Source: a virus. From it: DNA of 64,000 bases. The stretch is taken from IMG/VR virus record IMGVR_UViG_3300009610_000028, positions 1 through 64,000 of that record; one strand, written 5' to 3'. Below are positions 1 through 64,000 of the stretch, in pieces. The notes under the pieces were generated by a model, which had not been told where the DNA came from, did no database searches, and saw only the letters and a list, made by a program, of their open reading frames with translations. A program made the position numbers and the translations under genes. How positions within the stretch are numbered: position 1 is the first letter of the stretch; each line of letters begins with the position of its first letter.

Positions 1-39
1 AAGCAAGCGCGGGGAAGCTTCGCGCAGTTTATGGCACAT
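1..39 (-). CDS. 5' end of small leftward gene (MCHKLREASPRLL...), runs off window
   Basis: ATG at 39 preceded by the same ACAACTGGAGACGC ribosome-binding leader as the neighbouring genes. Confidence 0.5.
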   Translation of the reverse strand, partial: MCHKLREASPRLL

Positions 40-143
40 TGCTTGCGTCTCCAGTTGTTTGCGGTCTCCGCCTAGCTCGTCTCGTTTGACGAGCTAGGCG
101 GAGACCCCGCCCGCATTCTAGCGGGCGGAGACCTACTCCGCCG

Positions 144-305
144 CTATTCGGAAACGTTGCAAGCGCGCAGGAAGCGCGCCCGATCAAAGCGCGAATTCTG
201 CGCTTTGCAAACCGCGCACATTGCGAGCGCCGCAACGCGCCGCGCCGTATCATCCTGGATAGTGGCAATTTCGGCCGCAATCGCGATAAAGTGTTTTCTC
301 GACAT
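144..305 (-). CDS. Small phage protein, 53 aa (MSRKHFIAIAAEI...NSRFDRARFLRAC); below ORF-track cutoff
   Basis: Translated by hand; GGAGA RBS; N-x-R-F-D-x-x-R-F-x-x-A-C ending resembles a common small phage protein family. Confidence 0.75.
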   Translation of the reverse strand: MSRKHFIAIAAEIATIQDDTARRVAALAMCAVCKAQNSRFDRARFLRACNVSE

Positions 306-351
306 TGTTAGCGTCTCCAGTTGTGAAGCTTGGCGGGTCTCGTCTCGACAA

Positions 352-384
352 TCAATACTAGGTCAATGCTGACGAGACGCAAGC
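352..384 (-). promoter_or_regulatory. Putative sigma70-type early promoter, copy 1 (TTGCGT-N16-TAGTAT)
   Basis: 33-bp exact duplicate of 877-909; lies about 45 bp upstream of the leftward gene at 305. Confidence 0.65.
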
Positions 385-623
385 AATCCGGCGCGGATTG
401 TGGGAAATACTTGCGCGCCCATTGCTTGCGCGGTCTCCAGTGCGGCGCGTTTGCTCGTTTCAAAGCAATCGGCGCTTTCCAGGCGCGCGCCGTTCGCGCC
501 GTAAACCTTTACCCGATATTCGGTCTCGCCTAGCGTTTTCCGAATTGTGGCGAACAATTGCGCGGCGGGCGCGCTGGCCAGAATTTGCTCTAGTTCGGTT
601 TGCGTCAATTCAAACGCGCTCAT
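363..623 (-). CDS. Hypothetical protein, 86 aa
   Basis: ATG with ACAACTGGAGACGC leader. Confidence 0.7.
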   Translation of the reverse strand: MSAFELTQTELEQILASAPAAQLFATIRKTLGETEYRVKVYGANGARLESADCFETSKRAALETAQAMGAQVFPTIRAGLLASRQH

Positions 624-674
624 TTGTTGCGTCTCCAGTTGTGACGAGCTAGGCGGAGACGGTCTCCGCCCGCC

Positions 675-854
675 CTAGATAAACTCAACGCGCAGCAATT
701 GCCCACTAGGCAAATTGAATTCCACAAATTGCGGGCGGAATGCCAGTAAATCGGCAAGCGCCCATCCGCTATAGCGTTTGCTTGCGCCCATCCGCCGCAA
801 TTCCAGGCGGAGACCCCGCAAACCGTTGCGCGTCAATTGGAATTTGTGGAACAT
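675..854 (-). CDS. Hypothetical protein, 59 aa (MFHKFQLTRNG...RVEFI)
   Basis: Translated by hand; GGGAGA RBS; directly downstream of promoter copy 2. Confidence 0.6.
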   Translation of the reverse strand: MFHKFQLTRNGLRGLRLELRRMGASKRYSGWALADLLAFRPQFVEFNLPSGQLLRVEFI

Positions 855-876
855 TGCTTGCGGTCTCCCTTTACAC

Positions 877-909
877 TCAATACTAGGTCAATGCTGACGA
901 GACGCAAGC
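877..909 (-). promoter_or_regulatory. Putative sigma70-type early promoter, copy 2
   Basis: Exact repeat TCAATACTAGGTCAATGCTGACGAGACGCAAGC. Confidence 0.65.
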
Positions 910-1156
910 GCCCGCCGCTAGAATTCGGCCGCTATCCAGGCGGAGACCGTCTCCGCCGCTAGTCGCCTGGAGACGATAGGCGGAGACCCCGCCCGCTAGT
1001 CGCCTAGTCGCCTAGTCGCCTGGAGACGGTCTCCGCCCGCCTGGAGACCCCGCCCGCTAGGTCTCCGCCCGCCTGGATAGCGGCGGAGTAGGTCTCCGCC
1101 CGCCCAGTATCCCCGCGCCCTAGTAGGTGGAATGACAGGGGAGTAATTGCCACATT

Positions 1157-1637
1157 GACGCAAACCATTGCCACATATAGACTTACGTCGATCCGATTAT
1201 AATGAACGTCCTGATCGCCCTATTTATTCTATATGTAAGCGATGTATCATGTACGTGGGTGATAGATAGATAGATAGAATGAATCAATTTTAATTAAGAG
1301 TGGGAGACTGCCGCGTCTCACGGTTATAACGCCCGCTCGCGGGGTTAGAGTGTAACCCGGAGGCTGCATAATCGTCACAACCGGAACAACCCGGAGAATC
1401 GCTACCACCAGGGCGACCCCTACACGTGGGCGATCCCTACAATCGGTGCCACCCCTACCACCGTACCATAGGCGGAGACCCGCCCGCCTGGAGACGGTCT
1501 CCGCCTGGATTGCTTGACGGATACGCGCCCCCATAGGGCGCATTGTGGCCAATATCCAGGCGGAGACCCGCCCGCCTAGCTCGTCAGCATGCGAGGGAAG
1601 ACGAGACGCAAACCCTTGCCACATATAGGTTTGCGTC
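1157..1637. repeat. Pair of 33-bp quasi-palindromic direct repeats (1157-1189 and 1605-1637)
   Basis: 29/33 identical; second copy has perfect 10-bp arms GACGCAAACC/GGTTTGCGTC around a 13-bp spacer. Confidence 0.8.
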
Positions 1638-2059
1638 AGCATGCGATACGTTGCGGGGTATCATCTCGCCTAGCTAGTTTGCCTAGCTCATCTCGTCTCG
1701 TCTCGTCAGCATTGATGCACAACAAAGCAGACGAGACGAGCACAGAAAGGTGGGGTTGTAGTGGTGATCCTGATTGTGAGGTAGCGGAGATACCGGGTGG
1801 GGTCAAATGTGCCGAAGAACCGGATTGTGGGGGTTGCGCGGCCTCCCGGCCCTTCTGAGCATGTTTGGGGTCCGCGCCAAGGTACTGCCGCGTCAATTGG
1901 CAGGGGATCGAGCCATCGCCGCGCCTCGCGGGCGGCGCGGCCGGCGGCCGATGAGGGAAGAGGCGACGGCCGGCGGCCGGGGTTACCCGACTCGTAGTTC
2001 GGTGCGTCTGTCGGCCGTCGCCCTTTCCTTCCAGGCGGCCAGGCGTCTAAGATGCCGAT

Positions 2060-2365
2060 ATGACCGCCCTCGTCTTCTCGCTGATTCGCATCGCTCTCCT
2101 CTCCGGGAGCATCGTTTGTTTCTATCTGCTGTGGCGGTCGAACCGCAGCCTGCGAGCACAACTGGACCGCGCGACGTGGGCGCTCCGCATGAAGGCCAAC
2201 TCCGACCTTGAACTTGAACTGGCGCTCCGCGTCATTGCCAGTGGTGACAAGGAAGCGATTGCCTTGCTCCGAGAGGCGGCGGACAGGACGCGCGAAGAGA
2301 TGCGGCTAAAGTATGGGGACCAGAACATTGCCGCTGATCTGGTTCGGGAGGGGAGAGGCGGATGA
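2060..2365 (+). CDS. Hypothetical membrane protein
   Basis: N-terminal hydrophobic helix; first ORF of a tightly packed rightward run. Confidence 0.65.
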   Translation: MTALVFSLIRIALLSGSIVCFYLLWRSNRSLRAQLDRATWALRMKANSDLELELALRVIASGDKEAIALLREAADRTREEMRLKYGDQNIAADLVREGRGG

Positions 2366-2642
2366 GTTGGTTGAAAGAGAATGGCCGCTACCACCTGACG
2401 TTCACCTTCCAAGGACGCCAGGTCACGATCATCTTCGACGCCGGTGGGTATTCGGTCCAATGACCTTCGTCTTCACCGACACACTTTCTGAGGGCGAAGT
2501 TCCATTCGCCATCAACATCATGGGCACCTGGCCGGATGGGATGCCCTTCGCAACACGCTACCTCGTGCTGCGAGAAGAGTGCGTTGTCTGCGGCCGAGCA
2601 GCCCCGCTCACAGACGGCGAATGTCCTGACTGCTGCCACTGA
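2313..2642 (+). CDS. Hypothetical protein with C-terminal zinc ribbon (true start probably near 2368)
   Basis: CxxC...CxxC; stop overlaps the next start. Confidence 0.6.
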   Translation: MGTRTLPLIWFGRGEADELVEREWPLPPDVHLPRTPGHDHLRRRWVFGPMTFVFTDTLSEGEVPFAINIMGTWPDGMPFATRYLVLREECVVCGRAAPLTDGECPDCCH

Positions 2643-3019
2643 TGAACGATGACCTAGCCAACCTCGAAGGATTCTTCACCCGCCTGGAGGCGGAGGTAGC
2701 AAAGCATCCAACTCTGAACGATAAGCGCAACTTCATTCTCGACGATCAGAACCGAGTCGTGCCGGCCACGATGGTGGAGCACATGCGTTTCATGGCTCAG
2801 TGTGAGTTCGGTGGCAGGAACCGCGTTGTAGCGAAGACCGAAGTCAAAGGCATCCAGGTCTCCACAATGTTCCTGGGATACGGGAAACAGTGCATCTTCG
2901 AGACGATGATCTCCGGCGGCCAGGTGGGCGAGAAGTTCTATCAGTGGAAGACGTGGCAGACGGCCGAGGTCGGCCACATGCAGGTTCGTCACATGATCGA
3001 CGTGGGTGAAATCAAATGA
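2642..3019 (+). CDS. Hypothetical phage protein
   Basis: Coupled ORF; VST-x-FLG...FETMI-x-GG motif seen in small phage proteins. Confidence 0.75.
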   Translation: MNDDLANLEGFFTRLEAEVAKHPTLNDKRNFILDDQNRVVPATMVEHMRFMAQCEFGGRNRVVAKTEVKGIQVSTMFLGYGKQCIFETMISGGQVGEKFYQWKTWQTAEVGHMQVRHMIDVGEIK

Positions 3020-3534
3020 GCATCTACAACATGGTCTGCGGGAACAACCCGCTCTTCGGACTCTACGCCCGCATCATCGAGACAGCCGAGAAGCTCCCGC
3101 CGATCCCGCGCTTCCGGGATATGTACACGCGGGAGCACGGCGGCACCGTCCAGATCGTGCTCTACACGCGGACGGGTGGCGGCAATCGCCCTGAGTACCA
3201 CGGCGAGAACGAAGCGATCACGCGGCATGCGCTCTACGTGGAGAACTTCGACGATGACTTTGACACGACCTTCGCGCACTGGGTCTTCACGTGCCCGCCG
3301 GCTTTCGAGAACCGGATGCTAGCGATGCACAAAATCTTCTCAAAGCACCCGAAGGGGATGACGCCGAGGCAGAAGTTCAAGCTGGCGATGGGTGAAGCCG
3401 AGGCACCGGAGTTTGATTCACGCGCGGTGGATGCCGTGCAAGAGCTTGGCGCACTGATGATGGATCAGCTACCCGCCCCATCGACGTTGGAGATCGCCTT
3501 GAGCGAGAGCACCCGACTTGGCGTGCCAAAGTAA
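3016..3534 (+). CDS. Hypothetical phage protein
   Basis: ATGA overlap; RFRD...YTRTGGGNR...DDDFDTTFA motif. Confidence 0.8.
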   Translation: MSIYNMVCGNNPLFGLYARIIETAEKLPPIPRFRDMYTREHGGTVQIVLYTRTGGGNRPEYHGENEAITRHALYVENFDDDFDTTFAHWVFTCPPAFENRMLAMHKIFSKHPKGMTPRQKFKLAMGEAEAPEFDSRAVDAVQELGALMMDQLPAPSTLEIALSESTRLGVPK

Positions 3535-3573
3535 TCTTGACCGGCCGGGGGATGGCGGGCATACTCCCTCCCC

Positions 3574-3840
3574 ATGCCCCCAAGCCACCCATACCCCACG
3601 CATCCCGATCACCAGTTGCTATGGAGCAACGAGGTTCAGGTCGGCGACATCATCGTCTGCGGCGACCATCGCTTCCCGGTGCTCCGCATCGAGCAAGGCT
3701 GGACGACGGAGAAGTTCATCATTGATGTCCAGGGTGTGGAGACTCCGCACGACACCAGCCTCCAGGCGTTCGGCCGCTTCGAGGTCTGCCGGAACATCAC
3801 ATGCAAAGCCTGCCAGCGTGGAGTCCCATGTTACCCTTGA
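3574..3840 (+). CDS. Hypothetical protein
   Basis: ORF with phage-like codon usage. Confidence 0.6.
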   Translation: MPPSHPYPTHPDHQLLWSNEVQVGDIIVCGDHRFPVLRIEQGWTTEKFIIDVQGVETPHDTSLQAFGRFEVCRNITCKACQRGVPCYP

Positions 3841-3998
3841 TCCAGCGGTGCCCGCTCTGCGCGGAGAAGCACGATGACAAGATCATTGTCGGCGGCACGA
3901 GCGAACAGCGGACGTGCCCAGAGTGCGGACGCCAGGTCCATCTGCTGGAGCTTCAAACGATGCAGTCTCGCGTTCAAGAATTTTCTCTGGCCCGGTGA
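3828..3998 (+). CDS. Small zinc-ribbon protein
   Basis: CPLC...CPEC; GGAG RBS. Confidence 0.6.
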   Translation: MLPLIQRCPLCAEKHDDKIIVGGTSEQRTCPECGRQVHLLELQTMQSRVQEFSLAR

Positions 3999-4001
3999 AG
4001 C

Positions 4002-4214
4002 ATGGACCCGCCGCGTCAATTCTCAGGGGGTACATTCGACGCCATAATCATTGGCGCGATCTTCCTCGCGGTCTGCTACGCGATTGTCTGGCCGGGCACG
4101 CGGACCCTGATTGCCTATTACCGTTGCAAGTTCTTCCACGAGCACGCGACAGAGTGGACGAACTCGGACGGTCATCATTTTCGTTGTTCATGCGGAAAGG
4201 AATGGGACACGTGA
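4002..4214 (+). CDS. Small membrane protein with Cys/His tail
   Basis: Hydrophobic segment; coupled to neighbours. Confidence 0.6.
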   Translation: MDPPRQFSGGTFDAIIIGAIFLAVCYAIVWPGTRTLIAYYRCKFFHEHATEWTNSDGHHFRCSCGKEWDT

Positions 4215-4423
4215 GCGTTGCCAAAGTATCAGGAGCAAAGCGGAAAGCCTTCAAGGGCTTCGTGGGGAAGTTCCTCGCAAAAGCCCGTGCTGCTATAAGG
4301 CCGTTGAAGCACCGCACGTCGCGGCGCAAAGAGACCCACGAGGAAGGAATCGAGCGGACCCGCCAGTTGGAGATCGCGCAGGCTCGCTTCGATGCCATTA
4401 GGGAGATTCACGCAAAGCTATGA
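4211..4423 (+). CDS. Small basic hypothetical protein
   Basis: GTGA overlap with previous gene and ATGA overlap with next. Confidence 0.55.
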   Translation: MSVAKVSGAKRKAFKGFVGKFLAKARAAIRPLKHRTSRRKETHEEGIERTRQLEIAQARFDAIREIHAKL

Positions 4424-4650
4424 TTCACGCACGATCCGACTACAACCGTATCCAAGACACCGCAAACCTGATCCCGGCGGATGAACCCGTGTTCCTTGTC
4501 CGAGGACAAGACGTGCTCGGCGCGGAGACGATCCGCTACTGGGCACGCCGCAATCAAGAGATTGGTGGCGACTCGATCCTTACGATGAAGGCGCTCCAAC
4601 ATGCAGATCGGATGGACGCCTGGCCCAAGAAGAAGAAAGCGGACCTATGA
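4420..4650 (+). CDS. Conserved hypothetical phage protein
   Basis: IPADEPVFLVRGQD motif typical of a small phage family. Confidence 0.75.
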   Translation: MIHARSDYNRIQDTANLIPADEPVFLVRGQDVLGAETIRYWARRNQEIGGDSILTMKALQHADRMDAWPKKKKADL

Positions 4651-4937
4651 TTGGCGACCGAGAGACAAACATCCTGATGAATGCAGCAGCAGCCGGCAAG
4701 ATTAGGGATACGGATGGTGAGCGTATCTTGTCCATTTTTCGCGAAGGCGTTCAGCAACGTCTGACGCGCATTCGCTTGGATGAGATTCGGGTTCGCCGCC
4801 GGTCCACAAATCGAGACGAGATTACAAGATTGAAGCTGCTCGAAGAGGCGCGGATACTCAAAGCCGATGTTTCTGTCTTCCTCGGAGAAATCGACCGTAG
4901 AATGACGCAGATTCTATGCTCCAGGGAGATACAATGA
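4647..4937 (+). CDS. Hypothetical protein
   Basis: ATGA overlaps on both sides. Confidence 0.65.
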   Translation: MIGDRETNILMNAAAAGKIRDTDGERILSIFREGVQQRLTRIRLDEIRVRRRSTNRDEITRLKLLEEARILKADVSVFLGEIDRRMTQILCSREIQ

Positions 4938-5128
4938 GCTTCGTGGACGCCGGCCAGCAAGTGGCCAACAACCTCCAGACCGTGCAAGGGCGATTCAAGC
5001 TCACCGACGCCCAGATGCTTATCATCTTGGGCGACATGCTGCACATCTGGCTCGACAAACTGACCAAGCCCGAACAGCCAGCGGAGTTCCGCAGCAAGCC
5101 AGGTTCCGGGGACACGATGAAGCCATAG
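4934..5128 (+). CDS. Hypothetical protein
   Basis: GGGAG RBS, ATGA overlap. Confidence 0.65.
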   Translation: MSFVDAGQQVANNLQTVQGRFKLTDAQMLIILGDMLHIWLDKLTKPEQPAEFRSKPGSGDTMKP

Positions 5129-5143
5129 CTCAGGGAGGAGCGG

Positions 5144-6124
5144 ATGAAGGGCAAGACTTGGTTCACGGCGGACACGCACTTCGGCCACGACCGGATAATG
5201 GAGATGACAGGTCGGCCGTACAAGCACATTGACGAGCACGACCGCGAAGTCATCTACACGATCAACAAATATGTCGCCGAAGAAGACAGGCTCTTCATCC
5301 TCGGTGACTTCGCTTGGCGTGCTGCGCAGTCCTACGTGGATCGCATTCGCTGCCCGAACCTGCATCTGATCTGGGGCAATCACGACCGCGCGAACTTTGG
5401 CAAAGCATTCAAGACCACCGAGGACGTGACCGAGATCAAGCTTGGTGAGATCAAGGTCTTCCTCTCGCATTACCCGCACTGCTACTGGCCATCGAGTCAC
5501 TACGGATCACTGCACCTGTACGGCCACCTTCACTCCGAGCGCGAACGGACGCTCGATGAGATTTGGCCGACACGGAGATCAATGGACGTGGGCCTGGACA
5601 ACATCCGCCGCCTCTTCGGCGAGCTTCGTCCCATCCAAGATGTCGAGATCATCAACCGCCTGATGGCTCGACCTGGCCATGACCCGGTGACGTTCTACCG
5701 CGAGCAAGAGCAGAAACGCCTGGCCGAACATCTGAACGTCCCGCCCGCATGGACGGTGCCGGAGTTCTTCGGGGAAGAATTGAAGCCGCCCACGGCGATC
5801 CCTGTTGAACGTCAGTGGAAGCGTGCCCTGGATCGCGTGCGCCAGTTCCTCGGTGCCGATCTCCGCAAGTACAGCTACGTGGAATTCCACGCCCTGGCTT
5901 GCACACCTGGCCGGCGGCGATTCACGGATCACTCGCGGGCCGAACGGTTCCTCGATCTGCTCAAAGCCGAGCGGAATCATCGTTGCGAAGGCTCGGTCAT
6001 TCGTTATCGCTCAGACGAGTTGCTTTCTGAGCTTGGCTTGATTACCAATGAGCGATACCGCAGCAGCGAGACGTGGTATTCGTCGGTGCTGCAAGTCACA
6101 ACGAACGAGCCGGGAGCGACGTGA
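5144..6124 (+). CDS. Calcineurin-like metallophosphoesterase with C-terminal extension
   Basis: DTHFGH, LGD, GNHD, HYP, GHLH metal-binding motifs; GGAGG RBS. Confidence 0.9.
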   Translation: MKGKTWFTADTHFGHDRIMEMTGRPYKHIDEHDREVIYTINKYVAEEDRLFILGDFAWRAAQSYVDRIRCPNLHLIWGNHDRANFGKAFKTTEDVTEIKLGEIKVFLSHYPHCYWPSSHYGSLHLYGHLHSERERTLDEIWPTRRSMDVGLDNIRRLFGELRPIQDVEIINRLMARPGHDPVTFYREQEQKRLAEHLNVPPAWTVPEFFGEELKPPTAIPVERQWKRALDRVRQFLGADLRKYSYVEFHALACTPGRRRFTDHSRAERFLDLLKAERNHRCEGSVIRYRSDELLSELGLITNERYRSSETWYSSVLQVTTNEPGAT

Positions 6125-6525
6125 TGGCGAATTGGATGGAGTGGCCTGACGAGAAAGAGCAACTCTGGCAAGAGTGGCTCAAGAACAAGCCACCGATCAT
6201 CAAGGAACTCGCGGCGAGATTCCCGCCGTACAAATTGTTCCGACTCAAGCCCACAGGGCAACGAGGACCGATTGTCTCGTTGAGCGAAAGCGGTACGGTC
6301 ACGATGCAGATCACCGGGGACTTCAACCGGGTGATGTTCGCAAAGAATGTGTTCGGTCTAAATCCTGACGATCTCGAAGAGTGTGATCTGCCAGGGCCAG
6401 ACGAGCTACTCGGCGACGAGTGCGAGGAACGAGGCATTGATCCAGAGAATGTGATTCCGATGATTCGTTCACAGATGATTCTCGATGGGCACCTGCCGAT
6501 ACCGCCGAGGAAACCCAATGACTGA
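6124..6525 (+). CDS. Hypothetical protein
   Basis: TGATG coupling. Confidence 0.75.
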   Translation: MANWMEWPDEKEQLWQEWLKNKPPIIKELAARFPPYKLFRLKPTGQRGPIVSLSESGTVTMQITGDFNRVMFAKNVFGLNPDDLEECDLPGPDELLGDECEERGIDPENVIPMIRSQMILDGHLPIPPRKPND

Positions 6526-6805
6526 CAAAATAGTGCGACATCGCGAGTTCATCGAACTCATGGCTCGCAGCGATGATCCGATTATGATCGACCACCCCGA
6601 TGACTGCGGTCACTGCGCGAATTTGATTCTGTGGGCCACCGTCGCTCGCGAGATGCTCAAGGCCGAGGATTACGACATCGAGAAGTGGCAGGCGGAAACA
6701 CGCCGCCGCTGGATGGAAACAAAATACTTCAAGCTGTGGCAGGAAGAAACGGCCGCCGGCCGTGATCCGAAGATTGAATTTGAAAAACGAGGATGGGAAC
6801 CATGA
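6518..6805 (+). CDS. Hypothetical protein
   Basis: GAGG RBS, coupled. Confidence 0.7.
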   Translation: MTDKIVRHREFIELMARSDDPIMIDHPDDCGHCANLILWATVAREMLKAEDYDIEKWQAETRRRWMETKYFKLWQEETAAGRDPKIEFEKRGWEP

Positions 6806-7005
6806 AGAACGCAATTTATCTGTTCGTGCTCGCGGCATTCATCGCTGGATTCTTCCACGAGCGGTGGCAAGTTGGAATACTCACTGCCGAAGTCAAGCGC
6901 CTCGAACTAAAGTGTTCAGAACTCGAAGCACGGGATGTCATCCGTGCTGACGCAACGCCTCAGCGATGGGGCCAGGAATACCTCAATGAAAGAATACATC
7001 GGTGA
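6802..7005 (+). CDS. Small membrane-anchored coiled-coil protein
   Basis: N-terminal TM helix; ATGA overlap. Confidence 0.65.
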   Translation: MKNAIYLFVLAAFIAGFFHERWQVGILTAEVKRLELKCSELEARDVIRADATPQRWGQEYLNERIHR

Positions 7006-7315
7006 TGGCGTGTACGCGGAGTATGATGAGGTTCACGGGAGCATCTGGCTTCGCACCGAAGCTCAGTTTCCAGTCCACGAGATTTGCCTTGATCCCGACG
7101 TGCTCAGGGCACTCTTCACATTCGTAGGGCGCATCAATGAAGTCCATGAAGTTCGGCAAGGGTCAGACGATGGAGCGGACGCTGGAGATAGCGAAGGTGG
7201 GCGACGAGATCGCGATACTGGACTCAGCGGGCAATTTCCTCCGCATGGACAAGGTGACCAAACGGACGCCGAAGTCCGTTTGGACGGGGAAGACAGCGCT
7301 CCAGGCACGCTTTAG
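6986..7315 (+). CDS. Hypothetical phage protein (YIGDGVY motif); C-terminus overlaps next gene
   Basis: Y-x-G-D-G-V-Y motif typical of small phage proteins; AGGA RBS. Confidence 0.65.
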   Translation: MKEYIGDGVYAEYDEVHGSIWLRTEAQFPVHEICLDPDVLRALFTFVGRINEVHEVRQGSDDGADAGDSEGGRRDRDTGLSGQFPPHGQGDQTDAEVRLDGEDSAPGTL

Positions 7316-7703
7316 CTTCGACGGCCTGTGCCTCAATGGGCGGGGCACGGCCCGCATTCCGACGCATAACGACGTGAAGTCGTGGCGGAAGAAACGAGCC
7401 GACCTGGCCAAGTGGCAACTTGAACAGAAGCGACTTGAGGGCGTGCGAGCCACCGAGGAGTATTCCTCTGCAAGGAACATCGGCTATCATCTCTGCGACG
7501 GGCCGCTGACCAGCGACCCCGATCAGTACCTGGCTTTCGTTAAGCTGATCGGCCTCAAGGCACTTCAAGCGTTTGAGAAACTTGTCGATGATGCAGTGGC
7601 TAAAGCGAGTGCTCCTGAACTGGCTCAGCGACGGCCTCGAAATAAGGCAGTACGGCGACTACGTGATGTGGACGCGAGCGTACAACCACTACCCGTTTCG
7701 TGA
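7137..7703 (+). CDS. Hypothetical protein
   Basis: 188-aa ORF with coding-like codon usage. Confidence 0.7.
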   Translation: MKSMKFGKGQTMERTLEIAKVGDEIAILDSAGNFLRMDKVTKRTPKSVWTGKTALQARFSFDGLCLNGRGTARIPTHNDVKSWRKKRADLAKWQLEQKRLEGVRATEEYSSARNIGYHLCDGPLTSDPDQYLAFVKLIGLKALQAFEKLVDDAVAKASAPELAQRRPRNKAVRRLRDVDASVQPLPVS

Positions 7704-7815
7704 TTACTGGTGCCCGGCCTGCGGCAAGAAATTGTGCGAGGGCCGCGAGGGCTGCGGCGCAGTCGATCACGAGTGCAAGAACTGCAAAGTCAACTACGGA
7801 GTGCTCGATGGCTAG
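7588..7815 (+). CDS. Zinc-ribbon protein
   Basis: CPAC...CKNC; overlaps the end of the preceding ORF. Confidence 0.55.
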   Translation: MMQWLKRVLLNWLSDGLEIRQYGDYVMWTRAYNHYPFRDYWCPACGKKLCEGREGCGAVDHECKNCKVNYGVLDG

Positions 7816-7963
7816 TTATCTGAACTTGGCATTGCTCGTGGTCAACGTCATACTCATTGTGCGCGTAGTCCAACTCTCGCGACAAAACTACTGGCTGCGC
7901 GAGCGGCTGAGGAATGCCCGTCAAGCGGATCGTGGCAACCCGCAACAACTCTTGGAGAAGTAA
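7808..7963 (+). CDS. Small membrane protein
   Basis: GGAG RBS, TM helix. Confidence 0.6.
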   Translation: MASYLNLALLVVNVILIVRVVQLSRQNYWLRERLRNARQADRGNPQQLLEK

Positions 7964-7965
7964 CG

Positions 7966-8490
7966 ATGAATTGCACACTCCTTGGTTTCGAGATCGGCAT
8001 GGCAGCCCACGCCTTCCAGCACAGCCACGATCCTCTCTTCGCGATCCTGCTTCGCGATCCTGCTTGGCGTTCACGTGGCCGCCGCCTTCATCACTTTGAC
8101 TCGCAAGTGATTGGCATTGCATTCAGAATTCCCGACGTGAGCGACGAAGCCGAGATCAAGGCTGCCATCGCTCGCATGACGCGGGAAATCTGGCTTGCCG
8201 GCCAGGTGCTCAAGCTGACGTATCAGCCACGCGATCCGAAGCTGGCCTACTACCAGATGATTGTCGCTCGCGGCGGTGGTATCATCACCCTCGGTGACTT
8301 CCTTGGCGTCTTCGTCGCAGCGACCGAGCTTGCGGCTCGCACGCCGGCCGGTTGGCTGTTCGTGCCAATCGAGGGACTCACGGCCGAGATGCTCAAGGAT
8401 CGCGTCGATGAAGTTCGCGATGGCCGCAAGGGGTGGCCACCAAAAGAGATTCCCGTCAAGCCTGACAAACCGAAATTGGACAAGCGATGA
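7966..8490 (+). CDS. Hypothetical protein
   Basis: 174-aa coupled ORF. Confidence 0.7.
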   Translation: MNCTLLGFEIGMAAHAFQHSHDPLFAILLRDPAWRSRGRRLHHFDSQVIGIAFRIPDVSDEAEIKAAIARMTREIWLAGQVLKLTYQPRDPKLAYYQMIVARGGGIITLGDFLGVFVAATELAARTPAGWLFVPIEGLTAEMLKDRVDEVRDGRKGWPPKEIPVKPDKPKLDKR

Positions 8491-8603
8491 ACGGCCTACC
8501 TGGACCGATGCAGAATCCGTGGATGCTCGTACTCGGCATTCTCGTGGCGATGATCTCTGGTGCCATCGCCGGCACGATCACCAAGCGGTGGATGAAGCGA
8601 TGA
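8487..8603 (+). CDS. Small membrane peptide, 38 aa
   Basis: ATGA overlaps on both sides; TM helix. Confidence 0.55.
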   Translation: MNGLPGPMQNPWMLVLGILVAMISGAIAGTITKRWMKR

Positions 8604-8836
8604 ATTTTTGGTGCGCCCGCTGCGGTGAACATCAGGTGCCAGAACGCGGGCAGGCATGCGAGGCATGCAGGACGAAGCCCAGGCTCGAAGATTTTGCCTG
8701 CGGCGTATGCGGCGAGCGGGCGGCCGTCATGTTCGTGTACGGGTTTCGCTGCGACCAACATCGAGACCAGCGAGAACCGAGCCAGATGGTCCAGGGACCG
8801 GGCATCATCGGCGTGGTAGGATGGCGATATGGATGA
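8600..8836 (+). CDS. Zinc-finger protein
   Basis: CARC, CEAC, CGVC, CDQH. Confidence 0.6.
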   Translation: MNFWCARCGEHQVPERGQACEACRTKPRLEDFACGVCGERAAVMFVYGFRCDQHRDQREPSQMVQGPGIIGVVGWRYG

Positions 8837-9227
8837 CGATCTTTGTTTCTACGACCTCGTTGAAGCCGTGGCCTACGGTATCATCGACGCAGACGATGCC
8901 GCTGCACTTCTCATGCAACCGAGGCCCTCCATGTTTGAACTCATCAGCGAAGACTTCGGCGCGTTTCGATTCCGAGGAGAGAGCACGCACAAGTGCCATC
9001 ACTGCGACGAGCCAATCGTGGAAGGCGAGATCGTCTTCCCGCTCAACAACAAGACTCTGTGGATGCACCAGGCGTGCATGGTGCGTGGCATCGCGGGCAG
9101 CGTCGGCTGTCAGAAGCTTGGTCCAGGGCACGCTCCAGGGCACGCGGACGACAGCGAGGACGGGCTGACGAAACGCGAGGCGGCAAATCGAGCGTTGGCC
9201 TATTGGCGCTTGACGAACCTGCGTTAA
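8829..9227 (+). CDS. Hypothetical Cys/His-containing protein
   Basis: CHHCDEPI...HQAC. Confidence 0.7.
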   Translation: MDDDLCFYDLVEAVAYGIIDADDAAALLMQPRPSMFELISEDFGAFRFRGESTHKCHHCDEPIVEGEIVFPLNNKTLWMHQACMVRGIAGSVGCQKLGPGHAPGHADDSEDGLTKREAANRALAYWRLTNLR

Positions 9228-9469
9228 GATTTGCCGGCGGGGCGAGCAAGAGGCAACCTGATGGGGCACGGAGGCCACCCCCGCTTGTAAACTGCTAGCA
9301 CTCACGTACAACAGAGGCACACGCGGCCACATTGAAGCTCGCCCTATCGTCGTCGTCTCCTGAGTGACGGACGTACCGCGTGGGAAAGCCGTGCTACCAA
9401 GCGCGGCTTTCTTTGTTTCTTGACCTGCTAGCGGTCGATGATTGGCGCGTCGAAATATGGAGACGCGCT

Positions 9470-10060
9470 ATGGCACTAGGCAGCAAAATCGGACGGCACC
9501 GAGCCGCACAACGGTTCATTGGCTATTTTCTGCCGACGCATTGGTTGCCAGAGAGCGCCACGCCACTCCACCCCTCGAAGCGGCGCATCCACACACCGCA
9601 GTCCGTCGAAATCACCGCGCAAACGCTTGCGAGGCTCATGGCCGACCTGTTTCCGAAGGGTCGGCTGTTGGAATTTCGCGATGAAGAGGGTTTCGATGGC
9701 AAACGGCTCGTTTGGGATGGCCAACTCACGGAAACGGGCCTGTATTACGTCAATTTCGCACTCTACAGCGGCGACGGCGACCTGTGGGGCGACATGGACA
9801 ACTTCGAGGCGGCCTATCTGCAACCTGCGGCGATGTCGCTCGTCCGCTCGGCCTGCCGGGACCGCGACGACATGAATCCAGTGCTCTTCCAGCGCCCGCC
9901 GAAGGAATACCTGCCTCTGCACACCATGCACACGTTCACAGCGGTGTACAACGGCGTTTGCGTTCGTGCGACCGAATATCTCAACGACCACGAGCCGACG
10001 ATCCTCATCGACACCGTTTCAGCCGTCAAAGGCAAGGCGGCACAGCTTTATCAGGTCTAA
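9470..10060 (+). CDS. Hypothetical protein
   Basis: GGAGA RBS before ATG 9470. Confidence 0.7.
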   Translation: MALGSKIGRHRAAQRFIGYFLPTHWLPESATPLHPSKRRIHTPQSVEITAQTLARLMADLFPKGRLLEFRDEEGFDGKRLVWDGQLTETGLYYVNFALYSGDGDLWGDMDNFEAAYLQPAAMSLVRSACRDRDDMNPVLFQRPPKEYLPLHTMHTFTAVYNGVCVRATEYLNDHEPTILIDTVSAVKGKAAQLYQV

Positions 10061-10161
10061 AATGGCTGATTTTTCGCGTAAAAATGGCCCAAAACGAGTT
10101 TTCTGTGGCCGAAAATGGCCCGCTTACAGGTCCAAATCGCTAAAACGTGCGACTTTGCGAC

Positions 10162-10569
10162 TCAATGCTCGTACCAGATGCGTCTCGGCAGCTTAATGGG
10201 AGTACCCGGCTCTGGCTGCGCGTCGATGAACGCTTGGAACGTGTCGAACACCGGCGCGTCGAGCTTGAGCCGGTCGAGATCGAGCCAGTCAAGCCGCGAG
10301 GCGACTTGTTGCAGGCAGCCCAGGTGCTCCGACTTCACCATCAGGATCAGAGCGCCGGCGCAGTGCTGCTCGACGCGAGGCGCGAAGGTGCCATCCGTAG
10401 CACGAGGCTGCTCTTTGGTCGCGCTCGTGGTCTCGTGGCACGCGAAAGTGGCCTCTTCAAGGCTCAGAGCGATGCCTTGGGCACGCGATTGCGTCAGGAA
10501 GGCTCGAATGTCACAGCGGAACGGACAGAGGGCGCACGGCTGCGTCAGCTTGAACTCCATCCGACTCAT
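10162..10569 (-). CDS. Conserved hypothetical Cys-rich phage protein
   Basis: PCALCPFR...FACHET...QHCAGA. Confidence 0.75.
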   Translation of the reverse strand: MSRMEFKLTQPCALCPFRCDIRAFLTQSRAQGIALSLEEATFACHETTSATKEQPRATDGTFAPRVEQHCAGALILMVKSEHLGCLQQVASRLDWLDLDRLKLDAPVFDTFQAFIDAQPEPGTPIKLPRRIWYEH

Positions 10570-11102
10570 CGGCGGGCCTTCTCGTAGATGCGCGTGAAGC
10601 GACCGCTGCATCCGATCTCGTCGCGGTTCGGCGGTCGATCATAGGGTACGCGATTCAGTGCCCAGTAGCCGAGCCGATCTGGCTTTCGCTTGATCTCTGC
10701 GGTGGCGAGAATTCCCCACTCTGCCGTCTCGTAGGTCACCATCAGCTTCTCGACGCGATCCGGGTGCCGGTGCAGAAGGCCCTCGCGGGCGATCTCCACT
10801 GCCAACTCCGAATAGAACGGGTCAACGCCCATTTTGTGTGACTCGATGGTCCAGATTTCGGACACGACGGCCACCGCGAGCGCGCCTTCGCGAGCACGGG
10901 CTTTCAGTAAGCCCTCGATCATGTACTTGTCGGCCGGGTTCATCAGCGCCGAGACATCGCGGCTTGTAATTTCTTTCTCAGTGACCGCGCGAACACGCGC
11001 CTTTGCGCGACCTCGCTTTTTGAACTCGCGCGTCACGTCGGCGATGATTTTCTGGAGCGGCGTCGGCGCATCGGCCAACTTCATGTTCGACGGGAGCTTC
11101 AT
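10566..11102 (-). CDS. Hypothetical protein
   Basis: ATGA-coupled leftward operon. Confidence 0.75.
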   Translation of the reverse strand: MKLPSNMKLADAPTPLQKIIADVTREFKKRGRAKARVRAVTEKEITSRDVSALMNPADKYMIEGLLKARAREGALAVAVVSEIWTIESHKMGVDPFYSELAVEIAREGLLHRHPDRVEKLMVTYETAEWGILATAEIKRKPDRLGYWALNRVPYDRPPNRDEIGCSGRFTRIYEKARR

Positions 11103-11323
11103 GGGCTGCGTTCAACGAGGTAGCGTTCGATTCCGATGAAGTCGGCGTAGCTGCCTGTCTCGCCAACCTTCATCGGAAGGGTCTGGAGACGAGGCCAGTC
11201 AACTTCTGGGATCACGGTGTCACAACCATTTCCACAATACACCGTTCGGTCGGTTACGCTAGTCACGATCCCAAAGTAGCCATCGGGCGTGACCACAAGT
11301 CGTCCTTGCTTGATTTCATCCAC
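11099..11323 (-). CDS. Hypothetical protein
   Basis: GAGGAGG RBS, coupled. Confidence 0.7.
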   Translation of the reverse strand: MDEIKQGRLVVTPDGYFGIVTSVTDRTVYCGNGCDTVIPEVDWPRLQTLPMKVGETGSYADFIGIERYLVERSP

Positions 11324-11972
11324 CGCGTTTCCTCCTCTTTAGAATGGCATCGAGCAAATTGTCCTCTCTGGGCTGTTCCTTGGGAGCATACCTCACCGCA
11401 CCCATCATCACCGGCACGGGGCCTCTCTCTGCATGTTGTTGTTCGAGGGAAAACGTCTGCTGATTGTTCAGCGGGAAGATTTTATCGTGGGGCGTGATCT
11501 CGCGTCTAGTCGAACCGATGCCGTGGACGCCATCCATCTCGAACATTCGTGGTGGACCATCAACGAGCCGGAGATTGTTGATGCTGGCCGCCACGTAAGC
11601 CTTGTTCGCGTCCGCAACGGGCACCGAGAGAATTGCCCACAGCAAATCTTCCCACTTGAACACTCGGTAGTGGAAGTTGTCGTTTGCCGGCGTGTGCGGT
11701 GGGTAATGCGTGAACTCCAGATGTTGGGCAAACTCGCAAGCGCCGGGCCGCTGAAACATCGTGACGACGTGGAACCAGGCTAGATCGTCGTTCAACTTCT
11801 CAAGCATTCCTGGATTGATCTTGAAAACCTTGGTCCATTCCTCGCGGATTTCCTTGTACCAGAAGCCGTGGTTGTTCGGCAGCGATCCCAACGTGCTCGC
11901 GAGAATTTCGTGCGTCAGCACCAGCGGTTCGTCGTACATGCGGTCCTCAAACGAAAAAAGCTGCCCGCCCAT
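11316..11972 (-). CDS. Hypothetical protein
   Basis: 218-aa ORF, coupled. Confidence 0.7.
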   Translation of the reverse strand: MGGQLFSFEDRMYDEPLVLTHEILASTLGSLPNNHGFWYKEIREEWTKVFKINPGMLEKLNDDLAWFHVVTMFQRPGACEFAQHLEFTHYPPHTPANDNFHYRVFKWEDLLWAILSVPVADANKAYVAASINNLRLVDGPPRMFEMDGVHGIGSTRREITPHDKIFPLNNQQTFSLEQQHAERGPVPVMMGAVRYAPKEQPREDNLLDAILKRRKRGG

Positions 11973-12310
11973 CCTTGGGCCGGGCAGCCTCTATGGGTCG
12001 CCACTAGCATAGCTTCCGAGGAAGCCATTCTCCAGGTCGCCAAGCACAATGCGGCCGAGTAAACAGGCCACGGGCCATCAACTCCTTGGGCGGCCTAACC
12101 ACCGGGCGGTTCCTGCGGCGGGACGGTGGTTTGCGGAGACGGAGCACTCGTTTCATACGTGAAACCCCTGCGAGAAGAGAAGTGGGACCAACGACTTCTC
12201 TTTCTTACCCGATTCTTAACTGCGGGGAAGGGATTTTCTTGGAGAATTGGCCGTTTGGGGCTGCGTCTCGCCAGCATGACCCACATATTCGGAAATCTTT
12301 GACAGCGGAT

Positions 12311-12348
12311 TTGACACCGGCCAGGCTCGGTGTAATCTTGAGTTATAC
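12311..12348 (+). promoter_or_regulatory. Putative sigma70 promoter for the resolvase operon
   Basis: TTGACA at 12311 followed by TAATCT at 16-bp spacing. Confidence 0.45.
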
Positions 12349-12378
12349 AACGTCTCGCCAGCTTTCTGAGATACATCC

Positions 12379-13107
12379 ATGCGTACCAACCCGATCACCA
12401 AGATTGTCGCCTACCTTCGCCTCAGCAAGCCGAAGAAGGGCAAAAACAAAGCGGAGACGATTGCCGATGCTTATGGAATCGAGCACCAGCGCCAGGTCAT
12501 CCAGCGGTTCGCCGACTCCATTGGGGTCAAGGTCATCGCCGAGTTCGTGGAAGTCGAAACGGGCAGTGACGCGGATCGCGTGGAGCTTGGCAAGGCCATT
12601 CACCGGGCGCGGATGCACAAGGCCACGCTCGTGATCGGCAAGCAGGACCGCTTGGGCCGCAATGTTCACTTCATCAGCACGTTGATGAACGAAGGGATTG
12701 ATTTTGTCTCCGCCGACCGCCCAGACGCTGACCGGATGGAGATTTACTTTCGAGCCATCATCGACGAAGAGGAACTTCGCCGGATCGGACAGCGGACGAA
12801 GGACGGCTTGCAGACCGCCAAAGAGAAGGGCAAGCTGCTCGGCTCGTCACGTCCTGGCCACTGGGAGAACCGCGAACACCTGCGTGGCTTCAAGCAAGCC
12901 ACCGAAGCCAGCGCGAAGGCCCGCGTCCAGCGTGCCCTCGCCGCCTACGAACCAGTCATCGAGATCGTCCGCGACTTGGAAGGGCAGTCGCTGACCGTGA
13001 TCGCCATGCGATTGAACGAGCTTGGCCATGTCACCACGGCCGGCAAGCCCTTCACGAAGCAGAACGTGTCTCGCATCACGAAAATTTTTGAACGAGAAGC
13101 CGCTTAG
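12379..13107 (+). CDS. Serine recombinase (resolvase/invertase catalytic domain plus C-terminal DNA-binding domain)
   Basis: AYLRLS nucleophile motif, Q-R, EVETGS, KQDRLGRN, IAMRLNELG-x-TTAG. Confidence 0.9.
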   Translation: MRTNPITKIVAYLRLSKPKKGKNKAETIADAYGIEHQRQVIQRFADSIGVKVIAEFVEVETGSDADRVELGKAIHRARMHKATLVIGKQDRLGRNVHFISTLMNEGIDFVSADRPDADRMEIYFRAIIDEEELRRIGQRTKDGLQTAKEKGKLLGSSRPGHWENREHLRGFKQATEASAKARVQRALAAYEPVIEIVRDLEGQSLTVIAMRLNELGHVTTAGKPFTKQNVSRITKIFEREAA

Positions 13108-13117
13108 GAGCACAACC

Positions 13118-13645
13118 ATGAAGCTGAAACTGATTGCTTATCTGTGGGAAGGGGTCCGAGGCCCGACGCCCACGGTGTTTTCGATTTCGCAGCAGAGAAA
13201 AAACATCAGACAGATCGCGGCGAAGAATGACGCCGAGATTCTGTGCGAGATCATCGACAAGGACGGCGAAGGAATCACGAAGGCGATTCGCATGGCCCGC
13301 GCCAAACATGCTACATTGGCCCTCGGCAAGCCCGTGCAAAACGTCCGCGTCACACCGTACTTGCGGAAGGCGCTCTCCAAATCGGGCGTGAAAGTCCTCA
13401 CTGTGAAAGACGACACCGGCTTCCAACAGGCCGCCGAGGCGTCCGCCGGGCTGCGGACGAAGCGGGCACTGGACGCCTACCAGTTCATCATCGAGATCGT
13501 CCGTCAGCAGAAGGCGGCCGAGAAAAACATGGCTGAGATTGCCGAGCACTTGAACGGCCTCGGCCACATGACCACTGCCGGCCAGCAGTTCACGCGAAAG
13601 AACCTGCACCGCATCGTGTCCATCTTCGAGCGAGAGGCGGCATGA
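13118..13645 (+). CDS. Degenerate paralogue of the serine recombinase lacking catalytic motifs
   Basis: C-terminal ~75 aa aligns with the upstream gene and both end IFEREAA; AYLWEG replaces AYLRLS; no DRLGR. Confidence 0.85.
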   Translation: MKLKLIAYLWEGVRGPTPTVFSISQQRKNIRQIAAKNDAEILCEIIDKDGEGITKAIRMARAKHATLALGKPVQNVRVTPYLRKALSKSGVKVLTVKDDTGFQQAAEASAGLRTKRALDAYQFIIEIVRQQKAAEKNMAEIAEHLNGLGHMTTAGQQFTRKNLHRIVSIFEREAA

Positions 13646-13842
13646 ACCTGCAAGAGCAACTGGAGATCATCAAGTCGCAGTTCAAGGAACGCACGCGATT
13701 CCAATTCACAAGTCGGAAGGGATTCTGGGTCGTCGTGCAAGTCGTGGATCGTGGCTGCGTCGTTCAGAAGATCGACGGCACGCACCAGCATCTGGCAGAG
13801 TGGATTTCGCTACTTCAAGTCACCATTGAGTCACAGCCATGA
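13642..13842 (+). CDS. Hypothetical protein
   Basis: ATGA-coupled. Confidence 0.65.
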   Translation: MNLQEQLEIIKSQFKERTRFQFTSRKGFWVVVQVVDRGCVVQKIDGTHQHLAEWISLLQVTIESQP

Positions 13843-14066
13843 CCGAGAAGAAACGGAACCCATTCACGATCACCGACTCGATGGAGATCGTGATGCTCCG
13901 CGTCTCGATTGGAGAAGTCGCACAAGCTCTGCACGTCGAGACGCCGGAGCTTCCCGTGATGGGCAAGACGTTGGAGCAACTCGCGATCATGGCAAAGCAC
14001 AACGAACGCGGTTGGAATACGTTGGCAAATAAAGTCAAAGAGCGTTTGCAAACCCTTCTCAATTGA
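13839..14066 (+). CDS. Hypothetical protein
   Basis: ATGA-coupled. Confidence 0.65.
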   Translation: MTEKKRNPFTITDSMEIVMLRVSIGEVAQALHVETPELPVMGKTLEQLAIMAKHNERGWNTLANKVKERLQTLLN

Positions 14067-14075
14067 ACATTCACC

Positions 14076-14402
14076 ATGATTGTCAGAATTCTTCAAGCAC
14101 TCACTGAGCCTGAGTTGAAAGAGGCGAAACAACTCTTCAAGCAACACGGATCGGGCACGAACTTCCAGGAGTCCGCCCGCGCGTCGATCATCCGGCCCAA
14201 CCTGGACCGCATCAACAAGTCGCTTGGCTCGACGCAAAGCAACGAGCATTACCTGTCCATCGCATTGCAGGAGGCACTGAATGACTTGGGAGAAACGAAA
14301 GATAGTCGTCCCGGCAAACGTGACCATGACGCGCCAGCGCGACAGGTTCACGCGCAGCTACGACGGCGATCTGGTGTTCAACGCAAAAAGACAGGTCGAT
14401 GA
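14076..14402 (+). CDS. Hypothetical protein; C-terminus overlaps next gene
   Basis: ORF in operon. Confidence 0.6.
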   Translation: MIVRILQALTEPELKEAKQLFKQHGSGTNFQESARASIIRPNLDRINKSLGSTQSNEHYLSIALQEALNDLGETKDSRPGKRDHDAPARQVHAQLRRRSGVQRKKTGR

Positions 14403-14490
14403 CGACGGCCAGCCCGTCACCGATACCTGGGAATTCTTTTGGCTCGGCAAGGTCTATACCGTCCTCCAATCCCAAGTCAGGGTCGCATGA
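14281..14490 (+). CDS. Hypothetical protein
   Basis: GGAGG RBS; ATGA overlap with ATPase. Confidence 0.65.
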   Translation: MTWEKRKIVVPANVTMTRQRDRFTRSYDGDLVFNAKRQVDDDGQPVTDTWEFFWLGKVYTVLQSQVRVA

Positions 14491-15359
14491 TTAGCTCCGC
14501 GTTGACTGTGACGACGTTCGCCGATTTTGAGAGATACGCTGAGGGCTTCGCACGAAAGCGCATCGCCAACTTACTGATCGTCGGTGATCCCGGATGCTCC
14601 AAGAGCCAGACGGTGCGCCGAGCGATCAAAGGCAAGGTCTGTTGGATCGAAGGCCAAGCGAGCGCGGTGGGCATGTACGAAACGCTCTACCGCCATCGTC
14701 ACTGGCCTGTTGTCATCGACGACGTGGACGAACTCTACGCCAAGAGCAACACGCGGCGTCTGCTCAAGAGTCTCTGTCAGACAGACGCAGTGAAGGAACT
14801 GGCTTGGAACACGCAGAACCGCACGCTCGAAATGGATAAAATCCCGAAGTCGTTCACGACGAAGAGTCCCGTCTGCATCATCGCTAACCAGTGGGAAACG
14901 TTGAACAGCGACGTGGCGGCGATCCAGGATCGGGCGATCACTCTGCTGTTCAAGCCGACGCCACTTGAGATTCATCTGCACGCTGCACGCTGGTTCAAGG
15001 ATCAGGAAGTCTTCGACTTCATGGCGTCGATTCTCCATATCGTTGTGACGCCGAGTTTGCGCCACTACATCATCGGTCACAGCTTGCGGAAGACAACGGC
15101 GGACTGGCGGGAGCGGCTCATCGAGCGAGTCTGCGAGCCTGAGATTCGCGTTGTCGCTCAATTCAAGCTGAATCCGGCAATGACCACAGAGGAAGAGCGT
15201 GCCAAAGCCTTCGTCGCCGCCGGGCACGGCCACCGCGCTACATATTTTCGAGGCTTGAAGAAACTGCCCGATCCTGTGGACCCACCGCAAATCAAGTTGA
15301 AGAAAGTCGCAAAGTCGCAACGAACTCGCAATGTGATCCCCATCCGAAAGGCTAACTGA
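14487..15359 (+). CDS. AAA-type P-loop ATPase with possible C-terminal HTH
   Basis: Walker A-like GDPGCSKS, Walker B VVIDD, sensor IIAN, arginine finger AIQDR; RATYFR tail. Confidence 0.75.
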   Translation: MISSALTVTTFADFERYAEGFARKRIANLLIVGDPGCSKSQTVRRAIKGKVCWIEGQASAVGMYETLYRHRHWPVVIDDVDELYAKSNTRRLLKSLCQTDAVKELAWNTQNRTLEMDKIPKSFTTKSPVCIIANQWETLNSDVAAIQDRAITLLFKPTPLEIHLHAARWFKDQEVFDFMASILHIVVTPSLRHYIIGHSLRKTTADWRERLIERVCEPEIRVVAQFKLNPAMTTEEERAKAFVAAGHGHRATYFRGLKKLPDPVDPPQIKLKKVAKSQRTRNVIPIRKAN

Positions 15360-15634
15360 TGATTCAGAAGAAACGCACAGGGGCCGGCACAATCCTGACC
15401 CTGGCCCCGTTTAGCTTGCCCAACGAGAACACACCCTGCCGCATTGTCGCGGAGATCAGCAGCCGCCGGGACGCGAGGCTCAGGATCACCGATCTGCGCA
15501 CGCTGACCATCGCCGACACGGCTATTCTGATGAATAACCTGCGAGCGATGGTTGACCGGGTACACAAAGAAATGGGGTTGGCCCAGAGGCGGGCCACGAA
15601 GAAAGCCACGAAGAAAACGCAGAGAAAACGCTAG
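15359..15634 (+). CDS. Basic hypothetical protein
   Basis: TGATG coupling. Confidence 0.6.
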   Translation: MIQKKRTGAGTILTLAPFSLPNENTPCRIVAEISSRRDARLRITDLRTLTIADTAILMNNLRAMVDRVHKEMGLAQRRATKKATKKTQRKR

Positions 15635-15704
15635 CAGGGCTTGAATTCACCACTGGCGCTAGGCAGAATCGAGGCCGTTCCGTTCACAAACCCCGGAGGC
15701 CGCC

Positions 15705-16619
15705 ATGCGTGCCGCAACTCTCGAACGTTTACTGAGTCCCAAGAGAACGAACATCCGATGGGATACAGACGAGTGGGAAGAGTTAGCAAAACGAGTTTGG
15801 AAACGCCGAGCACGGCATCCCGAAGAAAATCTGATTGTTCATGTCAACGCTGTGCAGAAACAGCAAGAGCAGCCAGGTTGTCCCGCCTGGCCGGAAGACA
15901 GAAGACGAACAATTACGACAATGGCTCAGATCGAAGCACTCTTTCCGTTGCTTCGACAACTTGATTTGGACATGATTGAGCTAAGGGACCGGACAGTCCC
16001 ATCTTTGCAAGACTCCATCGAGCAACTCCGGCAGCGGCCAGACAAAGAACAGCTATTAACACAACTTTGCCCTCAAGAGGTTTGCCGACGATTCACGGAA
16101 ACCGTATTCGAGAATCTCCCGCCGGCCGAAATCATTGGTCGCTTCAACACGATAGAGATTCTTTCGTGTATCTCACCAGCCGAAATCTACGGCTATCTTG
16201 GGCAGGCGATCTTCAACCAAATGGGCGAACTGGAATTGCGTCTCGCGGGGCATTTGGTCGATCATCAGAACGCCGGCGCTGTCAACGGCAAAACGCATCA
16301 CGCACTGACCAAAGCGAAGAACGTTGTTCTCAGCAGACCCAAGATTGCCATCGTGGGCATGCAGCAACGTCAGCTAGAGCTACTGATGAGTCACGTGGGC
16401 ACAAAATGCGAGATCATTTATATCGCCAAGGGCGTTGACGACTTCAATCAACTAAAGCCCGATCACGTCATTCTTTGGGAGACTTACGTCTCCGGCAACC
16501 AGAAGCAAGCCGTCAAGAAACATTTTCATGGTGACAGGCTGTCGATCCACAAGGGCACGTTGAATCAGATGGTGCCACTGATTGAACGTTTGCCCGTCGT
16601 CTCCAGTCGGGCCAAATGA
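15705..16619 (+). CDS. Hypothetical protein, 304 aa
   Basis: GGAGG RBS; upstream TTGAAT...CAGAAT promoter-like sequence. Confidence 0.75.
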   Translation: MRAATLERLLSPKRTNIRWDTDEWEELAKRVWKRRARHPEENLIVHVNAVQKQQEQPGCPAWPEDRRRTITTMAQIEALFPLLRQLDLDMIELRDRTVPSLQDSIEQLRQRPDKEQLLTQLCPQEVCRRFTETVFENLPPAEIIGRFNTIEILSCISPAEIYGYLGQAIFNQMGELELRLAGHLVDHQNAGAVNGKTHHALTKAKNVVLSRPKIAIVGMQQRQLELLMSHVGTKCEIIYIAKGVDDFNQLKPDHVILWETYVSGNQKQAVKKHFHGDRLSIHKGTLNQMVPLIERLPVVSSRAK

Positions 16620-16697
16620 AGCCCACGATCAGCGACAGGACTCCCATCGCCAGGGCAACTTCAAGGATGCCGCCACACGCACATGCAATAATCATTG

Positions 16698-17234
16698 TTA
16701 GAACGGGGTGGGGTGTTCCAGATCGAGTAGAAAGTGATGGGCCTCTTTGCACCAGCGTGCATCGTTGATGGCAACGTGGTTGGTGCCTTTCTGACCCGGT
16801 AGCACGAGCGTGCCATCCGTATTCAGTCGATCAAACTCTTGCTTGAGATCACGACAATACTTGCCGAAGTCTTGCGGTAGGTCGATCATCCGCCCGTAGA
16901 GTTGGCAGAGTGCAACCCAATCGTAGTCAGCGTAGTATGCCCACCACTCCGGCATCCAGTGCTCGCGCGTGTACTCCGGGTAAAGATCGCCGACGAAGAC
17001 CGGGATCGCCACGAAATCCTTGATCGCTTGTGCGATCTGCGCCCGCGTATGCCGCTTCATGCTCCCCGGAATATGGTTCAGCACTTTCCGGCGCACGAAG
17101 TCGTTCGCCTTCCCGGCGTCGAACTCGCTGGACACCATGTACAACTCGCGTTCATCGTCGCTGGCGATGCCAATCGAGATCAAGTCGATGATCCGCCCGT
17201 CTTCGATGAACTCGCAGTCGAAGTAGTACCTCAT
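16698..17234 (-). CDS. DEDDh 3'-5' exoribonuclease (Rv2179c/RNase AS-like)
   Basis: YYFDCEFIEDG...LISIGI, WAYYADYDWV, HVAINDARW. Confidence 0.85.
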   Translation of the reverse strand: MRYYFDCEFIEDGRIIDLISIGIASDDERELYMVSSEFDAGKANDFVRRKVLNHIPGSMKRHTRAQIAQAIKDFVAIPVFVGDLYPEYTREHWMPEWWAYYADYDWVALCQLYGRMIDLPQDFGKYCRDLKQEFDRLNTDGTLVLPGQKGTNHVAINDARWCKEAHHFLLDLEHPTPF

Positions 17235-17746
17235 TTGCCCCTCAGCTTCTGATCGGCGAGCGCCGCTTCTATAATGGGGACGCGAGACATGAAGACGGCA
17301 TTGCTGCGATGCTCGTGCTTGAAGTCCCGGCACAGTTGGGCATCGGGATCACACGCCTCCGACAGGATGCGACGGTATTGCTCCGTCACGTCGGGCAAGC
17401 AGCGGGTCTCGATCAGGTAGCGACCACGTGGAATGTAGTCGTCCTTCGCGAGCACGTTCAGGATCAGCGGCACATGCTTGAGCCGCGATCCTTCTCGGAG
17501 ATCGCCGGCCATTCTCTCTTGTGCTTGGGTTATCGTGCCCGCGATGTCGTATTCCAAGCAAGGGCCGTTCAGCTTGATGCCTTCGGCGAACATGAAGTCG
17601 AACTCGAAGCCGAAGACTTGTCGGACATACTTCTCGAAGTCCTGGTAATGAACCCTGAATACCGGCATCGCCTTCATCTTGATGACCGGCTTCGGATTCG
17701 TGGGCATTCTCCAGACTCTAGGCGGGGATGAACGGTCGATTAGCAT
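17231..17746 (-). CDS. Hypothetical protein
   Basis: ATGA-coupled to the exoribonuclease. Confidence 0.75.
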   Translation of the reverse strand: MLIDRSSPPRVWRMPTNPKPVIKMKAMPVFRVHYQDFEKYVRQVFGFEFDFMFAEGIKLNGPCLEYDIAGTITQAQERMAGDLREGSRLKHVPLILNVLAKDDYIPRGRYLIETRCLPDVTEQYRRILSEACDPDAQLCRDFKHEHRSNAVFMSRVPIIEAALADQKLRGK

Positions 17747-17819
17747 GCTTGACTCTCTGTTGTCTTGGAAGTAGCCTGTTTCGCTGTGGTTCGATCACTC
17801 TTTCACAGGGACTAGACCG

Positions 17820-18140
17820 ATGTTTCGATTCTCTCTGGCTGGCGTCGAAGTTCAGTGCGACGACGCACAAGAACTCCGCGCCGCACTACTCAACGGATCA
17901 GCCAATGGAAAGGCCAAGCGCCCCAAGGCGCGTAGGGCCAAGGCCACCACGGCGGCCAAACCCACCGGGGATACGGGGGCGGGCAAAATGCCGCCGGATG
18001 CAGAGATGCCGCTGATTGTTGGACCGTTGACATGGCCGAAGATCGACAAGGCGATTAAGAAAGCTGGATTCACTGGCGACAAGCGTCAATTCCGCAGCGC
18101 ACTCAAGCGCCGTCAGGACATGGAGACTCAGAAGGCGTAG
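17820..18140 (+). CDS. Basic hypothetical protein, possibly DNA-binding
   Basis: Lys/Arg/Ala-rich linker; followed by terminator. Confidence 0.65.
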   Translation: MFRFSLAGVEVQCDDAQELRAALLNGSANGKAKRPKARRAKATTAAKPTGDTGAGKMPPDAEMPLIVGPLTWPKIDKAIKKAGFTGDKRQFRSALKRRQDMETQKA

Positions 18141-18161
18141 AACAGAGCAGAGGCAGGCAAT

Positions 18162-18190
18162 AGCCACGGGTAGGACGCCCGTGGCTTTTT
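18162..18190 (+). terminator. Rho-independent terminator
   Basis: AGCCACGGG...CCCGTGGCT stem followed by T-tract. Confidence 0.75.
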
Positions 18191-18453
18191 CATGCGCCCT
18201 CTTCGGCCAGGTCTTCCTTCGGAAAGTCCAACTCGAACGCATCCGGTGCATTTGCCTCTTGATCGAACGAGACGATGTTGAACAACTCGTCGTCGATTCG
18301 CACGCAGGCACCTTCCATGAACTTCCAATTTCGCATGGCTGCGATGGCGACGTTCACTTCAAAGCGGTCATAGAGTCCCTTGTGCTCAACCGGCTTGAGG
18401 CGGCCGAACTCTTTGGCCAGGCCCCGCTTGTACAGAATGATGTATTGGCGCAT
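18190..18453 (-). CDS. Hypothetical protein
   Basis: AGGAG RBS before ATG 18453. Confidence 0.65.
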   Translation of the reverse strand: MRQYIILYKRGLAKEFGRLKPVEHKGLYDRFEVNVAIAAMRNWKFMEGACVRIDDELFNIVSFDQEANAPDAFELDFPKEDLAEEGA

Positions 18454-18611
18454 TGCGTTTTCTCCTACCACGGCAAACGCAATATGCCCCATTTTGGGTC
18501 ATAATTCGGTTGTAGCGATTTTGCCGATTGTAGGACTGGCGCGTCAAAACCAGCATTGCCGTCACGATTCGACGCGGCGCGCGGATATTTTCGGAAATCT
18601 TTCGGCACCCT

Positions 18612-18643
18612 TTGGAATTTCGGCGACTTTTTGCTTCTAGTAT
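18612..18643 (+). promoter_or_regulatory. Conserved 32-bp promoter-like motif TTGGAAT-N13-TGCTTCTAGTAT, copy 1
   Basis: Same boxes and spacing as 59555-59586 (+) and 59243-59274 (-). Confidence 0.75.
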
Positions 18644-18663
18644 CTATGAGCAAAGGAACCGCA

Positions 18664-19215
18664 ATGAAACGTGTCACGGACCCGGCCGATCCCCGCCGCT
18701 GCAAGCACAGCTTCCCTCACGAACAGTGCTGGAATGAGGCCCCGGAACCTGGCAAGAATTGCACAGCCCACGGTGGCCGCGATATGATCGAAGAGAACGA
18801 GAAACGGCTATATCAACTAGCCGAAGTGGATGATCGAGCCAAGCTGGCTCACTTCTCAACGCACGAGCGAATCAAGTCACTCCGAGAGGAGATCGGCCTG
18901 GTGCGCCTTCTGATTGAGAAGCGTATGAACCTCATCAAGAATGAGGCAGACCTTCTCGCTGCATGTGGTCCACTCAACAGCATGTTCCTGACGCTGGAGA
19001 AGCTCATCAAGAGTTGCCACAGTCTGGAGCAAAGCCTGGGCGAACTTCTGACCAGAGACACCGTTGTGCGTCTCGGCCAAACGCTCTGCAACATCGTCAT
19101 TGAAGAGTTGCAAGGGATGGAAGGACACGAAGAGGTCATCGACCGAATCGTCGAGCGCCTCTTCCCCACTATCAACAGCACACGCAATTCTGAAATTCTG
19201 AAACTCAGCCTCTAG
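18664..19215 (+). CDS. Probable terminase small subunit
   Basis: C...C...CTAHGG (HGG-type Zn motif) followed by SLREEIGLVR helix; heads the morphogenesis block. Confidence 0.55.
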   Translation: MKRVTDPADPRRCKHSFPHEQCWNEAPEPGKNCTAHGGRDMIEENEKRLYQLAEVDDRAKLAHFSTHERIKSLREEIGLVRLLIEKRMNLIKNEADLLAACGPLNSMFLTLEKLIKSCHSLEQSLGELLTRDTVVRLGQTLCNIVIEELQGMEGHEEVIDRIVERLFPTINSTRNSEILKLSL

Positions 19216-19408
19216 CTGACCGTGCTCAGTGCATAAAGGCCCGACTCAGCCCGCCTAGCGAATGAGTTACCCTCCCCACGGATAGTATCCGTGGGCCGAC
19301 GCCTTCGGGCGTTTCAACCGCGTGTGACGACATGCGGGTTCGGCGCGTACGGCCGGACATCTTTTTCAAGCTGTCGCACGTGGACAGCTTTCTTACACAA
19401 GAGGTTCT

Positions 19409-19615
19409 GTGTTCCTTCCACGTTGGTGCAAGTGCGGCAAGCCTATCAAGTTTGTTGACGAGCTTCGTTGCGAAGATTGCTTCGCGGACGACTCGCAGAA
19501 ATATACAGGCAAGAGTAACCGCGTGCAGACCACCAGTTGGCCGCCGGACACAGATCGTAAGTCTTCCAGTCCTCTTGGCCGGAGCAAACCCAATGTTCAA
19601 GTTCCGGCCTGTTGA
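19409..19615 (+). CDS. Small zinc-finger protein
   Basis: CKC...CEDC; GAGG RBS, GTG start. Confidence 0.5.
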   Translation: MFLPRWCKCGKPIKFVDELRCEDCFADDSQKYTGKSNRVQTTSWPPDTDRKSSSPLGRSKPNVQVPAC

Positions 19616-20186
19616 TGTTCCTGAATTCAAAGCCGGAGACATTCTCGGCTTCTCAGGCCACGCACTACTTAGTGCCTGGATCAACCTAATGACCTATGGT
19701 GTTCCCTTTTGGGGATTGAGTCATTGCGGCATTATCGCCGAGCATCAAGGACGACTGGTCCTCTTTGAGTCATGTGCCGAAACTCCTGACCCCTGCATCG
19801 TTCAAGAGAAGTTGGTCAGTGGATCGCAGGCACATGACATAGGCCAAGCCGTCGCGAGTTATCCCGGCAAGGTCTGGCACTATCCGCTGTACCGTAAGCT
19901 TTATGACTTCGAGTCAAAGCGGCTGTCTAAGTTCCTGCGTGGAAGTTTGGGCATGCCATACGACACGATTGGCGCGTTTCGTGCCACTGGTGTCGGGTTC
20001 TCGACGCTTGAGTCAATGCTTCGTCCGGCGGACCTGAGCAGCTTGTTCTGCTCGGAATGGTGTTGTGCGGCGCACAGTGACATCGGAGTCTTTCCGACCG
20101 ATCACTCCGGCCGTTACAGCCCCAATCGTTTTGTAAGGACAGAACGCCGACACGGCATCTTGCTCAAGCCCACGAGGTTGAAATGA
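19593..20186 (+). CDS. Permuted NlpC/P60 papain-like enzyme (YiiX/YaeF-like)
   Basis: GDIL...SHCGI (His first)...PYD...FCSEW (Cys last); GGAG RBS. Confidence 0.8.
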   Translation: MFKFRPVDVPEFKAGDILGFSGHALLSAWINLMTYGVPFWGLSHCGIIAEHQGRLVLFESCAETPDPCIVQEKLVSGSQAHDIGQAVASYPGKVWHYPLYRKLYDFESKRLSKFLRGSLGMPYDTIGAFRATGVGFSTLESMLRPADLSSLFCSEWCCAAHSDIGVFPTDHSGRYSPNRFVRTERRHGILLKPTRLK

Positions 20187-20782
20187 AACAAATTCTAGCG
20201 GCTGCTTTGCTGTCGCTTGTGATGTTGGCTGGTTGTGGACACGTCGCGATTGACTATGGCGGACCAATAAAGGGTGTAACCCCGGTCGTCAGGAAAGAGT
20301 ATCCGACTGTCAACCTGCCACTTAACCTTCGCCAGCCGAATTGGCTTGGTAACAAACGTGAAGGTTCCTGCGTGCATGCCACTGTGGTCATGCTGTTCCG
20401 CTGGCAAGGCCGTTATGCAATGGCCAACCACTGGCGAAACACTTATGGCAACGGAGAAGTTGCTGATGAGACGTGGGATGCAAGGGATAGCCTGGCAAAG
20501 AAATTTGATCGTGAAGGAGTCCGCTACGCCTATACCATTAAAGGTGACGTAGCGTTCCTCGAATGGGCTTGCTCGACACGTCGCGGTTGCGGCGTCACTG
20601 TCATGGGCGGCAAGCACATGGTTGCTCTAGTTCACTTCGACAACGAGTGGGCCGGCATCCTCGACAACAATGACATTGACACCATCACTTGGGTCGCCCG
20701 TGAGACCTTCGTGGCTGAATGGCAGAACAGCAACGGCTGGGCGGTGACGCCTGTTTATACGCCGGCCCCACCCCTGCCGTAA
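20183..20782 (+). CDS. Lipoprotein with papain/C39-like cysteine peptidase domain
   Basis: Lipobox LAGC; GSCVHA, HMVALV, ILDNN (Cys-His-Asp order). Confidence 0.7.
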   Translation: MKQILAAALLSLVMLAGCGHVAIDYGGPIKGVTPVVRKEYPTVNLPLNLRQPNWLGNKREGSCVHATVVMLFRWQGRYAMANHWRNTYGNGEVADETWDARDSLAKKFDREGVRYAYTIKGDVAFLEWACSTRRGCGVTVMGGKHMVALVHFDNEWAGILDNNDIDTITWVARETFVAEWQNSNGWAVTPVYTPAPPLP

Positions 20783-20796
20783 TGAAAGAGGAAAAC

Positions 20797-21444
20797 ATGC
20801 TCCGTCACCTGTTGGCGGTCGCCCTTTTGGTGGCCGCGATGTGTTCGCCGGTCGCTGCGCAGACTGCTATGAAAGCAGATGCTGCGTATGGCGTCCGCTA
20901 TGTCGAAGAGAGGGTCGTCGAACTGCCTGGCGATCAACTCAAACCTTATCTCACAGTCTTTGGTGAGAAGGGTGATCCAAAGATGGCAGCGATGGTTAAG
21001 TGGTTTGAGACCAACGATACCCTCAAGGGAATCAAGGACCAAACGCACTTCCTGGTGATGTACACGGACGATCCGATGTATCACCGCTACGCTGGCAACG
21101 TGCCTGCGTTGCCGTATGTGTGCCTACAAGCCGTGAACGTTGAGAAGCCAATTGCGGAATACGCCGGCTCTCAAGTTCCCATGACGGCCGACGCTCTGGC
21201 TAGGGGTCTTAACGTGACCGCCAGTAAAGCCGAGTGCTTCCGACGCCGGAATCAAGTGCAGCCTCAGCCTGGCCCTGGACCTGGACCATACATTGATCCA
21301 GCCCCGCAGCCGCTGCCGCCTACGCCTGGTCCCCCGTCTCGTCCCACGCCCCGCTTCCCTTGGTTCTTGCTCATCCTGATCGTGACTTTGAGTGCCGCTG
21401 GTGGCGCGGGTCGCGAGTGGTACAAGACCTACTACTCGAAATAA
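20797..21444 (+). CDS. Secreted protein with Pro-rich linker and C-terminal membrane anchor
   Basis: Sec signal ending VAA; possible CxxC-less thioredoxin-like core; PQPGPGPG linker; FPWFLLILIV TM. Confidence 0.75.
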   Translation: MLRHLLAVALLVAAMCSPVAAQTAMKADAAYGVRYVEERVVELPGDQLKPYLTVFGEKGDPKMAAMVKWFETNDTLKGIKDQTHFLVMYTDDPMYHRYAGNVPALPYVCLQAVNVEKPIAEYAGSQVPMTADALARGLNVTASKAECFRRRNQVQPQPGPGPGPYIDPAPQPLPPTPGPPSRPTPRFPWFLLILIVTLSAAGGAGREWYKTYYSK

Positions 21445-21457
21445 GTCGGAGACAACA

Positions 21458-21841
21458 ATGTTCGTTCTGTCTGGTTCTACCCTGGCCATCCTTGTGTTGG
21501 GTGGCGTCTGTGCGTTCCTCGCCGGCAAATGGCTGTTCACCAAGGACAGCGAGGCCGAGGCCCGCAAGCGTGCCGCGATCAAGGTTGCGAGCACGATGGA
21601 AGCGATGGGCCTGGTTCGCCTGCCCAAGCTGCTTGAGTGCTACGCCGTCAATGACTGGAGTGGCCTGGCTCACGAGATCAAGCTTATGGCTGAACTCGCC
21701 GTCAACGAGAAAGCTCTGCTCGCAGAGTTTGACGTGACGTTCTCTCGCGTTCTCGACATGAAGCTTCGCTCGGAAGAGGGTCGCGCTCTGCTCGCCGCGA
21801 AGCTCGCCGCCACTGCCGCGCCCACGCCGGCTGTCGCCTAA
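21458..21841 (+). CDS. Membrane-anchored helical protein
   Basis: N-terminal TM; GGAGA RBS. Confidence 0.75.
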   Translation: MFVLSGSTLAILVLGGVCAFLAGKWLFTKDSEAEARKRAAIKVASTMEAMGLVRLPKLLECYAVNDWSGLAHEIKLMAELAVNEKALLAEFDVTFSRVLDMKLRSEEGRALLAAKLAATAAPTPAVA

Positions 21842-22167
21842 TGCGAGCCTTACTGGCCGCATTTCTGTTCGCGATTCTGATTGCAGGTTGTGAGGTTCAA
21901 TCCTCATCTTCTCCATCGCTGGTCGCTGTTACCGCGACATGGTGCGAACCCTGCCAACGCGACAAACCAAAGCTCGTGGAAGTCAGTCAAGAGTTTCCTG
22001 TAACCGTGCTTGACTTTGACCAACAGCGAGCGGATGCCGACCGCCTCGGTGTCTCAAGTGTGCCTACCTACGTCGTCTATGACGCCAACGGTAAGGAAGT
22101 GCAACGGTTCGACAACTTGAAGCGTGCCATTTGGCTGCTTCGCAAGTTGTATCAATTGAGCAATTGA
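21841..22167 (+). CDS. Thioredoxin-family lipoprotein
   Basis: Lipobox IAGC; WCEPC active site; VPT cis-Pro motif. Confidence 0.9.
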   Translation: MRALLAAFLFAILIAGCEVQSSSSPSLVAVTATWCEPCQRDKPKLVEVSQEFPVTVLDFDQQRADADRLGVSSVPTYVVYDANGKEVQRFDNLKRAIWLLRKLYQLSN

Positions 22168-22234
22168 TCGGTGGCCCTCATTAGAGGGCCGCTTCGTTCA
22201 CCTACTGAGAGTGAACGAAGCGGAGGTTAAGGAA

Positions 22235-22360
22235 ATGGATTACTACGACAAGGTAATGATGCTCATCTTTGCTCTGAGTTGCTTATACGCAGCCGTCCGC
22301 ATCGCTGAGATAAACGTCACTGCCTCGTCGCCTAACCGCCGGACCAAGAAGGAAACCTAA
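22235..22360 (+). CDS. Small membrane peptide, 41 aa
   Basis: GGAGG/AAGGA RBS; hydrophobic core and basic tail. Confidence 0.5.
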   Translation: MDYYDKVMMLIFALSCLYAAVRIAEINVTASSPNRRTKKET

Positions 22361-22960
22361 ATGACAGTACGCAACCCTCGCAGGTGCCGCCGCAACTGTC
22401 CAGAGGAAGCTCCTAAGCCGGGAATTGCACCAGCGCGTCCAGCGCAGTCACTGTCTGTGACTTCCAAATCGGAAGGTGATCGGATTTGGAGGCACGCGCT
22501 TTACGGTACGGGCACGTGCATCGGAATGATCGAAGGCTATGCCCAAATGGGTATGCCTGGCGATCCTTTGGACACCATCAACGAATTTGTTAGGCGGCTC
22601 GTATCGGTCGCTGCTCACATAAAGGCCAAGAGAAATGAAAGTACGGATGCCCAGAGCGGACAACTTCCCGCTCGTGAAGATCACAGCCAAGGGTCTGAAC
22701 TGGTCGAGCGAGATGCTCCTGGATCAGACGCACAAGGAATGCGACATCCCGCTCCCAACAGGGACGGACGAGAACGACGTGGAAGTGACCGCGACGTTCT
22801 GCAACGGTCGGGGACAGACGGTGGAAGATTGCGGAGTGCTGAAAGCACGAGTCGAGAAACCGAAACCGGCCCCAAAGAAAGCCGAGCCGAAACCGGAACC
22901 AAAGGTGGAAGCAAAGGCCGAAGCAAAGCCGGAAGCAAAGTCAGCGCCGGCGAAGAGTGA
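22361..22960 (+). CDS. Hypothetical protein; C-terminal half overlaps next gene
   Basis: AAGGA RBS; N-terminal ~90 aa looks coding. Confidence 0.5.
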   Translation: MTVRNPRRCRRNCPEEAPKPGIAPARPAQSLSVTSKSEGDRIWRHALYGTGTCIGMIEGYAQMGMPGDPLDTINEFVRRLVSVAAHIKAKRNESTDAQSGQLPAREDHSQGSELVERDAPGSDAQGMRHPAPNRDGRERRGSDRDVLQRSGTDGGRLRSAESTSRETETGPKESRAETGTKGGSKGRSKAGSKVSAGEE

Positions 22961-22973
22961 GTCAGTCGAATAA
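22635..22973 (+). CDS. Hypothetical protein with Lys/Pro/Glu/Ala-rich tail
   Basis: Coding-like codon usage; KPEPK-type repeats. Confidence 0.65.
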   Translation: MKVRMPRADNFPLVKITAKGLNWSSEMLLDQTHKECDIPLPTGTDENDVEVTATFCNGRGQTVEDCGVLKARVEKPKPAPKKAEPKPEPKVEAKAEAKPEAKSAPAKSESVE

Positions 22974-23041
22974 CTTCTGCGGGCCTTCTATGCCCGCGCC
23001 GCCGATCTGCGGCTTTCTTTCAGCGATCCAAGGAGCCGTAG

Positions 23042-23503
23042 ATGGCCAATCTCGTTTACAACAGGTTCAAGAAAAACATCGCTGACGGCACGATTGACTT
23101 CGATGCCGCCGGCACAGTCGTGCGGTGCTTGCTCGAACGCAGCACTTCCACCTATTCGCCGAACGCCGACGATGACTTCGTTGGTGATCTGACCGGGCTG
23201 GTGGAGATCACGGTCGCCAGCTATGCCCGCCAGACTGTTGCCAGCAAGGCGGTCAACCAAGACGACACGAATGATCGAGCGGAACTCGATTTCGATGACC
23301 TTGCCTTTGGCAACCTCGAATCAGGTCAGACCGTCAAAGCTCTGATCTTCTACGTCCAGACCGGCGGCAGTGATGCCACGCCGAACGACGACATTCTGAT
23401 CGCCCGCGTTGATACCGACGCTGGAGCGATTCTTCCCGTGGCCCTGGCCGGCGGCGCGTTCAACGTCGCAGTGAATGCCGAAGGCTTCCTCCAACTCACG
23501 TAA
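23042..23503 (+). CDS. Putative minor virion structural protein
   Basis: AGGAG RBS; MANLVYN...GTIDFD...YARQTV pattern of phage structural proteins. Confidence 0.7.
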   Translation: MANLVYNRFKKNIADGTIDFDAAGTVVRCLLERSTSTYSPNADDDFVGDLTGLVEITVASYARQTVASKAVNQDDTNDRAELDFDDLAFGNLESGQTVKALIFYVQTGGSDATPNDDILIARVDTDAGAILPVALAGGAFNVAVNAEGFLQLT

Positions 23504-23508
23504 ACAAC

Positions 23509-24024
23509 ATGGCTTTCTTTGCAGTCTTTGATCGGGTTAGTCCCAATCTGAACAAGTACATGGCGACGTTGTTCAACACGTCGGCCACACGCAAGGTTGT
23601 CGTCAATCGCATCTACCGCTTCGATTGGCAAGTGCAAGCGGCGACTGGTGTGCAACTTGAGCAAGAGTTGCGGGGCATTACTGCCCGCAGCGGCGGTAAC
23701 GCCGTGACGATTGTGTCCGAAGACCCTAACGATTCGTTGAGCGCCGGCATTACCGCCGAGCATGGTTCAACTGGTGTTACGGAAGGCGGACACGGACTTG
23801 TGCGACGGCTGTTTGCAACCAGTGAGGAAGTGGCGCTTGCTGCTTCAATCACACCGCCCTTTGTGTTGGGCCATGACAGCGATGCGCAACTCATCTACCA
23901 GCGCAGTGCAAACTCCAGCGGTCTCGTACTACGCGAGAACGACGGACTCACAATCAAGAATCTGACCAACAGCAACGTCGGCACTGTTAGCTACGTGTTC
24001 GAGTTTGAAGATCAGCCGGCGTAA
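23509..24024 (+). CDS. Putative virion protein, paralogue of next gene
   Basis: Shares LFN...TG...SEE...G-x-VLR-x-N-x-GL with 24037..24681. Confidence 0.7.
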   Translation: MAFFAVFDRVSPNLNKYMATLFNTSATRKVVVNRIYRFDWQVQAATGVQLEQELRGITARSGGNAVTIVSEDPNDSLSAGITAEHGSTGVTEGGHGLVRRLFATSEEVALAASITPPFVLGHDSDAQLIYQRSANSSGLVLRENDGLTIKNLTNSNVGTVSYVFEFEDQPA

Positions 24025-24036
24025 AGAAGGTGACTC

Positions 24037-24681
24037 ATGGCTCTGGCAGGTGATTCAATCCTGGTGACTCCAGGTTCTGGTGCAACGGTTGCGACCCATA
24101 CCGTTTCGTCCAAGGAACATCAGGTAGTGATGTTCGCCGATCAGACCGGCCACATCTGGGGTTCCAAGCCGCTCTACTACTTTCGTGTTCCGTTTCAGGT
24201 TCACGTCGGCGCTGCCAATACGAAGCATTGGGATTTGTTCAATGCTGACGCCTCACTAATCGTGCGCGTAGTCAGCACCATAATGATTCCTGACACGGTT
24301 ACAGCCGTGACAGGGCAAATGTTTGATTGGAACATGTCTCGCACTACGGCAGTCGGCACAGGCGGCACTGCGCTAACAGCATGGTTGCCAGATTTGAATC
24401 AGACCGCCTTGGACGCGGACATTACCTGCCGCGCCAAACCAACAGGCGGTGCAACGAATTCTACCATTTTGACGCAATGGCAGATGAATTCAGAAGAAAC
24501 CAATACCAACTCACAGCTAGTGGCTTCATTAGGCGGCTATGAGGCAATGCCAGAACCATTACGACCTGTGAATGGCGGGCAGGGCATTGTCCTTCGTCAA
24601 AATCAGGGTTTGGAAATGCTGCAAGTCACTGCGGCCTCTGCGGGAAACAGTGCTTTCTTGATTGGATTTACTGTGGAGTAA
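24037..24681 (+). CDS. Putative virion protein
   Basis: Beta-rich; paralogous to the previous gene. Confidence 0.7.
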   Translation: MALAGDSILVTPGSGATVATHTVSSKEHQVVMFADQTGHIWGSKPLYYFRVPFQVHVGAANTKHWDLFNADASLIVRVVSTIMIPDTVTAVTGQMFDWNMSRTTAVGTGGTALTAWLPDLNQTALDADITCRAKPTGGATNSTILTQWQMNSEETNTNSQLVASLGGYEAMPEPLRPVNGGQGIVLRQNQGLEMLQVTAASAGNSAFLIGFTVE

Positions 24682-24687
24682 CCTCGT

Positions 24688-25806
24688 GTGTCGCTACTCC
24701 TACTACTCAATCAGATACCGCCGACCAATGTCTCGCTGAATGCAGTTTCGGCAGCGTGGTCAACAGTAGCGCCAACAGTCCGACGCGGAACGTCTCTCTC
24801 GCTTAGCCCGCTCAGTCGGACAATCTCAGTCGTCACTCCTACCATCACGGTAGGACGCTCGCTAAGCCTCTCACCGATTAGTCGCACGATCTCGGTTGTC
24901 GCTCCGACAGTCCGAGTTGGGACATCGCTTGCGTTGACTCCTGTCACCGCTGCCTGGTCTGTTGTCGCCCCGACCGTCTCAGCCAACACGCAAGTCTCGT
25001 TTGCTCCGCTAGTCGTCTCGACGCAGGCGGTTGCACCGAGCATCACGGTTGGAACCACGCTCGCACCTAATGTGCTGGTTGTGGCCTCTTCGCTCACTCA
25101 GCCTACGATCACTCGCGGCATCAACCTTACGTTGACACCGCTTGTCGTTCAGGCAACGTCTGTCGCGACTACGATCACTCGCGGCGTTGAAGTGACGTTG
25201 ACCCCGGCTGATGCTCACTGGTCGGTGGTTGCTCCTGCGGTCACGAGTGGAACAACGCTTAGCCTGGCACCGCTGGTTGTGGCGACAAGCATCGTTGCTC
25301 CTGCGATTACGTTCGCCACGGATCACAACGTATCGCTTGCTCCGCTTGTTGTCAGTGTGACTTCGGTCGCACCAACAATCACAGTCGGACGCACACTTCA
25401 ACTCAGTCCGCTTAGTGTTGCATTCTCTAGTCCACTGCCTAGCATCACGCGGGGTGTGGCTCTCGCGCTTTCACCAGCGGTCATCAGTTCGGCGATTATC
25501 GCGCCAGCGATTAGTCGCGGTGTATCTGCGACACTCACGCCGCTCGTACTGACGTTCACGCCAGTCGCTGTCACTCTTGGTGACATCACGACAATCGTCC
25601 TCAATCCGCTCGTCGTATCAATGACGTTCGGTTTGCCGTTGCTCACCGTAGAAGCCGGCGTTCACCCCTTCTTCTTTGAGTTTCTCCGCTCTGTGAACGT
25701 CGAGTTTCCGAAACGTCGAAGGAATCGGTTTGTGATGCCAATCGTGAACCAGTATCCAATCGCGTTTGTGTTCGACCGGCAGGAACGATTGAAACTGGAG
25801 AGTTAA
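24688..25806 (+). CDS. Ser/Thr/Val-rich ~19-aa repeat protein (fibre-like)
   Basis: Repeated L-x-L-x-P-L-V-x5-A-P-T-I-T-x-G unit. Confidence 0.75.
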   Translation: MSLLLLLNQIPPTNVSLNAVSAAWSTVAPTVRRGTSLSLSPLSRTISVVTPTITVGRSLSLSPISRTISVVAPTVRVGTSLALTPVTAAWSVVAPTVSANTQVSFAPLVVSTQAVAPSITVGTTLAPNVLVVASSLTQPTITRGINLTLTPLVVQATSVATTITRGVEVTLTPADAHWSVVAPAVTSGTTLSLAPLVVATSIVAPAITFATDHNVSLAPLVVSVTSVAPTITVGRTLQLSPLSVAFSSPLPSITRGVALALSPAVISSAIIAPAISRGVSATLTPLVLTFTPVAVTLGDITTIVLNPLVVSMTFGLPLLTVEAGVHPFFFEFLRSVNVEFPKRRRNRFVMPIVNQYPIAFVFDRQERLKLES

Positions 25807-25807
25807 T

Positions 25808-26116
25808 ATGGCCGGTCAAATTCATCAGTTCGACATTGGTACTGAGTTCATCTTTGAGTTCAGAGACCAAGACGCCATTCTCCCTCTCGATGACGCCACT
25901 CTGATCGAAGTCATCTTTCGCAAACCGGGTGCTCCGAACGTCACTAAGGAACCAACCTTGGTGACAGATGGTTCCGATGGATTGGCCCGCTACATCGCCC
26001 TCGAAAATGATCTCGATGTAACCGGCAAGTGGCGAGCACAGGGTCACGTCATTAAACCTTCCGGCGAGTGGCACTCTACAGAAGCCGAGTTCACGGTCTA
26101 TCCGAACTTGGATTAA
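25808..26116 (+). CDS. BppU N-terminal-like virion adaptor protein
   Basis: DIGT...FRKP...DGSDG...YI...DLDVTGKW...Q pattern. Confidence 0.65.
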   Translation: MAGQIHQFDIGTEFIFEFRDQDAILPLDDATLIEVIFRKPGAPNVTKEPTLVTDGSDGLARYIALENDLDVTGKWRAQGHVIKPSGEWHSTEAEFTVYPNLD

Positions 26117-26157
26117 CGGTGGTCGAAAGATCGCCACTCTCAGGCCGGTGATCTTTT

Positions 26158-27834
26158 ATGAGTTCGATTTACGACGAGCTACGCGCGTCAATCGCGGACG
26201 GTCTCAAGAACCGTACATTGACAAGCTGCTCACGATGGGCTGCTCGTCGCAGAATCATGGGCGGCGAATTCGCCGGACCATATTCGGATTGTAAGCATCC
26301 GTGGGTCAGAGAGATGCACGACAGTTGGGCACCGTTCAACTGGGTAATGAAGGGCGCACAAGTCGGATGCACCGAAGTCGCCATCAACCGAGCGCTCTAC
26401 ACGATTGACAAGCTGCACCGGGACGTGATGTACGTCCTGCCCACCACGAAGAACGCCAGCAAGTTCAGCAAGGGTCGTTTTGGTACTGCTCTTGCTCTGA
26501 GTCCCTATCTCAAGGGTCTCTTCACTGACACGAACTCGGTGGACCTCAAGCAGGCCGGGGCCAACTGTCTCTACATCAGTGGCTCACGAGGCGACAGCAA
26601 CCTCAAGTCGGTGCCTGTCTCCGAACTCGTTCTCGACGAGTTGGACGAAATGGACAAGTGGGCGATCAGTCTAGCGCTGACTCGTCTTCAAGGTCATACC
26701 GAGAAGCACGTCTTCGGTCTCTCGACTCCCACCATTCCTAATCGTGGCATCCACGAGCAGTTCAAGAATAGCACCCAAGAACATTTTGTGTTCCCGTGCC
26801 CAAGCTGCTCGCGGCAAATCCACCTAACGTGGCCAGACAACATTGAAATCCTCGGCGAAAGCCTGATCGACCCGAAAATCAAAGACTCCTATCTCAAGTG
26901 CCATCTCTGCAATGCTCGTCTTGAGCATCTCGACAAGCCTAACTTTCTAAAGCATGCGACATGGGTCTCCATGAATCCCAACGGGATCAAGGAGCACCGA
27001 GGCTTCCACGTCTCGCAGATGTACAGCTTCACGATGAGTCCTGCGGAACTCGTCTATTTCTACTTCAAAGGCTTCGGCAGCGAGTGGGACGCCAAACAGT
27101 TCCACAATTCGCAGCTAGGCGTGCCATTCATCAGTGACGGAGCACAAGTCACTGACGAGATGATCGACCGTTCTATTCGTAACCATACGAAGAACGATGA
27201 CCGACCAGTGGTTGGCGGTGAGAAGATCATCACGATGGGCGTGGATCAAGGCGACTGGAGCTACTACGAAATCTGCGAGTGGACGATTGAGAGCTTCGGC
27301 CTCGATCTGAATGCAACGTCGCAATGCAAAGTGATTTGCGAAGGCAAGTTCTGGCGAGAAGACTTCGACCGTGAACTCAATCGACTAATGCGTGAGTGGC
27401 AAGTCCTCACGTGCGTCATCGACGCTGACCCCTTCGGCCTTGAAGCTCGACGATTCGCTCGTCGCTTCCCTGGCCACGTCTATCTCTGCCGCTATCGCAG
27501 CGGAGTGACGGCACGGGAGATCGCGATCACCGATGACGAAGACGGCGCACCGATCATCACAGTGGATCGCTCCAACTGGATGAGTGCGGCTTTGGGACGG
27601 TTCAAAAACAACCCGTCTCGGATTTGGTTACCCGCTGATGTGTCGCATGAATACCGCGAGCACGTCAAGAACCTCGTCGGCACGTACAAGCAAGACGAGG
27701 AGTTCGGCAATCCGGTCTATGTCTATGAAGACATCGGACCAGATCACTTCGGACATGCCCGCTGCTATGCGGAGATCGCGTTGCCGCTGGTGGCAGTGCA
27801 AATGACCAACAAGGATGTCAAGGCGTTCCTATGA
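26158..27834 (+). CDS. terL: Terminase large subunit (lambda GpA-like)
   Basis: KGAQVGCTE Walker A, VLDELD Walker B, STPT, CPSC...CHLC, MGVDQG nuclease Asp, DHFGHA. Confidence 0.92.
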   Translation: MSSIYDELRASIADGLKNRTLTSCSRWAARRRIMGGEFAGPYSDCKHPWVREMHDSWAPFNWVMKGAQVGCTEVAINRALYTIDKLHRDVMYVLPTTKNASKFSKGRFGTALALSPYLKGLFTDTNSVDLKQAGANCLYISGSRGDSNLKSVPVSELVLDELDEMDKWAISLALTRLQGHTEKHVFGLSTPTIPNRGIHEQFKNSTQEHFVFPCPSCSRQIHLTWPDNIEILGESLIDPKIKDSYLKCHLCNARLEHLDKPNFLKHATWVSMNPNGIKEHRGFHVSQMYSFTMSPAELVYFYFKGFGSEWDAKQFHNSQLGVPFISDGAQVTDEMIDRSIRNHTKNDDRPVVGGEKIITMGVDQGDWSYYEICEWTIESFGLDLNATSQCKVICEGKFWREDFDRELNRLMREWQVLTCVIDADPFGLEARRFARRFPGHVYLCRYRSGVTAREIAITDDEDGAPIITVDRSNWMSAALGRFKNNPSRIWLPADVSHEYREHVKNLVGTYKQDEEFGNPVYVYEDIGPDHFGHARCYAEIALPLVAVQMTNKDVKAFL

Positions 27835-29612
27835 CTTTGTATCAAACGCGAATCATCGACAGCCGGCATCCCAACTTCCTGTCGAACGTAGGTGACTGGG
27901 AGAAGTGGCGACTGACCTACCGGGGTGGGGAAGAGTTTCGCAACAAGTACCTCGAACAATTTACTAACCGCGAAGATCGACAGGACTTTGAAGCCCGCAA
28001 GCGAGTGACTCCTATTCCGAGTTACGCGAAAGCGGCCATCAACGACATCCGTAACTCGATCTTCCAGCGGATGCACGACATCACACGTCGAGACGGCAGC
28101 AAAGCTTATCAACGAGCGATTGCTGGCTTGGATGACGGAGTAGATCGTCGTGGATCAACGATGAATTCGTTCCTCGGCATCAAATGCCTGACGGAACTTC
28201 TGGTGATGGGGCGAGTCGGCGTCTGCGTCGATTCCCCGGTAGTTGAAGGTGCTACGCTCGCCGACGCCAAGGGCGCTCGGCCGTATCTCTACAGCTATCA
28301 AGTTGAAGACATTCTCAACTACTCATGCACCAAGCCTGACGAGCCGAGTGAGTTCCAATCCGTGTTGCTTCGCGACACGTGCATGGACTACGACCAACGC
28401 ACCATGCTGCCGCTTGGAACCTTCCAGCGGCTGCGGATGATGTGGATCGACAAAGAGACTGGCTTCGTCAATGTGCAGTTCTACAACGCAGCCGGCGATC
28501 CAATCGACAGCTACGGGAACACATCAGGCCCGGTGCAACTCGAACTCACGAAGATTCCCTTCGTACTATTCGACGTTGGTGACTCGCTCATCAAGGATGT
28601 CTGTAACCACCAAGTTACGCTTCTGAATCTGATCTCCAGTGACGTGAACTTCGCGCTCAAGGCGAACTTTCCGTTCTACGTCGAGCAACGCGACATGCGT
28701 GCGGTCGGCAGCCACTTGAAGGTCGCTGCTAACCCGGATGGCACCGCCACAACTGGTGGCCAAACATCCCACGACAACGAGATCAAGGTCGGTGCCACGC
28801 AAGGTCGGTTCTACGACATCAAAGCGAACGCACCAGCCTTCATCAATCCGTCGCCCGACCCGCTCAAGGCGTCGATGCAGTTGCGAGCCGAAATCGCAAC
28901 CGAGATTCGACGCTTGGTCAACCTTCGAGTTGAAGGCATGGCAGAACGAGCCAGCGCCGAGAGCAAGGCAATGGACAACCAAGGGCTGGAAGCTGGTCTC
29001 AGCTTCATCGGCCTGGTCCTGGAGAGTGGCGAACGCAAGATCGCCGAACATTGGGCCGCGTTTGAGGATCGAGTCGAAACCCGCCGCAAGGTGGCCACGA
29101 TCAAGTATCCCGACCGCTATAGCCTCAAGACCGATGCTGATCGCATCGACGAGGCCACTAAGCTCTCCAAGCTGATGTACACGGTGCCGGGCCAGACAGT
29201 GAAGAAAGAGATCGCCAAGATCATCAAAGATTCGCTGCTCGGTGGCAAGGTCAACGTGGAAACCATCTCGACAATCAATTCAGAGATCGACAATTCGGAC
29301 TATACGACTAGCGATCCTGAGACGATTGTTCTGGCCGTCGAGAACGGCCTATGCGGTGACCAAACCGCTTCTATGGCACTGGGCTTTGACGAGAACGAAT
29401 ACTTGCAAGCTCAGAAGGATCACGCCGCTAAAGCCAAGCGTGTTGCTGAGGCGCAAGCCAGCGTCAAGCCGGACCCAGGAGCACGGGGCGTCGATTCACT
29501 TTCGACCGATCCCAAGTCTGCTCCGAAAGAGAAGGCCGCCAGTCGGGATAAGTCCCTACAAAGTGACAATCAGAAGCGTGTTCGTGGCAACGGCCGCTTT
29601 CCCAAGGAGTAA
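27831..29612 (+). CDS. Portal protein
   Basis: Follows TerL with ATGA overlap; 593 aa; HP...W...Y-x-GG...YL...RE...R N-terminal portal pattern. Confidence 0.85.
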   Translation: MTLYQTRIIDSRHPNFLSNVGDWEKWRLTYRGGEEFRNKYLEQFTNREDRQDFEARKRVTPIPSYAKAAINDIRNSIFQRMHDITRRDGSKAYQRAIAGLDDGVDRRGSTMNSFLGIKCLTELLVMGRVGVCVDSPVVEGATLADAKGARPYLYSYQVEDILNYSCTKPDEPSEFQSVLLRDTCMDYDQRTMLPLGTFQRLRMMWIDKETGFVNVQFYNAAGDPIDSYGNTSGPVQLELTKIPFVLFDVGDSLIKDVCNHQVTLLNLISSDVNFALKANFPFYVEQRDMRAVGSHLKVAANPDGTATTGGQTSHDNEIKVGATQGRFYDIKANAPAFINPSPDPLKASMQLRAEIATEIRRLVNLRVEGMAERASAESKAMDNQGLEAGLSFIGLVLESGERKIAEHWAAFEDRVETRRKVATIKYPDRYSLKTDADRIDEATKLSKLMYTVPGQTVKKEIAKIIKDSLLGGKVNVETISTINSEIDNSDYTTSDPETIVLAVENGLCGDQTASMALGFDENEYLQAQKDHAAKAKRVAEAQASVKPDPGARGVDSLSTDPKSAPKEKAASRDKSLQSDNQKRVRGNGRFPKE

Positions 29613-29615
29613 GCA

Positions 29616-29915
29616 ATGTCAGCAGTTCAAGTGGTGAAAGAATCGTTGCCAGGTTTCATGGCAGGTAATGGGACAGTCGGCGGAACGCCGGCTCAACTCA
29701 CGACCATTGCGTTTCCAATCACCAAGCACGTCGTTGTCCAGGCTGCATCTGGCAATGGCAGTACGGTCAGCGTGGGGCCAGCCTCAGCGCAAGCCGCAAA
29801 CGGATACATCCTGGCAGCGGGCGAGAGCACGCCGCCGATTTACGTGGACGATACGTCCAAAGTGTGGGTCGTCGGGGGTGCCGCCGACCAGGATTACAAC
29901 TGGATCGCAAACTAA
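29616..29915 (+). CDS. Small virion protein, paralogue of 30645..30962
   Basis: KES-x-PG...N...V-x-VG...G...ADQD-x-x-WI shared. Confidence 0.7.
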   Translation: MSAVQVVKESLPGFMAGNGTVGGTPAQLTTIAFPITKHVVVQAASGNGSTVSVGPASAQAANGYILAAGESTPPIYVDDTSKVWVVGGAADQDYNWIAN

Positions 29916-29927
29916 GGAATCAAATCA

Positions 29928-30632
29928 ATGGGTATTCTCGCCGACCTTCTTGCCGCCCCGCTCACGTACAGCAACACGCCTGGTGTTGGCCGACACGTGT
30001 ATCGGAACCTGGAAGACATCCTTCGCACGTATGGTGACTTTGACTATCCGAGTGGTTTCAACACCGGGAACGAAGTTCAAGGTATCGCTGTTCACTCCGG
30101 CACAGTCAGCGGTGGCACGTTCACCTTGACTCCTCAAGTGACTGGTGCCGTTGCAACTGGCAACATCAACCACAACGCCAACGCTGCCACGATTCAGACC
30201 GCTATCGACACCGCAATGACTGGTGTCGCTGGTTACGTTGCCGGACATCTGGCAATCACTGGTGGACCTCTCACCACGACCCCGCTGGTTCTCACCTACA
30301 GCGGTGCCTCGGTCGATGCGACCAACTACGCCCTGGTTGTGGGTGACGGTGCTCTGCTCACTGGTGGTGGCACGCTCGGTGCGATCACGCAGACGACCGC
30401 TGGTCAATCTGCCCGCGCTGCTTGGGCCTTCCTCAAAGTGGCTGGCATCATCACCAGTGCTCCGCCGGATCAAGGCAGTTCTGGCACTCCAACTGTTGGC
30501 TCTGGCCGTGGGCAGTTCCCGTTCAAGCTCAACAACGACACCGTGATCGCTCTCATCGAAGAGGCGGCTTCCAAGGACGGTGGAATCGCGGCTGTGAAGA
30601 CTTCCCTTCTGACCGCACTCCGCTTGCCGTAA
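29928..30632 (+). CDS. Virion protein with NEVQ...GGTFTL...NANAATIQ domain
   Basis: The same domain is inserted in tail tube 2 (41685..42707). Confidence 0.7.
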   Translation: MGILADLLAAPLTYSNTPGVGRHVYRNLEDILRTYGDFDYPSGFNTGNEVQGIAVHSGTVSGGTFTLTPQVTGAVATGNINHNANAATIQTAIDTAMTGVAGYVAGHLAITGGPLTTTPLVLTYSGASVDATNYALVVGDGALLTGGGTLGAITQTTAGQSARAAWAFLKVAGIITSAPPDQGSSGTPTVGSGRGQFPFKLNNDTVIALIEEAASKDGGIAAVKTSLLTALRLP

Positions 30633-30644
30633 GAGGTTTGACCC

Positions 30645-30962
30645 GTGGAGATCACAAAAGAATCAGTGCCTGGATTGCTACATGGGCACCAGGCTGCCGG
30701 CACTTCGCGGATTCGTCTCACTGATCTGGACATTCCAGTTCACAAAGGCGTGCTGATGCGATGCCCCGGATCGGAAGACGCGGGCGGTGGCAATACGGCA
30801 CCCGTTTGGGTCGGTGGCAACGGCGTAACAGCCGATTCAGCCGCGACCGGCGGCATCCCAATCCTGCCAGGCGATTCGCTCTTCGTGCCGATTGAGCGGC
30901 CGATGTCGCTCTTCATCATCTCGACCGATGCGGACCAAGACGTTGCGTGGATCGGACTATGA
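30645..30962 (+). CDS. Small virion protein
   Basis: Paralogue of 29616..29915. Confidence 0.7.
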   Translation: MEITKESVPGLLHGHQAAGTSRIRLTDLDIPVHKGVLMRCPGSEDAGGGNTAPVWVGGNGVTADSAATGGIPILPGDSLFVPIERPMSLFIISTDADQDVAWIGL

Positions 30963-32200
30963 GCATCATTTACATCAGCAGTAGGGGCGTGGCTGGCCCA
31001 CAAGGCATTCAAGGCGACCCCGGTGCCGGTGTAATCAATTGGCTCGGCGTTTGGGACAGCGGCACTACTTACGAAATCAACGATGCTGTTTCCTACCAAG
31101 GAAGCAGCTACATCTGCCTCGTTCAGCATTCCAACCAAGTTCCTCCGAACCCGACCTATTGGGGCGTGCTCGCGGAAGTTGGTGACACAGGTGCAACCGG
31201 CCTGACCGGCGACACTGGTCTTGGAATCACCTGGCTTGGCGACTGGGACAGCGGTGACCCATACGTCGTCAACGATGCAGTGGTCTTGGATGGCACGAGT
31301 TACATCTGCATCCAGGATCATACGAATCAACAACCGCCGAATGTCGCGTACTGGAACATCCTCGCACAGAAGGGTGGCACTGGAGCGACGGGCAACACGG
31401 GCGCAACCGGCGCTCGTGGCCTCACGTGGCGAAACGCTTGGAACAGCATCACGGCCTATGCAGTGGACGATGCCGTTCAATACAACGGCAGCGCATACAT
31501 CTGTCTTCAAGCACACACGAATCAGTTTCCAACGAACCCTACCTATTGGAGTCTGCTGGCTTCAAAAGGTGACACTGGCACGACGGGCGACACCGGATTA
31601 ACCGGAGCGGCCGGTGCTGACGGGCAGGGCTTCACCTGGCGTGGCTCATGGAGCGGCGCAATCACCTACGCTCCCTACGACGTAGTTGAGTTCGACGGGT
31701 CCAGCTACAACTGCATTCTCGGCCACACGAATCAAACCCCACCGAATCCCACCTACTGGGAGACGATGGCCCAAGCTGGAGAAGATGGCGGCGGTGGCGG
31801 CAGTGGCGAAGGGCTGGTCACCGAGGCCGAGAACACGAACGCTGGTTCAATCTCAAAATGTCGCGTGGTCTATATCAGCGGCGTTGAAGAAGTTGATCTG
31901 GCGCGGGCTAACAACACAACCACCGCCAAAGCTTTTGGCCTGGTTGCGGATAACTCCATCTCTGCGAGTGTCTCCGGCAACATTCAGATCAGTGGCATTC
32001 TCGAAGCCACAACCGGCCAGTGGGACACTGTGACCGGGCAAAGCGGTGGGCTGACATCAGGTGCCATCTATTACCTCAGCGCAGCCACCGCAGGCGCAAT
32101 GACGACGACAGCGCCTGTCTCTGGATTCATCGTCGAACTCGGCAAGGCGCTGAGCACAACCAAATTTGACACCACGATAAGGCGGCCGATTCGGCTGTAA
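30959..32200 (+). CDS. Fibre protein: four Trp/Tyr-rich CBM5/12-like modules with collagen linkers plus C-terminal beta domain
   Basis: 4x W-x-G-x-W...Y...D-x-V...G-x-x-Y-x-C...H-x-N-Q-x-P...YW; G-X-Y triplets. Confidence 0.8.
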   Translation: MSIIYISSRGVAGPQGIQGDPGAGVINWLGVWDSGTTYEINDAVSYQGSSYICLVQHSNQVPPNPTYWGVLAEVGDTGATGLTGDTGLGITWLGDWDSGDPYVVNDAVVLDGTSYICIQDHTNQQPPNVAYWNILAQKGGTGATGNTGATGARGLTWRNAWNSITAYAVDDAVQYNGSAYICLQAHTNQFPTNPTYWSLLASKGDTGTTGDTGLTGAAGADGQGFTWRGSWSGAITYAPYDVVEFDGSSYNCILGHTNQTPPNPTYWETMAQAGEDGGGGGSGEGLVTEAENTNAGSISKCRVVYISGVEEVDLARANNTTTAKAFGLVADNSISASVSGNIQISGILEATTGQWDTVTGQSGGLTSGAIYYLSAATAGAMTTTAPVSGFIVELGKALSTTKFDTTIRRPIRL

Positions 32201-32204
32201 ATAA

Positions 32205-32687
32205 ATGGCTGCTCGCAAACCGCTAGTCATCAACGGCGGACAAATCGAACAACTCCAAGCCGGCGATACGCTTGATGCGTCAGTCACCGAAGTGGATGTG
32301 GTCAGCAAGACCAATGACAACGCCAGTCCAATCGTCATTGGCAACGTTGTCTATAACAAGACAGACGGTGACGTTGACCTGGCTCGCGCAAACGCGCAGG
32401 GCACCGTTCAAGTTCTCGGCTTGGTCCGAGACGCAAGCATTGCCGCAGCCGCCGCCGGCAACATCCAGACAGACGGAATCCTGACAGCCACTACCGGCGA
32501 ATGGGACGCTGTGACTGGAGGGTCTGGTGGTCTCTCGCCCGGCGTGCCGTACTACGTCAGCGCCGCGACAGCGGGCTTGATTACAAGCACCGCACCTTCT
32601 AGCGCCGGTCAGTTTGTTGTGCGCATTGGACTGGCCAGTAGCGCTACCTCATTGGACATCTCAGTCGAACCCCCGATCAAGCTATGA
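32205..32687 (+). CDS. Decoration/adaptor protein
   Basis: C-terminal domain paralogous to 30959; N-terminal RKPL...GQIE peptide shared with 32684. Confidence 0.75.
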   Translation: MAARKPLVINGGQIEQLQAGDTLDASVTEVDVVSKTNDNASPIVIGNVVYNKTDGDVDLARANAQGTVQVLGLVRDASIAAAAAGNIQTDGILTATTGEWDAVTGGSGGLSPGVPYYVSAATAGLITSTAPSSAGQFVVRIGLASSATSLDISVEPPIKL

Positions 32688-34891
32688 CCATCCGCAAACC
32701 GCTTACTATCACCAACGGACAGATTGAAGCATTCCAATCCGGTGATCTAGTCAGCGGAGTTGCGAATGTTCTCACCAACACAACTCTCTATGTTGAGACT
32801 ACGGGCAACGACACGACCGGCGACGGTTCGATTGGCAATCCTTGGTTGACCATCGGGAAAGCACTCAGCTATCTCGCGGACAAATGGATCGAGAAAGACA
32901 ACTTTGTCACGATCAACGTTGGTGACGGCAACTTTGCCATCTCTTCGTCGCTCACGATCAAGCATCCCTGCGGCGACCGGATTACGATCACTGGCACCAA
33001 CACCCACGACAAAACGTTGTCGAGCATTCAGAGTTCCTCCGGCTCGGCCGGTGCCTGGTCATACGTGCTCAATGTCAATACGGTGACCAACATTGCCGTG
33101 AATGACTACGTGCTCATTCGCGGGCCAGCCAATGGGACTCGACCAGAGTTTATCGCTGGTTGCCACGAAGTCACCAACGTCGATGCAGTCAATACTCGCA
33201 TCACAATCGCGGTCAAGCATAAGCACACTTCTGTGGCGTCTGGCTCTGTCACAGGCACGGTCACGTGTGTGAAGACACGAGTGACAGTCACGGGCGTGGA
33301 CGGATTGGTAGTCGATCCCAATCACACGCTTGGCTTCATGGACAAGGTAGTGTTCGTGGGCGATGCCACGGCAACCAAGAGTGGAATTCTTAGTGGTCAT
33401 GGTCTGGCCGCAGCCAATACCCATCTGTGGGTTGGCAACAATGTAGGCGTCGTGAACTTCCAGTATGGCGTACAAGTTGTCGGCGGCTCGTTCCGTGGCA
33501 ACATTATCGCGTCTGGTTGTGTTTCTGATGGCGCACGTACATTCGCTGGTGCCAAAATCTATGCTTCGAGTGGAATCACGGCTACTGGCTGTGGTGCCTT
33601 TGGAGTCTTTGCCACGCTGAATGGTTCGATCTATTGCCCGGCATCCCGGCTAACAGGTAACTCTGACAGCGGCGCTGGCGCTAGCGCTGGCGGGGTAGTT
33701 AGTTGTCCCTCGGCCCATCTGACGGGAAATACGCTCAACGGTGCTGTTGCTGAAAATCAAGGTTGCATTCTGTGCGACCTGGCTTTTATCAACAACAACT
33801 TGGACAATGGCATCATAGCTCTGAATCAAAGCCATATCAGTTCGCCCTCAGCGACGATCCAAACGAACTTCAAAGGCGTGTACTGCGACAAAGGTTCTTA
33901 CATCTATGTCGAAGGCAGTACCATCTCCAGCAACACGAGCGGAAGTTACAACATTTCCGCAGATACGCTTTCAGTCAATGGCTCGTACATTGACACGGGC
34001 GCAGCGGCAGGCTTCCCAATTCACGGTTCACCAGTGCCTGGTGGTCGTTTGACCCTGGAAAGCAACGTGGCGGTCTCAACCACCGATCAAGCTTCCGCTT
34101 CGACTATTTACTACAAATCATTTCAACACGGCCATATCTGGCTCTACAACGGCTCGGAGTGGCTCCGGCGAACTCTGCCAGGCGGCCAAATCTCCGCAGC
34201 GTGCCCCACAGCTTCCGGCTCAAACAAGCCTTATGACGTTTTCATTTATGATGATAACGGCACACCAACCTTAGAGTTCCTGGCGTGGACGAATAACACG
34301 ACACGCGCAACTGGCCTCCTTAATACTAGCTCTCCCTACTTGTGGACAAAGAGTGGTGACACCACGCGGCTCTACGTCGGGACGATCTATGTAACTACTA
34401 GCGGTAATACAAACGACACACTGCGCAGTCGCCACGTGTGGAATATGTTTAACCGCGTAGTACGCGATATGTTTTGGATCGGCCCTCAAGCAAGTTACAC
34501 ATACAGTGCGAACAATGTTGCACGCTATGTGAATGGTGGCACAGCACCATCGCTTTCAATAGTTGTTGGACTCTCTGAGGACATCTACCAAGCCGAAGCG
34601 CGAGTTACCGCCTCCAAATCTGTTGGAGCGAATGGTACAGCGATTGATATGGGCATCGCTCGCGATGCAACCAATACCACATTTGCGGTTGGTTGCCAGG
34701 CGGGAGTGATCCGTTCTACGACGGCAACTGATCTTGACCTCAGAACGCTGCAAACCACGTTCAGCGAAATCGCCCCTATTGGCTACCACGAATACAACTG
34801 GACTGAGCGTACTGGTACGAATTCCGTGACTCTCAACGTGGTTGGCACGAATGCCAATGAATGCGGCATGTTCGGTTGGTTCCCAATGTAG
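32684..34891 (+). CDS. Spike/fibre protein with beta-helix (pectin-lyase-like) region
   Basis: YVETTGNDTTGDGS-x-x-NPWLTI-x-KAL motif; Gly/Asn-rich parallel beta-helix repeats; GRLTLES domain. Confidence 0.8.
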   Translation: MTIRKPLTITNGQIEAFQSGDLVSGVANVLTNTTLYVETTGNDTTGDGSIGNPWLTIGKALSYLADKWIEKDNFVTINVGDGNFAISSSLTIKHPCGDRITITGTNTHDKTLSSIQSSSGSAGAWSYVLNVNTVTNIAVNDYVLIRGPANGTRPEFIAGCHEVTNVDAVNTRITIAVKHKHTSVASGSVTGTVTCVKTRVTVTGVDGLVVDPNHTLGFMDKVVFVGDATATKSGILSGHGLAAANTHLWVGNNVGVVNFQYGVQVVGGSFRGNIIASGCVSDGARTFAGAKIYASSGITATGCGAFGVFATLNGSIYCPASRLTGNSDSGAGASAGGVVSCPSAHLTGNTLNGAVAENQGCILCDLAFINNNLDNGIIALNQSHISSPSATIQTNFKGVYCDKGSYIYVEGSTISSNTSGSYNISADTLSVNGSYIDTGAAAGFPIHGSPVPGGRLTLESNVAVSTTDQASASTIYYKSFQHGHIWLYNGSEWLRRTLPGGQISAACPTASGSNKPYDVFIYDDNGTPTLEFLAWTNNTTRATGLLNTSSPYLWTKSGDTTRLYVGTIYVTTSGNTNDTLRSRHVWNMFNRVVRDMFWIGPQASYTYSANNVARYVNGGTAPSLSIVVGLSEDIYQAEARVTASKSVGANGTAIDMGIARDATNTTFAVGCQAGVIRSTTATDLDLRTLQTTFSEIAPIGYHEYNWTERTGTNSVTLNVVGTNANECGMFGWFPM

Positions 34892-34898
34892 GTGACAG

Positions 34899-35201
34899 AT
34901 GAGAGACATTCTCGCTTTGCATAATGCGTTACGAGACGCAGGACTCGACATCTCCGGTGTCAGTGATCCAGGGCCAAACGCCTACATCAACGGATGGAAC
35001 ACCACGCCCACAGAAGCTGAGCGTGCTCAAGCGGGTGCCATTCTAAAAGCATTCGATTGGACCGAGAAGCCAGCACTAACTCTCGCGACTATTGAAGCGC
35101 TTTCAAGTGATGAGAAATCGCGACTGATTGATTTGCTACTGACACAAGCGGCTGGCGTGCGACCGGACCTATTGGACATGGCGAAGAAACCAAAGGCGTA
35201 G
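34899..35201 (+). CDS. Hypothetical protein, possible fibre chaperone
   Basis: Small ORF directly after the spike gene. Confidence 0.6.
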   Translation: MRDILALHNALRDAGLDISGVSDPGPNAYINGWNTTPTEAERAQAGAILKAFDWTEKPALTLATIEALSSDEKSRLIDLLLTQAAGVRPDLLDMAKKPKA

Positions 35202-35206
35202 GACAA

Positions 35207-36577
35207 ATGAGTATCATTCATGTCAGTAGCCGTGGTGTTGCCGGTCCCCAAGGCATCCAAGGTGATCCAGGACCAGGCGTCATTAACTGGCTAGGCGAGT
35301 GGTCAGACGCCACCGCCTACGAAGAGAATGATGCGGTAACCTGGCTCGGCACGAGCTATATCTGCATCGTCGCTCACACCGATCAAGAGCCACCTGATCC
35401 CACCTACTGGGACGTGCTCGCTTCCAAAGGCGATGAGGGTGACGCGGGCGACCAAGGTGATGCCGGCCTCAGCATTGAGTGGCAAGGCAATTGGGATAGT
35501 GGTCAACCATACGTGGTGAATGATGCTATCACACTCGATGGCACCAGCTACATTTGCACGGTCAATCACACAAATCAATCGCCGCCCAACGCTGGCATTT
35601 GGAATGTGCTCGCCGCGAAAGGTAGTACAGGTCTCACTGGAAACACCGGCCTCACGGGTCCGATTGGAATCACCTGGCGAGGCGCGTGGAACTCAATCAC
35701 GAGTTATGCCCTCAATGACGCAGTGACTTCTGGTGGCAGTGACTACATCTGCATTCAAGCTCACAGCAATCATCAACCGCCCAACGTCATCTACTGGGAC
35801 TTTGTAGCCTCGAAGGGCGACACTGGCACCACGGGTGACACTGGCGAGACAGGTGACACTGGTGCTACCGGCGATGGCTTCACATGGGAAGGTGAATGGA
35901 GCGGCGCAGAACCTTACCAAGTGCGTGATGTCGTTCAGTTCGATGGATCGAGCTACAACTGCATCCTCGGACACACCAATCAAACGCCACCGAATCCCAC
36001 CTATTGGGAATTGATGGCGTCGAAGGGTGACACTGGCACTTTTGACACAGACCCACTCACAGGCGCTGAGACCGGCACGGACGTAACCGCACAAACGGTG
36101 TCCACTCATCGGCGACCTGAGACGATCCAATCGACGCACACATTCACTAACCAAAGCGTCACGATCACGGATCACACGACGGATGGCGGCCACGGCGGTG
36201 TGAAAATCTTCGACTATCCCGAAGGCCATTTCGTGGTCGTTGGTGCTGTCGGCAATCTCACGATTGCTCGCGTCGGCACGAACCTGACAGCAACTGCTGC
36301 TCTGGTGTTCTCACTCGGTACGACGGTCGCTGGTATCGACAACGATACGCTCACCGGAACCGAAGCTGACATCATTCCGTCAACAGCCGCCACGCTGAGT
36401 GGTGGAACAGTCACGGTCAACTTTCAGAAGTCAGCCTTGCAATTCATCGACGGCACCGCCGGAGCGGCCGACGCCTACTTCAACGTGGTGTCTCCCGATG
36501 CTGGCATTTCTGGCAATGATGCTGTGCTCGTCAATGGCACTGTCATCCTCACCTTGATTCGCTTGGGTGACAACTAA
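35207..36577 (+). CDS. Second fibre protein: same four modules as 30959, different C-terminal domain
   Basis: N-terminus MSIIHVSSRGVAGPQGIQGDPG nearly identical to 30959; diverges after about aa 275. Confidence 0.8.
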   Translation: MSIIHVSSRGVAGPQGIQGDPGPGVINWLGEWSDATAYEENDAVTWLGTSYICIVAHTDQEPPDPTYWDVLASKGDEGDAGDQGDAGLSIEWQGNWDSGQPYVVNDAITLDGTSYICTVNHTNQSPPNAGIWNVLAAKGSTGLTGNTGLTGPIGITWRGAWNSITSYALNDAVTSGGSDYICIQAHSNHQPPNVIYWDFVASKGDTGTTGDTGETGDTGATGDGFTWEGEWSGAEPYQVRDVVQFDGSSYNCILGHTNQTPPNPTYWELMASKGDTGTFDTDPLTGAETGTDVTAQTVSTHRRPETIQSTHTFTNQSVTITDHTTDGGHGGVKIFDYPEGHFVVVGAVGNLTIARVGTNLTATAALVFSLGTTVAGIDNDTLTGTEADIIPSTAATLSGGTVTVNFQKSALQFIDGTAGAADAYFNVVSPDAGISGNDAVLVNGTVILTLIRLGDN

Positions 36578-37134
36578 TGGCCATCAACTTCGACTACTAC
36601 GGCTCGCTCAGCGAAGCCAATGAATACTTTGACATGCGTCTCCACGAGAGCGCATGGTATGGGGCGACTCTCACGACTCGTCCCAAGGCACTGTGGGCCG
36701 CGACCAGAATCATCGACACCTTGAACTACAAAGGGTTCAAGAGCACTGTCTATGACTTGCTGGTTGCAAACAGCCTCACAGACTTGCCACGCGATCTCAG
36801 TGACACGAGCACTCCAACATTGGACGAAGTTCTGGCTGCTGAGGCCGCGCAGGTGCTGGAGTTTCCGCGAGGCTTGGATTCAACAGTGCCAGAGGCGATT
36901 CGCATCGCCCAGTATGAGATCGCTCACACGCTCCTCGATGGCAAAGACCCAGAGTTGGAGCTTGAGAACCTTGGCATTATCAGTCAAGGCTATGCGTCAG
37001 TTCGCACAACCTTTAGCAGAACGCACGTGCCCGTTGAACATATCGTCAACGGCGTGCCTAGCTCTACGGCCTGGCGACTTCTAGTCCCGTTTCTTCGGGA
37101 TGACGACGCGATTCGCGTTAGCCGGGTGTCGTAA
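36577..37134 (+). CDS. Putative head-tail connector/adaptor
   Basis: YGSLSEANEYF...W...KAL-x-x-AT-x-x-ID...LEFPR...VPEAI...AQYEIA pattern. Confidence 0.7.
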   Translation: MAINFDYYGSLSEANEYFDMRLHESAWYGATLTTRPKALWAATRIIDTLNYKGFKSTVYDLLVANSLTDLPRDLSDTSTPTLDEVLAAEAAQVLEFPRGLDSTVPEAIRIAQYEIAHTLLDGKDPELELENLGIISQGYASVRTTFSRTHVPVEHIVNGVPSSTAWRLLVPFLRDDDAIRVSRVS

Positions 37135-37230
37135 CACCAGGCTTCTAGGGCTACGGCCCATCCTTACCGGCTGGCAGAACCCGTGCCAGACCTACCGGGT
37201 CCAAATTCGGGGTGCAAGGAAATGTTGGTC

Positions 37231-38088
37231 ATGTTCGTGAATGATTGGTACAAGCTGTGCGCGCTCGTTGCCTGCTATGACGGCGAAAACGAGGAGATTC
37301 CTGATCCGCCTGTCGCTCCCAAAGAAGAGGAGATGAAGGCACCGGAAGGATTCACTGCCGAGCAGCAAAAGAAATTCAATGATGCCGTCGCGGCCGAGCG
37401 CCGCAAGCAAGAGACGAAGTGGCGAAGTCAGCTAGAGAAGGCTGAGGCCACTTACAAAGAGATGCTCGCGAAGACGGAAGGTCTCAGCGCCAAAGAGCGT
37501 GCGACCATCCAAGAGAATCTCGATACGGTCTCTGGACAACTCCGCAGCAAAGAGCATCAAGCTCAACTGGAGAAGAAGGAGTTGGAAGCTTCCTACCAAG
37601 GGAAGCTCACAGAAGCTCAACGTCGGGCCGAGATCGCTGAACAGCGTTATCGCGATTCGACCATCATGCGTGCGCTACAAGACGCCGCAGTTGAGCACGA
37701 GGCGTATAGCGCCTCACAGGTCGTCACGCTTCTCCGTGAGAAGACCAAGCTCGTCGAGACGCTCGACGAGAAGACCAACAAACCCAACGGACAGTTCAAG
37801 GTCGTCGTCGAGTTTCCTGACAAAGACAACACGACTGGCCAAGAGGTAATGACCACCAAGACGCCGGCAGAGGCAGTGAAGCGGATGACAGAGGTTGCTG
37901 AGTTCCAAAACCTCTTCCGCAAGAACGTCGTGTCTGGTGTTGGTGGCAACTCGGCTATCGGTGGCCTTACACCGGGTTCAAACGGGCGTATTGATGCGGC
38001 GAAGCTAACGCCGGAGCAATACCAAAAGGTGCGAGCAGAGAACCCTGAACTGCTCGGTCTGCGGCCTACTACTAAGCGCCGCCGTTAA
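37231..38088 (+). CDS. Capsid scaffolding protein
   Basis: Immediately upstream of coat; FT-x-EQ motif, long coiled coil, Gly-rich linker, LTPEQY-x-K-x-R tail. Confidence 0.85.
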   Translation: MFVNDWYKLCALVACYDGENEEIPDPPVAPKEEEMKAPEGFTAEQQKKFNDAVAAERRKQETKWRSQLEKAEATYKEMLAKTEGLSAKERATIQENLDTVSGQLRSKEHQAQLEKKELEASYQGKLTEAQRRAEIAEQRYRDSTIMRALQDAAVEHEAYSASQVVTLLREKTKLVETLDEKTNKPNGQFKVVVEFPDKDNTTGQEVMTTKTPAEAVKRMTEVAEFQNLFRKNVVSGVGGNSAIGGLTPGSNGRIDAAKLTPEQYQKVRAENPELLGLRPTTKRRR

Positions 38089-38143
38089 AGCGATCAGGGG
38101 TCGAATTTCCCGAAACAAAGAAACGTCCCTTTTGGAGACAAAC

Positions 38144-39562
38144 ATGAACCTGTGGTATCTCTCTGTGGCCGCTGTGGCGTGCTACGCAAATGACAATGAT
38201 GCTTTCGTGCCCGAATTGTGGGCGAACGAGGGGTTGGCCATCCTCGAAGAGAATATGGTCGCCGCGAATCTCGTTCACCGCGATTTCGAGCCGGAGATTC
38301 GCAACTTCGGCGATGTGGTCAACACCCGCCGGCCGGGCACCTTCGGCATTCGCCGGAAGGTTGACGGAGACACACTGAGCCAGCAAGACGCGAACGCGAC
38401 GAACGTCCGTGTGCCTCTGGATCAGTGGTTCTACAACTCGTTCACGATCAAGGATGGCGAGGCTTCGCTGAGCTTCCAAGACCTCGTGGACATCTATCTG
38501 CTCCCCGGCATGCAGACCATTGCCCGCTCGGTTGACCGCGCGGTGCTCGGTCGCATCCATGCCTTCTTCAACACTCCGACCAAGCGAGCCGGCAAGCTCG
38601 GTGGCTTGGATTCCACGACCGCCAAGGATTACACCTTGGAGGCTCGCCAGATTCTCAACGAGAACCTGGCCCCTCTCGACGGACGCCGGAGCCTTGTGCT
38701 CTCGCCCGCGAGCGAGACCGGAATGCTCAAGAACGAACTCTTCATCCGCGCCAACGAGCGTGGTGATGGTGGGTCGGCTCTTGAGAATGCGACCCTCGGT
38801 CGTATCCTCGGCTTCAACACGTTCCTTGACCAGAACGTGAACAACATCTCGACTGGTGCCGAGACTATCGCTGGCACGATCACCAACGCCCTCGCGGCTG
38901 GTGGATCGGGCAGCCAAGCTTGCACCGTCACGGCGTATGAGGTCAATGTTGGCGAGTTCGCGACGGTGGCTGGCAACATGCAGCCCACCTACGTGACCGC
39001 CCGCACGGCTTCGACCAACACCACTGCCGTCACCTTCAATGAGGCCAACAAGTACGCCACGCTCGCTTCGGCGGTCCTGACTGTGTACAAGGCTTGCGAT
39101 GTCAACGGCGCTTACGCCGCTGGCTACAGCAAGGGCATCATCCTGGATGGCTGGAACACCGATCAGCCCCCGCAGGCTGGTCAGTTGGTTGCGTTCAACA
39201 CCGGCAGCAACCGCCGGACCTACACCGTCATCAACAGCGAGCTTACCGCCGCTGGCGAGCAGACTGTGTACCTGGATCGGCCGCTCGAAGTCGCCCTGGC
39301 GAACAACGACCTGGCCTTCCCCGGTCCCTACGGTAGCTTCAACTGGGCGCTGCACCGCGAGGCCATTGCCCTCGTGAGCCGTCCGTTGGCCATGCCGAAC
39401 AACCGCATGGGCGTGATGAGCCAAGTTGGTGTCCACAACGACATCAGCATGCGCGTCAGCATGCAGTACGACATCAGCGCCGGTGGCACCATCGTCAATC
39501 TCGACCTGCTCTGCGGTGTCGCGGTTCTCGATAGCCGTCTGTGCGTGCCGCTGCTTGGTTAA
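38144..39562 (+). CDS. Major capsid protein (P22 coat-like) with inserted domains
   Basis: PELWA-x-E-x-L-x-x-LEENMV...VHRDFE...GDVVN-x-RRP; G-x-LGRILGF; HREAIALVSRPL; D-x-L-x-GV. Confidence 0.92.
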   Translation: MNLWYLSVAAVACYANDNDAFVPELWANEGLAILEENMVAANLVHRDFEPEIRNFGDVVNTRRPGTFGIRRKVDGDTLSQQDANATNVRVPLDQWFYNSFTIKDGEASLSFQDLVDIYLLPGMQTIARSVDRAVLGRIHAFFNTPTKRAGKLGGLDSTTAKDYTLEARQILNENLAPLDGRRSLVLSPASETGMLKNELFIRANERGDGGSALENATLGRILGFNTFLDQNVNNISTGAETIAGTITNALAAGGSGSQACTVTAYEVNVGEFATVAGNMQPTYVTARTASTNTTAVTFNEANKYATLASAVLTVYKACDVNGAYAAGYSKGIILDGWNTDQPPQAGQLVAFNTGSNRRTYTVINSELTAAGEQTVYLDRPLEVALANNDLAFPGPYGSFNWALHREAIALVSRPLAMPNNRMGVMSQVGVHNDISMRVSMQYDISAGGTIVNLDLLCGVAVLDSRLCVPLLG

Positions 39563-39583
39563 TCCAAGGCAGTAGCCTTCATC

Positions 39584-39623
39584 GGGCTGCCCGGTCCAAC
39601 CGGGCCGGGCAGCCTTTCTTTTT
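39584..39623 (+). terminator. Rho-independent terminator after coat gene
   Basis: GGCTGCCCGGTCC/GGGCCGGGCAGCC stem plus TTTCTTTT. Confidence 0.85.
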
Positions 39624-39638
39624 ATCTCCGAGGGGAAC

Positions 39639-39893
39639 ATGCCCACGATTCTAGCAGTGGGTGAGTTTGGAGATGCGGTCGCACTGGTGAAACAGTTTGG
39701 CCCCTTCTTTCTCGCCGTAGTTTTCTTTCTGTGGCGGGACTGGCAGCGTGAAAACCGCCTCTCCAAACGCATCGACGAGCTAGAAGACGAGCATCGTCAA
39801 GTGCTTCTACCACTTGTCAAAGAGTCTTCGGCTTGCATCGCAACCAACACGCACGTGTTGGAACGCATCGAGAAATACCTTGACCGTTTGTAG
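39639..39893 (+). CDS. Small single-TM coiled-coil protein (holin-like, unconfirmed)
   Basis: One TM helix followed by a coiled coil, BhlA/UviB-like layout. Confidence 0.55.
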   Translation: MPTILAVGEFGDAVALVKQFGPFFLAVVFFLWRDWQRENRLSKRIDELEDEHRQVLLPLVKESSACIATNTHVLERIEKYLDRL

Positions 39894-39902
39894 GAACATT
39901 GC

Positions 39903-40409
39903 ATGCAACCGCCTATCAACAGAAATCTCAACCAGCGGATTCGCATGGCGCTCTACGCTCTCAAGCGGGACTACGGAGCACCAATCGACATCTACAAGCT
40001 GGTCAGCAGTTCAACCGACGTGCGGACAGGGGTGAAGTCAGTCACCAAAACTGTCACTCATGTGCGTCGGGCAATTGTAGTCCCATCAAGAATTGATCGT
40101 ATCGCTCAGCAAACGATCTCCCTTATCTCAGCGAACAAACAGTTCGTTACCGGCGGCACTTGGGACGCGAGTCAGCGCGAATTCATCATCGACCGCCGAG
40201 ACGTGCCAGTTCTTCCAGAACTCACTGCGGATGATTGGATTGTTTACAACAGCCGCAAGTATCAGGTCCGACAGATTGAAGCATTCGAGGTTGACGCCGG
40301 GTGGGTGATTGTCGCCCGCGAATTGGTAGGCGAAGTCCCCGAACAAATCTTTGATCTCTCAGCGGAATCACATCTTTCACTTACAGATGCCGCCGAGCTA
40401 ACGGCATAG
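39903..40409 (+). CDS. Putative head-closure protein
   Basis: Position; DDWIVYN-x-RKYQV beta pattern. Confidence 0.65.
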   Translation: MQPPINRNLNQRIRMALYALKRDYGAPIDIYKLVSSSTDVRTGVKSVTKTVTHVRRAIVVPSRIDRIAQQTISLISANKQFVTGGTWDASQREFIIDRRDVPVLPELTADDWIVYNSRKYQVRQIEAFEVDAGWVIVARELVGEVPEQIFDLSAESHLSLTDAAELTA

Positions 40410-40417
40410 GAGCAACC

Positions 40418-40930
40418 ATGCCGGCGAACCCTAACTGGGCACGATGGATTTTCGCTTCCGTGGCAGACACGCTCAAAGCGGTCGCCACCGACATTGACTT
40501 GCCGGTGCTCGTAGAGCACTTCGATGAGCGCACAGCCGCCTTCGAGCAAGCCACCGACAAAGTGGAAATTCGCATCACGGGACCGTTCACTCAGGAACTG
40601 TCTCACAACTACCACCGCATCTGGGTTGATGCGAACGTGCTTCTCACAAGCCGCTACGACGGCGCGAAGAAGAACCCGTTCAACATCATCAAGTACGCGG
40701 GTTTGTTTCACGAGGCTATGGCGGCCCCGATTCCTGTTTGGAATTTCGGGAACGAGCCAGGCGACTACCAGGATGGAAATGTGGATAGCCAGGTATTTCT
40801 TGGCTGCCTCGAACCTCGGCCTGGGAAGAACGACAGCATTCGAGTCTTGCACTTCGGACAGATGGACAAGACCGACAAGATCAAACAGACGGCCGTGGAT
40901 GCACGGTATGTCATCTACCTCAACGAATAA
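40418..40930 (+). CDS. Putative tail terminator
   Basis: Position directly before tail tube; size. Confidence 0.6.
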   Translation: MPANPNWARWIFASVADTLKAVATDIDLPVLVEHFDERTAAFEQATDKVEIRITGPFTQELSHNYHRIWVDANVLLTSRYDGAKKNPFNIIKYAGLFHEAMAAPIPVWNFGNEPGDYQDGNVDSQVFLGCLEPRPGKNDSIRVLHFGQMDKTDKIKQTAVDARYVIYLNE

Positions 40931-40945
40931 TAGCAGGAGATACGA

Positions 40946-41674
40946 ATGGCTCGTATTGAATTGCGAGACGCCGTTATCAAGATCAAAGACGGTCTTGCTG
41001 GAACGGCGCTCATCAACGAGAGCATGGCGATGTCGGGCGATACTGACCTGACCATCGACACTGTTTCTCTCAACACCACGGATACCGATCTGGTTCCCGT
41101 TGGTGCGCGTTTCACTGTGCAAGGCGAGACCGCGAGCACGACTGTTCACACTGTTACCCAACGCACGGGTAACCCGGTGACGAACATTGTCTTCACGCCC
41201 GCTCTCACCGCCGGCACCTATAGCAACAACAACGTCCTCACGTTCACCAGCCAAGAAGTCGAGATCAAAGTCGGCGATGGCGATGTGACCTACACGGAAT
41301 CGAACGAGTACAACTACGATCTTGATCGTGGTGATCTTGACACCGTGCGCGAGGGCAACCAAGTCCCGATGGATGTGTCGTTCGACATTGTGTACGAACA
41401 CATCACCACGGGCACGAATGAGACCATCTCTCCAATGGATGCTCTCAAGCGGAAGGGTGGGGCCACTGAATGGGTCTCCAGTGCGAGCGATCTCTGCGAG
41501 CCTTACGCCGTGGATGTCGAAGTCACGCACGCTTCGCCTTGCGGCACTTCGCAAGACGAGACCACGACCTTCCCCGACTTCCGTAGCGAGTCGCGCGAGA
41601 TCAGTTTCGCCGATTCGGTCATCTCTGTCTCTGGCCGCTGCAATGCCGTCGAACCCATCGTGGCCCGCAGCTAA
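40946..41674 (+). CDS. Major tail tube protein 1
   Basis: AGGAG RBS; position before chaperone and tape measure; acidic, beta-rich. Confidence 0.75.
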   Translation: MARIELRDAVIKIKDGLAGTALINESMAMSGDTDLTIDTVSLNTTDTDLVPVGARFTVQGETASTTVHTVTQRTGNPVTNIVFTPALTAGTYSNNNVLTFTSQEVEIKVGDGDVTYTESNEYNYDLDRGDLDTVREGNQVPMDVSFDIVYEHITTGTNETISPMDALKRKGGATEWVSSASDLCEPYAVDVEVTHASPCGTSQDETTTFPDFRSESREISFADSVISVSGRCNAVEPIVARS

Positions 41675-41684
41675 GGAGATATAA

Positions 41685-42707
41685 ATGGCACGGATTGAGC
41701 TTCGAGACGCCATCGTGCGTTTCAAGGATGGTTTTGGAGGGAGCGGCCTAGTCGATGACACGGCAATTGCTGGCGGCAACGACAGCTTGTCCATCGACAC
41801 GCTCACCGGCCTAACCAACAGTGTGACGCTGGTCCCTGTCGGGGCACGCTTCACAATCAACACGGTTGCGGACACGGTGTTCACCGTGACCGAATCAACT
41901 GCGAACGAGATTCAGCGGCTGACGATTGACGCTACTAGCGGCAACTTCACCCTAGACTTCGACGGCGAAGAGACCGCCAACATCTTGTTCAACGCGAATG
42001 CTGCCGCGATCCAAGCAGCGCTGGTTGCTCTGTCCAACATTGGACCGAGCGACGTGGTTGTCACCCTTGTGAGTGGCAGCATCTTCGACATCGAGTTCAC
42101 TGGAGTCTATGAAGGACTCGACGTGGCCTTGATTATTGCAACGGACGTGGACCTTTCCGGCGGTGGCGACACCGTGGGCGTGGTTCTCCGCGAGCCGGCT
42201 GCCAGCACGAACTACATCGAGTTCACCCCTGTCTTGGACGGCGGCGATCTGCCGGCGAACAACGACACGATCACGTTCCTGCCTCAGCAGATCGAAATCA
42301 AGGTGGGCGATGGCGATGTGACCTACACGGAATCAAACGAGTACAACTACGATCTTGATCGTGGCGATCTCGATACCGTCCGTGAAGGCAACCAAGTGCC
42401 GATGGATGTCGCGCTCGACATTGTGTACGAGCACATCACGACTGGCACCAGTGAAACCGTTTCGCCGATGGACGCCTTGAAGAAGAAGGGCGGAGCGTCG
42501 GGATGGTTTAGCTCAGCTTCGGATCAATGCGAACCCTACGCCATTGATGTTGAGATTGAGCATGCGTCTCCCTGCGGAACTTCGCAGGACGAGATTACGG
42601 TGTTCCCAGACTTCCGCAGTGAGTCCCGTGAAGTCAGCTTCTCGGATGCGGTGATCTCTGTCTCTGGTCGCTGCAATGCGGTCGAGCCGATTGTGACTCG
42701 CGTCTAA
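41685..42707 (+). CDS. Tail tube protein 2 (paralogue with ~95-aa insertion)
   Basis: Same MARIELRDA start; nearly identical C-terminal ~135 aa. Confidence 0.75.
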   Translation: MARIELRDAIVRFKDGFGGSGLVDDTAIAGGNDSLSIDTLTGLTNSVTLVPVGARFTINTVADTVFTVTESTANEIQRLTIDATSGNFTLDFDGEETANILFNANAAAIQAALVALSNIGPSDVVVTLVSGSIFDIEFTGVYEGLDVALIIATDVDLSGGGDTVGVVLREPAASTNYIEFTPVLDGGDLPANNDTITFLPQQIEIKVGDGDVTYTESNEYNYDLDRGDLDTVREGNQVPMDVALDIVYEHITTGTSETVSPMDALKKKGGASGWFSSASDQCEPYAIDVEIEHASPCGTSQDEITVFPDFRSESREVSFSDAVISVSGRCNAVEPIVTRV

Positions 42708-42727
42708 ACAGTTCTCAGTCAGTTCAT

Positions 42728-42764
42728 AGCCGGGCTGACGCTCTGCGCCAGCCCGGCTTCTCTT
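42728..42764 (+). terminator. Rho-independent terminator
   Basis: AGCCGGGCTG/CAGCCCGGCT stem plus TCTCTT. Confidence 0.7.
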
Positions 42765-42787
42765 AACTATGCGAGGGAGAAATCGCA

Positions 42788-43309
42788 ATGAAGATTGGTG
42801 GAGTTGATCCGAAGACTTTGACCCCGGAGTACACGCTTGTTCTTCCGCGTGGCGAGTCTGTCATCGTATTCAAAGCTCGTGGTCTGAAAGATTACGACGA
42901 GTTCAACAAGCTGTGCCCTGAGCCGTCCGTGCCCCGGAAGCTCACGAAGGACGGCTACGTTGATGACCTCAAGAACACAAACTACACGATTGATCGTGCC
43001 AGCTACGAGAAGCGACGGCTGGCTTACATGATCGTCAAGTCACTGGAACCATCGGCCATCGAGTGGGAGACAGTGAACATCGACGTTCCCGGAACGTGGG
43101 CAAATTGGGAAGTCGATCTCAAGAACTCGGAATTCTCGCAAGTCGAGATGAACCGAGTTGTCGGCCTTGTCCTCGAAGCGAACTGCCTTGACGAACTCAA
43201 GCTCAAGCAGGCCCGCGATGTTTTTCTACGTGGTCCTCAGCCGGGGTCGGCCGCATCAAGTGGCCAGACTACCGAACCGGAGAATACGCCGTCTGGCGTG
43301 CCTGCGTAA
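42788..43309 (+). CDS. Tail assembly chaperone (gpG-like)
   Basis: Between tail tube and tape measure; overlapping open -1 frame. Confidence 0.75.
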   Translation: MKIGGVDPKTLTPEYTLVLPRGESVIVFKARGLKDYDEFNKLCPEPSVPRKLTKDGYVDDLKNTNYTIDRASYEKRRLAYMIVKSLEPSAIEWETVNIDVPGTWANWEVDLKNSEFSQVEMNRVVGLVLEANCLDELKLKQARDVFLRGPQPGSAASSGQTTEPENTPSGVPA

Positions 43310-43470
43310 GGCTAGGCATTCTCCCGCCCAACGTGAATCCACGTTGGGACGAAAACGGCCCAATGACTCAGGCCATGATCGTCGCCTTCGATCAGATCAC
43401 GACGAACGACGAAATGGAGCATGAGGCTCGAATGCTTGGGGCAGGGAAGCCCTCGGCCAAGAAAGCATAA
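43217..43470 (+). CDS. -1 frameshift extension of tail chaperone (gpGT-like)
   Basis: Open -1 frame ...WPDYRTGEYAVWRACVRLGILPP...WDE...QAMIVAFDQI...KKA-stop; candidate slip site GATGTTTTTC at 43217-43226. Confidence 0.65.
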
Positions 43471-43482
43471 GGGCTGTGGACC

Positions 43483-44001
43483 ATGAAATTCACGGGCAAG
43501 TTCAAAGCACCACGACTGGCGCTCAAGCAATACCAAAAGCGCCTTGCTCAACAACTCAACACAGCCATCGCGGAAGCGACGGCTGAATGGTTGGGCGCAG
43601 TAGTAGATCGGGTGCCGGTGTGGAGTGGTGCATCACGCGCTACGTTCCTGCCGCTCGCCCGCGCAATCGACTACTCGTTGACCATTCAACCCTCCGTATT
43701 CGCAGGGCGGAATCGAGTCAACCTCGGCTTGTCACGATCAGACGGCGTAGTCGTATCTGATCCTGCCGCCGGCAAGTTCTTCATGCACTACGAGACGAGC
43801 TTACCGCATCTGATCTGGAACGAGTTTCACAACGCAAACATCGACCCCGATCCTACTAAGTTCCGCGACGTGGACCTTATTGACCCAGGCCCTTACGAGT
43901 TTCAAAAGCTCGGCCAGGAAGCCTTCGAGCGTTACGCGGCAGGCGTCTCTCTGCCTGATCCGTATCTTTCTCTTCGCGTCAGAACAATCCGGGTGAAGTA
44001 G
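43483..44001 (+). CDS. Putative neck/tail-completion protein (HK97 gp10-like)
   Basis: VPVWSGASR resembles the P-V-x-x-G-x-x-R motif of this family. Confidence 0.6.
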   Translation: MKFTGKFKAPRLALKQYQKRLAQQLNTAIAEATAEWLGAVVDRVPVWSGASRATFLPLARAIDYSLTIQPSVFAGRNRVNLGLSRSDGVVVSDPAAGKFFMHYETSLPHLIWNEFHNANIDPDPTKFRDVDLIDPGPYEFQKLGQEAFERYAAGVSLPDPYLSLRVRTIRVK

Positions 44002-47000
44002 ATGGCTGATATTACCCAGACACTCGGCTTTGACGCCGGGCAGGCTCTGGCTGCGCTCCAGCAGCTAGACGGCAGCCTTGCCACGTTCGAGGCACGGCTG
44101 CAAAGCACGGCGACTGCGCTCAATACCTTCAAGACAGGTGGGCGTGGCATCGCTGGTGGCTTCACGAGAATTGGTAACGCCGCTGGTACAGCAACCACGG
44201 CACTCAATTCATTCCATCAAGCGGCTGCGGCAGCGAACCAAGCGGCGGTCCCACAGACGCCCGCTAACATCCAGGCGCTCATCCAAACGCTCACTCAGGT
44301 TCAAAGTAGCCTGAACGGACTGGTTGGATCGGCGAACAAAGCACAAGCCGCGATCAACAAGCTCGCGACAAGCTCTGGACAGAATCTGAAAGCAGCCCAA
44401 GGGGCGGCCTCCAAACTGGTAGTCACCTTCGGCACGCTGGCACGAGTCGTACAGACTCAGTTGATTGTGCGTGCCCTCTCGACCCTGCGCAGCGGACTAG
44501 AAGATTCAGTCGGCCAGGCAATTAAGTTCGAGACGCAACTAGCTCAGATTCAAACGATTGGCGGGCAGACAGTTGGCAGCTTGGGCGCAATCGGCGCACA
44601 AGTCCGAGCACTCAGCGAAGAGTTCGCTCAGCCGATTGAAGACGTAGCCCAAGGCTTCTATGACATCTTGTCGAATCAGATCGGCAACGCCGCTGATTCG
44701 GCCCTGGTGCTCCGTGAGTCCTTGCTGCTCTCCAAGGTCGCTGTGTCGAGCACGGCCGATGCCGCGAATGCTCTGTCGAGCATCATCAACAGCTACAACC
44801 TGAACGCCTCCGACGCTGCCGACATTAGCGGCAAGCTGTTCGCTGCGGTGGATGTCGGGCGATTCGTGCTTAGCGACATCGCGAACACCATCGGTCGAGT
44901 GACAACGCTCGGTGCTGAGATGGGCGTCACGCTGGACGAAGTGCTCGCCTCTCTCTCGACGTTGACGATCAACGGTGTCAAGGCTGACGAAGCCATGACG
45001 CTCTTGTCGAATGCGATGCGTGGTCTGCTCAAGCCGACAAAGGCTATGCAGGCGGCGTTCGCCGAACTCAACGTCGATAGCGCCGAGATCGGTATTGCCA
45101 CCTTCGGCTTCCAAGGCTTCCTAGAGAAGTTGCGGGAGACGACGAATGGCACCGCCTCGGAGATCACCCAACTCACTGAGAACATCCGCGTGGGTCGCGG
45201 AGTGTTCGGCTTGACCGGAAAGGCCGCCGAACAATACCAGAAGGCCCTCGAAGAGATCAGAAAGAGCGGCGCGCAAAACGCTCGCGAGAAGTCGGCTCTG
45301 ATCCTGGAGACCAATGCTCAGCAAGTCCAGAAGGAATTTACCGAGCTTCGCAACCTGTTGGTTGTGGACTTCGGTCAGAAGGCTCTGCCTGTCATCAAAG
45401 AACTCTTCGACGCCTTCGGTGTCGAAGGGAAGACTGGAATCCTGGCGGTCACTGACTCCCTATTGTTCTTCCTTAGCTCACTTGCAAAGGCACAGAAGGA
45501 AGCCTCCGAGTTTTGGGGTCCGATCATCACGGGGGCCTTGCGGTTTTCAGACATCATCACACTTGGAATCATTCCAGGTCTCGGTGAGTTGAACGATGCG
45601 CTCACTGGCAACGCACTGAGCGTTGACCAAATCCGGCGCAAGCAGGAAGTGCAGTTCAATGAGTTCAGCAAGAACGTCGATCAAGAGGCCGCGCTGCTCT
45701 TGATCGCTGAGAAGAAGAAACAAACCTCTCGGCAAGAAACGATTGACATTGCGTTCAAGTCACAACTTGAACTCGCTGCTCAAGTCGATGCGATCTACAA
45801 GAAGGATCGCGACAGTGCCGTTGCTGCCCAGAAGCAAATCACGGATCGCATCAAGGGCCAATTGAAAGAGCGGCTCTCGTTGATCGAGAAGGTCATCAAC
45901 GAGCTTGAGAAGAAGCAGCAAGACTCGCAGCGAATCGTTGATAAGAATCGCAAAGAGAGTGCTGACCTCTTCCTCAAGGGCGAAGAGAAGTTCTTTGACC
46001 GACGCATTCGGTTTTTCAGCGAAGAGCAAAAAGCTGTTCTTGATATTCAGCGGTCACAGGAACTGAGTCGCCGAGCGTCCGACCTTGCGAACAAGCAGGA
46101 CTTCGAGGGCGCAGACGAGCTTCTCCAGAACGCAGACGCCCGCGCCAATGCGGCCTTGGAACTCGCAGACAACCGGCTCAAGGAAGCGAAGAGTTCCCAA
46201 GAGCAGTTCGACGCCCAACAGCAAATCCTGTCAGCAGAGAACGAGGTCAAGAGGGTTCTACAAGAACGCCTCAATCTGCGAGCACAAGAGAACAAGCTGG
46301 CAGAGGAACAAGCGGCTGCGGCTCAGAAGGAAATCGTTGCCCGTCGCGAACAGTTGAAAGACGCGAAGGAACTGATCGGTCAGATCACCAAGTTCCAAGT
46401 GCTCGCCAAGGATGAAGGCAAGAGCATTGGTGATCGAGAGACCGCGAAGAAAGCAATCGAGCCACTCGCAAAGCAGCTTGAAAGCGTCTTGAGTCGCGGC
46501 GATCTGAGCATCGAGCAATTTCTAGGTATCCAGGACTTCACAAAGAAGATTCGCGGTGACTTTGAAAGCGCACTCGATGGTCGGCCTGTCAGTTTGAACT
46601 TTGCCTTCCAAGAAGGCATCAACGACATCTTCAACAAGCTGAACGGACATCGCGTCGAGATCACTGGACTTATCAACAAGCTCGAACTGTCGAGCGAAGC
46701 GAAGTTCAGCGAAGTGACCGGAGCGAAGGAGATTCGCAAGGCATTAGTCGATAAGAAAAACGAACTCGGCAAAGCCATCAACGATCTCTCCGGCATCCCG
46801 CAGAGCGAAGCGAATCTCAAGAAGACTCGCGAGCGGGCTGGCAAACTAGCTTTAGACCCCTCGCTGGAAAATGCCAATAAGTTTCTCAGGGGCGATCTGA
46901 CTGATGTTCAGGCTGAGGCCGAGAAGGCAATTCAAGGCCAGGCGAACATCCTCGAAGTCCTGATCGACCACTTCCTGACGGCTCGGAAAGAGATGCAGGC

Positions 47001-47775
47001 GGAGGCTCAAACCCTCACGGGCGAAGAGAATCAGGTCAAGCGCGATACGCTTGTCACAGGTGCCGAAACTCTGTTCACGCTAGTCGGCACTCTCAAAGAG
47101 TTGCAAGAGGGCGCGATCAAGCTCCAGGCTCTCAAGAACTCTGAGTCCCAGGTAAACGCCGCTATCAACCAGAATCAGGCCGTTGGCCTGGGCGCTGAGT
47201 TTGATAAGACGAAGCTTGCGGAGAATCAGCAAGCGGCCATCGACAAAGCGAAAGAACTCAATGTGCAGACGGCTGGTGTTGGCACGGCTGCCATCGCCGG
47301 CGCTGCGGCGGCGGCTCAGCCGCTTGACGGTTTGAAGGGCAAGCTGGACGCTGCGGCAACTTCTGCTGCTCGACTGAAAGCGATCCTGAATGACATCAAC
47401 GCTCCCGACATTGAAGAACCCGATTTCGAGTTCGACATGCGGGGTGGAGTGATTCGTGGATTCAATCGTGGTGGTCGGATCAACAGTCGCTACTTCGCCA
47501 AGGGCGGACTCGCTCGTGGCACCGACACAATTCCAACGATGCTTGGCTCTGGCGAAACAGTCGTCGATGCCAAGAACAGTTCTCGCTTCTTCTCTCAACT
47601 CCAAGCAATTCGTGCTGGTGTGACGCCCAACTTCGACCGAAGTCCAGGCGTGACCCATCACAACACCACTGTGGGTGACATCATCATCCAGGGCGCTCAG
47701 CAACCTAACAAGGTTGCACGAGAAGTCATGTCTGCGATCAAGCGTGAGCAACGTCGCAACACGAGCCGCCTGTAA
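44002..47775 (+). CDS. Tape measure protein
   Basis: 1257 aa, Ala-rich helical; TP901-type core; FAKGG...GTDTIP-x-ML-x-x-GE-x-VV C-terminal motif. Confidence 0.93.
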   Translation: MADITQTLGFDAGQALAALQQLDGSLATFEARLQSTATALNTFKTGGRGIAGGFTRIGNAAGTATTALNSFHQAAAAANQAAVPQTPANIQALIQTLTQVQSSLNGLVGSANKAQAAINKLATSSGQNLKAAQGAASKLVVTFGTLARVVQTQLIVRALSTLRSGLEDSVGQAIKFETQLAQIQTIGGQTVGSLGAIGAQVRALSEEFAQPIEDVAQGFYDILSNQIGNAADSALVLRESLLLSKVAVSSTADAANALSSIINSYNLNASDAADISGKLFAAVDVGRFVLSDIANTIGRVTTLGAEMGVTLDEVLASLSTLTINGVKADEAMTLLSNAMRGLLKPTKAMQAAFAELNVDSAEIGIATFGFQGFLEKLRETTNGTASEITQLTENIRVGRGVFGLTGKAAEQYQKALEEIRKSGAQNAREKSALILETNAQQVQKEFTELRNLLVVDFGQKALPVIKELFDAFGVEGKTGILAVTDSLLFFLSSLAKAQKEASEFWGPIITGALRFSDIITLGIIPGLGELNDALTGNALSVDQIRRKQEVQFNEFSKNVDQEAALLLIAEKKKQTSRQETIDIAFKSQLELAAQVDAIYKKDRDSAVAAQKQITDRIKGQLKERLSLIEKVINELEKKQQDSQRIVDKNRKESADLFLKGEEKFFDRRIRFFSEEQKAVLDIQRSQELSRRASDLANKQDFEGADELLQNADARANAALELADNRLKEAKSSQEQFDAQQQILSAENEVKRVLQERLNLRAQENKLAEEQAAAAQKEIVARREQLKDAKELIGQITKFQVLAKDEGKSIGDRETAKKAIEPLAKQLESVLSRGDLSIEQFLGIQDFTKKIRGDFESALDGRPVSLNFAFQEGINDIFNKLNGHRVEITGLINKLELSSEAKFSEVTGAKEIRKALVDKKNELGKAINDLSGIPQSEANLKKTRERAGKLALDPSLENANKFLRGDLTDVQAEAEKAIQGQANILEVLIDHFLTARKEMQAEAQTLTGEENQVKRDTLVTGAETLFTLVGTLKELQEGAIKLQALKNSESQVNAAINQNQAVGLGAEFDKTKLAENQQAAIDKAKELNVQTAGVGTAAIAGAAAAAQPLDGLKGKLDAAATSAARLKAILNDINAPDIEEPDFEFDMRGGVIRGFNRGGRINSRYFAKGGLARGTDTIPTMLGSGETVVDAKNSSRFFSQLQAIRAGVTPNFDRSPGVTHHNTTVGDIIIQGAQQPNKVAREVMSAIKREQRRNTSRL

Positions 47776-47854
47776 CTGAGTGGCCGCAACGTGTGGCCCT
47801 CTTCTTTTGCCGCCGGCTCAGGCGGTCGCGCATTCATCTCTTTGGGGAGACCCT

Positions 47855-48409
47855 ATGGCTGACGTTAAGACTCATATTCCACTCCGAGGTAAATTCCGCG
47901 TCGAGCACTGGCGTGAAGGCAAGTTGCTCCGCGTGCATGAATTTCCCAACGGCATCACAACCGAAGGCAAGAACCGCTTGCTCGATGTGATGTTCCACGG
48001 CACCACTGCCCACGGCACGTGGTATCTGGGACTCATCGACAACGCGAGCTTTACCGCGTTGGCCGCTGCCGACAACTACGACAACATCAACCAGGCCGGC
48101 AACGGTTGGGATGAGTTCGATGACTACACTGACGCCAACAACGCCAGTAGCGCGGTCACTCGGCCTACATGGGCTGAGGGTGCTGCGGCGAGTTCTTCGA
48201 TTACCAACTCCACTGCTGCCATCTACGACATCACCGCGACTGGGACGGTGAAAGGAATCTTCGCTGTAGCAGGCACGAATGCTCAGACGAAGAACGATCA
48301 CACTGCTGGAACCGCGCACGCCCTCTGGGCCACGGCGTTGTTCAATCAGGGTGACCAAGCCGTGAATAACGGTGACCAACTTCGCGTCACATACACGGTG
48401 AGTGCATAA
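47855..48409 (+). CDS. Minor tail protein
   Basis: N-x-ITTEGKN-x-LLD...WYLGLI...GDQLRVTYT pattern; GGGGAG RBS. Confidence 0.75.
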   Translation: MADVKTHIPLRGKFRVEHWREGKLLRVHEFPNGITTEGKNRLLDVMFHGTTAHGTWYLGLIDNASFTALAAADNYDNINQAGNGWDEFDDYTDANNASSAVTRPTWAEGAAASSSITNSTAAIYDITATGTVKGIFAVAGTNAQTKNDHTAGTAHALWATALFNQGDQAVNNGDQLRVTYTVSA

Positions 48410-48418
48410 CTCCCTCGC

Positions 48419-48460
48419 CAAGGCCGGGTGTGGGTGCAAGCCCCGCCCGGCCTTGTTTTC
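48419..48460 (+). terminator. Rho-independent terminator
   Basis: CAAGGCCGGG/CCCGGCCTTG stem plus TTTT. Confidence 0.75.
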
Positions 48461-48475
48461 TATATGGAGGGTGCA

Positions 48476-49579
48476 ATGAGCGTAAGAGACTTTGACGGCT
48501 TCGAGAGCTATGGCACCACTGGTGCTGTCGCCAGTTACTTTGGCAACCGTTATACGTGGTACGACACTCCGGGTGGCGATCAAGTCCCATTCTACAACAA
48601 CCTGGAAGTTGCCACCGGCAGACTTGCAGGCTTCGGTGTCAAGAATGGTGCAAGTGCGGCAGCCTGCTATTTCCGCTTGCAGAAGTCAGGCCCGTTCGCA
48701 GACGGCAATGTCACGGTTGGCTTCGCGTGCAAAATCGGCGGTGAGCATAAGTTCTTCACCCTTATCGAACTGGCACTCGAAGACGACTTTGATTTCGTAG
48801 AGGCCGAGAACTTCAATCTCCGCACAGAAGCTGACGGGAACATTTCGGTCTATTTCCAGAACTCATTGCTCGACACGACTACCGGCATTGATCTGGACGA
48901 CAGCGACTGGCACTACATTGAGTTCAACGCCAAGTGTCATCCCAGTGCTGGTTCATACCAATTGATCGTCGATGGCGTAACTGCATTGTCGGACACGGGT
49001 CTCGATAGTCAAGTCTTCCCCGATGCCGGTCACTTCATTGAAGGCCGATACGAGGGAATGGAATGGGGCAATCAGGACGATACCGATCCCGATTATCAGT
49101 TCGACGATATGTACATCACGCTGGACGATGCGTCTGGCTTGAATGACGGTGTGCTAGGTCCACGAGTTGTGGAAGCGATCACTCCCAATGCGGACGGTGA
49201 CACCACTGACTGGACTCCAAGCACGGGAACCGATAACTACGCGCTGGTTGATGAGAATCCGCCAAACGACGACACCGACTACAACGAGGCAGCCGACTCC
49301 AGCAACGTCACAGACTTGTACCAATACACGAGTCTTTCAACAATCGTTGGTGCGGTGAATGCGGTGATGATTCTCACCACACTGAAACATGACACAAGCA
49401 TCGGTTTCTACGACACGCTCTGGAAAGAAAACGGCACACAAGACGATGACAGCGGCCCAAGCATCTCCACTGATTACGAACAGCGCCCGGTACTCGTAGA
49501 GCAAAGTCCTGACGGTCCTACGAACTGGACGGTCTCACGAGTAAACGGCGCACAATTCGGGATCAAGGAGGACGGCTAA
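48476..49579 (+). CDS. Minor tail protein with lectin-like (concanavalin/LamG) domain
   Basis: DGFESY start, WHYIEF...VDG...FDDMYI. Confidence 0.7.
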   Translation: MSVRDFDGFESYGTTGAVASYFGNRYTWYDTPGGDQVPFYNNLEVATGRLAGFGVKNGASAAACYFRLQKSGPFADGNVTVGFACKIGGEHKFFTLIELALEDDFDFVEAENFNLRTEADGNISVYFQNSLLDTTTGIDLDDSDWHYIEFNAKCHPSAGSYQLIVDGVTALSDTGLDSQVFPDAGHFIEGRYEGMEWGNQDDTDPDYQFDDMYITLDDASGLNDGVLGPRVVEAITPNADGDTTDWTPSTGTDNYALVDENPPNDDTDYNEAADSSNVTDLYQYTSLSTIVGAVNAVMILTTLKHDTSIGFYDTLWKENGTQDDDSGPSISTDYEQRPVLVEQSPDGPTNWTVSRVNGAQFGIKEDG

Positions 49580-50622
49580 TGTCAGCTATTCGCATTACTC
49601 GTCAGATCGTTGAAGTTCTCGGTAAAGACCCGACCTTTCCAACGTTGGTCGATGCCAGCAGTCCGATTAGTCTTACGTCAACCGCCAGCGTCGGTTTCAC
49701 GAAGTCGATCTCGGCAACCAGTACAATCGCGCTCACGCAAACTGCGTCGGTCAAGGGCACAAAGAATCTTAGTGCATTAAGCGAGGTCACCCGGCAAGAG
49801 CTTGATCCTGAGACGCTGGAAATCATTGAAGTCGGCCTCAGCCAGAATGTGGGTCTCGGCCTCACGGTATCCAAGAGCATCGTCGATTCGATCCCGCTAA
49901 CGCAGGACGCGGACGGCGTTCGCTATGATGCCGACGCAGAGATTCTCACTGCTGACAGCACGATCTCACTGGCTCACTCGTCATTGATCGTTGAAGAGCC
50001 GTTGGGAGATTCTGTCATCACGGTGACTGACTCGGCCGACGTGATGGTGGTTAAGCCACTCTACAGCACGTTGGAACTGACGCATGAAGCGTCGGTCAGT
50101 GGCACCTGGGCGCGATCTGCGGAGAGCGAGATCGAGCTTACTCAATCGGTTGGCATGGTGTATATCCCCGGCGGCGGGGTCAAGCTGTGCGAATCTGACA
50201 TCGACCTAGATGGCCCGTACACTGGTGTCACTTCTCCCTTCGCCCTGATCTATCCAGCCACGGGCGGGGCGACTGATACCGTCGAGTTGAAAGCCCCAAA
50301 TCTTGGCAATCGAGATCGGCTCAGCTTCGACAAGATCAATGAAGAGACAAGAGGCGGCACGTTGATCGTGTTCGCTGATCCCATCTGGCCAAAGGTGCAA
50401 ACCCTGGCGCTAACCTTCTCTGGCCTCACGTCAGCGGAAGGCCAAGAGCTTCTCCGATTCATGCAAGAGCATCTCGGCGAAGAGATCAGGCTAAGCGACT
50501 GGGAGCAACGAGTCTGGCGCGGAATCATCACAACCCCAAACGAACCACTCGTTCAAGACGGGCCAGGATGTCAATTCACCGCCAGCTTTGAATTTGAAGG
50601 CGAACTGACAACCCCACCGTAA
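49579..50622 (+). CDS. Minor tail protein
   Basis: Ser/Thr repeats then a domain paralogous to 50634..51032 (P-x-x-x-D/N...W-x-G...EFEG). Confidence 0.7.
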   Translation: MSAIRITRQIVEVLGKDPTFPTLVDASSPISLTSTASVGFTKSISATSTIALTQTASVKGTKNLSALSEVTRQELDPETLEIIEVGLSQNVGLGLTVSKSIVDSIPLTQDADGVRYDADAEILTADSTISLAHSSLIVEEPLGDSVITVTDSADVMVVKPLYSTLELTHEASVSGTWARSAESEIELTQSVGMVYIPGGGVKLCESDIDLDGPYTGVTSPFALIYPATGGATDTVELKAPNLGNRDRLSFDKINEETRGGTLIVFADPIWPKVQTLALTFSGLTSAEGQELLRFMQEHLGEEIRLSDWEQRVWRGIITTPNEPLVQDGPGCQFTASFEFEGELTTPP

Positions 50623-50633
50623 GCGAGGCGAGC

Positions 50634-51032
50634 ATGTTCACGTTTGAAGCGCCCGCTTCGGGCGTTGTCACAACGGTGTTTCTACCGAACCCGTTGTTCA
50701 GCGACACCGAGTCCCTCACGGACACGGTACAAGTCAAGCGTGCAATGGATGGCACGCTCTACAGCTACATCAAGACGAAGAATGGCCGCAGGCGTCTTCA
50801 ATGGACCTTTCGGACAACGCGGAACAAGGGATTGGAATTCCGCGCCTTCCTCTTGACGTATTTTGCTTCCAAGGTTCGAGCAACGGACCACAACGGCCGC
50901 GTGTGGGTGGGCAACTTCACCAACAACCCGTTTGAGTTCGACACGACAAGTCGTGCGGCACCGGCTATCTCGCCGATGCCCAGAGGCGAGACCCAGGAAA
51001 TCACGATTGAGTTCGAGGGAGTGGAGCAATGA
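50634..51032 (+). CDS. Distal-tail-like protein
   Basis: AMDGTLYSYIK...L-x-W-x-F pattern; position. Confidence 0.65.
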   Translation: MFTFEAPASGVVTTVFLPNPLFSDTESLTDTVQVKRAMDGTLYSYIKTKNGRRRLQWTFRTTRNKGLEFRAFLLTYFASKVRATDHNGRVWVGNFTNNPFEFDTTSRAAPAISPMPRGETQEITIEFEGVEQ

Positions 51033-53620
51033 GAGACATTTCGGTGACCTCGTTGGCCGAGATCGCCATGAAGACTGGCACTGAGCCAATCAACATCTTG
51101 GCGATCCAGTGGGTGGATGGTGGAAGCCTTGACCAATATGCCGACCGCGATCTCGCAGGCGGGATCAAGGGCAAGATCAAATTCCTTAGCGAGCTAGACG
51201 CAGTAATCAATGTGTCTGGTGGCGGGCAATCTCAGGCAATTGAAGTCACTCTCGATGACACCGATGGCTCGATCAAAGCCATCCTCGATGCCAACGACAT
51301 CCATAAGCGTCCGTGCTATATCTACCAATGGTTCGAGGGCCTGGACCTGACCGAGAAGTTTCTGATCTTCCAGGGTCAGGTGTCTAGCCCGATCACCTGG
51401 AACGAATCTGGACGCCAGGTCTCGTTCACCGTGATCTCAAAACTCGAAGACCGTGAAGTCGGCTTCTCGGCCGAGGACGGAGCATTCGAGGCCATCCCGG
51501 AAGAGATTGTTGGCCAACCCTGGCCAATGATCTTCGGCACTGCGTTGCATGTACCCGCACTCGCAATCAGTAAGCCACGGGTCGGAACGATCACGAGTGG
51601 TGCAGCCATCCGTGACTTCACGATCCCGCTCCAGATCGACGTGCTCGCTTTGCAAAGAGCGAACACGCTTTCGATTGCTTTGATTTTCCGCAACAACGCG
51701 GAGCACGCCGAAGAAACCGGCGACCTGGCGGCAAAGACCGACTTCCTGAATCGCAAGGCCCAAGCGGAGACGCGGGCCGGAGAGTTGCTCTTTCAAGCCG
51801 GCCAACTCCAGGATGCGCTCGACGAACAAATTCTCCAAGAGACATCGACGCTGACCATCCTCGGTGGCGAAGACTTCCCGCAAGGCACGTCGATCACACT
51901 CGACATCAACGGCGGGCTGTTCACTGGTTACTTCTCTGGCGTCAACGGAACGACCTTCCACATCACGGATAGGCAGCACCCAGAGTTCGGCAACATCGAG
52001 ACGCCGTTTATCGAAGTGTTGTTCGTTACGAAGTCACCATCGACCGGGCCACTTGAACTTGTCGGCTATAGCGAAGAGGTCACTGGCGATAGCGCTGGAT
52101 TCTTCTTTGCCCAAGCCGGCAGTCGCGTGAAGCTGGCCGGTGCTGAGCCGATTGACCACGTGGTATCCATTGTGCCCGGCGAAATCATCAGCGTACATGC
52201 GTACCGCGCCTTTGAAGGCGTTCGACGCCTGGTCACGGTGCCGCCGAACTACTACACGACACGCACGCAAAGCTTCGGTTCAATCAGCGCAGAGATGGTT
52301 CGCCTGGTGAAGCCGCTGTCGAACTACGAAGACGAAGGATGGGACGACGACATTTATGTCACGTTCGAGTCCGACGTTGGTCCGAACGTGGTTGACATCC
52401 TAGAGTATCTGATCGAGCAGTACACGCCGGAGTTGACAGTTGATGCCACGAGCTTCAACTACGTCAAGACACGCCAGGAAGAATACCCGGCAAACTTCGC
52501 TCTGCTCGAACGCAAGAATGTGGTCCAGGTATTAGAAGAGATTGCTCGGCAAGCCCGCTGCGCAATCTGGCTGACGGGAGACACGTTCTACCTTCGCTAT
52601 TTGTCTGAGGAACCTTCGCCTACCGTGAGCATCGCGGAAAGCGATGTTGTGCCGAAGACAATGGAAGTCTTCCATACCAACACGGAAGACTTGGTGACGA
52701 AGTATGTGGCTGAGTGGCGTGAGCACTACGCCGTCGCTGAGCCGAACAAGGTAATCCTCAAGCACAACGTCAAGAAATACGGAACGCAGGAGCTTGTTGA
52801 AGACTACTACATCTACAACACGCAAGAGCTTGTCATCAAGAGTGCCACGTTCTGGCTCATTCGGATGGCGAACACTTGGAAGAAGATTCGCTTCTCGACC
52901 TACCTGACGAAGCTGCAACTGGAGACACTGGATTCTGTCGATCTCGACTTCACAAACACCTACGTTGCCAACGAGTCTGTCGTTGGAATCATTGAACAAG
53001 CCAACTACGATTCCGACAACAACCAGATCGCCTTTGAGATTTGGACGCCGGTAAAAGCCGGCACGATGGTCGCGTATGACTTTGCGTTCCCGGCCGACAT
53101 CGACCAGACGCTTATCTTCCCGACTATCGAAGAGGAGTTCGCTGGTAATGCTGGTGGCGATGGTCCTGGCAAGGATGCTGACGGTGATCTCGGTAGCGGT
53201 ACGATTGTGACAATCACTGGCTACCGCGCGAACCAAAGCTACGGCGACAAGAATCCTTCTGACACTGGTGATGTTGCTCCGCCACTCCCACCCATTGTCA
53301 CCACAGGCGTATTCGATGTCACGAATCCCAACCTGACGAGTCCTGTCTTCCAGAAGAACGCTTCGTACAACCCCGGCGCATCTGCGACTGGTGGGTCAGT
53401 CATTGACATCCACACGACGATTATCAATGACTCGCTGACGAACAAGCAAGCCAAGCTCGACACGTTCTTCAAAGAGATCGGCACAGATTTGAAGCTGCAC
53501 ATGGACACCAACGCCGTAATCGACGATGGCACCAATGAAGGAACGTTTGACTTCTTCTATGACTCCGTGAACTCACCCAACAAGTGGGCCGCCGGACGTG
53601 CGAAACTCTTAGACGTGTAA
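51029..53620 (+). CDS. Tail tip/baseplate hub protein
   Basis: 863 aa, acidic; IFQG-x-V, P-MIFG motifs; position. Confidence 0.75.
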   Translation: MRDISVTSLAEIAMKTGTEPINILAIQWVDGGSLDQYADRDLAGGIKGKIKFLSELDAVINVSGGGQSQAIEVTLDDTDGSIKAILDANDIHKRPCYIYQWFEGLDLTEKFLIFQGQVSSPITWNESGRQVSFTVISKLEDREVGFSAEDGAFEAIPEEIVGQPWPMIFGTALHVPALAISKPRVGTITSGAAIRDFTIPLQIDVLALQRANTLSIALIFRNNAEHAEETGDLAAKTDFLNRKAQAETRAGELLFQAGQLQDALDEQILQETSTLTILGGEDFPQGTSITLDINGGLFTGYFSGVNGTTFHITDRQHPEFGNIETPFIEVLFVTKSPSTGPLELVGYSEEVTGDSAGFFFAQAGSRVKLAGAEPIDHVVSIVPGEIISVHAYRAFEGVRRLVTVPPNYYTTRTQSFGSISAEMVRLVKPLSNYEDEGWDDDIYVTFESDVGPNVVDILEYLIEQYTPELTVDATSFNYVKTRQEEYPANFALLERKNVVQVLEEIARQARCAIWLTGDTFYLRYLSEEPSPTVSIAESDVVPKTMEVFHTNTEDLVTKYVAEWREHYAVAEPNKVILKHNVKKYGTQELVEDYYIYNTQELVIKSATFWLIRMANTWKKIRFSTYLTKLQLETLDSVDLDFTNTYVANESVVGIIEQANYDSDNNQIAFEIWTPVKAGTMVAYDFAFPADIDQTLIFPTIEEEFAGNAGGDGPGKDADGDLGSGTIVTITGYRANQSYGDKNPSDTGDVAPPLPPIVTTGVFDVTNPNLTSPVFQKNASYNPGASATGGSVIDIHTTIINDSLTNKQAKLDTFFKEIGTDLKLHMDTNAVIDDGTNEGTFDFFYDSVNSPNKWAAGRAKLLDV

Positions 53621-53631
53621 GGGAGCGAAGG

Positions 53632-54201
53632 ATGAAGCTGGCGAAGGAGAGCATTGATCGTTTCTTTGACTACGACATTCACGTCGAGAGTCGAACGATC
53701 TGGCTAGGTGATGACGAAGATGGCATCACGGAGAAAACATCGGAGCGTCTCGTGAAGGCGCTCCACATGCTGGCCAACGCCGCGCCCGACAGGGAGATCA
53801 CTATCTTCCTGAATAGTCTGGGCGGCTGTTGGTTCAATGGCATGGCAATCTACGATGCGATTCGGGCCTGCCCATGCCCGATCACTTGCTACATCATCGG
53901 CGCTGCGATGTCGATGGGTAGCATCATTGCACAGGCATGCGACCAGCGTCTGATCTATCCGAACGCAACCATGATGGTCCACGACGGGTACGAGACACGG
54001 GTCGATGACATCCCACGGACGTTTCAGAACTGGGCGGACTACTCGAAGCACACCCAGAAGAAGATGTACGAAATCTATGCTGAGCGGTCTGGACGGCCAG
54101 TGACCTTCTGGCGGAAGAAGTGTTCGGCCGATCTCATCCTGACAGCGGCCGAGGCCAGGGAGCTTGGCCTGGTCGATGCGATCTTCGGAGAGCCAGCATG
54201 A
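53632..54201 (+). CDS. clpP: ClpP-family serine protease
   Basis: LNSLGG, G-x-AIYD, AMSMG (Ser), MMVHD (His), D-x-ILTA-x-EA-x-ELGLVD (Asp). Confidence 0.92.
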   Translation: MKLAKESIDRFFDYDIHVESRTIWLGDDEDGITEKTSERLVKALHMLANAAPDREITIFLNSLGGCWFNGMAIYDAIRACPCPITCYIIGAAMSMGSIIAQACDQRLIYPNATMMVHDGYETRVDDIPRTFQNWADYSKHTQKKMYEIYAERSGRPVTFWRKKCSADLILTAAEARELGLVDAIFGEPA

Positions 54202-54995
54202 TTTTTACGCTCGATGATTGGAATGGCCTCATCACTGACATCAATGCCTTGGCCGTTGACCCGCCGGCTGGCTGCTCGGCCGTGGCTACCTTGCCACTAG
54301 CCGTTGATCCCCACATCTTCAAGAAGACGGACATTACCAGTGCGCGTGCCACGCTCTTGCAGCTATGCTATGAGAATGCGTTTCCGTCGCCCCTGGTAAT
54401 CTGGCTTCAAGATAACATCGACGAAATCGAAGCTGCGATTGCCACAGGATGGTGCAACTGCGATTGCGATAATTGTGATGCACTCTATGCGGGCATCTGC
54501 GCGATCAGCGATCTCGCGAGTCTGGATCGTGAACGGTTCCCCGACATTAGCTGCACCAATCCTGAGAACGAAGCCGGCGCTCACAAGATCAGCGGTCATA
54601 GACACTGGACCGTAACCTGGCACGAAGCTACGGAAGTCACGCGAGTTGAGTTCGCGGACGTGGATTGTGAAGGTACAGGAACGTTCGGAACACTGCCGTT
54701 CGATGTGGGGATCGTGGACGACGATAACTCAGGCAGCGATCAGCGGACGAAGATATTCTATACAAACAACGAGGCACGCGCTCGGCTGGTGTATGACGTA
54801 GTTACGCGAGCGCTCGCTTCGCCCTGTGCGATTGTGGGCTTTCCTTGGGTGACGCCGTTCTTCGCTGCACCAACAATCGCTTTGGAAAACACCATCTTTC
54901 CCACTTTCATTGACCAAGAGTATTTCCACAGAAGCAATAACTGCTTCGGAAGCAATCCGTTTCCGTTCTCAATCTTTGATGCAGTCGATTGCTAA
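54198..54995 (+). CDS. Cys-rich hypothetical protein
   Basis: ATGA-coupled to clpP; WCNCDCDNC. Confidence 0.7.
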   Translation: MIFTLDDWNGLITDINALAVDPPAGCSAVATLPLAVDPHIFKKTDITSARATLLQLCYENAFPSPLVIWLQDNIDEIEAAIATGWCNCDCDNCDALYAGICAISDLASLDRERFPDISCTNPENEAGAHKISGHRHWTVTWHEATEVTRVEFADVDCEGTGTFGTLPFDVGIVDDDNSGSDQRTKIFYTNNEARARLVYDVVTRALASPCAIVGFPWVTPFFAAPTIALENTIFPTFIDQEYFHRSNNCFGSNPFPFSIFDAVDC

Positions 54996-54999
54996 AACG

Positions 55000-55033
55000 A
55001 AAAAGGCCCGCCTGGATTCCAGGCGGGCCTTTT
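55000..55033. terminator. Bidirectional terminator between convergent modules
   Basis: AAAAAGGCCCGCCTGG...CCAGGCGGGCCTTTT. Confidence 0.9.
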
Positions 55034-55038
55034 GGCGT

Positions 55039-55659
55039 TTACAGGATGTCCATCATCAACATTGCCCGGTACACTTCCGTCTCTGCGATGGCATCACAGA
55101 GAGCGTCGTGTGGATTCGGGTTGTGGACGTTGAAGCGGTTGCACAGAGCACCGAGGCCAACCTTGGGAAAGAGTGGCGTCAGTCCGGCGAATGCTGCCTT
55201 GTCGTTCATGTGAATGGCGGTCAGCATCGCGTCACGAGCATGGCTATGGAATAGCTGCTGCGCGAGATCGACGCCTAGCCAGGCTTCTAGGAACTTGGAC
55301 TCGAAGGCCCAGTTGTGGGCCAGCGGTACAAGACATTTGCCAAAGGGCAGATCGAGGCTGGCGACCCACGCCGTCAGCAGATCGGCTACCTTGCCCGGCT
55401 CTGGAGCGTGGAGAAGTAAATCCTCCATGCTGATGCCGTGAACGAAGCCTGCCTTGTGTTCTTGACGTTCGGGATAGTTGGGCTTGATTGTGGTGTAGAA
55501 CGGTCGCACGCCTTCCAGCGGGCGAATGTCAGAGTTGAGTGGCACCACGGCGATTTGAATCGGCTCGTGGAAACCGGCACGACGGCCGGTGGTCTCCAGA
55601 TCAACAGATGCCAGGAGGTTGCCGTTTAGATTGACCAAGCCCGAATAGGTCTTGGTCAT
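55039..55659 (-). CDS. DnaQ-like DEDDh 3'-5' exonuclease
   Basis: VDLETTG, AHNWAFE, HDALCDA. Confidence 0.88.
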   Translation of the reverse strand: MTKTYSGLVNLNGNLLASVDLETTGRRAGFHEPIQIAVVPLNSDIRPLEGVRPFYTTIKPNYPERQEHKAGFVHGISMEDLLLHAPEPGKVADLLTAWVASLDLPFGKCLVPLAHNWAFESKFLEAWLGVDLAQQLFHSHARDAMLTAIHMNDKAAFAGLTPLFPKVGLGALCNRFNVHNPNPHDALCDAIAETEVYRAMLMMDIL

Positions 55660-56312
55660 GCGGCAATTGCCTCCCACGGCTCGATGACTTCCACTTCTAG
55701 CGCTCGACGCATGACGCCTGGCCCGCGTTCCGGCTTGCAGCCTTCATCGCAAAGCCATCTCGCATACATCTCACCCCATCGGCGAAGTTCTTCAATGTCG
55801 CCAGTTTCGCCGAAGATATTATCCCAACCGTCGAAGTTGAGTAGCTCCCGATCCGGCTTGTTCTTCCCAGGCCCATAGCCTGGTCGAACGATCTTGATTA
55901 GTTCACCGCCGACTTCCTTAACGGCCGCCGCCTCGTTGTAGAAGCGCGTGTCGGGGATCAGCACTATGTCCAAACCGAGATCGCTCTTGAGCACATAGTC
56001 GAGCCACGTGCGTTCATAGACCTTCTCGCGGACTGCCGCCGTGCCCATGTCGATCCAAATCTGGCGCGGACTTTTGCCGACTGCCGGCAGCACGACTTCG
56101 CGTAGGCTTGCGCCGGGTTCCGTTTCGTAGAACTCAAGCTCTCGCAGGCCCGCCCAAGCATAAAGCTGGTGACATACGTCCTTGAGCTTCATCGCCCACG
56201 GCACCTTCCCGACGCGAATATCAGGATTCAGGTGTCGAACGTTGGCGATCACTGAGTTTGCGAACGTGTCTTTGCCAACACGGGCATAATGCCCGATGGC
56301 GATAACTTTCAT
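55656..56312 (-). CDS. Deoxynucleoside monophosphate kinase
   Basis: GHYARVGKDT P-loop, A-x-KLKD, SPRQIWIDMGT, PDTRFYNE, IKIVRPG. Confidence 0.85.
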   Translation of the reverse strand: MKVIAIGHYARVGKDTFANSVIANVRHLNPDIRVGKVPWAMKLKDVCHQLYAWAGLRELEFYETEPGASLREVVLPAVGKSPRQIWIDMGTAAVREKVYERTWLDYVLKSDLGLDIVLIPDTRFYNEAAAVKEVGGELIKIVRPGYGPGKNKPDRELLNFDGWDNIFGETGDIEELRRWGEMYARWLCDEGCKPERGPGVMRRALEVEVIEPWEAIAA

Positions 56313-56470
56313 TCTTGCTCCTCCAGTAGTTGTATGAAGTCTCCGCCGTACTTTCGTAGGAGGGACTCTTCGTCTTCTGGCCACTGGTCAAGCTCGATCT
56401 CCACAACCAGTTCCGCGCCTTGCACGGAACGAGAGACCGGGCCGACCACCCGATAGATACCGACGCGCAT
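56309..56470 (-). CDS. Hypothetical protein, 53 aa (MRVGIYRVVG...)
   Basis: Translated by hand; AAGGA RBS; ATGA-coupled to the kinase. Confidence 0.6.
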   Translation of the reverse strand: MRVGIYRVVGPVSRSVQGAELVVEIELDQWPEDEESLLRKYGGDFIQLLEEQE

Positions 56471-59188
56471 TTATTCCTTCCTCGTCAACCAACCATCGAC
56501 CACAATCCAAGGTCGCACGTCAGCCGGAGCCTTTTGCTCCCATGAGAGATTGCCGATCATTCGCTTGTTGTCCGTGTACGCCCCATACGGGAAGCGACGG
56601 CGGACTTCTTCGATTACCACGCTCTTCTTCCACTCGTAGCGCTTCTCGGCAGGTAGCCACTCTTGGAACTTCTGGAAGAACTTACTGAACTCGACCATCT
56701 CGCCCGGTACTTCGTGCAACTCGGCAAGGAAATTGTCCAAAGCACTGCGGTTCATTTCCTCGGCGTGCTCTTTGTTTCGAGTCTTGATTGCTGGAAGCAA
56801 GAGGCGGCTGTGAGGCGAGGGCAGAGTCAGGTCCATGATCGTCCGCATGAAGTGCGAAGCTTCCTCTTCGAGCTTCGACATCAGGTGTCGTTTGGGAATC
56901 TCGTCGCCGGGCAGAAGGTCGGGCACGAAGAGCACGCAGATGCGTGTGTCACCAGGCGGGATCGGGCAGGCTTTCAACTCATTGGCAACGTGAATGATGT
57001 GGAGCGTGTTCGGCTGCGAGTACGCATCCGTCCGCATCTTCCTGATCCACAGCACGGGGCTGGTCACCCAATCCTTGAGCTTGTTGTAGGCCGATGCGCC
57101 GGCGGTCGAGATGTCTTTCTCTTCGACGTAGGCCAGCACGCAGTTCGCAAGCTCGCCGTTGAAGTCTCCCGTATTCGTGAGTGCCCGGTCGGCTGATGCC
57201 ACGCCCTTTGTCATCAGCAATGCGATTGCCTCATGCAAGATCGACTTGCCGCTATTCTGATTCCCATACAGGAATAAGTAGGGCAACGGATGGAACGGCT
57301 CTTTGAGGAGTGAAGCGGTCCAGTACAGAAGGTAATCGGCACCGTTCTTGATGTTGTTCTCGTGGCACCACTCGTCGCGGCGCACAGCGGCATCGAGGTC
57401 TTGGCCACAATGCTTGAAGATGCGATCCCAGTGCGGATGGAATGGGGCCTCATCGTCACTCAGATTGGCGGGCTGGAAGCGATACTGAGCCGCATCGAGG
57501 TTCCACTGGCGGTCGCCGGGGTACTCTGCCTGGAAAGGCAGGTTCACCAGCTTCCATGATTTGCCGATGGTGCTTCCAAGGATGAGTTCGACTTCTGGCT
57601 TCGTGTTACCTAGCGTCAGGAGGCGCAGCTTCACCTTCTCGGTCGAGAAGCGTTGCCAGCCACCGTCCGTGCTACGCAGATACCAGCCAGCGTCCTCGCG
57701 TGACGGCGTGATGAGTTGGCGGATAATGTTGTCGTACTCAGCGAAGCCGGCATCCTCTTTCTTCGTGTCCGTTTGGACCTCGAAAACTTTGACCCACTTG
57801 CCTTTCTTGCTTAGCCATCCGTCAATGTCACCGCGATCACGATCCTTCTCACGCTTGAGGATTTGCATCACCAGGCGGCCGTCCTTGTGCGGCTTGAGGA
57901 CCGCTCGTCGGCTCTTGAGCTTCTCTGGGAACGTGATCTTCTGTCCGAGAACCTCGGCAGCTTTCACGGCATCTTCGACGTTCTTGAATGCAAAGCCCCC
58001 GACATCCGGGTCTTCCTTCCCACCGAGCGACTTGGCGGCGACGGCTAGGTTTGGCCGCCTGTTGAAGAAACATTCCGTCCAGCCCTCTTTGTCCTGATTC
58101 CAGGTCTCGGCCTCATTGATGCCAGGAGAGAAGCGATAGACTCGCCAGCCGCCATGTTCCAAAGGGAACATGAAGCAATTTGGTGTGCCGGGGTCTTTAC
58201 CGTTGGAGATCGTCTTGAAGACGCCGACCAGTTCAAGCTCCTCGGCTTGCTCACTCATCAACTTGGCCAGGGCGCAGGTATGCGTCTGGAGAAGATGGTG
58301 GTCGGGCACCCAGATCGCCGTGAAGCCTGACGACGCCAAGGCGTCCAGGACAGCCTTGTGCTTCTCGTCGAGCGGCACGATCTTGCGAGCGGACGCCAGC
58401 GCCTCGAACGGATCGAGATGCTCGTCTTTCATTTCGGTGTGGACGCGGACCTTGGCGCGGCGTCGAGTAACAACCTCGATGTGATCCCGCCAGTTAGTCG
58501 GCAGATCAGAGAGCGACAAAGTTTTCTCGGCCGACTTGATGAGCTTGAGACCCTCGTTGGCCTCGCTCATCTTGCGATGCCAAATCCACATATTGCCACC
58601 GCAGGCGTCGATCTGACTTGCAAAGTCAAACCCCGTCTCCGACGACATCATGCCGAGCACGGCTCGGCCGAGGGCCGCGTGCTCCGTGTGATTCGATGTT
58701 GGAATGCCGGCTTCGTCGAAGTACACGTAAAGGTGCAGACCGTTGCCGCCAGTGCTCTTACGCACTTCGACATACGGCAGACACTTTGCGGCTTCCTTGA
58801 CTCGATCAAGCTCTTCATCACTGACGCCGATGCCCTTGGCATGGCCCACGATGGAGTCGAAGTCGAATCCGAGTGCGCGGCTCTTGCGTGCTGACCAATC
58901 CCATCCTGTCCAACCGATGCCTTCCGCGTGAAGGTCGAGTGGCCAGCGGAGTTCGTAGTCACGAAACTCTGGCGATGAGGATGCGTTCTTTGGAATGCGG
59001 ATGTTGAACCACTCGTACACGCCATCTGTGTAGGTGTTCGGCTTCCCGTCAACACGTTCGCCGTTTCCGGCAGCGACGTTTATCTGTGTCTCCATGAATG
59101 GAGTCCAGCGGTCCAGGAGATCGGGACCGTTGTGACTGGCGCGGCGTGCGCGCAGGAAGTTCTGGATGGCTTCCGTAACCTTGGGCAT
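56471..59188 (-). CDS. Primase-helicase: AEP-like N-terminus plus SF3-type helicase
   Basis: FDFD and STGGNGLHLY AEP motifs; YGNQNSGKS Walker A; YVEE Walker B. Confidence 0.85.
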   Translation of the reverse strand: MPKVTEAIQNFLRARRASHNGPDLLDRWTPFMETQINVAAGNGERVDGKPNTYTDGVYEWFNIRIPKNASSSPEFRDYELRWPLDLHAEGIGWTGWDWSARKSRALGFDFDSIVGHAKGIGVSDEELDRVKEAAKCLPYVEVRKSTGGNGLHLYVYFDEAGIPTSNHTEHAALGRAVLGMMSSETGFDFASQIDACGGNMWIWHRKMSEANEGLKLIKSAEKTLSLSDLPTNWRDHIEVVTRRRAKVRVHTEMKDEHLDPFEALASARKIVPLDEKHKAVLDALASSGFTAIWVPDHHLLQTHTCALAKLMSEQAEELELVGVFKTISNGKDPGTPNCFMFPLEHGGWRVYRFSPGINEAETWNQDKEGWTECFFNRRPNLAVAAKSLGGKEDPDVGGFAFKNVEDAVKAAEVLGQKITFPEKLKSRRAVLKPHKDGRLVMQILKREKDRDRGDIDGWLSKKGKWVKVFEVQTDTKKEDAGFAEYDNIIRQLITPSREDAGWYLRSTDGGWQRFSTEKVKLRLLTLGNTKPEVELILGSTIGKSWKLVNLPFQAEYPGDRQWNLDAAQYRFQPANLSDDEAPFHPHWDRIFKHCGQDLDAAVRRDEWCHENNIKNGADYLLYWTASLLKEPFHPLPYLFLYGNQNSGKSILHEAIALLMTKGVASADRALTNTGDFNGELANCVLAYVEEKDISTAGASAYNKLKDWVTSPVLWIRKMRTDAYSQPNTLHIIHVANELKACPIPPGDTRICVLFVPDLLPGDEIPKRHLMSKLEEEASHFMRTIMDLTLPSPHSRLLLPAIKTRNKEHAEEMNRSALDNFLAELHEVPGEMVEFSKFFQKFQEWLPAEKRYEWKKSVVIEEVRRRFPYGAYTDNKRMIGNLSWEQKAPADVRPWIVVDGWLTRKE

Positions 59189-59242
59189 GTGTACTCCAGA
59201 AGGGAGAGAAGACGCCACGATGGCGTGCTTGACTTGCTGGAG

Positions 59243-59274
59243 ATACTAGAAGCAGAATGTTCGCCGGATTCCAA
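59243..59274 (-). promoter_or_regulatory. 32-bp promoter-like motif, copy 2, facing primase-helicase
   Basis: Reverse complement TTGGAATCCGGCGAACATTCTGCTTCTAGTAT. Confidence 0.75.
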
Positions 59275-59554
59275 CCTCGCGGCTGTCTAGCCGTTAGAAC
59301 TAGCAGAATCGGTATCGGTTGTAGCGATGCGCCTAATTACTCCGGTCCTGTCGGACATACTGCGCAATGAATGAATTGATTCATTCTTCTATATTACCTC
59401 ACGCACAAGAAAGTATAGAAGGCTAACATATATGCCGGTAATGTAGGCCGCCGTCTCGTTCATCTGGCACTACAGTCGTCACAGTCGTTACTGTCGGCAC
59501 AATCCCTACAGGCTACGCATTCTTAGGCAATCTCTGCTTGCCGCGTTGGCCACG

Positions 59555-59586
59555 TTGGAATTCCTCAAGAATTCTGCTTCTAGTAT
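59555..59586 (+). promoter_or_regulatory. 32-bp promoter-like motif, copy 3, facing parB
   Basis: TTGGAATTCCTCAAGAATTCTGCTTCTAGTAT. Confidence 0.75.
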
Positions 59587-59613
59587 TGGCAAGTAAGAAC
59601 GGAGAACAGCCGC

Positions 59614-60510
59614 ATGGACGACAAGGTTGCGTTCCTGCCCGTTGATCGTCTTTTAGAACCTAAGAGTCTGCTGCGGCTGGTTGATCGGAACTCACTCGAC
59701 TACATGCAGATGCTGGACAGCATCCGCGAGTGGAAGGTGTTGAAGCCGATCCTCGTTAGACCGTCCTCGCAAGACGGGTACTACGAGATCATCGACGGTC
59801 TGTATCGCTATAGCTGTGCTAAGGATGCCGGCCTGGCAACAGTGCCCGCGCACATCAAGCACGGCGTCACAGACGACGACGTACTGATCCTGCAAATTCA
59901 GACGAACGCGATCTCGCCTGAAACAAAGCCGATGGAGTACGCCGAGCAGATGAAACGTCTGCTCGTGCGGAAACCGGACTTAACGGTGCGTGAATTGGCT
60001 CGCCTCATCCGCAAGTCAACCTCATGGATCAATGATCGCCTCGGATTGCTAAACCTTCGCAAAGAGTTGAAGCAAGTTGTGGAGCGCGGAGAAATCTCGC
60101 TCGCCAATGCTTACATGCTCGCGAAGATTCCCAAGTCGATGCAACTCGACTATGTGGACCAAGCGAAGACGATGCCAGGTAGAGCCTTCAAGGCGCTGGC
60201 CGCTGCTTGTGTAAAGCGATTCATGGAGGCGGTGCAACAGGGAAAGATGGATGCCTTCTATGCGGAGCAATTCTCTCCGCAGGCCCATCTCAGATCGCTA
60301 ACGGACATCGAGAACGAGATCAGCAAGCAAGGGGTCGGAGCACTGGTTGCGGTGGGTGAGGGCTGCCAAACCGTGCTGGACGGCTTCTATGCGGGCCTGC
60401 GTTGGGCCTGCCATCTCGATAGAGCCAGCGTGCAGGAACAAGAAGCCACGATTCGTGGCCGGGAAAGGCAGGTGCTTGATGTATCTGCGCTAGACGAAAG
60501 TCCTAGCTAA
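59614..60510 (+). CDS. parB: ParB/RepB/Spo0J-family protein
   Basis: SI-x-E-x-x-VLKPILVRP, YEIIDG-x-x-R, HTH LTVRELARLIRKSTSWINDRL-x-LL. Confidence 0.88.
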   Translation: MDDKVAFLPVDRLLEPKSLLRLVDRNSLDYMQMLDSIREWKVLKPILVRPSSQDGYYEIIDGLYRYSCAKDAGLATVPAHIKHGVTDDDVLILQIQTNAISPETKPMEYAEQMKRLLVRKPDLTVRELARLIRKSTSWINDRLGLLNLRKELKQVVERGEISLANAYMLAKIPKSMQLDYVDQAKTMPGRAFKALAAACVKRFMEAVQQGKMDAFYAEQFSPQAHLRSLTDIENEISKQGVGALVAVGEGCQTVLDGFYAGLRWACHLDRASVQEQEATIRGRERQVLDVSALDESPS

Positions 60511-60560
60511 ATTTCCTCTCACATTGAAACAAGAACCCTCAAATTTCGGAAACCACACAA

Positions 60561-61301
60561 ATGAGTAATGCTTTAGCCGTCCTTGATCCGAATCTTCTCC
60601 CTTCAACGCAACTCGGCACTGACGACCAGTTTGAGGAGGCCAGTCGTAGTACCGGCTTCCTCGGTCGCATGCAGTTGTACTCGAAGGGCCGTGCCATTGA
60701 TGAGGGCCTGATTCCGCCGGGCAACTACGGTATCCCGGAGACAGACAAGAAGATCATCAACCTTGGCAAGGAGATCGACATCCTCCCGTTGGCCCGCCGC
60801 CTCAAGGCACTCGACATGAGTGACAAAGATGCGGTGATCGCGAACTACGATGCAACGAGTGACACGTTCCTCGACATTCAAGCGCGCAGCAAGGAAAGCG
60901 AATCGGGCTGCCAATGGGGCACCAGCTTCCTCGTCATTGAGCGAAGCACGAGACGGTTCCTGGAGTTCTTCTGCGGCACCAAGAGTGCCCGCCCTGTCGC
61001 TGGCGAAATCGCCTGGTACTGCCCGCTGAATCAAGCGGACATCGACCGCAAGGCTGCCAAGGGCGACGACGTGAGCAAGCTGTTCGTCCACGGTCCTCTG
61101 CCTTGCACCCTCAAGGTGCGGCTGGCCAAGGGCGGTAGCTTCTCGTGGCACGTGCCAGAGCCGCAAGAGTGCTCGATGCCCTTCACCAATCTCCCGAAGA
61201 TGGAAACCATCATCGCGGAGATCAACAAGTTCGTCGCGGCGAAGACGGATGGCGATGAGACGGTCAAAGAGCCGGCCGGCAAGAAAGTCCGCGCTCGCTA
61301 G
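60561..61301 (+). CDS. Hypothetical replication-module protein, possibly ssDNA-binding
   Basis: 246 aa, strong codon bias, position; SWHVP motif; function is a guess. Confidence 0.6.
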   Translation: MSNALAVLDPNLLPSTQLGTDDQFEEASRSTGFLGRMQLYSKGRAIDEGLIPPGNYGIPETDKKIINLGKEIDILPLARRLKALDMSDKDAVIANYDATSDTFLDIQARSKESESGCQWGTSFLVIERSTRRFLEFFCGTKSARPVAGEIAWYCPLNQADIDRKAAKGDDVSKLFVHGPLPCTLKVRLAKGGSFSWHVPEPQECSMPFTNLPKMETIIAEINKFVAAKTDGDETVKEPAGKKVRAR

Positions 61302-61397
61302 ACCCATTTTGGCGGTCTAGTCCTTTTGCCGGACAGAGACTTCTACACCGTTCCGGGATTCGTCCCGGAGCGGTTCTACTTACACAACGAGGCACAC

Positions 61398-61622
61398 ATG
61401 CGATACGTCTTGATTTTTCTGGGCTTGCTCGCACTGCCTGGCTGCCATCTACAAATGGGCACGCAGCCGGCCAATCCGTATGGCATGCCCAAGCCGCCCA
61501 CCACGCCGCCCTACGAGAAGCCGTACTACGAGCCTCACCCTGAGCCTCGATACGACTACTACCAGGGCCACGGCCCGCAGCCGGTTCATGTGCAGCCGGC
61601 CCCGCGCCCGTACCAGTATTGA
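61398..61622 (+). CDS. Small Pro/Tyr-rich lipoprotein
   Basis: Signal peptide with lipobox LPGC; GAGG RBS. Confidence 0.65.
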   Translation: MRYVLIFLGLLALPGCHLQMGTQPANPYGMPKPPTTPPYEKPYYEPHPEPRYDYYQGHGPQPVHVQPAPRPYQY

Positions 61623-61659
61623 TGCTTGTCTGTCACGCGGGCGTTGCCGGCGTGACCCG

Positions 61660-61753
61660 ACGCCGATGGTGTAACGGTTAGCACGCGGGAACGGGTTCGG
61701 TGCATGCGCCGATCAGCGTCTCCGGCGGATGCGGTTCGACTCCGCACGGTGTC
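61660..61753 (+). ncRNA. tRNA-like element with non-canonical anticodon arm
   Basis: D arm TGGTGTAACGGTTAGCAC, T arm TGCGG-TTCGACT-CCGCA, acceptor ACGCCG/CGGTGT. Confidence 0.6.
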
Positions 61754-61846
61754 CTTCTATGCGGCGTGGCCACGCCGCGATCTTCGGTGGAGTGGGCTGC
61801 GCCTTTCAAGCGGGGCCTGCCACCGTTTTCTTACACAGGATTTGCC

Positions 61847-62089
61847 ATGAAGGTTTGGTCGTTGCGCCCATTGGACGAAGCACTTGGTCCGTGGGTTCCG
61901 TGGGAAGACAAGTGCTTTGGATTCGTGATCGCCGCTGAGGACGAAGCGACTGCTCGTGCTATGGCTGCCGGCGATCCTGGCGACGAGGGGGCGGATGCCT
62001 GGTTCGATCCTACGATGTCCTCTTGCATCGACATCTCTTCTAACCCACCGGCCGAAGCCACGGTCATCATGCGCGACTATGCGTCATAA
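61847..62089 (+). CDS. Conserved hypothetical phage protein
   Basis: AGGA RBS; D...GFVIAAEDE-x-x-AR motif. Confidence 0.7.
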   Translation: MKVWSLRPLDEALGPWVPWEDKCFGFVIAAEDEATARAMAAGDPGDEGADAWFDPTMSSCIDISSNPPAEATVIMRDYAS

Positions 62090-62099
62090 AGGATAACGA

Positions 62100-62627
62100 A
62101 TGCCTGTCGAAGCCGTGCTCATTCAACAGCCGGCAATCGACTTCACAACTCTTCTGACAATCAGTGGCCAAGCTCTCGGCCACAACATCGCCCGCGAGGC
62201 TGACACCAGTCACCGCAAGATGGCGGATGCTGAGAAGTTCCTGTCGTGCCTCTCAGCACTGCGGGATGAAGTCGTTGCACCAACTCCCAATCTTCTATCG
62301 CACGTCTCGTTCAGCGTCCTCTTGATCGCTGACAACTACGACCTACTAGACATCCTCGAATGCGCCTCCGGTATGCCGTTCGTGCGGGCTGAGACTACAG
62401 CCCCACAGGACATCGACCTGTGCGTCATCAGTGGAACGCTCCAGCAGTGGCGAGATGCCGTTGCCACGGGCACGTCCGAGTCAGTGTCGTCAAACGTGCG
62501 CCTCTGCTACTCAAAAATCCTTCTGCTGTTTGATCGCGTCGGCCTCTCGAACGTCTGGAAAGACTACGAGAAGCGCCCGTCCGCAGATCACAGCGGCTTC
62601 TACTTAGAGGACAAACGGCGTGTCTGA
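62100..62627 (+). CDS. Hypothetical protein with partial ThyX-like features
   Basis: LSHVSFSV and ISGTLQQWR resemble ThyX segments; RHR signature absent. Confidence 0.55.
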   Translation: MPVEAVLIQQPAIDFTTLLTISGQALGHNIAREADTSHRKMADAEKFLSCLSALRDEVVAPTPNLLSHVSFSVLLIADNYDLLDILECASGMPFVRAETTAPQDIDLCVISGTLQQWRDAVATGTSESVSSNVRLCYSKILLLFDRVGLSNVWKDYEKRPSADHSGFYLEDKRRV

Positions 62628-64000
62628 AATTCTCGATGTCAAACTCACTACTCGAACTTCAAGCGGAAGACTGATTCGTTCATCGGCCAAGATTGAATAC
62701 AAGGACGGCCGCATCTACTTCGTCAAATCGCCCTTCTCGCTCAAAGACGAGATCAAGGCAATGCGGGGATCGCACTGGCACGGCCGGGAAGACGATTCCT
62801 ACGAAGACTACCGGAAGATTTGGTCGGTCGATGACTGCCAACGCAATCGCTTCCAACTTGGCTTCCTCATGGAAGAGGATGTCTATGCCTGGTTCGACCG
62901 CGACCTGATCCAGCACACCTATGAAGGCACGACGCTCGATGGGCTGCCCAAAGAGTTGATGCCCCACCAGAAGGACTTGGCGGATAGCGGCCTGACCTAT
63001 CACTTCCAACTGTGGGCTGCGGAGATGGGCGTCGGCAAGACGCTGGCCGCCCAGAAGGTGATTGAGAAGAGCGGCGCGAAGCTTTGGTATTGGATCGGAC
63101 CCAAGTCGTCGATACCCAACATCAAGCGTGAGTTCCGCCGATGGGGCTTCAACTTCGATGGCCCAATCAAAGTCGAGTTCATCACCTACGAAGAACTCGT
63201 TCGTCGCGTTGACGATTGGAACTGGGAAAGCGACAAGCTTCCCCAAGGCGTGATCTTCGACGAGTCCAGCCGCCTCAAGGGCGCTACGAGTCAACGGACC
63301 AAGGCCGCTCAGCGGCTGGCCGATTGGATTCGCGAGCACTACGGCGTCGAGAAGGGCTTCGTCATCGAGATGAGCGGAACGCCGTCTCCGAAGTCGCCTG
63401 TCGATTGGTGGAGTCAGTGCGAGATTGCCTGGCCTGGCTTCCTGCGAGAAGGCAGCCCGAAGGCGCTGGAGCAACGCTGCGGCTTTGTCGTTATGCAGCA
63501 GTTCGATGCGGGAGTGTTCCCGAAGCGGATTGGCTGGAAGGACGATGAGCGGAAATGCAAGCACTGCGGTCTCTTTGAAGAGGCCGGTGTTCACGAGCTT
63601 GATCCAGACGCGGCCGAGGCGGACTTTCACCGCTACGATCCGAGCATCAATGAAGTTGCCTTCATGTACGACCGGCTCAAGGGCCTGGTCGTAATCAAGC
63701 ACAAGAAAGATTGCTTGACGTTGCCGGACAAACGCTACCGGAAAATCATGTGCCCGCCCAACGCGAGCACGCTCCGAGTGGCCAGTGCGATTGCCGAGAG
63801 TGCGCCCAACACGATCACGGGCTTGACGCTGCTCCGCGAATTGAGCGACGGCTTCCAATACCGCGACGTGGAAGATGGAGAAATTCCTTGCCCGCACTGC
63901 CCGAAGAGTTGCGGGGAGATTGAGGAATGGTTCGATCCTTCTGACGAAGAGGCAACCTACAGTGCCATCGAGTTCCTCAGTGAGGAGTTCGTGGCCAAGC
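62620..64000 (+). CDS. SNF2/DEAD-like superfamily 2 helicase, truncated by window end (not in ORF track)
   Basis: GTG start with GAGGA RBS; LMPHQ, EMGVGKT, IFDESS, MSGTPSPKSP-x-DWWSQ; frame open to 64000. Confidence 0.88.
   Translation, partial: MSEILDVKLTTRTSSGRLIRSSAKIEYKDGRIYFVKSPFSLKDEIKAMRGSHWHGREDDSYEDYRKIWSVDDCQRNRFQLGFLMEEDVYAWFDRDLIQHTYEGTTLDGLPKELMPHQKDLADSGLTYHFQLWAAEMGVGKTLAAQKVIEKSGAKLWYWIGPKSSIPNIKREFRRWGFNFDGPIKVEFITYEELVRRVDDWNWESDKLPQGVIFDESSRLKGATSQRTKAAQRLADWIREHYGVEKGFVIEMSGTPSPKSPVDWWSQCEIAWPGFLREGSPKALEQRCGFVVMQQFDAGVFPKRIGWKDDERKCKHCGLFEEAGVHELDPDAAEADFHRYDPSINEVAFMYDRLKGLVVIKHKKDCLTLPDKRYRKIMCPPNASTLRVASAIAESAPNTITGLTLLRELSDGFQYRDVEDGEIPCPHCPKSCGEIEEWFDPSDEEATYSAIEFLSEEFVAK

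Follow-up and report, generated by a model that had tools for sequence, protein, structure and literature searches.

The window, a stretch of 64,000 nt, belongs to the 83.4-kb genome of an uncultured Planctomycetes phage with a P22-like coat protein. The order TerL, portal, adaptor, scaffold, coat is found in all 13 loci that we compared, with the scaffold gene directly upstream of the coat gene. The features of the window that concern us are listed below.

27831–29612, forward strand: portal protein gene (phrog_145, E 5.5e-37; kept in 13 of 13 loci)
36577–37134, forward strand: head-tail adaptor-like gene, directly upstream of the scaffold gene (phrog_477, E 1.2e-9; 13 of 13 loci)
37216–37220, forward strand: Shine-Dalgarno-like AAGGA, 10 nt before the scaffold ATG
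37231–38088, forward strand: head scaffolding protein gene, 285 aa (phrog_206, E 7.2e-11, residues 31–273)
37231–37278, forward strand: scaffold leader, 16 residues, MFVNDWYKLCALVACY, ending at an aromatic residue before an acidic linker
38134–38137, forward strand: Shine-Dalgarno-like GGAG, 6 nt before the coat ATG
38144–39562, forward strand: major capsid (coat) protein gene, 472 aa, P22-coat family (PF11651 and phrog_283)
38144–38185, forward strand: coat leader, 14 residues, MNLWYLSVAAVACY, adjoining the N-arm ANDNDAFVPELWA
53632–54201, forward strand: ClpP-like protease gene (PF00574, 111 bits; phrog_94, head maturation protease, E 9e-35)

A common leader at the starts of scaffold and coat

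The scaffold ORF runs from the ATG at 37231 through its leader into DGENEE and, in the ORF reading, ends in a basic C-terminus (TTKRRR), while the coat ORF runs from the ATG at 38144 through its leader straight into the N-arm. Over residues 22–269 the coat protein matches PF11651 (P22_CoatProtein) with 90.9 bits, where the cut-off is 24, and it matches phrog_283 at E 2.4e-54. An earlier, sequence-only reading of this DNA had described matching leaders at the two starts, and the sequence reads as it said. The pattern W[YF]-x(3-6)-A-x-V-A-C-[YF] occurs in two places only in the six frames of the window, at the starts of scaffold and coat, and a leader HMM run over the six frames of the whole 83.4-kb genome picks out two ORFs, at 14.9 and 11.1 bits; the next matches reach at most 6.0 bits and fall in short spurious frames.

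The profile coordinates also bear out the proposal that taking away the leader leaves a P22-like coat start. Coat residue 22 aligns to position 8 of the P22_CoatProtein profile and residue 15 to position 2 of phrog_283, so that the coat leader precedes the family-typical start at about residue 15, and the leader is an add-on to both protein families. The AlphaFold2 (AF2) model of the coat protein has a mean pLDDT of 82.9, with block means of 47–52 across residues 1–30; it places no docking of leader or N-arm on the coat body, in a region that is of low confidence.

Conservation and co-variation among relatives

With 8000 scored, at least 1346 coat relatives reached an E-value of 0.001 or lower, and several relatives are flagged as proviruses. 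All 120 coat homologues listed (63–100% identity), when read by eye, carry a leader that ends in Tyr or Phe. A regular expression for the junction caught 116 of the 120, and the full 17-residue scoring window could be applied to 114 of those. Cys stands at position -1 in 110 of these 114 coats, preceded by Val in 24 of the 114, by Thr in 8 and by Pro in 2, and the junction falls at residue 14 in 97 of 116 homologues. On the scaffold side 82 homologues were found, 71 of which fit the same junction pattern, with the junction at residue 16 in 46 of those 71; five of the 11 misses are N-terminally truncated or have another called start, and the rest are variants such as SLY or RY. The leader is co-conserved among the homologues of both proteins.

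The shortest leaders have only 7–8 residues (MNPFKVCY, MIRVACF), some coats have 3–18 extra residues between leader and N-arm, and the scaffold leaders are tethered by a variable low-complexity linker that is acidic or rich in Ala/Gly. The junction aromatic is the only invariant feature of the leader, followed in both proteins by small or acidic residues. At scores above 6.5 bits the leader HMM finds coats and scaffolds alone, save for one 48-residue antisense frame, and a search of 51 genomes or loci for a third ORF with at least 6 of 10 identities to the genome's own leaders found none, two matches being spurious. The cultured relative Vibrio phage MAR10 has a coat that begins directly with the N-arm, without a leader.

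Within each genome the two leaders resemble each other. In 51 distinct same-genome scaffold/coat pairs, with 12 of the 51 junctions placed by hand, the first eight leader positions share 3.92 identities within genomes versus 1.87 between genomes. None of 10,000 label shuffles, which take no account of relatedness, reached the observed within-genome identity, and identity is higher within than between genomes at each of ten leader positions. The residue before the aromatic is Cys in both proteins in 42 of the 51 pairs. It is a matched non-Cys residue in six (Ala/Ala in two, Leu/Leu in two, Val/Val in one, Phe/Phe in one) and Val/Phe in one, so that seven of the 51 pairs lack Cys in both proteins at once, with Ala, Leu, Val or Phe in its place; two pairs are discordant, with Cys in one protein only. 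In a tree of the coat bodies, a Leu/Leu pair (L158) lies within Cys clades, apart from the basal non-Cys clade. These replacements do not support the suggestion that the Cys is a modification site; the residue is dispensable.

The codons tell of selection on the protein. At identical leader residues in 36 distinct pairs, 85 codons are the same and 113 differ, and in one pair (L048) with identical 10-mers 21 of 30 bases are identical. Since codons mostly differ at identical residues, gene conversion is excluded. The leader is under protein-level selection and co-varies between scaffold and coat within each genome. The homologues and the codon use together confirm what had been read from one genome, namely a co-conserved tag on two otherwise unrelated head proteins whose conservation lies at the level of the protein and does not stem from a recent DNA duplication.

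Head proteases, host proteins and a candidate peptidase

Nothing but the adaptor gene separates portal from scaffold in the majority of the 13 loci, and the head module of these relatives therefore has no head-protease gene. The ClpP-like protease of this phage, which had been put forward as a possible leader protease, is present in 3 of 22 related records, in 0 of 13 estimated to be at least 90% complete and in 0 of 10 related records in a separate count, and no homologue was found in six compared relatives; we set it aside as an accessory gene of this phage that is not conserved. The two Cys peptidases of the window, proposed alongside it, are not supported either, with matches in fewer than three of the six compared relatives at E 1e-6. 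Searches for the S78 head protease in 23 records, for Prp (PF04327) in 22 related phage records and in the present genome, and for S49 in the present genome found none. No classical head protease is conserved, the search having covered S78, ClpP, S49 and Prp.

The leader had also been suspected of imitating a host protein, in particular a ribosomal one. The one linked host-lineage genome is a Planctomycetaceae metagenome-assembled genome (MAG) that contains a decayed copy of the head module. Its L27 starts with MAHKKGQGSS at position 1 of the Pfam profile, without an extension, and its best Prp match scores 13.5 bits, below the cut-off of 27; for this one linked host lineage we reject mimicry of the Prp/L27 system. 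We scanned for the leader itself with the strict pattern TAY-N9-GCN-N3-GTN-N3-TGY-TWY, which represents the Cys-type consensus only. The MAG has one match, inside and antisense to a long ORF. Across 33 genomes of the host family there are 16 matches versus 40 for reversed-pattern controls, and none of the 16 is an N-terminal leader. A match that recurs in four genomes falls early in a protein of about 400 residues, perhaps NuoH, within a hydrophobic stretch, and has no acidic residues after it. The search for a host protein that carries the leader was thus negative for this pattern, with fewer matches than the controls and none of them N-terminal.

A different candidate for the processing enzyme lies outside the window.

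Genome positions 73824–74306: gene for a 160-residue core protein, candidate processing enzyme

All six compared genomes have the gene, as do nine of 12 coat-derived records, where the three misses are 31–62% complete, and it co-occurs with the coat family in 23 of 31 records, which may reflect common descent alone. Among 78 sequences Cys12 and His119 are invariant, and at least 90% have Asp130 and Pro131; to judge by the order and spacing of the residues, Cys12, His119 and Asp130 probably form a papain-type catalytic set. The AF2 model has a pLDDT of 97.7. The top Foldseek matches are the C39 domain of PCAT1, LahT150 and ComA (E 8e-5 to 2e-3), and the structure rows of the ESM Atlas are C39 families. 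The protein compares with PCAT1 at a VIA Z of 13.0 (rmsd 2.5 Å over 123 residues) and with these C39 domains together at 12.4–13.0 (rmsd 2.5–2.7 Å over 120–123 residues). PeiR, a phage cell-wall endoisopeptidase (C71-type lysin), is tied with them at Z 12.9. In the model, then, the protein has a papain-like fold, a match that C39 enzymes and PeiR share within one Z unit.

At the sequence level no match was found in Pfam (E up to 1), PHROG, PDB sequences (single sequence and profile) or INPHARED by tblastn, and none of 78 family members matched Pfam C39 (PF03412) at E up to 0.1. The likeness to PCAT1, LahT150 and ComA consists in the fold, an invariant Cys close to the N-terminus, and a His with Asp-Pro after it. 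The candidate differs from them in lacking that Pfam match and in standing alone, with no ABC transporter attached. The cut made by C39 enzymes follows a Gly-Gly pair, whereas the leaders here end in [C/A/L/V/F]-[Y/F], without Gly-Gly. The removal of N-terminal leader peptides by C39 enzymes is described in the abstract of PMC6363468.

The gene lies about 36 kb from the head genes, among genes of DNA metabolism (a nuclease, an HTH protein and a ligase). No column of the peptidase alignment tracks the Cys or non-Cys state of the leader among 20 genomes, and a predicted complex of the peptidase with coat residues 1–45, run without controls, scored 0.01 against a mark of 0.32, a value that counts neither for nor against the pairing. 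Three common endolysin families (Phage_lysozyme, Amidase_2 and SLT) are each absent from the 23 related records searched, which keeps an endolysin reading of the peptidase alive, and the protein could equally be the missing endolysin. That it is the leader-processing enzyme appears doubtful to us.

Possible roles of the leader

The closest known system is the leader of staphylococcal phage 80alpha, which the sequence-only reading had already named as analogous. According to PMC5744158, the 80alpha capsid and scaffold proteins have a common leader that is cut by Prp, with 13 and 14 residues removed, and cleavage is dispensable while the N-terminal peptide of the scaffold is essential. The resemblance holds in that one short N-terminal peptide stands on both scaffold and capsid, two otherwise unrelated proteins, with 13 and 14 residues there and 16 and 14 here, and in that neither head module includes a classical prohead protease (PMC5744158 and PMC9405229 for 80alpha). 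The motifs differ. The L27 motif is printed in PMC9405229 as MLxx(D/N)LQ(F/L)F|A(S/H)KK, whereas the leader here reads ...[LW]Y[LK]SxAxVxC[YF] followed by [ADE]. The linked host lineage here has neither a Prp over the cut-off nor a long L27, and the cutting of the leader, established in 80alpha, is here predicted from sequence. Unlike its 80alpha counterpart, the leader here is not fixed; from one genome to the next it drifts and co-varies, a pattern that speaks for a reader encoded by the phage.

In propeptides and capsid-targeting sequences of the T4 type, a short N-terminal peptide on several head proteins is removed at a common motif by the prohead protease gp21. The likeness lies in one short N-terminal peptide on more than one head protein; here the tag is on scaffold and coat only (51 genomes or loci), and the search for an S78, S49 or conserved ClpP-type head protease found none. 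With P22 the phage has in common a PF11651 coat whose N-arm is acidic, a scaffold that is a protein of its own and basic at its C-terminus, and the gene order portal, scaffold, coat. To our knowledge, the coat and scaffold of P22 are unprocessed and have no shared leader.

Our favoured reading, held with somewhat less than even confidence, is that the leader is a phage-specific tag read by one co-evolving partner, most likely as a propeptide; cleavage itself we put at close to an even chance. Scaffold and coat would have to show this partner matching forms of the tag, and the partner would evolve along with the phage. A protease would read about ten residues upstream of the invariant aromatic residue and cut after it, so that [C/A/L/V/F]-[Y/F] would precede the cut and [A/D/E] follow it. 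On the coat this would expose a canonical P22-like N-arm (A15-N-D-N-D-A-F-V-P-E-L-W-A), and on the scaffold it would free the acidic, low-complexity linker. The best candidate for the enzyme is the 160-residue core protein with Cys12/His119/Asp130, whose fold is closest to the C39 leader peptidases. Were this so, a stand-alone phage C39-like cysteine peptidase would be a new class of head-maturation enzyme that, throughout a large family of Planctomycetes phages, co-evolves as a private lock and key with a leader kept identical on scaffold and coat by each phage, an idea we consider unlikely as matters stand.

A shared leader need not act through cleavage, because in 80alpha cleavage is dispensable and the scaffold peptide is essential. 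A less probable but substantial alternative to a propeptide is an uncut assembly tag, the two leaders being bound by one common phage partner or packing against each other in the procapsid, with cleavage absent or incidental. Such a tag would tie scaffold and coat to each other in their folding, their dosage or their co-polymerisation. In PMC5744158, a pre-cleaved 80alpha scaffold gives no capsids, uncleavable scaffold and coat are viable, and the authors suggest a common chaperone or a regulatory role. An uncut tag also agrees with co-variation that extends over all ten positions, beyond the last four, with a scaffold leader borne on a variable low-complexity linker in the manner of a docking peptide, and with the lack of a conserved classical head protease. 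Against it, the sole invariant is the junction aromatic, with small or acidic residues after it in both proteins, the leaders can be as short as 7–8 residues, a length that fits an enzyme-read site, and the usual coat start of the family comes only after the leader. The AF2 model, which shows no docking onto the coat body, also speaks weakly against it, this being a low-confidence region.

Two further explanations involve enzymes or modifications of other kinds. Cleavage by a host protease, with the leader mimicking a host protein leader as that of 80alpha mimics the L27 extension, would account for the 80alpha-like form (14 and 16 residues on capsid and scaffold) and for the absence of a conserved classical phage head protease, and differing host lineages could explain why leaders are lineage-specific. 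We nevertheless think it improbable. The single MAG has an L27 that starts with MAHKKGQ and no Prp over the cut-off, the 22 related phage records and the present genome contain no Prp, PMC9405229 nowhere mentions Planctomycetes, the host-family scan, for one motif variant, fell below its controls, and the fast, genome-specific drift of the leader better fits a phage-encoded reader than a conserved host enzyme. Far less probable still is a secretion or lipoprotein signal, or a Cys that serves covalent modification or cross-linking. Both window leaders are hydrophobic, and their L/A-V-A-C end resembles the lipobox consensus. Phage head proteins, however, assemble in the cytoplasm, 34 of 114 coats have Val, Thr or Pro just before the Cys, the leaders have only 7–16 residues without a basic N-region, and Cys is lost from both proteins in the seven pairs described above. 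A basic N-region, a hydrophobic core and a lipobox in which Gly, Ala or Ser precedes an invariant Cys, together the marks of a bacterial lipoprotein signal peptide, do not describe these leaders, and we disfavour this explanation.

Phage 80alpha is so far the one case in which a leader common to scaffold and capsid has been worked out; according to PMC5744158, it copies a host ribosomal leader there, and its true role is still unclear. A keyword search of open-access text returned no description of the present leader or of a C39-type head protease. Here the arrangement arises independently, in phages of another host phylum, on a PF11651 coat and without Prp or a long L27. The large coat family offers many natural variant pairs with which the role of the tag can be probed. 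That the leader drifts freely and yet stays matched between the two proteins argues that giving scaffold and coat one N-terminal tag in common is itself a selected principle of assembly rather than an accident of protease borrowing.

The leader shared by scaffold and coat

Scaffold and coat share a real and strongly non-random N-terminal leader, as the sequence-only reading had claimed; a motif scan, a leader HMM, homologues and same-genome pairs agree on this. The genes concerned lie in the 83.4-kb IMG/VR virus record G000 (completeness 77% by CheckV estimate).

Head-module genes and neighbours in G000
26158–27834, TerL
27831–29612, portal
29616–29915 and 30645–30962 (+), two paralogous proteins of ~100 residues
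30947–32200 and 35207–36577 (+), two fibre genes with CBM_5_12 repeats and collagen-like Gly-X-Y runs
36577–37134, adaptor-like gene
37231–38088, scaffold
38144–39562, coat (PF11651, 90.9 bits)
39639–39893 (+), 84-residue ORF directly 3′ of the coat gene
53584–54201 (+), ClpP-like protease gene, its coding part also given as 53632–54201

In most relatives, locus comparison shows the portal, adaptor-like gene and scaffold following one another with nothing between, which leaves no slot for a protease gene; the small paralogues and fibre genes that separate portal from adaptor-like gene here have no counterpart there in most relatives. The 84-residue ORF encodes one hydrophobic stretch resembling a membrane span, FGPFFLAVVFFLW, with a charged helical tail after it. 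Homologues occur in 11 of the 13 loci compared, a PHROG search gave no match, and a membrane protein within a head module is unusual.

The scaffold opens with MFVNDWYKLCALVACY before DGENEE and the coat with MNLWYLSVAAVACY before ANDNDAFVPELWA, each start being preceded by a Shine-Dalgarno-like site. A six-frame scan of the window places the strict motif at these two starts only, and the leader HMM, run against all of G000, finds scaffold and coat as the sole ORFs. Since P22-coat family profiles begin at about coat residue 15, the 14-residue coat leader is an add-on, ahead of the usual P22-like start as first proposed. Alignments to coats of cultured relatives (~25% identical) begin at residue 12–28; the coat of Vibrio phage MAR10 opens directly with the N-arm, without a leader, and the gene upstream of it has an unrelated start.

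The leader is also co-conserved in both proteins among homologues. It ends in Tyr or Phe in all 120 of the best coat homologues listed (63–100% identity), and the same junction pattern occurs in 71 of 82 scaffold homologues, the others being truncated or called from another start (5) or variants such as SLY or RY. The consensus is [LW]-Y-[LK]-S-x-A-x-V-A-C-[YF]; in coats it leads into ANDNDAF[IV]PE.WA, in scaffolds into [ED]-G-[ED] and then a linker of low complexity. In the complete 148-kb relative G028, two adjacent ORFs (356–1159 and 1156–2172 of locus L171) encode a 267-residue protein and a coat-like protein of 338 residues in which the central (insertion) region of the coat is missing; at their N-termini both carry a peptide of twin-arginine-like type, NRRxFLxxLGLGA. 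The coat-like gene is followed by a methyltransferase-like gene, and we therefore do not regard this as a normal head module.

Co-variation of the two leaders within genomes

Searching IMG/VR with the coat gave 59 loci, and the candidate peptidase described below led to 20 more; from these came 51 distinct same-genome pairs of leaders, 12 with hand-placed junctions. Over the first 8 positions, identities number 3.92 within genomes against 1.87 between genomes, the within-genome value being attained by none of 10,000 shuffles (which ignore relatedness), and identity is higher within genomes at each of 10 leader positions. Particular lineages show the same signatures in scaffold and coat alike (FPCY/FPCY, NTPxLAC, PVLALY, SFY/SFY, RAR[LF]). 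The residue preceding the aromatic is Cys in both proteins in 42 pairs, non-Cys in both in 7 (Ala/Ala 2, Leu/Leu 2, and one each of Val/Val, Phe/Phe and Val/Phe) and discordant in 2. One Leu/Leu pair sits inside Cys clades of the coat-body tree, so a joint switch away from Cys occurred more than once. Codons at identical leader residues differ in 113 cases and agree in 85, which argues that the match is kept by protein-level selection and not by gene conversion, upholding the earlier claim of conservation as protein. A lipobox reading of the leader fails both on the residue preceding Cys and on the loss of Cys.

Candidate processing enzymes

The ClpP-like protease, put forward from the sequence as a possible processing enzyme, has its best PHROG matches among 'head maturation protease' families (phrog_94). 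It is an accessory gene 3′ of the tail genes, with no homologue in six relatives compared. PF00574 is missing from one set of 10 related records and turns up in 3 of a set of 22, none of these three being among the 13 records that reach 90% completeness; we set the gene aside. S78 proteases are absent from all 23 records searched, and no S49 protease was found in G000.

When all G000 ORFs were compared with five complete relatives and the greater part of a sixth, the shared core proved to include an ORF of 160 residues that lies outside the window (G000:C1:73824-74306; 1325–1807 of locus L105). Nine of 12 coat-derived records contain the gene, and the three without it are 31–62% complete; conversely, of 31 IMG/VR records retrieved with it, 23 have this coat family, among them all 9 that are near-complete. 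Its family (838 representatives at E ≤ 0.001) has invariant C12 and H119 and near-invariant W10, G33, H34, G36, E57, G108, D130 and P131, and the protein has no match in Pfam, PHROG, PDB sequences or cultured phages. The public protein record begins at Met19, losing Cys12, as do several database homologues called from the equivalent Met; the longer start overlaps an upstream nuclease-like ORF by 113 nt.

An AF2 model of the protein is very confident (pLDDT 97.7), and its top Foldseek matches are C39 peptidase domains of PCAT1, LahT150 and ComA. VIA gives Z 13.0 (2.5 Å over 123 residues) for PCAT1; LahT150, ComA and PeiR, a phage lysin, tie with it at 12.8–12.9, and staphopains score 11. Neighbours in the ESM Atlas are viral hypothetical clusters and a further cluster with 46% IpaJ_protease members, and by structure the protein lies near C39 families. 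According to PMC6363468, C39 domains take off N-terminal leader peptides, the activity the head proteins would need; the protein is a candidate reader of the leader. However, its gene sits among DNA-metabolism genes, the leader lacks Gly-Gly, and no peptidase alignment column follows leader state across 20 genomes; overall we consider it unlikely that this protein cuts the leader. Because of the structural tie with PeiR, and because Phage_lysozyme, Amidase_2 and SLT are each missing from all 23 records, G000 included, a serious rival is that it would act as an endolysin instead.

Host link and possible roles of the leader

The sole cellular genome found with the coat, and our only host link, is an uncultured Planctomycetaceae MAG; one coat homologue carries the source label Planctomycetota. 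The 6.6-Mb chromosome of the MAG holds a decayed head-module remnant adjoining an integrase-like gene (L002 9400–11300), with a truncated scaffold and a coat that has an internal deletion and no leader. The sequence-only reading had suggested possible mimicry of a host protein leader, after staphylococcal phage 80alpha, whose shared scaffold/capsid leader is cut by the L27-processing host protease Prp. L27 of this MAG has an ordinary MAHKKGQ start, nothing in it reaches the cut-off for Prp, and G000 and 22 related records hold none; for this one linked host lineage we reject Prp/L27 mimicry. Nor did the leader turn up in host-lineage proteins: the strict DNA pattern matches 16 times in 33 genomes of the MAG's family, against 40 for the control, and no match is an N-terminal leader. 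Cleavage by a host protease thus appears very unlikely.

We tentatively favour a putative propeptide that would be cut off and read by a phage-encoded factor, at close to even chances. It is possible, if doubtful, that the leader serves uncut as an assembly or docking tag: PMC5744158 describes leader cleavage in 80alpha as dispensable and the scaffold N-terminal peptide as essential, and by analogy the leader here may act uncut. Other explanations carry a small probability. The proposed 80alpha-like system holds in form, a leader common to scaffold and coat, and gives way in mechanism, with neither Prp nor L27 mimicry here; unlike that of 80alpha, this leader is private to each phage and co-evolving.
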